Positions 1 to 34,517 of a stretch of 34,517 nucleotides of DNA are shown here, piece after piece; within the stretch, counting starts at the first letter, position 1; each line of letters begins with the position of its first letter. The DNA lies in NCBI GenBank assembly GCA_014728035.1, contig WJMJ01000032.1:1-34517 (forward strand), given 5' to 3'. The stretch is from Promethearchaeota archaeon. Lineage in GTDB: Archaea; Asgardarchaeota; Thorarchaeia; Thorarchaeales; Thorarchaeaceae. Under the pieces are notes generated by a model. The model saw only the letters and a program-made list of their open reading frames with translations. It had not been told where the DNA came from and made no database searches. A program made the translations under genes and the position numbers.

Positions 1-3000
1 CGGTATTATCAGATTAATGCCATGACCCTCTGTGATACTGACAAAGATGGCTATCGGGAGATAATCATTGGTGGAACTAATGATATTCGATTGAACAGGC
101 CTGATGGATTCGTCTATATTTACGAATGTGTAGGCGGAACCTTCCAACAAGCTTGGAGTGCTCCTAGCGAAGTAACCTACTGGAATCCAATAAGTGTCTT
201 AGAATTGGATGATCAAGATTACGATGGAGAACAGGAAATCATCATTGGGCATACAAAAGGTTTTGATATGTGGGAGCATATCCCTGGGACTGATTCTGAG
301 TATAAGAAGGTAGAATATGTTACAGCATCTCCTAACTATCCTCGAATATCCTATGACTCTTCTATCTATGATGGAGAAACCTATGCATACTCTGGACACT
401 ATCTCAAAGATATGGTTAAACTCACAGGCAGTTATGACTATGTTATTTGGCAGGTCTATGAGAATGATAATGAGATATATCTGAGGGGGTACAATCTTAA
501 TACTGAATCATGGATAGCTGGTGTGCCACTAGTTGGTACATATGTCAGTCATACTTCTGGAACCGATGTGGATTATGAAACTCGACCTACTATCACAGCT
601 ATGTCCAGTGATAACGACTTGTATATTGCTTGGGAGATGACTGCAACCAACGCATCACATTATATCGTGATTGTATCGTATGATTATGCGTCTACAACGT
701 GGAGTGAACCGATGTATATCCAAGATATCACTGGTTTTCCATGGGTGCGGAGAAATTATCCTTCTGTATTTGAGATTAACAACACACATGTTGGTCTAAC
801 CTATATCTATGATGATATTCTCTTCACAAACAAGCTAGGATACATGATTATTCCACGGGATTTGTCTTCTACCTACGCACGCTCTGCGCAGTATAATGGA
901 TATGCTAATTTCAACATACATGATGCTCGGGCAACTAGGTTAGAAGATGGCAGTTTTGCTATCGCAATGTCTGCCATAAATACAGAGCTGACCAAACCGG
1001 ATTATGATATTTGGACAGTGGTTGTTGGCAATGACCTCAACTTCACTGGTGTGAATCCGCATCAAGCAACTACATCATATTATGATGAATTCTATGTTGA
1101 TATAGAATATCTCAGATCAGATGAGCATGCACTAGTAATATCTTATGAGAATGTAGGTGCTCCCCTTGAAGATAGATTCGCAATGACATCAAGTCTTGAT
1201 AGGGGTTCAACGTGGGGTCGTCCAGATTATCTGAACTCGATTCCAAATTACATTGAAAGATTTGAAGATCCAACTGATAACACAGTCACCTACAAGAAAG
1301 GAGGCATGTTTCTCTCTGGACCCATTGCGTACGGCCCAGCATTCGTTCCTCTTGCTGATGGGGGTTTCCTCTATACTGGAACATTTGCTTATATGATTAG
1401 ATTTACTCAAGTATTTGGTCCAGATGTTGTGACCTTCCATGTACCAGCTGGTGACTTATGTTATGGAATCAATCCACAATCCGATTGGGTTCATAACAAT
1501 CTACATGATGTCATTGACTTGGATGTAGGAGATACTGATGGCGATCATAGACGTGAGGTTGTAGTTGGGTTTGACCATCAGGTCGCAGCATACGAAATGA
1601 AATCTAGCTCTGATGGAACAGGTATCATGAGCTATGATGAAGTCTGGTTGTCGAATCCATTTGAGAATCCAGTGACAGCTTTGACTGTCTATGACTCTAA
1701 CGGAAATGGCTTCGAGGAGATAGGTATCGCCACAGAGCGTGGAGATGTCTTTCTCTATGAATTCTCGACACCTGCAATTGGAGTATCATCACTAATGACA
1801 TCTGAAATTGATTGGATCACATCAACCACCCCATCCACTGGTAATTTCGGATCTTATCGTGATATGATGGCATTTGATATTGATCAAGATGGTCTAGATG
1901 AGATGGTGTTCGCAGCTAAGAACAATAACATGACTTTCTGTCTTGATGACGATGGATCAGTTCTTTGGAATGAGACTCCAGGAGCTTCAGGATACAACAA
2001 TCTGTATCTGTCAGATATTACTAATGACTCGATTCCTGAAGTCTTTCTTGCAGGAATTGATGATACTATCTACATTTTAGATGTCACAGATGGTTCGCTC
2101 ATTGATGATATTATCAGCCCTTCATATTCAGTGTATGATATCCAAGTAGCTGATATAGATCAGAATGGTGAGAAAGAGATTCTTGCTACAACAGCTAATG
2201 GCCATTTCTGGCTGTTCCATCTTAATGGTAGCATGTATCATCATTATACCCCCACTGGTTTAGACCTCAAGTTTATGGAAGTTGGTAATTTCACTGGTGA
2301 GTCTACTCTAATGGTCGCAATCACTGACGAAGATGGACATCTGTGGATGATCAATCCATTAAATGGAACCGAATTCTATGAGAGTCCATCCAACACAGTC
2401 TATTTCGAATCTCAACCCAAGGCATACGACTTCGATAATGATGGTGTCGACGAACTAGCTTTTGGTTATCAAGCCGTATCTATTATTGATTTTGAAAAGA
2501 ACGAGATTTACTACAATAGTTCAACCTACAGCTATGTACACACAATTGAGGTAGCTGATTTCGATAATGACAACAATGTAGAGATTCTAGCTGGAACTCA
2601 ACTACATGGACTAGTCATGGTCGATGCAGTAGAACTACAAGTGCAATGGCAGTATGACTCTGAGTTTCTACTCCATTGGTGCTATGATTTCACTGTAGGT
2701 GATTTTGGTGGAAATGGCAATCCTGATATTGCACTGAGTTTCTGGAATGTATCTGCTACTCCTTACCTTGGAGCAATTGTGGCATTAGATGGTCGAAGTG
2801 GAATTCCAATGTGGTTCAATACGACCAATGACCCAGTGCTATCTATTGTAGCAGCTAACATAACTGGTGGTACTACTCACTCAGTAGTCGGATGGGAACC
2901 TCAGAGCGATTCTATCTATGCAATCACAGGTTATGAGCGTATATTCCCAACACTACCAGATGCATACACCATACACGAGCTGTATATCAATCAGACCGTA

Positions 3001-4254
3001 ACTGATAGTTACATTAATGACATGTGGGCACACGATCTGAGTAAAGATGGGCTTGACGAGGTCATCACCTACGATGATAATGATTTCCTGATTTGCTGGA
3101 ATGCAACCGAAGGAACAGTCATCTGGAATAAGACCTATTCATCTGGAATTGGAGACCTCAAGTTTGGAGATGTCGATGGTGGAGGTTGGGACGATATCGT
3201 TCTCTACACCTATGATGGAATTGTAGAATTCATCGATGGTCAAACTGGCAACGCCTACAGTTCAGTAACTGCTGAAACTGGCTTTGATGTGGTTGGTATC
3301 GCTGTTGGCGAATTCGCTACAGGGGTAGGTTATGATGATCATGAGGTCTTTATTCTCACTCGCAAATCTTCGAGCACTTACACAGTCTATGGTGCTTGGT
3401 ACAGCGAGGATGGTCTCATGGACCATGATTTCTCAAGCAATTGGACTTCTCCAAGCATGGGTATTGAATTAGCTGTGGGTTATATCTCTAGCTCGACAAC
3501 TTTGGACATAATTTGTGGTAGTGGTTCAAGCGGCGGTAGGTTATATCGCGGTTACGATGGTCAGTATCTAGCACTTTTTGGTACTAGTGCTTATGGTATT
3601 GCAATAGGAGATATTAATGCTGATACTGTTGATGACATTGCTATCAAAAATTCAGTCGATACTGTTAGTGTCTATAATGGTGCTACATATGGATTCCTTT
3701 ATTCCAAGTCCTTCGGGGTAGCAAATCTTCGCGGACTCTGGTTTGCAGATATTCACAATAATGATGGGACCGAAGAACTTGTTGTCAATTTTGTTGGCGT
3801 GGGAGTCTATGCTTACGATAGCACAGGTACTGCTGTTTGGTACTTCGATGCTCCTATCACAGTAAGCTCAACCAGTTCCTGGTGTCAGTTCGCCGATATG
3901 GATGCTGATGGTCATACTGATCTGGTATTCACCAACTTTGAATATCTGAGTGTGATTAGTGGGGCAACTGGCGATTTACTCTGGCACTACCAGCACCCGT
4001 ATAGAGTCTACAAACCTATAGTTGGTCAATTTGCAAAGGTGGGAGATGCACTAGATGTTGCAGCATTTAGTAACACCTACTTCTATGTAGTATCTGGAAG
4101 ACTAACTCCTAGAAGTGTACCAGTGGTTTTGCCAATTGGTAGTAGTAGTTCTGGATTTATGCAAGTACTAGGAACAAGTCTTGCACTTGGAATCCCATTA
4201 CTTGTAGTAGCAACTGCAGGAATCTATGTCTATAGACGTAGAGAAGAAGAATAA
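1..4254 (+). CDS. Large cell-surface FG-GAP/VCBS-repeat beta-propeller glycoprotein with C-terminal membrane anchor (5' truncated by window)
   Basis: The frame is open from base 1. It has about 15-20 DxDxDGxx(E/D)-like Ca-binding FG-GAP motifs (DTDKDGYREI, DIDQDGLDEM, DFDNDGVDEL, DMDADGHTDL), one Asp-box (SLDRGSTW) and many NxS/T sequons. A C-terminal hydrophobic helix is followed by RRREEE. Confidence 0.9.
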   Translation, partial: RYYQINAMTLCDTDKDGYREIIIGGTNDIRLNRPDGFVYIYECVGGTFQQAWSAPSEVTYWNPISVLELDDQDYDGEQEIIIGHTKGFDMWEHIPGTDSEYKKVEYVTASPNYPRISYDSSIYDGETYAYSGHYLKDMVKLTGSYDYVIWQVYENDNEIYLRGYNLNTESWIAGVPLVGTYVSHTSGTDVDYETRPTITAMSSDNDLYIAWEMTATNASHYIVIVSYDYASTTWSEPMYIQDITGFPWVRRNYPSVFEINNTHVGLTYIYDDILFTNKLGYMIIPRDLSSTYARSAQYNGYANFNIHDARATRLEDGSFAIAMSAINTELTKPDYDIWTVVVGNDLNFTGVNPHQATTSYYDEFYVDIEYLRSDEHALVISYENVGAPLEDRFAMTSSLDRGSTWGRPDYLNSIPNYIERFEDPTDNTVTYKKGGMFLSGPIAYGPAFVPLADGGFLYTGTFAYMIRFTQVFGPDVVTFHVPAGDLCYGINPQSDWVHNNLHDVIDLDVGDTDGDHRREVVVGFDHQVAAYEMKSSSDGTGIMSYDEVWLSNPFENPVTALTVYDSNGNGFEEIGIATERGDVFLYEFSTPAIGVSSLMTSEIDWITSTTPSTGNFGSYRDMMAFDIDQDGLDEMVFAAKNNNMTFCLDDDGSVLWNETPGASGYNNLYLSDITNDSIPEVFLAGIDDTIYILDVTDGSLIDDIISPSYSVYDIQVADIDQNGEKEILATTANGHFWLFHLNGSMYHHYTPTGLDLKFMEVGNFTGESTLMVAITDEDGHLWMINPLNGTEFYESPSNTVYFESQPKAYDFDNDGVDELAFGYQAVSIIDFEKNEIYYNSSTYSYVHTIEVADFDNDNNVEILAGTQLHGLVMVDAVELQVQWQYDSEFLLHWCYDFTVGDFGGNGNPDIALSFWNVSATPYLGAIVALDGRSGIPMWFNTTNDPVLSIVAANITGGTTHSVVGWEPQSDSIYAITGYERIFPTLPDAYTIHELYINQTVTDSYINDMWAHDLSKDGLDEVITYDDNDFLICWNATEGTVIWNKTYSSGIGDLKFGDVDGGGWDDIVLYTYDGIVEFIDGQTGNAYSSVTAETGFDVVGIAVGEFATGVGYDDHEVFILTRKSSSTYTVYGAWYSEDGLMDHDFSSNWTSPSMGIELAVGYISSSTTLDIICGSGSSGGRLYRGYDGQYLALFGTSAYGIAIGDINADTVDDIAIKNSVDTVSVYNGATYGFLYSKSFGVANLRGLWFADIHNNDGTEELVVNFVGVGVYAYDSTGTAVWYFDAPITVSSTSSWCQFADMDADGHTDLVFTNFEYLSVISGATGDLLWHYQHPYRVYKPIVGQFAKVGDALDVAAFSNTYFYVVSGRLTPRSVPVVLPIGSSSSGFMQVLGTSLALGIPLLVVATAGIYVYRRREEE

Positions 4255-4261
4255 ACAAGAT

Positions 4262-4295
4262 AGCTCTCCTTGATGGAGGGCTTCAATTCTTTTTT
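4262..4295 (+). terminator. Hairpin plus T-tract terminator of the FG-GAP gene
   Basis: AGCTCTCC-ttgat-GGAGGGCT stem (one G.U pair) 8 nt after the stop, followed by TTCTTTTTT. Confidence 0.65.
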
Positions 4296-4437
4296 ATACC
4301 CACTAAAGTGTAGTGTAGTTCGAATACTTTTAGAATCTGAAATCTATCTTTGGATTTGATAAACTATACTCGTTGTGAATTTCTCTACATCACATGAACT
4401 CCAAAGCATTACTTGATGATTAATCTTCGGAATTAAC

Positions 4438-5892
4438 TTAGCTTGGGGTTTCTACTTTTGCTTCCGGAGCTAATTTTCCATTGAGTTTCTCTTTTATTAT
4501 GGTACGGAATCCTTTTCCAGTCACTTGAGGTAAGATGATGAATATGAAACCCAGAAGTGCGATAGCAAACCCAGAGATGACTAGTAAACCGAAATTTACA
4601 AGCTCTACTAATACGACCCACAAAGACCCAAGTCCGAGATGAAACATACCTGCAAATGTACCCGCTTTGGCGAAATCAGCAAATGAGATGGGGTCATGTT
4701 CTTTCTCAGACTCTCCTATTGCAACCATATTGGATGGAGAGCCAAGTGGAGTAAAGACATTTCCTCCAACGTTGACTGCAAAGACAAGTGCTAAGGGTAA
4801 AACAGCGCTTATTGTTGAGAAACGTAATGCTACTGGTGCAAGAACAGCTGACACGGGTAAGTTATCGAGAAATGCAGAGAGAATAGCTGGAATCCAGACC
4901 ATAAATACTAAAGCTATAACCGCATTATCCCCTATCAAGCCCAATAATCCATCACCAATTGCTTCGATTATTCCTGTGAGATCTAGAGCTCCAACCAGAC
5001 CAAATAATCCAACTAGGAAAAATATTGTATCCCATCCGACTTCAGTCAGAAATTCTGCAGCTCTCTCGTGTGCTAAAATCAACAATGAAGCTGCCACAAT
5101 TATCGCTATCATAGATGGGGATATCCCAAGAGAAGCTGATAAAGTAAAACCGATGATTAATCCTGCAAAAGCAATAACTGATGCGTAGAAATCACGTCTT
5201 GATTTAATCATGATAGAAGGGTCAATTCGAAAGAGTAACTGAATATTATCCGCATCTGTTGGAGTAAATTTGTCCTTGAAATAATAGGTAAGAACCAACC
5301 AAGTGACTATGAACAGTATCATGGATATTGGCATAAATGTGAGAAACAGCATCCCTGCATCGATGTTTGCTGCCTTTGCAATGACGATGTTCGGCACTGC
5401 TCCAACAATAGAGGGGATTGATCCCACGTTGGCAACTATCGCTTCTGAGATTAGTAATGGCTTGAAGTCCATTCTAAGAGCTTGACAGACTTGGATGCTC
5501 AGAGGTGCCATGATTAGAATTGTCGACACGTTATCAAGGAATAGCGAGATGAAGAAAACAAATACTAGGAATATCGTATAGAGGCTCTTTGGTCTACCTC
5601 CACTGGGAGCAGCTAGCTTCAAAGCTAGAAACTGAAACATTCCTGAACCTCCCGCTACTGAAACAATAATCATCATGGAGGTAACGAAGAGCACAGTATC
5701 CCATTCTATATGGTGTATCAGGTCGAGGAATGTAATGCCATCAGATATACCCATAACTTCAGCTGCTTTAATGACGACACCAGTCAGGCCCATTCCTAAA
5801 AGACTCATGCCAGTACGGTTAACTTTCTCAGAACTTATTATCACATATGTCCCAATGAATACTAATAGTACGCCAATTGCCAATGCATCCAT
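4438..5892 (-). CDS. ArsB/NhaD/SLC13 (IT superfamily, P-protein-like) anion permease
   Basis: About 12-13 TM segments with IT-superfamily repeats: IEWDTVLF...SLFLDNVSTIL...ANVGS.PS.VG..PN and VGWDTIFF...SAFLDNLP...NVGGN..TPLGSPSN. Confidence 0.9.
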   Translation of the reverse strand: MDALAIGVLLVFIGTYVIISSEKVNRTGMSLLGMGLTGVVIKAAEVMGISDGITFLDLIHHIEWDTVLFVTSMMIIVSVAGGSGMFQFLALKLAAPSGGRPKSLYTIFLVFVFFISLFLDNVSTILIMAPLSIQVCQALRMDFKPLLISEAIVANVGSIPSIVGAVPNIVIAKAANIDAGMLFLTFMPISMILFIVTWLVLTYYFKDKFTPTDADNIQLLFRIDPSIMIKSRRDFYASVIAFAGLIIGFTLSASLGISPSMIAIIVAASLLILAHERAAEFLTEVGWDTIFFLVGLFGLVGALDLTGIIEAIGDGLLGLIGDNAVIALVFMVWIPAILSAFLDNLPVSAVLAPVALRFSTISAVLPLALVFAVNVGGNVFTPLGSPSNMVAIGESEKEHDPISFADFAKAGTFAGMFHLGLGSLWVVLVELVNFGLLVISGFAIALLGFIFIILPQVTGKGFRTIIKEKLNGKLAPEAKVETPS

Positions 5893-6012
5893 GAATATAC
5901 GCTCGTTCCTGAAACAACATTCTGGTATTGAATCTGTTTCAGATTTTTCCTATTATACCAATTAGGAGAACCTATCTTAAATATTGCGTGAGAATGCGCA
6001 TAATAATTCGCT

Positions 6013-7068
6013 CTACGAGGCAAAGACAAGTTTAATCAGGTCTGATGATTCCTGAAAAGCACCTCTTTCACCGTCATATTCTTCAATTTCTTTCTGGTAA
6101 ACTAATTGGAATTTTTCAGTGAAATCCTGCAATTTGTCAAGAAGAATCGTATATGGTTTTGTGGAGATGAGTACTGCTAGTATTCCATCACCATGTACGA
6201 ATAAGACTGAGTATTCTCCTACAGTCAGATGATTGAGACCTTCTTTAGTAATTAATAATTCTTGGAATAAATTCTGAATTCCAGCAATACCAGCTGCGGT
6301 AAGCCCCTCATCAAAACTTACTGAAGACTTGAAGGTATGATGATGCATCAATACACCTGTTGATTGAAGAATATACAACTCCATCAGATATTCTTCCCAA
6401 TCTAATTCATTCAAAGCTGGGGAACCTATGATGATTAATCCAAGGACAATGAGAGATATCACTAAAATGATTCCTGAAATAATATACGTAGCTGGTCCTA
6501 GATTATAGAATACCATATCGCTTTTCCCAATATACCCAATAATTCCAATGAGAAAAGCAACCCAAATCTGTCCGATATTCTTCTTGACCTCACCTACAGT
6601 TATGTTCCTGTAATAACGGATGAACATGAAGAGGAGTACTGCCATCACCACGTATCCCACATAAGCTGTATAGATCATCTGTTCTCTAGGAAGAAGAGCA
6701 GCAAAAAATCCCATAACAAGTAATAATCCCGTAGGGATGTGAAATGTTCGGTAATCTACTATATTCTCAACGCCAAATGAAAATCCGGAAATTGCAATAA
6801 AGAGACCCACATATGCAAACTTCGCCCAGAATGTCGATTCAGCTGGGGTAATGAAATAAATATCTGACTGGATGAAACCAAAGCTATTGATTGCCATTCC
6901 ATACATGAATAGTGCCCAAGCAATACGCGAATCAACTATTTTTCTCAAAGATGCTCTATACCATTGTAAAACAAAAATTGTACCTAATAATACCGAGTAC
7001 AATACTACTGAGGCGTTTACTAATAGTGCAAGGTCTCGAATCAATGTTACTGTTTCGAAAGTTGGCAT
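6013..7068 (-). CDS. 7-TM membrane protein with C-terminal longin-like domain
   Basis: Seven hydrophobic segments in aa 10-215. The C-terminal ~125 aa follow a longin/profilin-like pattern (LYILQSTGVLMHH..LTAAGIAGIQNLFQEL..GEYSVLF..GILAVLIS..LLDKLQDFTEKFQLVY) typical of Asgard longin domains. AGGAG RBS upstream. Confidence 0.75.
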   Translation of the reverse strand: MPTFETVTLIRDLALLVNASVVLYSVLLGTIFVLQWYRASLRKIVDSRIAWALFMYGMAINSFGFIQSDIYFITPAESTFWAKFAYVGLFIAISGFSFGVENIVDYRTFHIPTGLLLVMGFFAALLPREQMIYTAYVGYVVMAVLLFMFIRYYRNITVGEVKKNIGQIWVAFLIGIIGYIGKSDMVFYNLGPATYIISGIILVISLIVLGLIIIGSPALNELDWEEYLMELYILQSTGVLMHHHTFKSSVSFDEGLTAAGIAGIQNLFQELLITKEGLNHLTVGEYSVLFVHGDGILAVLISTKPYTILLDKLQDFTEKFQLVYQKEIEEYDGERGAFQESSDLIKLVFAS

Positions 7069-7165
7069 GATTATTGCTCCTGAGCTTCATCCTCTCATAT
7101 GAAGCGTTCGTAGGTTTGTTTTGAACTTAATTAAGAAATCTAGTATACCTGATTAGATCCTTGAT

Positions 7166-7211
7166 AAAGAAAAAGTGTAAGTGTGGTGGGGAAGAAGAGG
7201 TACCCCACCAC
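7166..7211 (-). terminator. Hairpin plus T-tract terminator of V4R gene 1
   Basis: Perfect 9-bp stem GTGGTGGGG (7183-7191) / CCCCACCAC (7203-7211), followed on the - strand by TTTTTCTTT. Confidence 0.7.
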
Positions 7212-7224
7212 TAATTCCCATGTT

Positions 7225-7782
7225 TTAATCCCATTCTTCTTTGAATCGGATTTCAAAGCGACAGACATCATCGCCTTTTGCTATACATGCTGTTTCCCTA
7301 GCTTCTACTTCATGTCCCATAATTTTGGTAACATATCCATTTGCATATCCGGTTAATAGAGTACAGACTGGATGGTCAACTTGTCCAATTCTGTCTAACC
7401 ATTGTTCTGCCATGAATGAGTTTTCCCACACGCCTTTGAATAGAAAGTGACCATTATCAGGGTCTACTTCCATTACTTCTGGTTTTGCGTGTACGATTCC
7501 CTCTCCACTGTGGATCGCAGGTCCCATTGCAAGCCAGTCTTCCAGTGTATCTGGACTGAAGTCTCTCTTTAGTGTTTCAGCATCATGTTGTCCAGCGTGT
7601 TCTCCCATACGATAGAAGAACATTTCCAGCATGTTTTCGTCTGAAATTTGCATGATGAATTCCATTAGTTCCCCAATAGAATCTGCCGGCATGATAACCA
7701 TTCTAGTGCTTCCGAGCATTAGTTTAGCAGTATCCTCGTGAATTTCGAGGAGGTCTTTCAAATGTACGTCTTTTATTTTCAT
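7225..7782 (-). CDS. Standalone XylR_N/V4R aromatic-effector-binding domain protein (paralog 1)
   Basis: Motifs RMVIMPADS, GPAIH..EG, W.NSF.AE, PVC..LTGYANGY and ARETACIAKGDDVCRFEI match the DmpR/XylR/MopR A-domain, including the Cys/Glu/Cys/Cys Zn ligands. GGTGA RBS 6 nt before ATG. Confidence 0.9.
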   Translation of the reverse strand: MKIKDVHLKDLLEIHEDTAKLMLGSTRMVIMPADSIGELMEFIMQISDENMLEMFFYRMGEHAGQHDAETLKRDFSPDTLEDWLAMGPAIHSGEGIVHAKPEVMEVDPDNGHFLFKGVWENSFMAEQWLDRIGQVDHPVCTLLTGYANGYVTKIMGHEVEARETACIAKGDDVCRFEIRFKEEWD

Positions 7783-7889
7783 TCGTTCTCACCCTTTGTC
7801 CCAAAGTGATGCGCACCATGGTACATGGACCGTTCTTGTGAACGCATTTTCAGCTGGGGGACTGACAATCGTAATAGTACATAGTGCGC

Positions 7890-7920
7890 TGTTATCAATA
7901 ATAATTATTAATATATAACA
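7890..7920. promoter_or_regulatory. AT-rich palindrome in the divergent V4R/Fur promoter region (candidate Fur/PerR box overlapping a TATA-like element)
   Basis: Perfect TAATAATTATTA (7899-7910) nested in TGTTAT/ATAACA arms. It resembles Fur/Per box repeats but lies in very AT-rich DNA. Confidence 0.4.
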
Positions 7921-8085
7921 TTTCGTTGTTTGTAGCAAAAACTATTTGATAGTTTATTATACAAAATAACTCATATAATTAAAACAAATATATTATATAA
8001 TACTCAAGAAAGACTGAAAAGGCTCTTTCCATCTCAAATTAACTTGAACTAATCAGTTTCAGGAAATACTAGGAGCGAATTAGTA

Positions 8086-8526
8086 GTGTATCCCTTTGAA
8101 AAACGTCTCATAGAGGTATTAAGAAGGGCCAAACTCCGAGTGACACCTCAAAGATTAGCAATATACGAGGCATTGTTCAAGGGGAAGTCGCATCCCACAG
8201 TAAATGAGGTATATGAACATGTTAGAAGCAGAAATCCTGCAATTAGTTTAGCGACAGTATATCAGACTTTGCAAGTACTTGTTGATCTTGGATTAGCTCA
8301 AGAACTTAGCTTCAAGGAGGGAGCTACTAGATATGATGCCAACATGGAACCCCATGTAAATGTTGTCTGCAAGATATGTGGCAATATTGATGAGATATTT
8401 CCTAAAGAAATAGATCCTCTTCTTGATAGCATTCATGATGAAATCGACCAGACAATTGAAGGATATCGTTTTGATGTCTATATTATATGTGATACCTGTC
8501 AGAAAAAAGAGAGGAATGAATCGTGA
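8086..8526 (+). CDS. Fur-family (PerR-like) transcriptional regulator
   Basis: RVTPQR, HPTVNEVY, ISLATVYQTL, RYD..EPH, and two CxxC motifs (CKIC, CDTC). GTG start with upstream AGGAG. Confidence 0.92.
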   Translation: MYPFEKRLIEVLRRAKLRVTPQRLAIYEALFKGKSHPTVNEVYEHVRSRNPAISLATVYQTLQVLVDLGLAQELSFKEGATRYDANMEPHVNVVCKICGNIDEIFPKEIDPLLDSIHDEIDQTIEGYRFDVYIICDTCQKKERNES

Positions 8527-8639
8527 CTAGGGATATTTCTACAAAATACTATTTTATATCTCAAAATCAAAATCTATACCTAAGTGCTGGGGTTAAAGAA
8601 CGCAGCCTAGACTTATGTTAAACGATAGGAGGCTGCATT

Positions 8640-11318
8640 ATGTCACAGAAACGACCTAACAGTTTTGATTTGGATATGATTCTACATACAATTGCTCAGG
8701 TATGTGACCATGGCATAATAGCTTTTGAAAACGATAAGATGATATTTTGGGCTGAACAAATAGAATTAATTCTGGAATCATCAATCTTATCACAAAGCAC
8801 CTCCCTCCATGAATTTCTTGAACATATTGGAATGAACAATTCTGACTTTTCTGAAGCTTGTTACGCAAGCAAGTCTTCAGGATATTTTCAATTCAAAAAT
8901 CCTGTCGATTCTGCTGACTTGAAAATTAGTACAAGAGTCTTTGAGTATGGGTCTCGAAACATCCTAGTCATCAAAATTGATCGGAATGAGTACGACCTGT
9001 TTGAAACACAAAAACTCAGAAGCAAACTTGCTTTAGAGCGTCTTTCTGCGCTAATTGGTGGATTAGTTGAATCACCTATTGAGTTAGATTCTTCACTCTC
9101 GGAAGTCATCCGTGAGATTGGCAAGAGTCTCGGAATGGATAGAGTCTTCATTTTTATGCTTCACAATAAAGGACAATTACTATCCAGAACACATGCATGG
9201 TATGCTCCTGATATCAAGCATTCAGAGAATCCATACCAGGAATTGAATCCCGATGACTTTCCATTTTTCTATCGAGTATTGATAAATGGAGAAATTATCC
9301 AACTTGATACTCTTGATGATATTCCATCGGATGCGAAAAAAGAGAAGCAGTTACTTGAACTTGAATCTGTTAAATCATTACTTGTAATTCCTGTTTTTAT
9401 GATTGACAAACCTACTGGTGTTATCTCTTTAGGAACCATAAAGGAATCTCATAAATGGACCCATGAGGAGGTAGAATTTCTAGAATCTTGTAGTCAGCTT
9501 ATTGGAAAAGCACTATCAAAGAGAAAAACCGATACTTCTCTTCGACTTGCTCAATTCTCATTTGATAATGCTCCAGATCCAGTCATATTGTTAGATATGG
9601 AAGGCAATCTTGTATACGTGAATGATGCATATTGTGAATTATTGGGTTATCCTTCTGAAGAATTATTACAGATGAAAATTCAGCAAATTGATCCAAATTA
9701 TACGGACGACGTATGGAAGCAGCACTGGGATGATTTGATTGAATCCGGTTGGGTTCGTTTTGAAACTTACAATATTTCAAAGTCTGGTTTGGAGATACCA
9801 GTTGAGGTTAGTGTAAATTATTTAGAATTTGGTGGAACTGAATACAACTGTGCATTTCTTCGTGATATCACAGAGCGGAAAGCTGCAAAAGAACAATTAG
9901 ATTCAGAACGCTTTCAACTACTTTCTATTTTTGATGGTATTAATGAGATGATTTATGTTTCCGATCCTGATACATACGAATTAGTTTTTGCGAATCAATA
10001 CACACTAGAACTGATTGAACATGAGAGTGTGAATGGTAAATGTTACAAGGCATTATTTGGATTCGATGAACCTTGTTCATTTTGTACTATTGATACATTG
10101 TCAACACTTGGAAACCAGCCATTCTATTATCAATATTCAAATCCTATTTTTAAGAAAGATTTTGTAGTTCATGATAGATTGATTGAATGGCCAGATGAAA
10201 GGACCGCAAAATTCACTCTAGCTATTGACATCACTCAAGGGCGTGCAGCGGAACGTGCACTTCGAGCAAGCGAAGAGCGATATAGAAGAATGGCTGAAAC
10301 GATTCGAGATGGGCTAACTATTGTAGAAGATAAACGTGTGGTCTATGTAAATAATCGTCTTGTTGAGATTACCGGATACTCTAAAGAAGAACTCATGAAT
10401 ATGAAAGGATTTGATCTAGCAGCCCCTGAAGAAATTGAACAGCTGAAACAGCTTACTCGGACAAGCAGTTCTGTAACCATTAGACCTAATCAGTTAGATT
10501 TCTGGATTGTTAGAAAGGATGGGATTCGGAGATTCATTAGTAACCGGTACTCGTATCATGAAAAGGATGGCCATTCCTATCGTTACATAGTGACTACAGA
10601 TTTGACGGAACGGAAATTAGCTGAAGATCAATTAATGGAAGCTAGAGCTAGAGCAGAGTTTTTCAATGATTTGATGGCTCACGATCTCAATAACATGCAT
10701 CAGGGTATACTAACAGCTTTAGAATTGGTGCTTATGCATTCTGATACTCCGGATGCGATACGCGATATCCTAGAATCAGCTCATGATCAGGTTCAAAGAA
10801 GCGTTGCTCTTATTGCTAATGTTAAGAAATTCACAAAGATAACTGATGAGGCCATTCAGTTGACTAGACTGGACTTACATCATGCAATCCTTGAATCAAT
10901 TGAACAAGTTCGCAATAGTTTTCCAACTCGAAAAATAACGCTTAACACCAGTACTATGAAAAGCTCGCATTATGTCTTGGCAGACGAATTTTTGGTTGAT
11001 CTCTTTTACAATCTCTTTCATAATAGCGTGAAGGTTGCACCAGAAGAAAGAGTAATTTTGGACGTAAGTGTTAGGTGGTCGCAATCCCGTGACTTCTTAG
11101 AAGTGTCAATTTCGGATCATGGCCCAGGTATTAGTCCTGAAAGAAAGGAAACTCTATTTTCTCGATACCAGGACTCCGACCAACAAGGTTCAGGTATTGG
11201 TCTTACACTTGTTCGAAGGATCGTCGAACATTATGGCGGTAAAATTCGAGTTGCTGATAGAGTTATTGGAGATTATAGAAAAGGAGCATCTTTCAAAGTT
11301 CTACTACCAGCAGCTTAG
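8640..11318 (+). CDS. Soluble GAF + multi-PAS sensor histidine kinase
   Basis: GAF domain (SLGMDRVFIF..SLLVIPV..GVISL), three clear PAS/PAC domains ending RDITERK/IDIT/TDLTERK, H-box AHDLNN, N-box NLFHNSVK, G1 DHGPGI and G2 GSGIGL. GGAGG RBS. Confidence 0.95.
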   Translation: MSQKRPNSFDLDMILHTIAQVCDHGIIAFENDKMIFWAEQIELILESSILSQSTSLHEFLEHIGMNNSDFSEACYASKSSGYFQFKNPVDSADLKISTRVFEYGSRNILVIKIDRNEYDLFETQKLRSKLALERLSALIGGLVESPIELDSSLSEVIREIGKSLGMDRVFIFMLHNKGQLLSRTHAWYAPDIKHSENPYQELNPDDFPFFYRVLINGEIIQLDTLDDIPSDAKKEKQLLELESVKSLLVIPVFMIDKPTGVISLGTIKESHKWTHEEVEFLESCSQLIGKALSKRKTDTSLRLAQFSFDNAPDPVILLDMEGNLVYVNDAYCELLGYPSEELLQMKIQQIDPNYTDDVWKQHWDDLIESGWVRFETYNISKSGLEIPVEVSVNYLEFGGTEYNCAFLRDITERKAAKEQLDSERFQLLSIFDGINEMIYVSDPDTYELVFANQYTLELIEHESVNGKCYKALFGFDEPCSFCTIDTLSTLGNQPFYYQYSNPIFKKDFVVHDRLIEWPDERTAKFTLAIDITQGRAAERALRASEERYRRMAETIRDGLTIVEDKRVVYVNNRLVEITGYSKEELMNMKGFDLAAPEEIEQLKQLTRTSSSVTIRPNQLDFWIVRKDGIRRFISNRYSYHEKDGHSYRYIVTTDLTERKLAEDQLMEARARAEFFNDLMAHDLNNMHQGILTALELVLMHSDTPDAIRDILESAHDQVQRSVALIANVKKFTKITDEAIQLTRLDLHHAILESIEQVRNSFPTRKITLNTSTMKSSHYVLADEFLVDLFYNLFHNSVKVAPEERVILDVSVRWSQSRDFLEVSISDHGPGISPERKETLFSRYQDSDQQGSGIGLTLVRRIVEHYGGKIRVADRVIGDYRKGASFKVLLPAA

Positions 11319-11320
11319 AT

Positions 11321-11881
11321 TCAATCCGTCCAATCCTCTTTCAATCGTATTTCCCATCTGCAATATTCATGCCCTTGTGCTATACACTGCAATTCACGTG
11401 CTTCGGTTTCAGCTCCGATGAATACGCTACTATAACCTTTAGCATATCCAACAAGCAAAGAACAAACAGGCTCTTTACTTTGGCCTAGTTGATCTAACCA
11501 TTGTTCCGCATAGAATGAATTTTCCCACCGACCACTCATTAAGAAGGTAGGTCTGGACCGATCAAAACGTACTTTTTCTGGAACTGCATGTACAATTCCT
11601 TCCCAGCTATGCATAGCTGGACCTAGAGTTATCCAATCCATTTCAGATTCTGGGGCGAAATCTCGTTTGAGCGTTTCAGCGTCTTTTCTACCTGAAGCCT
11701 CACCGAGTTCGAACATATATTCATCTAGAACTTCTTTTCCCATTGTGGATGTTATCATTCGAATCAACCTACCCATAGAATCCGCAGGTAGAATCACCAT
11801 TCTTTGACTACCTAATTTCAGAATGCCCTCTTCTGGAATAAACTCGAGCAATTCTTTGAGATTCAAGTCATAAACTCTGAT
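11321..11881 (-). CDS. Standalone XylR_N/V4R domain protein (paralog 2); start either TTG at 11866 or ATC at 11881
   Basis: Roughly half of positions are identical to 7225-7782 by eye (DAETLKRDF, GPA.HS.EGIVHA, WENSF.AEQWLD, PVC, EARE..CIA.G...CR.EIR). Homology continues upstream of the TTG. Confidence 0.9.
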   Translation of the reverse strand: MRVYDLNLKELLEFIPEEGILKLGSQRMVILPADSMGRLIRMITSTMGKEVLDEYMFELGEASGRKDAETLKRDFAPESEMDWITLGPAMHSWEGIVHAVPEKVRFDRSRPTFLMSGRWENSFYAEQWLDQLGQSKEPVCSLLVGYAKGYSSVFIGAETEARELQCIAQGHEYCRWEIRLKEDWTD

Positions 11882-11970
11882 TTCGGATACCTCCCATCGG
11901 GTATGTGCAAATTAGCAGTTCAACTTCATTATATTGTGTTTCTAATAATTTTAAAGGTTGACTATAAGAA

Positions 11971-14640
11971 TTACCTATCCGCAACACGGAATGTTGCAAT
12001 CATAACTCTCATTCCTTCAAAATTACCTAGTTCCAAATTCAATTGTGCTGGAATTTCTTTACCTGAAGAAAGTTTAATGGCGATTTGTAAATCCCTAACA
12101 TGTTTTTCCTTGTACCATACTTTCAGAACATCTTGGTATTTCGAAGGCGATGAAAAGAATTGGTGCATTTTCAATTCACGAATTTCTTTTTCCGAGTAAC
12201 CAAATAGCTCTTTGAAAGCTTCATTGACTTCGCGAACCACGCCATCGTAACCTGCAACAATCATAGCTACCGGAGATGCATTGAAAATTGTCTTGAATTT
12301 GTGTTCACTTTGTACCTTTTTCCTTTCTGTCATTTTTTGGTGCGATATATCTCTGACAACCGCAACAAATCCTGATGGGTTATTTTCTACGTCTCGAACC
12401 AATGAGATATTTACAAGAGCTGGAAATTCTGATCCATCTTTTCTTAATAACTGATATTCGATAGATTTGATTGTATCCTCAGCGAGCAATCTTTGTCTGT
12501 TCTCCAAAGCTCTATCTCTATCTTCCTCAACAATCAATTCCGTAGATTGCAATCCAATCATCTCCTCTGGAGAAGTAAAACCATGCAAAACAGCTAACTG
12601 TTTGTTTACGAGAAGATACTCGCTATTCAGGTTCAATAAAGCAATTGCATCTGGATTTGTATTTACTACAATTCGGTATTTTTCTTCCAGCTCACGCCAT
12701 TCGTTTTGCTCTCTTTTCTCTTCTGTTATGTCTCTTATTAATCCAAACATACGTTTGGGATTACCAAGTTCATCCTTCATTACCCATGCATGTATTTCAA
12801 TGGGAATTACCCTCCCATCTTTTCTGATGTATTCCTTTTCGTATCTTTTTCCTATTCCAGTTGCAATCATTTCGTTTACAATCTCTTCTTCAAAATCAGC
12901 CCATCTCTTTGGCGTAAATTCTTGATATTGTTTCTCTCTAAGTTCTTCCAGAGTATAACCCAGCATATCTAAATATGCTTGATTAGCGTTCTCTATAAAT
13001 CCATCAAGAGATGCATATACTATCCCATATCTTATTGTGTCAAATATGTTATGAAAGACTTCTTCTGAATTTCTCAGCGCTTCTTTTTGTTCACGTCTAA
13101 GTGTAATATCCTCGACAATTCCCACCAGATACTTCTGATCAATTCCTGGTTCATCCATTAGGGAAATTGTTGTTCTCCCCCAGAATTTAGAGCCATCCTT
13201 ACGAATGAACTTTTTATCAATTTGAAAACTATCACGCTTTTCCTCTAGAATTTCTTGAAGGATTGGAATTTCTTTCTTCATATCTTCGGGGTCTGTGATA
13301 TCATTAATTCTTAGTTTTGTAAGTTCTTCTTCAGTGTATCCAAGCATATCTAGGAAGGTAGAGTTCCCACCATCTAGTTCTCTGTCTTGATTTGCGTATC
13401 CAATCCCTATCCCTGCTTCTGCGAAAATATTCCGATATAACTGTTCACTAGCTTTCAAGCTTTCTTCTGCTTTTCTTTTCTCAGTTACGTCTATAGCATG
13501 AACTATGTATTCACTGATATCTGTACCATTTGGATTCGTCTTGGGTGCAATATAGACATCAACCCAAATTTCTCCTTGTCTATTGGATTTAAAATATCTA
13601 TCACGGACACGATCAAAACGAATACGATGAGAAACGTGTTGGATATTCCCCCTTCTGAGATCTGAAATGACAGTATTGTCTAAATCTAATTCTTCAAAAA
13701 TCCTATAGCTTCGTAGTTCTTCGACTGAGTCAATACCAAGTAAGTCAAGTGCTGCAGAATTTGCTCTGGTAATTTTCCCTAACGAATCTAACAAAAAAAT
13801 TGATGTGGGAGATTTCTCGAAGACACTTCGGAATTTTTGTTCGCTCTCTCGTAGATTCCTTTTTGCTTGATATTTTTCTGTTAGGTTTCGAAGATACCAA
13901 ACTACACCTGTTAATTTTTTCTCATGAGAAATACTTGTTGCACTCAATTCAATTGGTATCAAGTTGCCTTTTGGTTGAACTAAAGTTATCTCTTGATATG
14001 TTATTGGCTGGCCATTCTCAATTTTTTCAATATATGTGAATAGAAGTTCTTGCTGTTGGGGATGGACTAAATCTGTCATTTGTATTTCCAGGGCTTCTTT
14101 CTCTTCTGATAACCCAAAGAGTGATAGTGCCTGTTTGTTTGTCATGAGAATATTTAGTGAGGAATCTGTAAGAATAACTCCATCAGGTGTTGCATGGACC
14201 AAAGCCTGATACAATTCGTGTTTCTCTCGAAGCTCTTCTTCTGCTTTTTTCCTTAGTGTGATGTCAGTTACTATCACTATTGTGGAGGTGTGTTTATGGT
14301 CGTTATCAAAAAATGGTCTAGCTGATACAATGGTAGGTACACATTCTTCACCTCTCGATGTCCATGACCATTCACTATGGGTGCTTGTCCCTTTTTCCCA
14401 TTTCTTTATGTCTTTTACATATACATCTTCTGAGCAATCACAAAGCAAATCTGTTAGATTCATATTCATAGGAATTTCGAAATCTAGTCCTAACATTGAA
14501 GGAAATAGATTATTGTATGATTTGATTTTTCCATCAGGTGATACTATAACAATTGCATCACTTATCAGATTCAAAAACGAGGTATGACTGTATGGAAATT
14601 CTTCTAACGGATAAAACGGACCATCACTATTTTCACTCAT
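11971..14640 (-). CDS. Tandem 7x PAS/PAC domain protein with no output domain
   Basis: Seven PAS repeats, six ending in DIT/NLT/DVT/DIS-type caps plus coiled linkers (e.g. TDITLRKKAEEEL, IDVTEKRKAEESL). The protein ends at the last strand of PAS7. Confidence 0.9.
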   Translation of the reverse strand: MSENSDGPFYPLEEFPYSHTSFLNLISDAIVIVSPDGKIKSYNNLFPSMLGLDFEIPMNMNLTDLLCDCSEDVYVKDIKKWEKGTSTHSEWSWTSRGEECVPTIVSARPFFDNDHKHTSTIVIVTDITLRKKAEEELREKHELYQALVHATPDGVILTDSSLNILMTNKQALSLFGLSEEKEALEIQMTDLVHPQQQELLFTYIEKIENGQPITYQEITLVQPKGNLIPIELSATSISHEKKLTGVVWYLRNLTEKYQAKRNLRESEQKFRSVFEKSPTSIFLLDSLGKITRANSAALDLLGIDSVEELRSYRIFEELDLDNTVISDLRRGNIQHVSHRIRFDRVRDRYFKSNRQGEIWVDVYIAPKTNPNGTDISEYIVHAIDVTEKRKAEESLKASEQLYRNIFAEAGIGIGYANQDRELDGGNSTFLDMLGYTEEELTKLRINDITDPEDMKKEIPILQEILEEKRDSFQIDKKFIRKDGSKFWGRTTISLMDEPGIDQKYLVGIVEDITLRREQKEALRNSEEVFHNIFDTIRYGIVYASLDGFIENANQAYLDMLGYTLEELREKQYQEFTPKRWADFEEEIVNEMIATGIGKRYEKEYIRKDGRVIPIEIHAWVMKDELGNPKRMFGLIRDITEEKREQNEWRELEEKYRIVVNTNPDAIALLNLNSEYLLVNKQLAVLHGFTSPEEMIGLQSTELIVEEDRDRALENRQRLLAEDTIKSIEYQLLRKDGSEFPALVNISLVRDVENNPSGFVAVVRDISHQKMTERKKVQSEHKFKTIFNASPVAMIVAGYDGVVREVNEAFKELFGYSEKEIRELKMHQFFSSPSKYQDVLKVWYKEKHVRDLQIAIKLSSGKEIPAQLNLELGNFEGMRVMIATFRVADR

Positions 14641-14738
14641 AAATCAGTCCCCATTATATTTTCTCTAAAATTATGATTTAACATGCTTAATACAATATGG
14701 TTTGTCTTGAAATAAATAATTACTTCTGTTGAATATAG

Positions 14739-14763
14739 AAAAAAAGGAGCTACTAGGAGCTCC
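14739..14763 (-). terminator. Hairpin plus T-tract terminator of the 17008-14775 operon
   Basis: GGAGCT-actagg-AGCTCC stem directly followed on the - strand by T7, 11 nt after the stop. Confidence 0.7.
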
Positions 14764-14774
14764 ATTGATTCTTC

Positions 14775-15773
14775 TTATGATGGCAGTCTATTCATCAAAG
14801 CAAAATAGACATAGAATACCGGAACTTGGAATATCACAAGCATAGGCATGTATGTCTTTATGATTTGCTCAAAACCTCCCAAGAATTCTCCAAAGAAGGC
14901 TACAATGAAACTAGAACCCAATACCAGTGCTGTTGCTACTGACACGATAGTCTTCATAAATCGAACTTGACTAGCTGTGATACCCCCAAGTGCGGGTTCC
15001 CTTGAAACATATCTAAATTTCTCAACAGATTGTGTATCCGCCTCAAATTTAGGAATTAGATTTCCATTTTCATCAAAGAGGTTTGCAAACTCGATGGATA
15101 TCTCCCTATCTCCTATTGCAATCGGAACTAATTGAACCATAATTGTATCTTCTTCACCTGCTGCTAGAGCTAGATCAACACTAGATGGAGAAACATGGTC
15201 CATAGAGTGGAATCTAATTCTGATTCCTTCACTGTTTGAAATATTTCGGACCTTTATTGTCAAAGCAGTTGCCCGATATTGTACAAAAGGTTGGTTTATT
15301 TCGATATCTATGATTCCTTTTCCTGAATCCACTGATGAACGATATTCATCTCCAATTTTTTCATCTTCTTTCTTTTTCAGAAATGGCTTGATAATCACAT
15401 ATCCAATGGTAATCAATATTAAGAACCCAACCACGATTCCCATCAGAATCGCAAAAGTCGTCCGGATATCAGAGTTCACGTCTTGCATAAAGTATACATA
15501 GACAATAGCTACACTAGTTGAAAGCATCAACAGATTAAGGATAAGACCCATATACCCCTTCTGAAATTGCTCTTCAGTTTCAGGCTCTTCGTTATCTTTG
15601 ATACTTGGAATCCTCTTCTGCTTATGCTCTTTCTCAGCATCAGTAGCTATGATTCTTGGTTCTTCTCCGTCAGTTGTTTGTTCGATATTATCTTCAGTTA
15701 CTGAAATGGAATCATCAGTATCTGGACTAGTTGTATCTTCTTCCCAACTCTCATGATCTTCTTCGAAACTCAT
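14775..15773 (-). CDS. Membrane protein: acidic disordered N-terminus, 2 TM, Ig-like beta-sandwich, 2 TM
   Basis: D/E/T-rich first 70 aa and two hydrophobic helix pairs flanking a beta-rich domain (LTIKVRNI..DHVSP..LAAGEEDTIMVQLVP). ATG overlaps the upstream TAA (TAATG). Confidence 0.8.
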   Translation of the reverse strand: MSFEEDHESWEEDTTSPDTDDSISVTEDNIEQTTDGEEPRIIATDAEKEHKQKRIPSIKDNEEPETEEQFQKGYMGLILNLLMLSTSVAIVYVYFMQDVNSDIRTTFAILMGIVVGFLILITIGYVIIKPFLKKKEDEKIGDEYRSSVDSGKGIIDIEINQPFVQYRATALTIKVRNISNSEGIRIRFHSMDHVSPSSVDLALAAGEEDTIMVQLVPIAIGDREISIEFANLFDENGNLIPKFEADTQSVEKFRYVSREPALGGITASQVRFMKTIVSVATALVLGSSFIVAFFGEFLGGFEQIIKTYMPMLVIFQVPVFYVYFALMNRLPS

Positions 15774-17008
15774 TAGAACGCCTCCATTTGTCTACGCCTA
15801 TAGATGAAATACATCAATACAAAGACGATTTCTGCCACGACCACTCCTAGGGTTACTAAGAACGGTGCAGTTCCCGTACCAACAAGGATACTCTGCATTC
15901 CACGTATGATACCTATTATGAGAGCTAATATTCCCACAATGGAAATTAGTACTTTTATTCTGCGGTTACTTGGCATGAATACTTTGTATGCATACTCGAA
16001 AGCAAATTGTTGGTCTTTTTCAAATACCTCTCGAAGTACTTGGCTATTATCAACCCAAGGTCTTACGACAAGACGGACTACACGATGCGCATCATCAAAT
16101 GGGTAGAATTGCAAGTCTATCACATCAATACTTCCCGGATCCATCAATTCTGTATAGAACACATTGGGATCCACATGGTCTTGAGCTACCATCTCGATTC
16201 GGAATCTCATGGGTCTGTCCAGTAGATTCTTCAAACGTATTCTAACGGTAGACCATCTTCTTAGAACAAAACCCTTTCCTTGCTCAGTGAATTCAAGTAT
16301 CTCTACTGGAGGATTTGGTGTCATTGTAACTGGTGCTAGTACTCTGGAAGCTCTGAGATCAGCATTATAATTACGTACTCTTCTTCTCTCAACATACATC
16401 AGAATGAACTGAAGCGGAATCATTGACATTAGCAAAACTACGCCATTGCCAGTAATTATTATCCCTGCCAGAGACGCCCCTGTTGTAAATAGCTCGCCAG
16501 TTGTAAAACTTCCAGTCAGTAAATCATCAAATCCTACATATGTAAGAAAGAATCTTCCAAATCCAATCATTGTTCCTGTTATCACCGAAAGACCAAACAC
16601 CGAAGCAAAAGTGTTCTTTATACTAAGTATCAATCTATTAAATGTGAATATCTCATCTTTTTCCTGCATTGTGATTCTCTTTGATAAAAGACCCACAGTT
16701 GCTCCACCTATCATGTTTGCAAAGAATCCTAGAACATGACGGGCTGCAAGACCCTCATTGGATAGAACCACTTTTTCGAAAATATCAAGAAGCAAGTTCC
16801 CAAAACCAGCACCTAGGCCTCCAATAATGGGCCCAAATACGATTGATGCATAAGCGGGTACCATGATTATGATTCGTTCCTCATGTGGAAAGAGTTCAGC
16901 TGCACCTTCCAACAAAAAAGCATTCAAAGAATAGATGATTGCTACAAGGACAATGACTATCCAATCAAAGACCTTGGTCTTTTCTTCTTCAAAAGCGACT
17001 TGACTCAT
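15773..17008 (-). CDS. ECF S-component-like membrane domain fused to an Ig-like domain and 2 further TM helices
   Basis: The N-terminal region has the S-component signature SIVFGPIIGGLGAGFGNLLLD. It is followed by a soluble beta domain (VRIRLKNL..DHVDP..MDPGSIDVIDLQFYP) and two C-terminal TMs ending YRRR. Confidence 0.75.
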   Translation of the reverse strand: MSQVAFEEEKTKVFDWIVIVLVAIIYSLNAFLLEGAAELFPHEERIIIMVPAYASIVFGPIIGGLGAGFGNLLLDIFEKVVLSNEGLAARHVLGFFANMIGGATVGLLSKRITMQEKDEIFTFNRLILSIKNTFASVFGLSVITGTMIGFGRFFLTYVGFDDLLTGSFTTGELFTTGASLAGIIITGNGVVLLMSMIPLQFILMYVERRRVRNYNADLRASRVLAPVTMTPNPPVEILEFTEQGKGFVLRRWSTVRIRLKNLLDRPMRFRIEMVAQDHVDPNVFYTELMDPGSIDVIDLQFYPFDDAHRVVRLVVRPWVDNSQVLREVFEKDQQFAFEYAYKVFMPSNRRIKVLISIVGILALIIGIIRGMQSILVGTGTAPFLVTLGVVVAEIVFVLMYFIYRRRQMEAF

Positions 17009-17184
17009 TTTTCGTACATCCTATATTGCGTCACTTTTCCAACATCTTATTCCTATTTAGACAAAGTTGCGGTATCCTCCCATAATGCGAGAAACAAGTT
17101 TCAAAATGTAGGAATCAAGCCATGACCATATCACTTTTATTGTAATCCTTCTCTACATAATATGTCCTCATATTAAATATGGAC

Positions 17185-17484
17185 ATGGTAGCTGCCGGGA
17201 AAACAAATCTACGCCTTTGCGTGAGTGTATTTTCCGCAAAACTTTCCTCGGTAATACCAAACAAGGGCACAGTAAGTTGCATAGGTCGATACTCACTTTG
17301 GCGTGCGGTGAGGTCTAGCATCAGCTTCAAAATAAGCTTGATGGAATATGACGCACAAAAGATTATGGTGGTGGCGCGGCAGCGTTATATTATCTATGTA
17401 CTTGTGCCCACCTTCTAATTTTACAACCGTTGCAAACCACAGGTAATCCTGCCTTGAAGAAGAGCTAATTAAGGACATTTGCAA
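17185..17484 (+). ncRNA. Candidate structured non-coding RNA or long 5' leader of unknown family
   Basis: About 46% GC over 17191-17410 (hand count). At least eight mutually compatible helices including a long pseudoknot, with G.U pairs favouring the + strand. No credible protein ORF. Confidence 0.55.
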
Positions 17485-17494
17485 TTTTACAGGT

Positions 17495-18115
17495 ATGATA
17501 ATGCCACAGAATAATACGATTACTGTTCGAATGGTCTTAATGGTCAGCCTATTAACTGGCATTGTAGTTGGTGTGTCTATTCAACCTGCTGGTAATGTTA
17601 ATGCCATAATTGATATTCCTTCGACACCTTCACAAGATACCCAACCTCCAACCATATATTCATGGAATATTTCTGGTGAAGTGACTGAGGAATTTACAGT
17701 TTATTGTTTGGTTATAGATGAGGGTGATTCTGGAATTAAGAATGTTTCACTTCAAGTCAATCCAGATAATGGAACAATAAGATCTTATGAACTGGGGCAT
17801 AACGGTACGAAATCTGGTGATGCGTTCTACTATGATGGCTCTATCCCCGCACTAGAGTATGGTGATGTTTACGATTTGAGAATTATAGCATATGACAATG
17901 CTGAGAATTTACGTGAGAGTTACAAAAGGACTTTTGATTTGAGTGTCTTACCGACAACAATTGATTCGACTTACACTATGCCTGTTGTAGTAATTGGGAG
18001 TTCCATAGTACTTGGGGTTGTTGTAGTTGTAGCGTACCTGTATGACCAGAAACAAATTTCTGATGAAGATTTTCCCGAAGCAAAACTAGAATCTGAAGAA
18101 ACAAATTCAGAGTAA
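17495..18115 (+). CDS. Exported Ig/FN3-like single-domain protein with signal peptide and C-terminal TM anchor
   Basis: Hydrophobic N-terminal signal, DTQPPTI...DSGIKNVSL...YDLRIIAYDNAEN Ig-like pattern, C-terminal TM and acidic tail. Confidence 0.8.
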   Translation: MIMPQNNTITVRMVLMVSLLTGIVVGVSIQPAGNVNAIIDIPSTPSQDTQPPTIYSWNISGEVTEEFTVYCLVIDEGDSGIKNVSLQVNPDNGTIRSYELGHNGTKSGDAFYYDGSIPALEYGDVYDLRIIAYDNAENLRESYKRTFDLSVLPTTIDSTYTMPVVVIGSSIVLGVVVVVAYLYDQKQISDEDFPEAKLESEETNSE

Positions 18116-18180
18116 TACCTATATGATTCATCCGATGCACTTATATTGTTTTACTTTCATCAAACGTTCAGGTTTCGCCA

Positions 18181-20955
18181 ATGCTACGGTACGCCATTAA
18201 ACGAGTTTCAAGAAGTTATAGGTTATTCATTGCTCTCACTCTTGGTGTATTACTTGCAACGACTTTCTTCGCAAGTACAAATGTTGCTGCTGATATTTTA
18301 GCTAGGGACGCTCTTGATAGTACTCTTGATGGTGTGATTTATGATATTGTTGTCAACAAAGGTGCATCAAGTCAAACACATTGGAATGATAGCGTATTCG
18401 ATGACCTCGAATCTCAAATATCTGAGGTTGATCATGTAGTAGATAAGACACGAACATCATGGTTTGAGTATGCGTATAATTCAAGTACAGTGTTCGATAT
18501 TTTTGGTCTTAATTTCAATTCGGATTTTACATCAAATATGCATATAGTTTCAGGAGTAGATACGTTGGGTCCGAATGAGACCTACGTTGTGAGTGGGTCA
18601 CTAAACGAATCAATGTATGAATTGAATGACGAGATAACTGTTCCCATTCAGATATTGAATGGTTCTAACCCGGTTCCAATTACAATAAATTGGACACTTA
18701 CAGTTGCAGGATATGTAGAAATACCGAAAGACCAGATATTAGCATTAACTCAGGAAGCTGCCGCAGGAATCCTACTGAGTCCCTTCGGATTTGGCATTGA
18801 AACTGAGTATAATATGTTGTTAACAGATTGGGACCAAACTATATCCAATTTGATTCAAAATATAGAGAGTGAAGTTGTTAATCCTATAGTTGGTGCTATA
18901 CACAGTATTCATATCAAAATTGATCGCCAAACATTGATAGATCCCTATAACATAGAATCATCCACGGAAAGAATTCGCGATATTGCAACGCAGGTTCTAG
19001 CTAGAGTTGAACCTTATGGTGGTAGTATCAGAAGTAGTCTCCAGCTACCACTTACCTTGTATGGAGTGGTTTCACTACTGATGAATGTAGCGTTCATCTC
19101 CATGTCAATTCCAATATTCTTCATGGCTTGGTTCACGGGTACAATGGTAAGTGATGCCAGTTATAATCTTAGAAGACGTGAAATAGGACTATTGCTGACC
19201 AAGGGTTACAAGAGAGGTACTATCCGCAATATGTTTCTCATTGAGGGTGTGATTGTAGGTGGTCTTGCAGGATTTGTTTCAATGTTCTTGGGGACTGCAG
19301 TTGCATATCTTGCACTGGGGGTATCATCGATTGATTTCTTCACCGTTATAGTTCAAAATACGACTTCATTTGTGCTTTCAACTATAATGGGTATGATTCT
19401 AGCATTGTTCAGTGTGTGGAGACCTGCTAATCGAGCATCAAAGCTCGAAATTCTCGATTCGTTGAAACAATACATCTTGGTTGAAGAAACTTCTGAATAC
19501 AAAAGATTGCTACCAACAATTACTTTCTTGCTAGGAACGTACAAACTGATTGTGTGGATTCTTGGAGTGAATATGACAGGACTACTAAATAGTGTCAACC
19601 CTGGTAATTTTCTGCTCTCATTAGGAATCATTGTCTGGATCGCAATTGATCAAGTTTTGAATTTCCTAGGACCAATATTCTTCCTTTATGGGTCCACAAA
19701 GATATTCCTTAGAGGTTCCAATAAGTTCCAAGAATTTGTCGTTGATTCAGCGAAAAGATTCTTCGGTTCATTTGGTACTCTTGCAACAAGAAACGTGAAA
19801 CGAAATCCTGCTCGAAATGCAGCATTGGTCTTTGTCATTGGACTTATCGTTTCTTACGGTGTTTCATCTGTTGGTAGTCTCTACTCAGAAAATGATAGGG
19901 TTCTCCGTGAAGCATATTTTGACACTGGTTCAGATGTTAGACTCCAGTTAGCTTCTGGAACAAATATCTCAACTGTCCTAGAGCAAGTCGAGGATTATGA
20001 TTCTGTGATATCTGCTACACCAGAATATCATATCTCATTAAGCTCGGCTGGTGTGTCGATATCCACTAGAGGAATAATACCCTCTGAATGGATCGATACG
20101 GCTTTCTGGGAGCATGACTGGTATCAAGGTAATGCTATCGAGATGATTACCAATCTCAATAACAATGGTATTATTCTATCAGTGTCAATTGCTAAAACCT
20201 TGCAGGTTGATGTTGGTGACTCCATATTTGTACGCGGACCGCTTCAACCAGACCTTCATGAGTTAGAAGTCGTAGGTTTGATTGGTTTCGAGTCTTTGTT
20301 ATCTCAATTCATAGATGATGCTGATGTTTCATTCGAAGGTAACTATCCTTCATACGTTTCAGAAGCATTTCTTAACGAGACCAATATGTTGCAATTAACG
20401 ACGAAGAATGTTTTGATAGACACCCCTGATACGAACAATGGGACTCTACTTGAGGAAACTCTGTTTGAGGAGATTTCTGGAATTGAACGAACATATTCAG
20501 TTTCCTCAACTATGGAGAATTATTTTGAGCGTCCAATAGAAAGTGGTATGACCAAAATTCAGTGGGTAGCTATCGCATTTGCAGTTGTTATTGCAATGGT
20601 AGGTACTGGGCTAATTGTAATTCTAACTCTTAGAGAAAAGGATGCAGAGATTGCATTGCTTACAGTCAGAGGATTCAGTAAGAGTCAGCTTTTCAAGACT
20701 CTGTTAGCTGAGATCCTAATCATGGTTGTGTTCTCATTGTTATTGGGCTCTGTTGTTGGATTAATTCAGACCTTTGGCCAGATAAGTAATGTGAATCAAA
20801 ACATGTCCGGACTGATTAGACAGAGAATTATCATTCTAGGAATGCCTGGTTTCATGATGCTGGGCATCATCGGAGTTGTATTATTTGCAGCTGCGTTGCC
20901 AGTCTACTTTGCATCAAGAAGACCTGAATCGAAGGTGGATATCCTAAGAGCGTAG
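18181..20955 (+). CDS. FtsX/MacB-family ABC transporter permease (duplicated, two extracellular domains)
   Basis: Two FtsX signatures (RRREIGLLLTKG..LIEG; REKDAEIALLTVRG..LLAE), a RNVKRNPAR repeat junction and two large extracytoplasmic loops. Confidence 0.93.
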   Translation: MLRYAIKRVSRSYRLFIALTLGVLLATTFFASTNVAADILARDALDSTLDGVIYDIVVNKGASSQTHWNDSVFDDLESQISEVDHVVDKTRTSWFEYAYNSSTVFDIFGLNFNSDFTSNMHIVSGVDTLGPNETYVVSGSLNESMYELNDEITVPIQILNGSNPVPITINWTLTVAGYVEIPKDQILALTQEAAAGILLSPFGFGIETEYNMLLTDWDQTISNLIQNIESEVVNPIVGAIHSIHIKIDRQTLIDPYNIESSTERIRDIATQVLARVEPYGGSIRSSLQLPLTLYGVVSLLMNVAFISMSIPIFFMAWFTGTMVSDASYNLRRREIGLLLTKGYKRGTIRNMFLIEGVIVGGLAGFVSMFLGTAVAYLALGVSSIDFFTVIVQNTTSFVLSTIMGMILALFSVWRPANRASKLEILDSLKQYILVEETSEYKRLLPTITFLLGTYKLIVWILGVNMTGLLNSVNPGNFLLSLGIIVWIAIDQVLNFLGPIFFLYGSTKIFLRGSNKFQEFVVDSAKRFFGSFGTLATRNVKRNPARNAALVFVIGLIVSYGVSSVGSLYSENDRVLREAYFDTGSDVRLQLASGTNISTVLEQVEDYDSVISATPEYHISLSSAGVSISTRGIIPSEWIDTAFWEHDWYQGNAIEMITNLNNNGIILSVSIAKTLQVDVGDSIFVRGPLQPDLHELEVVGLIGFESLLSQFIDDADVSFEGNYPSYVSEAFLNETNMLQLTTKNVLIDTPDTNNGTLLEETLFEEISGIERTYSVSSTMENYFERPIESGMTKIQWVAIAFAVVIAMVGTGLIVILTLREKDAEIALLTVRGFSKSQLFKTLLAEILIMVVFSLLLGSVVGLIQTFGQISNVNQNMSGLIRQRIIILGMPGFMMLGIIGVVLFAAALPVYFASRRPESKVDILRA

Positions 20956-20964
20956 GTGATTATA

Positions 20965-21849
20965 ATGAGTGCGTATATACAAGCAAAAGATGTTGTGAAG
21001 GTCTTTAGAATGGGCTCTACAGAGGTACAAGCCCTACGAGGCCTTAATTGTGAAGTTGAAAAAGGTGAAATGGTTGCCATTGTTGGAGCTAGTGGTTCAG
21101 GGAAAACAACTCTATTGAATATCCTTGGAGGCATTACCCGTGCTACTGCTGGTCTTACAATTGTTGCTGGTCGTGATGTCACCAATGCTACTCCAAAGGA
21201 TTTAGGATTGCTTAGACGTGATGTTGTTGGACATATATTCCAAGAGCTGAATTTGATTCCAACATTAACCGCTTTTGAAAATGTGGAATTACCGTTAATG
21301 GCCGCAAAAGTTTCTCGTGGAGAACGGAAGAAAAGAGCTGAGAAGCTTCTTACAATAATGGGTCTCGATGATCGAATGAAACACAAACCTGATGAGCTTA
21401 GTGGAGGACAAAGACAACGTGTTGCAATTGCAGCAGCTCTTGCAAATGACCCAGAAGTTTTACTTGCTGATGAGCCTACGGGTGATTTGGATAGTGAAAC
21501 AGGCTCTATCATAGTTGAATATCTTCACAAAGTAAACAAGGAATTCGGAAAGACAGTTGTTATGGTAACACATGACTCATCTATTGCTAGGCAATGTGAT
21601 AGAATCCTTAGAATTCAAGATGGAAAGATAATTTCAGTATCTGTGCCCAGTCAGAATGATGAAAGTTCAGCACTTTCACGAGTTGATATAGCTCGTGAAC
21701 AATTAGCTGAAGTGAAATTGGAAATTGGAAAACTTGACCGGATGATACAGACTGGAAATATCGAACCTGCAGAATTTGCTGAACGACGAATGGATTTAGC
21801 AAAGAAGAAGAAAGTATTCGAAGAAGAATTACATCGATTGGGTTTGTGA
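20965..21849 (+). CDS. LolD/MacB-type ABC transporter ATP-binding protein with C-terminal coiled-coil extension
   Basis: Walker A GASGSGKTT, Q-loop, LSGGQRQRVAIA, ADEPTG.LD and VTHD. ATG at 20965 follows a GGTGA RBS (the ORF track starts at GTG 20956). Confidence 0.95.
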   Translation: MSAYIQAKDVVKVFRMGSTEVQALRGLNCEVEKGEMVAIVGASGSGKTTLLNILGGITRATAGLTIVAGRDVTNATPKDLGLLRRDVVGHIFQELNLIPTLTAFENVELPLMAAKVSRGERKKRAEKLLTIMGLDDRMKHKPDELSGGQRQRVAIAAALANDPEVLLADEPTGDLDSETGSIIVEYLHKVNKEFGKTVVMVTHDSSIARQCDRILRIQDGKIISVSVPSQNDESSALSRVDIAREQLAEVKLEIGKLDRMIQTGNIEPAEFAERRMDLAKKKKVFEEELHRLGL

Positions 21850-21850
21850 C

Positions 21851-22237
21851 CTAGAGATTTACTATCTCTTCTCTAATGATCTCTTCATCCTCTGCACACA
21901 TGGATATGATCCAGACACCCTTTGGCACATGGTCAATACTAAGAAACACATCGTAGGTAAAACCATGAAATTCCACAGCAACAGCATCGTATCCTAATAG
22001 TTTCAATCTATCACAGAATTCCAAAGCCTTTTCCATGGTGTTCAACCTGATAGGAATCATTAGCCAGTTCTCTCCATCCCATTTGAAAGCAGGGTATGAA
22101 CGAGGTAGCGGCCATTCTCCATTCTTAGCCAGAGCATATCCATTATGAATCATTTTGTAAATGGTTGGAAAGTATCCACAGAGAGCCAATCCTTCTCCTC
22201 GTTTCTTTGCTTCTATTAATGTGGCATAGACTCGCAT
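21851..22237 (-). CDS. Hypothetical protein (128 aa)
   Basis: GGTGA RBS 6 nt before ATG, natural composition, and it fills the gap convergent with the ABC operon. Confidence 0.7.
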   Translation of the reverse strand: MRVYATLIEAKKRGEGLALCGYFPTIYKMIHNGYALAKNGEWPLPRSYPAFKWDGENWLMIPIRLNTMEKALEFCDRLKLLGYDAVAVEFHGFTYDVFLSIDHVPKGVWIISMCAEDEEIIREEIVNL

Positions 22238-22459
22238 TTCTTCTCACCGAATCATTGGTATATTCTATTAGTTTTCGATTTTTACCACACTTGTGAATTG
22301 TTTCAAATTGATTCTGAAATGCTTCATTAGTTGTATTTCAGAACCCGGAATTTGATGATTTGAAAATGACCTTAAATCCAATCAAAGTGAACTAATAATA
22401 TTGGGAACAATTGAAAACTCGATATATTCTTATGACCTATCATTCGTTTTTCAATCGAT

Positions 22460-23335
22460 GTGTATATGACATTACCAGTTGTTCTGATTCATGGTGGTGC
22501 AACAGTATTTGAGGAGAAAGACCATCCTGCCATCATCTCTGCTGTGCAGAATGCTGCTAAGAGAGCTATGTGTGTGCTAGAAAATGGTGGATCTTCTTTA
22601 GACGCAGTAGAATCAGCGATTTGGGTACTTGAAGAAACTACACTTTTCACAGCTGGTAGAGGAGCATGTCTTACATCTGATGGTGAAGTAGAAGTTGATG
22701 CAATCATAATGGATGGTAACAGGTTGCAGAGTGGTGCTGTTATGGCTGCAAAGGATATAGTACACCCAATATCTTTAGCTAGGTATGTCTTGGAACGAAC
22801 CTCAGTATCACAAGTTGCTGGAATGGGTGTAACAAAACTCTATAACCAAATGCTTAGCTCTGGTTATAGAAAAGAATTTGAACCAAATCGAACTCGAATA
22901 ATAAAGAAAGCTGAACCTTGTGATACTGTAGGAGCGCTAGCTGTCGATGAATTTGGCAGGATTGCAGCTGGATCTTCAACTAGCGGATGGCCTGGGAAGC
23001 TGTCGGGACGAGTGGGTGATTCTCCAGTGATTGGAAGTGGACTCTATGCAAATGAGGTCGCGGGGGCCTGTTGCACTGGAAAAGGTGAACAAATTCTGCG
23101 GATTGTGATGGGCCGAATGGCTGTACTCTATGTTGAACAAGGGATGTCAGTTCAAGAAGCTGCAATACAATCTATGAACCTTTTGAAACAAAAAACTAGC
23201 GGAGAGGCAGGTCTCATAATGGTAGATTCATCAGGTCATGTTTCTCTTGGATTTGACACAACTCATATGCCAGTTGCTTTGATCAAGGGATATGAGAGTG
23301 AAGTATATTCATCCATGAAACCAGTTTTAAGTTAG
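22460..23335 (+). CDS. iaaA: Isoaspartyl peptidase/L-asparaginase (Ntn-hydrolase, asparaginase_2 family)
   Basis: IHGGA, G.S.LDAVE, E.DA.IMDG, autocleavage site D/TVGALAVD, STSG, GRVGDSPVIG.G.YA and TGKGE. Confidence 0.92.
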   Translation: MYMTLPVVLIHGGATVFEEKDHPAIISAVQNAAKRAMCVLENGGSSLDAVESAIWVLEETTLFTAGRGACLTSDGEVEVDAIIMDGNRLQSGAVMAAKDIVHPISLARYVLERTSVSQVAGMGVTKLYNQMLSSGYRKEFEPNRTRIIKKAEPCDTVGALAVDEFGRIAAGSSTSGWPGKLSGRVGDSPVIGSGLYANEVAGACCTGKGEQILRIVMGRMAVLYVEQGMSVQEAAIQSMNLLKQKTSGEAGLIMVDSSGHVSLGFDTTHMPVALIKGYESEVYSSMKPVLS

Positions 23336-23368
23336 AATTGCTTTTACAGATTTTTTTGCAATGTTTGC

Positions 23369-24085
23369 TTACGAAGAAATTCCCCTTATGTTTCCTTTTA
23401 CGCCAATCTCGTATATTTTGATAGGTATTCTCTTTCCCGTCTGGAATATGGCATCTCTGACCATATTTATCAGTCCTTTACAGCACGGTACCTCCATGTG
23501 TAGAACAGTTACATCTTGGATATCATTTGCTTTCATGATAAGACTAAGTTGTGAAGAATTTGTAGCATAGTCTTCAAATTTGGGGCATATCATAATTGTG
23601 GTCTTACCTTTCAGAAAGTCTTCATGTATTCCAGCATATGAGAGTCCTGCACAATCAGCAACTATAAGCAAATTTGCTTGTCTAAGAGCTGGATGTTGTG
23701 GACTGATCAATTTCAACTTAATAGGCCATTGCCGTAATTGTGAGTTTTTGCTTGGTTCAACAACAATCTCGGTTTCTTCTCTATCGTGTACTAGAGCTTG
23801 ACCACCAATACAAGGACTTTCCATATTTTCTCTTCGTGAAGATTCAGCAAACTCCTTTGCCCCTTTTTCATCAAATGGAACTGTTTCAATCTCTTCCAAT
23901 GACAAAGCTCCTTGTGGACAGTGACCAAGACACGCTCCAAGTCCATCACAGTATTTTTCTGCCACCAGTTTTGCTTTCCCGTCAACAATTTGTAAAGCAG
24001 CCTCTTCACAATTAGGCACACAAAGACCACAGCCATTGCATTTTTTTTCATCTATTTGTATCATTAATCTTTGAAGCATCTTCAT
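23369..24085 (-). CDS. 2x[4Fe-4S] ferredoxin-domain iron-sulfur protein (family often found beside hybrid-cluster protein genes)
   Basis: CNGCGLCVPNC and CDGLGACLGHCP, followed by SQLRQWPIKL, LLIVADC, CPK and MEVPCC.GL. Confidence 0.88.
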   Translation of the reverse strand: MKMLQRLMIQIDEKKCNGCGLCVPNCEEAALQIVDGKAKLVAEKYCDGLGACLGHCPQGALSLEEIETVPFDEKGAKEFAESSRRENMESPCIGGQALVHDREETEIVVEPSKNSQLRQWPIKLKLISPQHPALRQANLLIVADCAGLSYAGIHEDFLKGKTTIMICPKFEDYATNSSQLSLIMKANDIQDVTVLHMEVPCCKGLINMVRDAIFQTGKRIPIKIYEIGVKGNIRGISS

Positions 24086-24107
24086 CTAAACATACGTTAT
24101 CTTAAAG

Positions 24108-24123
24108 TATCATAAATGTGATA
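24108..24123. promoter_or_regulatory. Candidate HxlR-family operator in the 61-bp divergent promoter
   Basis: TATCA-N6-TGATA inverted repeat between the divergent starts at 24085 and 24147. Confidence 0.45.
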
Positions 24124-24146
24124 GTTACCAAAAGGGAAGTTAGATC

Positions 24147-24554
24147 ATGGAACCCCGCAAAAAAGAGGAAGTTGAGAATTGTCCAGTATTCTTAGCTTCA
24201 CAAATTCTTGGCAAAAAGTGGATGATTCTAGTAATTCAAGTGTTAATGACCCCAGAAGCATCTCGAGGTCTACGCTATAGCGAGATCTCTCATCAGATGG
24301 AATGGATCGGTGCAAAAGTATTGACTGAACGGTTGCGAGAATTAGAAGAATATGACCTTGTTCTACGCGAAGTGGATGATACAAAAACTCCTGCTCACGT
24401 GAGCTACACCCTTACAAAAAAAGGAGAGGGGCTTAGAAAAGCCATGGAAGAGTTGCAGTCATGGGGAATGAAATATGATGAGTCCTCAACATCTGCTTGT
24501 GCAGGTGAAGGATTCAGCAGATGTTTAGGATGTACCAATCATATTCCTGATTGA
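24147..24554 (+). CDS. HxlR/MarR-DUF24 winged-helix transcriptional regulator
   Basis: CPV..ASQILGKKWMILVI, RYSEI, KVLTERLRELE, V.YTLTKKG..L..L..WG. Confidence 0.92.
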   Translation: MEPRKKEEVENCPVFLASQILGKKWMILVIQVLMTPEASRGLRYSEISHQMEWIGAKVLTERLRELEEYDLVLREVDDTKTPAHVSYTLTKKGEGLRKAMEELQSWGMKYDESSTSACAGEGFSRCLGCTNHIPD

Positions 24555-24556
24555 TT

Positions 24557-25057
24557 CTAGTCACTAGAATAATCATTGATTATCATTAGAATTTCTTCTT
24601 CCAGTGTTGGTGTCATTTTAGGTCGTGTTTTGATACGGCCAATTTCTTCTTGTGTTTCCTTTTCAAAAATGAGAATTGTTGGACTACTTGTGATTTCAAA
24701 TGTGTCAACCTCTACTGGACTCGGTGGCACTGCCCAGAATCCTCCAGCACCTCTTGGGGGTTTTGTCATTCCTCCAAAAGCTCGGATTTCGAAGTTTGTT
24801 TTTTCTTCAAGTAATGCGAGAACTGGAATTGCTCTTCTCGCATCTCCACACCAATCAGCAAAAACAGCTACAATCACATATTCATCTTCGAATTCTTTCA
24901 AAAGGTTAACAATTTCCTCTTTTAGTCGATAGTTCTGTTTTTGTCTCCTGTATGATCCCTTGTCCATAGGTTTCATTTGCTCGATATATTCTGAACAAGA
25001 CAGGTATTCCTTTGAAACATTTTCTAGGTTGGGCATTTGTATCACCGTAACTGGCAT
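24557..25057 (-). CDS. Thioredoxin-fold protein (WCGDA, single-Cys type)
   Basis: AVFADWCGDARRAIPVL active-site helix, cis-Pro motif SSPTILIF, and EIGRI..RP. Confidence 0.85.
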   Translation of the reverse strand: MPVTVIQMPNLENVSKEYLSCSEYIEQMKPMDKGSYRRQKQNYRLKEEIVNLLKEFEDEYVIVAVFADWCGDARRAIPVLALLEEKTNFEIRAFGGMTKPPRGAGGFWAVPPSPVEVDTFEITSSPTILIFEKETQEEIGRIKTRPKMTPTLEEEILMIINDYSSD

Positions 25058-25123
25058 TGAATAATTTGAGGTAGAACCCTCTTTTTGGGTTCTACTCTAA
25101 CTGGGATAACCTCTTGTGGAAGT

Positions 25124-25603
25124 TTACTCGTCATCACACTTGATATCGGTTCCTTTTTCCCCTTTTTTGGGTTGTAATGGAGCCATCTTAATCAAAGTCA
25201 CAATCCTCTTTAGAGATTCAACGTGTTTCTCTTCATCCTCTTTCAGATGTTCAAGCAACATTAGACCAATCTCATCATCCATGAGCTTGATTTCTTCCTC
25301 AAGAAGCTTAACCATCTCTGATTCTTCTTTCATGATTTCTTTAAGCATCCTGTCTAGTTTGATGCGTCCTGTGTATCTACCGATCTTTGCCATCCATTCA
25401 TCACAAGGCACCGTGCTCATAAGCTCAATCATGCCTTCTAGGAATTTCTGATGTTTCCAGGTATCCAAGCGCATCTCCATCAGAACTAATCTGACTGAAG
25501 TTTCTCGGGCTTCTTCCTCCGCTTCAATAAGACGCTCTAATGTCCTTTTTTCTACCTCAATCTGTTTTTGGAGCACTTCTACGAGTTTATCTGTATTCGA
25601 CAT
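25124..25603 (-). CDS. Ferritin-like/rubrerythrin-like four-helix-bundle protein
   Basis: All-helical duplicated halves with QIEVE...DTWKH and MKEESE...DEEKH di-metal motifs. Confidence 0.8.
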   Translation of the reverse strand: MSNTDKLVEVLQKQIEVEKRTLERLIEAEEEARETSVRLVLMEMRLDTWKHQKFLEGMIELMSTVPCDEWMAKIGRYTGRIKLDRMLKEIMKEESEMVKLLEEEIKLMDDEIGLMLLEHLKEDEEKHVESLKRIVTLIKMAPLQPKKGEKGTDIKCDDE

Positions 25604-25634
25604 TTTTTAATTCCTCGAAAATTTCCACACGTTG

Positions 25635-25656
25635 ATACTTAACTATGTTTAAGTAT
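25635..25656. promoter_or_regulatory. Perfect inverted repeat upstream of the ferritin-like gene (candidate operator)
   Basis: ATACTTAA-N6-TTAAGTAT, 32-53 nt upstream of the ATG at 25603. Confidence 0.5.
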
Positions 25657-25995
25657 ACATATTTAAGTCTATTGTATGTTTCGTGTTGTAACCTAAAGCT
25701 GGTCAAATGATTTGTTATACAATCCAATCTTGGTCACATTTAACAGTTGCCCTATTTGGAGAAGAGGTTCTAATAAATGCTTACAATAAAAGGAATTCAT
25801 GAGATAATATCATTACTACAAAAATAGAAATAATGAGATGTATTCTGGAGATATTAATTTCAATATTCTACTAAATGAAAAGAACTAACCAAAAAGTACG
25901 AGTTGTAGTTATTACAAGACATATTGGTGCAAAGCAGACATGAACTTCTGAATTTATCTAAGTAAATGGCTAAATAGAACTAAATGAATTAGGTA

Positions 25996-26403
25996 TTGGT
26001 GAAATTTTATTTGGAATCTGAATTTGATGAGGTTGATCCTAATACATTAAACGTTTTATGGAAGAAAACACTTCCATCAGAAATTACCAGATGGGCCATT
26101 TTCAAATATGGCACGATAGTTCTTTGTAGAGATTCAGAACGCGATGTCGAGGAGTATGCTCTGGAAATCATCGAGAAATGGGCACCCATGGCTCCAGGAA
26201 CTCCTTTAGGTGACTTCAGTGTAGGTTCTGCAAATAATATACCCGGATGGATTGTATCTTATTATCATGAGGATATAGGTAACTACATTGCTCCTGAGGA
26301 AATCGATGAAGAAGAGCCATCTATCTTAACTATCGGATTGTTGGGAAGAGCTAAACGTGTGGCAGACTACGACGCGTGTGAAATTGTACATATAGAGAAA
26401 TAA
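25996..26403 (+). CDS. Conserved hypothetical protein (135 aa)
   Basis: Acidic globular composition. The motifs WAIFKYGT, PGTPLGDF and PGWIV resemble a bacterial uncharacterised family (from memory). Start uncertain (TTG/GTG). Confidence 0.75.
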   Translation: MVKFYLESEFDEVDPNTLNVLWKKTLPSEITRWAIFKYGTIVLCRDSERDVEEYALEIIEKWAPMAPGTPLGDFSVGSANNIPGWIVSYYHEDIGNYIAPEEIDEEEPSILTIGLLGRAKRVADYDACEIVHIEK

Positions 26404-26528
26404 GAAAAAAGCGGTACTAGTTTCAGATATTGGAGTATTTTTCTTCAGTTATGCAAAATTATGCCTGTCCAAAAAAACCTTACACATTGAAAACTAGTTG
26501 AATTGCCATAAATAAAATCATCAAGATT

Positions 26529-27539
26529 CTAATCAAGATGTATCAATCCACGCCCTTCAGGATGGTCTCTTTGTATTTCTGTTTCTTGTTCATTTCCAAG
26601 GAATTGATTTATCATGAGGGCTGCGTAATTACCTGTTCCAGTTGCCATAGCAATTTGTTGAGTTATTGGTCGACAGTCTCCAGCTGCCCATATTCCTTCA
26701 ATATTGGTTTTTCCTCTGTGGTCGGTCTTGATATTACCTCGATTATCAGTTTCGACTCCAACTTGACGTGCAATCTCAGACCTAGCCATAGCTACAAAGG
26801 CAACAAAAAAAACATTGCATCTAATTCTACTTCCATTTTCGAGAGTTACACTTTGAACTAACCCTGGACGAGGGAAATCAACTTCTTTGATGGTACCTCT
26901 ATACCATTCGAATGGAGAATTTTCAAGTTTGGTAAAATCCTGCTCATTAATTGGCATGTACGCATCTTCGGTCATAAGAATTCTAATTTTCTTTGCCCAT
27001 CTAGTTAGCGAGTTAGCAGCATGAAGTGCACTACCTACCGTTCCTGCATTAACAACAAGAACGTCTTTGTCTTTACATAGTGGAGCTTCGCAATCTGGGC
27101 AATAGAATGCTCCGTTGCCGACATTTGCAACAGGAAGCCATTTTCTCCACATACCATCTACTTTAGGATGTTTGCGAGATGTTCCAGTCGCAAAAACGAG
27201 AGTTTTAGCTTTGTACTCTGACTGGTCATCTGTTCGATAGCTTTTGTCAGTTCTCACTATGAATTCAGGATAAGTTCCTTTTACTTCGACAACATCAGCC
27301 GCTATATAGCTTGACCCACCTGCTTGTGCTTGTATTTGCAATTGTCTGAGTAAAGATCGCCCCTCTTGATAGCATGGACCTGCTGCGAAATTCATTATTG
27401 TATTCGTATGAAAATGCATTGGAGAAGTTCCACGGTCTAAGACCAATACCTTTCGTTTATGATATGCTAGATGAAGTGCTGCAGATGTTCCCGCAGGCCC
27501 TCCACCAATTATTATTGTATCATACAAATTATTCGTCAT
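26529..27539 (-). CDS. Thioredoxin-reductase-like FAD-dependent disulfide oxidoreductase
   Basis: IIGGGPAG FAD motif, FATG, redox-active YCPDC, TNIEGIWAAGD and QIAMA.G.G..AA. Confidence 0.9.
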   Translation of the reverse strand: MTNNLYDTIIIGGGPAGTSAALHLAYHKRKVLVLDRGTSPMHFHTNTIMNFAAGPCYQEGRSLLRQLQIQAQAGGSSYIAADVVEVKGTYPEFIVRTDKSYRTDDQSEYKAKTLVFATGTSRKHPKVDGMWRKWLPVANVGNGAFYCPDCEAPLCKDKDVLVVNAGTVGSALHAANSLTRWAKKIRILMTEDAYMPINEQDFTKLENSPFEWYRGTIKEVDFPRPGLVQSVTLENGSRIRCNVFFVAFVAMARSEIARQVGVETDNRGNIKTDHRGKTNIEGIWAAGDCRPITQQIAMATGTGNYAALMINQFLGNEQETEIQRDHPEGRGLIHLD

Positions 27540-27740
27540 GAATTCACATCCAGTTTATCTCATAATAAATTCCGCATTATTTGAATGAATCTATGTAAAG
27601 AAAAAGATGATATGAACAAGGGTATTTTCCAATTTCTCTTTTTATAGCAAATCGTAACTCTGAAACATAATAACGCTCATTTTTTCCTTATTAATCAAAA
27701 ATATTAATCTGATTCATTTAGACCCGATTGTGATATCTAT

Positions 27741-28463
27741 ATGAAGTTGCCAATTTATCCTTCAGCAGTTTATAGTTTCCTTGAATTCATTAAAAGATAC
27801 GAAAAAGTTAGTGATGAAGAATTAGGAAGGAAAATACTTGATTGTGGAGCAGGTGGAAAAAATCCTCCATTAGGTCTATTCAATGATTATGGATTTGAAA
27901 CCTATGGTATTGATATTTCACAGAAACAAATTGATGCTGCCTTGCAATTTGCAGAAGAAAATGACATGGAATTAAAAATAACCCTAGGAGATATGAGAGA
28001 ACTACCTTTCGAAGACGAGTTGTTTGATTTTGTCTACGAGTACTATTCCATGGTACATCTATCCAAGAGCGATACAAAAGTAGCAATTTCTGAGATGAGT
28101 CGAGTTTTGAGGTCTGGTGGTTTCTTGTTTTTAGGATTCATGTCTTTTGAAACCTGGCCTATTCATGGTGAAGAAAAACAATCGGGCGAATTTTGGATGG
28201 AAGAAGATGGAGAATCAATAGTGCATAGCTTCTTTAAAGATGACGAAATTTTATCTTTTCTAGATGATTTCACGCTTTATCAAATGGAGAAGCGTACTCA
28301 ACGCTATCCATGGAGATTCCGTGAACTTCCCAAAGAGTATTGGTTATCTATGTTTGATGATTCTTGGACTAGCTATTCAAGTGCAGAATGGGAAGAAATG
28401 TACGACCAAATCGAAGAGAAGCAAAAGTATACACATTCTTTCTTTATCTTACGAAAAAAGTAA
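27741..28463 (+). CDS. Class I SAM-dependent methyltransferase
   Basis: ILDCGAGG, YGIDIS, GDMRELPFEDELFDFV and EMSRVLRSGG. Confidence 0.92.
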   Translation: MKLPIYPSAVYSFLEFIKRYEKVSDEELGRKILDCGAGGKNPPLGLFNDYGFETYGIDISQKQIDAALQFAEENDMELKITLGDMRELPFEDELFDFVYEYYSMVHLSKSDTKVAISEMSRVLRSGGFLFLGFMSFETWPIHGEEKQSGEFWMEEDGESIVHSFFKDDEILSFLDDFTLYQMEKRTQRYPWRFRELPKEYWLSMFDDSWTSYSSAEWEEMYDQIEEKQKYTHSFFILRKK

Positions 28464-28472
28464 GATTGATGC

Positions 28473-28507
28473 AAAAAAGAGGAAAAAGGAAGGAGCTTTT
28501 CCTTCCT
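28473..28507 (-). terminator. Hairpin plus T-tract terminator of the giant beta-helix gene (between convergent genes)
   Basis: AGGAAGGA / TCCTTCCT stem (28487-28507), followed on the - strand by TTTTCCTCTTTTTT. Confidence 0.65.
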
Positions 28508-28517
28508 AATTTATTCT

Positions 28518-31500
28518 TCAGGTTGCTGCTCGTTTTCTAAGAACGAAAATAACAACTATTACAATTATTGCTCCTCCAAGACCTCCGACTACCAATAATA
28601 CAATCATTGGATCTAATTCTGTTGGAGGGGGTGAGCTAGTTGTTGTAGTGGTAGTAGTAGTTGTGGTAGTACTGCTAGTTGGGGGAGTGATTGGTCCAAT
28701 TACAGTAATTGTTACAGAAACCATACTATCATGGCCAACACGGTCTTGGAATATTACTTCCAATTCATGTTCTCCAACTGACAACCCATCAACATCAATG
28801 ACTACATCAGTTCCATCCCACTCAACTGTGTCAATCAAGAACCCATCCAAACTGACATTATACTGGAACGGTGTTAGATCATTAGCCTCGATTGTTACTA
28901 TATTGCCCGTAGTTCCATCTTGATAACTCACATCAGCTGGGTCCACAACCACTGGATCTGCTGTGTCTCTATACATAGTTATTGTTAGATTAGCAACATT
29001 GCCAACCTCGTCTGCAACGAGATAGCTAACTATGTATAATCCATCGGAGCTAAATGTGATGTCAAAAGTCCATGCAACTGAACTCGTGCTTAATGTGTCG
29101 TTGTTCTGGATTGAACCATTTACAACTACAACTGCCCAAGCTAGTGAGTTGTTATCAGTCAAGGTACTTCCAATTTGAGGATTTGATAATGTTGTAGCAT
29201 ATCCGTCCTCGATATCCAAATCGATTACTGGATTAGTCAAATCAGAAGTCAAAGTAATCATTGTGTAAAACTCGGAACTTGCATCGACAGTAGAATTGAC
29301 AAATATATGGTTCTCTCCTTCAGAGAGTGTAACCTCAACTTCAATGACTCCAATGGATCCACCTGCATGGACGGTTGTATCAGTCTGAACAGTAGTGACA
29401 GTTGAACCTGCTCCACCATAGTATATTCCAGGAATCAGTGTTACATTTGCTCGAATCAGTGCTGTATCGGTTACAACACTCTCATCAGCTGGACTAAGAA
29501 TTTCAATCCTTACCAAGACTGATCTCGGAGCAACAACTAGCGGATGGTAGTCGTTCATTGTGTTGGTTACATGTGGTGTGTCACCAATACCGTCGTAATT
29601 TGCATCTTCACCACTATAGTCATGCCAGTAATTACCCAAGTGGTCTGATCCGTTCAAGTTGTATCCAGTCTGACTGAATGTGTAAAGGTTAAGGAATGCG
29701 TTCCGTGTGAAAGTCACATTGGTTGCGAAGTTGTACTTAGCAATGGTTGTTCCAAAAATTGGAAACTCGTTACCGATGAACAAGATATCTTCCACACTGT
29801 TGAGTTGGATAGCTCTCCCTAATGAGGAATTAACAAGATTACATCCTGTACAGAATCCAAGATACAGACCGTCAGTATCAACGGTTGAATTGACAATCAC
29901 GACATCATCACAGTAGAACATCGTAAGATGACTTGTGTTGAGGTAGCTGTGTTGGAGACCAGTCTCATTAAAGAAGTAGTAGATAGGTTTGCCTTCGTAG
30001 AGGTTGGTTGTATCGATGTTGTGGTTAGCTTCTGCCTCAGAAGTGACAGAATAACTGATGGCATACATGCAACCGCCTATTGAGCAATATGTCATGTTGA
30101 CTCCTTCAGTGCTTGCAATATAGACTCCAGATAAGTTCATGACCTCAATCTCTATGCCATAGAGTGTGATATTTGTACAACTGGTCAAGTCTACCGCATA
30201 GTCTGCATAGCTAATGCTACAGTTGCTGATGATGAAGTCATCAACAAATTGTATCTGTATTGCTGTCACGGCGTCATTTATTGTTTCAAAAGAGATGCTT
30301 CCTCCTGTTCCACCACTATTCATGACTATCGGACTCTCAACCGAGTGATAGACATTATGATGAATCAGATAATCGATTCCTGCCGTAGCGAATATACCAT
30401 AGTCCTGATACCAGACCTCGTTATAGGCGAATTCAAAGTAGTCAGTTTCAACTTGATATACTGCTCTGCTTCCGTACCAGAATTGGTTGTTTGTGACATT
30501 GAGCTTGTTATTACTGAAATCTATCGGGTAAACTCCACGATTGCAACTCTGAAACTCACTGTTCTCTATAGTGATATTGAATCCAGTTGAAGAGTATTCA
30601 GTGTAGATTCCGTTGGTGACGTTCCAGAACTCGCAACCTGTGATGAGTGCACTAAGTTGACGAAGATACAATCCCTCAGATGAATGAGATATCGTAGTAT
30701 TTTCCACTTCAGCCCAGCTAATGAAGCTCAGATATACACCACTACCACTATCGCTCATGATAGCATTGCACTCTGTCATAGTACAGAGCCCTACTCTCTG
30801 GATGAAGAACGAATACATGGAAGCTCCAGTCACGTTCACACTGGTTAGTGACACAGAATTACCATAATATCCAGACATGAACATGTAAAATCCGTAGCTA
30901 CCTGATGTTACAATATCCACATTGTTGATTGTCATTGTTCCATAGAATGGATTCTGAATGTGGATTCCAGTAGTAGAAGCGTGAATCACACCATTTGATA
31001 CGGAAAGGTCTGTGGTTTCACGTACATATAATCCATAGCCGCAATCTGTGCTCTCGAAGGTACTGATTGTTGCATCTGTAACAAACTCTGTTCGAATACC
31101 CTGTTCCATATCTTCCACTGTAACACTGAAGAGATTAACAGTATCCGTGTATAGAGCATAGATTCCATATGATGCTGATCTGTTAACCACGATATCTGAG
31201 AGGGTGATTGAATTCAGATGAGCTGATGAAGTACCGTATATGTGGATACCCTGATCTGTGTCTTCCAATAGAATTGTCTGAACATTGGTGCTATTAGTTC
31301 TGATTCTGAAGACATACGTTCCTGAAAGGTACAGATTCCTGATGTATAGCGAACCCACATCGTATGCATTGAAGACGAACATGTAGTTCAGATTTGTAGC
31401 ACATAAGGCATTATCATGCATCTCAAGGTAGCCATAGACCCCTAGCTCGAATTCTGCTTGAACCGTACAATCAAACCAGATTGTACCTCCATATATGATT

Positions 31501-34500
31501 AGATTTTGTCCTTCGTTGACTATCAGGTTTCCACTAAGGGTGTAGTTCGTGTGAAGAACAACCGTTTCCTCAGTGATGGTCCAACCAGAAGCTGTTGGGT
31601 ATGAACCGAAGATCACGAGTGGCATTGTATCTTCTATATCAGATTTTGATGGAGTGTTGTATGGTGTATCACCAACGAGGTCCCCATCATTATCTTCACC
31701 AGTATAGTCTTCGTACCAGTTACCGTATGTTCCGTTGTTGTATGATGTACCTGAACCAGCGTCTTCAATGTAAAAGTCCACACCATTTGTGAACATATTC
31801 ATGTAGACAGTACTAGATGTGACTCCGGGAGCAACATATATTCCAAGGTGCGAGTTCCAGAACTTGCAATAACGAATGATGTTGTTATCTCCTGTTAGGT
31901 TGATACAACTTCCAAAGTAGTTGAATTCGATGTATTCAATGATATTGTTGTTACTGGTCGCTGAAATCAGAATGCCTGTTGCAGTGTCAGTCCATGTGAG
32001 TTGTCCGTGACTGATGGTGATATCATCTGAGTTGAGAATCTCAATGCCTACGTTACAGGAATATATTGAGATGTTCTCTATGGTAATACCGTTCACTCCA
32101 TCAAGAATCAATCCTGATTCACTATGACTGATTACTAGATTTAGCAGTGTGACTGTTGAGACGTTGATATAGAGCCCGTCATGGGTACCTCCGTATCCGA
32201 TATACTCCATGGTTGCATTGTTAACATAGAATGTTGAGCCAGACTGAAGTTCGAGCTCGTATGTGTTCATATCGTTTGTTGTGAATAGGGTTCCACCGAA
32301 AAGTATCAATGTTCCACCTGTTTCAACTTGGATCTTCTGAGCATATGGTGTGCTGGTGTCAAAGTCTACCTGTGTTCCAATCAGCGCAAGAGAAAATCCA
32401 TCGAGCACACGAATACCATCTTCTAGGGTGATACTCTCTCCCAGTACGATTAGTTCCTCTGCTACATACAATGGAACTCCAGACACTGTTGTTGGATATG
32501 TTAAGTAGTTTCTATTGTTAATCAGAAGTGGGTAGTTATCCTGTGCTTTCAGTGTAGTTGACAAGTAGACATCATAAGTTCCACCACCAATCCAATCTGT
32601 AGCTGAATCTGGACCTGAATAGTAATCATATCCGTTAGGACTTGGGCCCCAGAAGTTACCATGAGTGCCATTATCCAGATTAGTAACACTACCAAAGCTT
32701 TCTATGAAGATGTTACCATCATCATTATCCCAGAATGAGTTGAACCATACGGTGTCTAAGTTTCCTTCGACATAAAGTCCCCAACCATCATTGTGCATAA
32801 TATAGTTATCATAGATATCTGATCCACTTGAGCTACCTGGCACGATAATCGCATATTGCGTAGTTTCTGTTATCGTATTATTTTGAATCAATCCATTATT
32901 GAAATCATTCAAGTATAATCCGAAGTTACTGGCACCTGTGATTATATTATTCGCAATAGATGCTCCAGATAGATATTGGGCCCAAATAATATAGGTTCCA
33001 CTACACTCAACTACGTTATTCTCAATGGTTGCGGTTCCTCCGTTTCCATCAACATCGATTCCGATACTATTACAGTTGGTGATTTCATTCCAAGTGACAA
33101 TTGCTGAATTACCCTCAGCTTGAATCGCAGTTGTACACCCGTCAAATGTATTATGAGTTACATTGTAATAATTGCCAATTCCAGCCATAAGGAAATCAAT
33201 TGCTACGCCGGAAATCATATTGAATTCATTATACGAGATTTCCCCGTATTCATTGGTGCTTTCGAAATCTAATCCCCTGGTTGTGTTTTCAATCGTATTG
33301 TAGATGAAGTTGAACCAATCAGAAGAATATACATTCAACATATCTGGATGGCCTGTTATTTCTCTATATCCCGAGAAATCACAATCGTTGAAAGTAACGT
33401 AATCAGTCCGGTCGATTTCAATATATCCTACTCCAAAAGAACATTGATAAAAAGTGTAGTAATCACTAAGACCCACAATTAGATAGTCATCAAAAATACA
33501 AGATTCGAAGGTGAAATAATTAGTTCCTACTGAATTTGTGAATTGTGAGAAATTGCAATGATCAAAAGTTCCTTGACTACTGCCTGATTCTATACTGACT
33601 TGAGCCTCAAATACTGAATTCTCAACTCTGAAATCTACACACCCTTCGAAGTACGTCCAACCTCCCCCTGTAACATTCGAATTAATGAATTCTGTTGTTC
33701 CACCATTCATATCGATTCGTAATGAACTTCCTGAGAAAGCAGAGTTATGGATATTAAATTCGCCAAAGGAATCAATTCTAAACATACCAGATAGTGTCAT
33801 AGCTACTCCACCAAAGTATACTCCTGAGTATGCAGGGAGATTTAGGTAAGTTGTAGAACCTTGAGTCATACTCACATTCAAGTCCAAGACTATGAGAGCA
33901 GAGGCGATTCCATCAAGGGTGATATCTCCTGGAATTGTGATATCGTAAGCCCAGAATCCTGTTGGTTTTGAAATAGTCCAGTCTCCAGAACCAGGTGGAA
34001 GGTCTCCAATTCTAAAAGCTGGACAGTTATCTGTGATGTTAGTATCTAGAATGAATGCAGTTTGTCCTATCCAGTCACTATCAGTGTCACTACCAGTATA
34101 CCTAGCGTACCATACATTTCCCCAGGTAGAGTTGTCCCAAACGTTGTTATCATTGCCTTGATCTGTGGCTGCTTCGTTGTTCATGAGGAACATATTCTCG
34201 TAAGTGGTAGTGTTTGCTCCAAGGTATAGAATTTCGACACCTATATCATTTCCAACAAATAGGTTGCCATGGATAGTATTATTGACAGCAATATCACCGT
34301 CTGCGGAGAGTCTTATTGCTGCTTCACCGCAGCTTGCAATTGCATTTTCAGAAATTGTGTTGAACGAAGATTCTCGAACCCAAATACCTGGGCCAGTTGT
34401 ATCTTCAATGAAGTTGTTTTGAATTATGTTGTAGGCTACTGAGCCATAAAGAAAAATCGCTCCAGATGGATAGGATTCTAAATTATAGATTGGACAGCTA

Positions 34501-34517
34501 GCTGTCATATTTGTGAA
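28518..34517 (-). CDS. Giant cell-surface right-handed beta-helix (NosD/CASH/PbH1) glycoprotein with Ig-like domains, Thr-rich linker and C-terminal TM anchor (5' truncated by window)
   Basis: The frame is open to the window edge. It has many N-x-I/F-x-N-N..G-I-x-L beta-helix turns and four GNxW..YxGxD...D..G...D..P caps. These are followed by Ig-like domains (D.T.PVI, DEVGN, DRVGH), a poly-T/P linker, a TM helix and RKR. Confidence 0.93.
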   Translation of the reverse strand, partial: FTNMTASCPIYNLESYPSGAIFLYGSVAYNIIQNNFIEDTTGPGIWVRESSFNTISENAIASCGEAAIRLSADGDIAVNNTIHGNLFVGNDIGVEILYLGANTTTYENMFLMNNEAATDQGNDNNVWDNSTWGNVWYARYTGSDTDSDWIGQTAFILDTNITDNCPAFRIGDLPPGSGDWTISKPTGFWAYDITIPGDITLDGIASALIVLDLNVSMTQGSTTYLNLPAYSGVYFGGVAMTLSGMFRIDSFGEFNIHNSAFSGSSLRIDMNGGTTEFINSNVTGGGWTYFEGCVDFRVENSVFEAQVSIESGSSQGTFDHCNFSQFTNSVGTNYFTFESCIFDDYLIVGLSDYYTFYQCSFGVGYIEIDRTDYVTFNDCDFSGYREITGHPDMLNVYSSDWFNFIYNTIENTTRGLDFESTNEYGEISYNEFNMISGVAIDFLMAGIGNYYNVTHNTFDGCTTAIQAEGNSAIVTWNEITNCNSIGIDVDGNGGTATIENNVVECSGTYIIWAQYLSGASIANNIITGASNFGLYLNDFNNGLIQNNTITETTQYAIIVPGSSSGSDIYDNYIMHNDGWGLYVEGNLDTVWFNSFWDNDDGNIFIESFGSVTNLDNGTHGNFWGPSPNGYDYYSGPDSATDWIGGGTYDVYLSTTLKAQDNYPLLINNRNYLTYPTTVSGVPLYVAEELIVLGESITLEDGIRVLDGFSLALIGTQVDFDTSTPYAQKIQVETGGTLILFGGTLFTTNDMNTYELELQSGSTFYVNNATMEYIGYGGTHDGLYINVSTVTLLNLVISHSESGLILDGVNGITIENISIYSCNVGIEILNSDDITISHGQLTWTDTATGILISATSNNNIIEYIEFNYFGSCINLTGDNNIIRYCKFWNSHLGIYVAPGVTSSTVYMNMFTNGVDFYIEDAGSGTSYNNGTYGNWYEDYTGEDNDGDLVGDTPYNTPSKSDIEDTMPLVIFGSYPTASGWTITEETVVLHTNYTLSGNLIVNEGQNLIIYGGTIWFDCTVQAEFELGVYGYLEMHDNALCATNLNYMFVFNAYDVGSLYIRNLYLSGTYVFRIRTNSTNVQTILLEDTDQGIHIYGTSSAHLNSITLSDIVVNRSASYGIYALYTDTVNLFSVTVEDMEQGIRTEFVTDATISTFESTDCGYGLYVRETTDLSVSNGVIHASTTGIHIQNPFYGTMTINNVDIVTSGSYGFYMFMSGYYGNSVSLTSVNVTGASMYSFFIQRVGLCTMTECNAIMSDSGSGVYLSFISWAEVENTTISHSSEGLYLRQLSALITGCEFWNVTNGIYTEYSSTGFNITIENSEFQSCNRGVYPIDFSNNKLNVTNNQFWYGSRAVYQVETDYFEFAYNEVWYQDYGIFATAGIDYLIHHNVYHSVESPIVMNSGGTGGSISFETINDAVTAIQIQFVDDFIISNCSISYADYAVDLTSCTNITLYGIEIEVMNLSGVYIASTEGVNMTYCSIGGCMYAISYSVTSEAEANHNIDTTNLYEGKPIYYFFNETGLQHSYLNTSHLTMFYCDDVVIVNSTVDTDGLYLGFCTGCNLVNSSLGRAIQLNSVEDILFIGNEFPIFGTTIAKYNFATNVTFTRNAFLNLYTFSQTGYNLNGSDHLGNYWHDYSGEDANYDGIGDTPHVTNTMNDYHPLVVAPRSVLVRIEILSPADESVVTDTALIRANVTLIPGIYYGGAGSTVTTVQTDTTVHAGGSIGVIEVEVTLSEGENHIFVNSTVDASSEFYTMITLTSDLTNPVIDLDIEDGYATTLSNPQIGSTLTDNNSLAWAVVVVNGSIQNNDTLSTSSVAWTFDITFSSDGLYIVSYLVADEVGNVANLTITMYRDTADPVVVDPADVSYQDGTTGNIVTIEANDLTPFQYNVSLDGFLIDTVEWDGTDVVIDVDGLSVGEHELEVIFQDRVGHDSMVSVTITVIGPITPPTSSTTTTTTTTTTTSSPPPTELDPMIVLLVVGGLGGAIIVIVVIFVLRKRAAT
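28621..28690 (-). repeat. Low-complexity ACN codon run encoding the Thr/Ser/Pro linker
   Basis: gttgttgtagtggtagtagtagttgtggtagtactgctagtt on the + strand encodes PPTSSTTTTTTTTTTTSSPPPT. Confidence 0.85.

What the first reader, a model, noticed from the sequence alone, without database searches (positions are those of the whole stretch)
17185..17410. Unannotated ~225-nt pseudoknotted RNA core in the intergenic gap between the ECF-Ig operon and the ABC operon
Seen: this gap is about 46% GC (hand count 101/220), while other spacers here are very AT-rich, and its ORFs look like noise. Hand folding gives compatible helices. (1) P1: GCTGCCG 17191-97 / CGGCAGC 17377-83, extendable by ATGGT 17185-89 / GTTAT 17384-88. 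(2) AATCT 17206-10 / AGATT 17360-64. (3) ACGCC 17211-15 / GGCGT 17300-04, continuing to GTGAGTGT 17221-28 / ATACTCAC 17289-96. (4) GCG 17305-07 / CGC 17352-54, closing a GA/ATGA-containing internal loop and the hairpin CATCAGCTT 17319-27 / AAGCTTGATG 17334-43. (5) A long pseudoknot: the enclosed loop pairs with the 3' tail (GGGCACA 17265-71 / TGTGCCC 17403-09 and TGCATAGG 17278-85 / TCTATGTA 17393-400). The non-canonical pairs in these helices are G.U on the + strand, which suggests that orientation. The long loop/tail helix could instead be an alternative switch conformation. Inference: a novel archaeal ncRNA, ribozyme or riboswitch-like element. It does not fit RNase P, SRP, C/D, H/ACA or the common riboswitch consensus sequences as I know them.
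Basis: partly seen in the sequence, partly recalled or inferred. Interest (0 to 1): 0.8.

Follow-up and report, generated by a model that had tools for sequence, protein, structure and literature searches.

The report
New structured RNA gene in Thorarchaeota
The gap holds a real gene for a folded non-coding RNA of about 255 bases that matches no known RNA family, occurs once per genome only in Thorarchaeota (Asgard archaea), almost always sits just upstream of one ABC-transporter operon, and has an unknown job.

Summary
The feature is real. Window ~17163-17425 (+) encodes a ~255-nt structured RNA with its own AT-rich promoter box and a T-rich 3' tract.

- **Conservation:** a covariance model of the 3' domain finds exactly one copy in 68 of 86 genomes of one family (public titles: Thorarchaeota). 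It finds none in 118 other genomes of the phylum.
- **Structure:** on 53 distinct sequences, 42 pairs are 95% paired (33-43% when slid) and 30 show double compensatory changes.
- **Exclusions:** Rfam 15 gives nothing. SRP RNA and RNase P RNA lie elsewhere in the genome. No reading frame is conserved.
about half right. The "pseudoknot" helices are the nested closing helices of a four-way junction. Two proposed helices clash with covarying ones. The proposed P1 is untestable here, but comparable 5'-to-loop complementarity recurs in many lineages.
- **Linkage:** the RNA lies upstream of, and co-oriented with, a small membrane protein/FtsX permease/ABC ATPase operon in 44 genomes. That operon appears to have its own promoter, and unrelated genes are sometimes inserted between.

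Best reading: a stand-alone, possibly two-state RNA tied to that operon. Its function is unknown. Other readers of this scan noted the same family in other genomes.

The parts
17135..17142 (+). AT-rich TATA-like promoter box of the RNA gene; predicted start about 17161-17166
   Evidence: A box of this type aligns at the same distance upstream in nearly all relatives. The same style precedes this genome's SRP and RNase P RNA genes. The start site is inferred, not mapped.
17163..17261 (+). 5' domain (~100 nt), fast-evolving; folds as an irregular long hairpin here (17186-17259 in the MFE)
   Evidence: MFE. Genus-level consensus folds show own helices in this domain but no family-wide alignment. 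blastn finds no similarity to relatives in this part.
17191..17197 (+).
   Evidence: 7 bp of complementarity in the sequence. Most lineages carry some C-rich box in the first ~50 nt complementary to the same loop, but in shifting register. Suggestive only.
17265..17272 (+). Closing helix Ha, 5' strand (pairs with 17402-17409)
   Evidence: 8 pairs, 97.9% paired in 53 sequences, 4 pairs with double changes.
17282..17286 (+). Helix Hb, 5' strand (pairs with 17392-17396); closes the four-way junction
   Evidence: 5 pairs, 4 with double changes.
17288..17315 (+). Hairpin Hc with invariant loop 17298-17306
   Evidence: 9 pairs, 7 with double changes. Loop columns are invariant in 53 sequences.
17319..17343 (+). 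Hairpin Hd with A-rich 7-nt loop 17328-17334
Evidence: 7 pairs, 6 with double changes.
17345..17391 (+). Hairpin He: stem 17345-54/17382-91 around a 27-nt loop whose G-rich part 17367-17381 is invariant
   Evidence: 10 pairs, 9 with double changes. Invariant columns.
17392..17412 (+). 3' strands of Hb and Ha followed by the invariant ACC tail (17410-12)
   Evidence: The last seven bases equal the commonest tRNA 3' end of this genome minus its final A. This arm can alternatively pair with the He loop.
17413..17427 (+). T/pyrimidine-rich tract, likely archaeal terminator
   Evidence: Present after the 3' helix in all relatives. Inferred, not mapped.
17466..17474 (+). AT-rich box 29 nt before ATG 17495: likely own promoter of the downstream operon (not part of the RNA)
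   Evidence: The same box recurs 18-33 nt before the homologous gene's start in several genera.
17495..21849 (+). Linked operon: 206-aa membrane protein (no Pfam hit), 924-aa FtsX/MacB-type permease, ABC ATPase
   Evidence: Pfam. Linkage.

Best explanation
This is an independently transcribed, stable, highly structured non-coding RNA of about 255 nt, specific to the Thorarchaeota family. It has two domains.

The conserved 3' domain (~155 nt) is a four-way junction closed by two stacked helices. It displays three invariant loops, two of them G-rich. It ends in a GC-clamped helix plus an ACC tail that copies the acceptor end of this organism's commonest tRNAs.

The 5' domain (~100 nt) evolves fast, but it usually carries a C-rich box that can pair with the large invariant loop.

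I think it most likely acts as an RNA in its own right: a protein-binding or RNA-binding scaffold whose invariant loops are the working surface. It may toggle between two pairings of its 3' arm. It is functionally tied to the FtsX/MacB-type ABC transporter operon that it precedes.

Shown: the gene exists, its strand, the 3'-domain fold, its distribution, and the linkage. Inferred: the transcript ends, the pseudoknot, the two-state behaviour, and any role.
For: - Single blastn match per genome across genera.
- The covariance model finds exactly one hit in 68/86 family genomes and in 21/23 high-quality ones. It finds 0/118 elsewhere in the phylum.
- Covariation: 95.2% paired against 33-43% when slid, 30/42 pairs with double changes, 0/500 shuffles reaching the observed value. 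An invariant U-G pair and many G-U pairs fix the + strand.
- No conserved frame: at most 19/53 sequences are open in any frame, and lengths are not 3-periodic.
- A promoter-like box and a T-rich tract occur in all relatives, as for this genome's SRP and RNase P RNA genes.
- The downstream gene has its own AT-rich box 29 nt before its ATG.
- The RNA is retained where unrelated or opposite-strand genes follow it and where the operon is 6-13 kb away or on another contig.
- Linkage: the 206-aa gene is downstream on the same strand in 44 genomes. The permease is likewise placed in the genus that lacks that gene. High-quality genomes without the RNA also lack both proteins.
- The alternative pairing of the 3' arm with the invariant loop is nearly as stable as the closing helix in all 75 sequences (mean -17.8 against -20.6 kcal/mol).
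Against:
- No partner protein or target was identified. The complements of the invariant loops occur nowhere else in the genome with 0-1 mismatches beyond chance.
- The near-constant position and orientation upstream of one operon is what a cis-acting leader would show.
- The 5'-to-loop pairing is only modestly better than shuffles overall (mean z -0.74), and its register is not conserved.
- Two high-quality genomes appear to live without the RNA.
Confidence: 0.5

Rival explanations
1. It is a cis-acting, riboswitch-like or attenuator leader. The conserved 3' domain is a sensor. The choice between the closing helix and the alternative hairpin (invariant loop with 3' arm, just before the T tract) sets how much transcription reads through into the ABC transporter operon.
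For: - The RNA is upstream and co-oriented with the operon in 44 of the 45 genomes where both lie on one contig. The gap is often only 80-250 nt.
- Upstream neighbours are not conserved.
- The RNA and the operon are missing together in G001 and G010.
- A universal, nearly iso-energetic alternative pairing involves the invariant ACC tail and ends at the T tract.
- A C-rich 5' box could compete for the same loop.
Against: - The downstream gene seems to have its own promoter box at leaderless distance.
- In several genera 1-7 kb of unrelated genes lie between (tRNA synthetase, ferredoxin-domain protein, response regulator, opposite-strand ORFs), yet the RNA is fully conserved.
- In one genome the operon is 12.6 kb away on the other strand.
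- Archaeal termination needs no hairpin.
- No ligand is suggested by the gene content.
Confidence: 0.27
2. It is a tRNA-end mimic. The closing helix plus ACC is recognised by tRNA-end enzymes: RNase P cutting before 17265 and CCA-adding enzyme completing the tail. Alternatively, the invariant loop pairs with the CCACCA 3' ends of tRNAs, as a T-box or the RNase P L15 loop does.
For: - The invariant last seven bases equal the 3' end of about 12 of 47 tRNA genes here, minus the final A. The 5' strand starts like those tRNAs.
- Part of the invariant loop is the exact complement of the last six bases of such tRNAs (sequence).
- The junction is a tight four-way one.
Against: - ARAGORN finds no tRNA-like gene.
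- There is no T-loop or anticodon-loop signature.
- The helix is 8 bp and is separated from the junction by long internal loops.
- tRNA genes here encode the full CCA, but this RNA has T after ACC.
- All the residues involved are invariant, so covariation cannot test the idea.
Confidence: 0.1
3. It is a diverged copy of a known housekeeping RNA (SRP, RNase P/MRP-like), or the guide RNA of a mobile nuclease (TnpB/IscB type).
For: Size, GC excess and a long-range closing helix resemble such RNAs.
Against: - No Rfam hit even at E<=10 in 16 members.
- SRP RNA (89.5 bits) and RNase P RNA (159.7 bits) are elsewhere in the genome.
- It is single-copy and syntenic, with no nuclease or transposase gene beside it.
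Confidence: 0.03
4. It is a small protein gene (the 79-aa ORF 17179-17418), or a protein-binding DNA region rather than an RNA.
For: An ATG-started ORF spans the region in this genome.
Against: - No frame stays open in more than 19 of 53 relatives.
- Indels are not in threes.
- Substitutions are compensatory across helices, with G-U pairs on one strand only.
Confidence: 0.01

Closest known systems
Orphan structured ncRNAs found by comparative genomics (Weinberg/Breaker-type candidates such as raiA, OLE; PMC5737381, PMC8632094)
   Same: Own promoter and terminator, strong covariation, invariant loops, lineage-restricted, recurring gene neighbourhood, function unknown at discovery.
   Different: Those are bacterial. 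This one is confined to one Asgard family and matches none of their models in Rfam 15.
Archaeal SRP (7S) RNA, Rfam RF01857, and archaeal RNase P RNA, RF00373
   Same: Single-copy stable RNA of 250-330 nt with a similar promoter and T-rich end in this genome. GC above background. Long-range closing helix.
   Different: No model match. Both genuine genes are on other contigs. No helix-8 or P4/CR-I/CR-V signatures seen.
Transcription-terminating riboswitches of bacteria (aptamer plus competing terminator hairpin)
   Same: Conserved multi-helix junction directly upstream of a transporter operon. Mutually exclusive pairings of the 3' arm ending at a T tract.
   Different: Archaeal. An apparent separate promoter for the operon. 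Adjacency is broken in several genera without loss of the RNA. No ligand known.
tRNA-like acceptor mimics (tmRNA tRNA-like domain, bacterial YrlA, viral TLS, mascRNA)
   Same: Terminal GC helix followed by the discriminator-like A and CC, identical to the host's commonest tRNA end.
   Different: No T arm or D arm signatures. The 5' strand of the helix is internal, about 100 nt from the start. Not detected by ARAGORN.

Membership tests
Archaeal SRP RNA (RF01857) | Scores with the family covariance model | tested here: not met
   No hit in the window at gathering score or at E<=10. The genome's SRP RNA is on contig C25.
Archaeal RNase P RNA (RF00373) | Scores with the family model; P4 pseudoknot from CR-I/CR-V | tested here: not met
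   No hit. The genuine gene is on C151 at 159.7 bits. CR-I/CR-V-like strings are not seen in the alignment.
Any Rfam 15 family (4227 models, incl. C/D, H/ACA, riboswitches, ribozymes, TnpB/IscB guide RNAs) | Model match at the locus in this or related genomes | tested here: not met
   Only chance-level hits here (E 3.4 and 8.9) and none at the RNA in 15 relatives.
Riboswitch / cis-regulatory leader | Lies in the 5' UTR of, and is co-transcribed with, the regulated gene in all members | tested here: inconclusive
   Co-oriented upstream in 44 genomes. But there is a promoter-like box between, and there are intervening unrelated or opposite-strand genes in several genera.
Riboswitch / cis-regulatory leader | Alternative, mutually exclusive pairing forming an expression platform | tested here: inconclusive
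   An alternative helix between the invariant loop and the 3' arm exists in all 75 sequences. The residues are invariant, so covariation cannot confirm it.
Riboswitch / cis-regulatory leader | Binds a small ligand | not testable with these tools
   Needs in-line probing or ITC.
tRNA / tRNA-like structure | Cloverleaf with T loop, detectable by tRNA finders | tested here: not met
   ARAGORN finds nothing in the window. Only the acceptor-like end resembles tRNA.
Trans-acting antisense sRNA | Own transcription unit | tested here: inconclusive
   The promoter box and T tract are conserved, but no transcript data are available.
Trans-acting antisense sRNA | Conserved complementarity to a target mRNA | tested here: not met
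   No site with 0-1 mismatches to the invariant loops elsewhere in the genome beyond chance. The best site in the operon (18188-97) is not conserved in relatives (compared).
Mobile-element guide RNA (TnpB/IscB omega RNA) | Multi-copy, adjacent nuclease or transposase gene | tested here: not met
   One copy per genome. Neighbours are transporter genes.

The most novel reading that the evidence does not exclude
This is an archaeal allosteric RNA: a two-state sensor. Its invariant G-rich loop pairs either with a C-rich 5' box (pseudoknot, closing helix formed) or with its own tRNA-like 3' arm. Alternatively, the loop captures the CCACCA ends of uncharged tRNAs in a T-box-like way. Through this switch the RNA would control the adjacent FtsX/MacB-type ABC exporter. 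That would be the first lineage-specific riboswitch or T-box-like system described in Asgard archaea.
Probability: 0.12. Interest if true: 0.9.

Novelty: categorically new. Interest (0 to 1): 0.62.

Why it matters
Very few structured RNAs beyond the universal ones are known from Asgard archaea, the closest prokaryotic relatives of eukaryotes, and none has been characterised in Thorarchaeota.

This one is as well supported by covariation as many accepted RNA families. It has absolutely invariant loops, which implies a specific partner. It is also tied to one transporter operon, which gives a concrete starting point for experiments.

"Categorically new" is meant at the level of the RNA family: no relation to any catalogued family was found. 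The kind of object, an orphan structured ncRNA, is familiar.

Tried and rejected
1. Known families: Rfam at gathering and at E<=10, here and in 15 relatives, gave nothing.
2. SRP or RNase P identity: rejected, because both genes are elsewhere.
3. tRNA: none found.
4. Coding: rejected.
5. Kissing between the A-rich loop of hairpin Hd and the 5' domain: in this window 17226-31 is complementary to 17329-34, and another reader proposed the same for a relative. There is no excess over shuffles (median p 0.87, 3% at p<=0.05). Rejected as a family feature.
6. Mean z is -0.76. Unresolved, leaning against.
7. Trans targets: no complement of the invariant loops in the genome. The best site in the permease mRNA is not conserved.
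8. Wider distribution: none found in 118 other genomes of the phylum, nor upstream of permease homologues in two other Asgard families. A genome-collection pattern scan gave 50 true hits, all with Thorarchaeota, Promethearchaeota or uncultured-archaeon titles, plus 39 chance hits in GC-rich bacteria. A metagenome scan added 32 loci but no close relative of this genome's 5' domain.
10. Literature: four full-text searches found no description.

Full report
**What is there.** The 486-nt gap between the minus-strand gene ending at 17008 and the plus-strand gene starting at 17495 contains a 226-nt stretch of 45.6% GC in a 39% GC window. The + strand folds to -72.7 kcal/mol (z -2.85 against dinucleotide shuffles). 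The - strand is unremarkable (z -1.27).

**It is conserved.**
- blastn of 17150-17450 against 40 relatives found a single match of 70-79% identity in about 21 of 24 genomes of the same family, from many genera. The match covers only the 3' two thirds.
- A MAFFT alignment of 21 and then 53 distinct sequences shows blocks of absolute invariance separated by variable stems.
- A covariance model of this 3' domain finds exactly one hit in 68 of 86 genomes of the family, and in 21 of 23 high-quality ones.
- The class consists of this family plus one further genome.
- None of 118 other genomes sampled from the phylum has a hit at E<=1.
- An exact-pattern scan of 185,579 species genomes returned 89 loci. 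The model confirms 50 of them. Of the titles that displays, the ones belonging to confirmed loci read Thorarchaeota, Promethearchaeota or 'uncultured archaeon'. The other 39 loci are chance matches, in GC-rich bacteria wherever a title was shown.

**It is an RNA, on the + strand.** RNAalifold on the 53 sequences gives 42 pairs. Counted on that alignment:
- 95.2% of cells are standard pairs, against 33-43% when the 3' partners are slid by 1-3 columns.
- 30 pairs show changes on both sides.
- The covariation score is 0.514, against 0.065-0.106 when slid.
- 0 of 500 column shuffles reach any observed measure.
- One U-G pair is invariant and G-U pairs are frequent, which fixes the strand.

No reading frame is open across the domain in more than 19 of 53 sequences, and domain lengths (147-164 nt) show no period of three. 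The 79-aa ORF seen here is therefore noise.

**Anatomy (window coordinates).**
- Promoter: an AT-rich box at 17135-42 aligns with TATA-like boxes in the relatives. It puts the start near 17163.
- 5' domain: about 100 nt that evolve fast. Genus-level consensus folds show local helices but no family-wide alignment.
- 3' domain:
  - closing helix Ha, 17265-72 with 17402-09;
  - an internal loop;
  - helix Hb, 17282-86 with 17392-96;
  - a tight four-way junction carrying three hairpins:
    - Hc, 17288-17315, with invariant 9-nt loop 17298-306;
    - Hd, 17319-43, with an A-rich 7-nt loop;
    - He, stem 17345-54 with 17382-91, with a 27-nt loop whose G-rich part 17367-81 never varies.
- 3' end: after Ha comes an invariant ACC (17410-12) and a T/pyrimidine-rich tract, as found after this genome's SRP and RNase P RNA genes.

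- Its 'long pseudoknot' helices are Ha and Hb. They are real, but they are the nested closing helices.
- Its hairpin is Hd.
- Its helix 17221-28/17289-96 and its GCG/CGC pair conflict with the covarying Hc and He.
- It missed He.
- Its P1 and helices (2) and (3a) involve the 5' domain, which cannot be aligned to any relative of this genome.

A note by another reader of this scan on a related genome proposed that the 5' end pairs with the invariant He loop, so I tested that across the family. The first 50 transcribed nt give a mean duplex energy of -19.2 kcal/mol with the loop. The untranscribed upstream 50 nt give -16.2, and the rest of the 5' domain gives -15.8. Mean z against shuffles is -0.74, and 21% of sequences fall below -1.64. 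In some lineages the match is 9-11 contiguous pairs (L003, L027, L183, L184 and the L016 group). The register differs between lineages, which the repetitive G-rich loop allows. A pseudoknot is therefore plausible but not shown.

The same note's second proposal, Hd loop with a 5' loop, has a counterpart here at 17226-31/17329-34. It shows no excess over shuffles.

**A built-in alternative.** In all 75 distinct sequences, the 3' arm plus the ACC tail can pair with the invariant He loop instead of with the Ha 5' strand. This pairing is almost as stable (mean -17.8 against -20.6 kcal/mol). It would explain why the unpaired ACC never changes. It places a local hairpin directly before the T tract. 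Because all the residues are invariant, covariation cannot test it.

**What it is not.**
- Rfam 15 gives nothing at gathering thresholds.
- At E<=10 there are only chance hits, E 3.4 and 8.9, each far below its family's gathering score.
- Nothing lies at the homologous position in 15 relatives.
- The genome's SRP RNA and RNase P RNA are on contigs C25 and C151.
- ARAGORN finds no tRNA.
- It is single-copy, and no nuclease or transposase gene lies beside it.

**Context.** Downstream lie three genes:
- a 206-aa protein without Pfam match;
- a 924-aa FtsX/MacB-type permease;
- an ABC ATPase.

Upstream neighbours differ between genera. The position relative to the operon is much more constant:
- Combining the model hits with a family-wide search for the 206-aa protein, the protein gene lies downstream on the same strand on the same contig in 44 genomes, with gaps of 79 nt to 7.4 kb.
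- It lies on the same contig but the other strand, 12.6 kb away, in one genome.
- It lies on a different contig in six.
- The genus that lacks this protein has the permease in the same position.
- The two high-quality genomes without the RNA (G001, the only other member of this genus, and G010) also lack both proteins.
- Several other 'absences' are assembly effects: an N gap in G044 and contig ends in G061, G051 and G069, one of which retains a truncated hit.
- Permease homologues in two other Asgard families have no such RNA upstream.

**Cis or trans?**
- For a cis-acting leader: the constant position and orientation, the joint absence, and the alternative hairpin before the T tract.
- Against it:
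  - An AT-rich box at 17466-74, 29 nt before the ATG, recurs 18-33 nt before the homologous start codon in several genera. It looks like the operon's own promoter for a leaderless mRNA.
  - Where adjacency is broken, the following genes are unrelated: a class I tRNA synthetase, a ferredoxin-domain protein, a response regulator, a zinc-ribbon protein and opposite-strand ORFs. The RNA is nevertheless fully conserved.
- No trans target was found. The complements of the invariant loops do not occur elsewhere in the genome beyond chance, and the best site in the operon mRNA is not conserved.

**A resemblance worth recording.** The invariant end of the RNA (four G-C pairs, then A, C, C) is identical to the acceptor end of the commonest tRNAs of this genome, apart from the missing final A. 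Those tRNA genes encode their CCA. Part of the invariant He loop is the exact complement of the last six bases of those tRNAs. This may reflect end-processing or protection by tRNA enzymes, tRNA sensing, or coincidence. No other tRNA feature is present.

**Verdict.**
- The finding is a real, previously uncatalogued structured RNA gene restricted to Thorarchaeota.
- I rate 'stand-alone structured RNA functionally tied to the ABC operon, possibly two-state' at 0.5.
- I rate 'riboswitch-like leader' at 0.27 and 'tRNA-end mimic or sensor' at 0.1. Everything else is marginal.
- Literature searches found no description.
- Other readers and agents of this scan have flagged what is clearly the same family and possibly the same family in other Thorarchaeota genomes. 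That is not independent evidence.

Noticed in passing
window 17430-17484: The neighbouring first-reader note proposes a three-way-junction RNA module here. The stretch contains the AT-rich box 17466-74, which recurs at promoter distance before the homologous gene in other genera. A promoter for a leaderless mRNA seems more likely than an RNA module.
   Followed up: partly
L128 (a Thorarchaeota MAG contig), about 50-75 nt downstream of its RNA 3' end: A partial second copy of the invariant He-loop segment, followed by the same T-rich tract. It looks like a local partial duplication of the RNA's 3' part.
   Followed up: no
G044:C1 about 97.9 kb; G061:C1 end; G051:C70 end; G069:C30 end: Assemblies often break or carry an N gap exactly where this RNA is expected, upstream of the operon. 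'Absence' in draft genomes is therefore unreliable, and the locus may be hard to assemble.
   Followed up: partly
own genome contig C26, about 11.3-25.1 kb: About 20 tRNA genes on one strand within 14 kb, with atypical acceptor ends compared with the rest of the genome. This may be a tRNA array of foreign (viral or contaminant) origin; the bin has 8.5% contamination.
   Followed up: no
own genome C25:14235-14731: The SRP RNA gene lies about 100 nt upstream of, and on the same strand as, a tRNA-Ser gene. From my own recollection, not checked here, a 7S RNA/tRNA-Ser pairing has been described in some methanogens.
   Followed up: no
own genome C51:15308-15405 and C151:74129-74219: ARAGORN calls a tRNA-Pyl-like (CTA anticodon) gene and a tRNA-Sec gene. 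The first may be a false call and deserves a check.
   Followed up: no
window 18188-18197: Codons 4-7 of the permease gene are complementary over 8 bp to the invariant Hc loop. The site is not conserved in relatives, so it is probably chance.
   Followed up: partly
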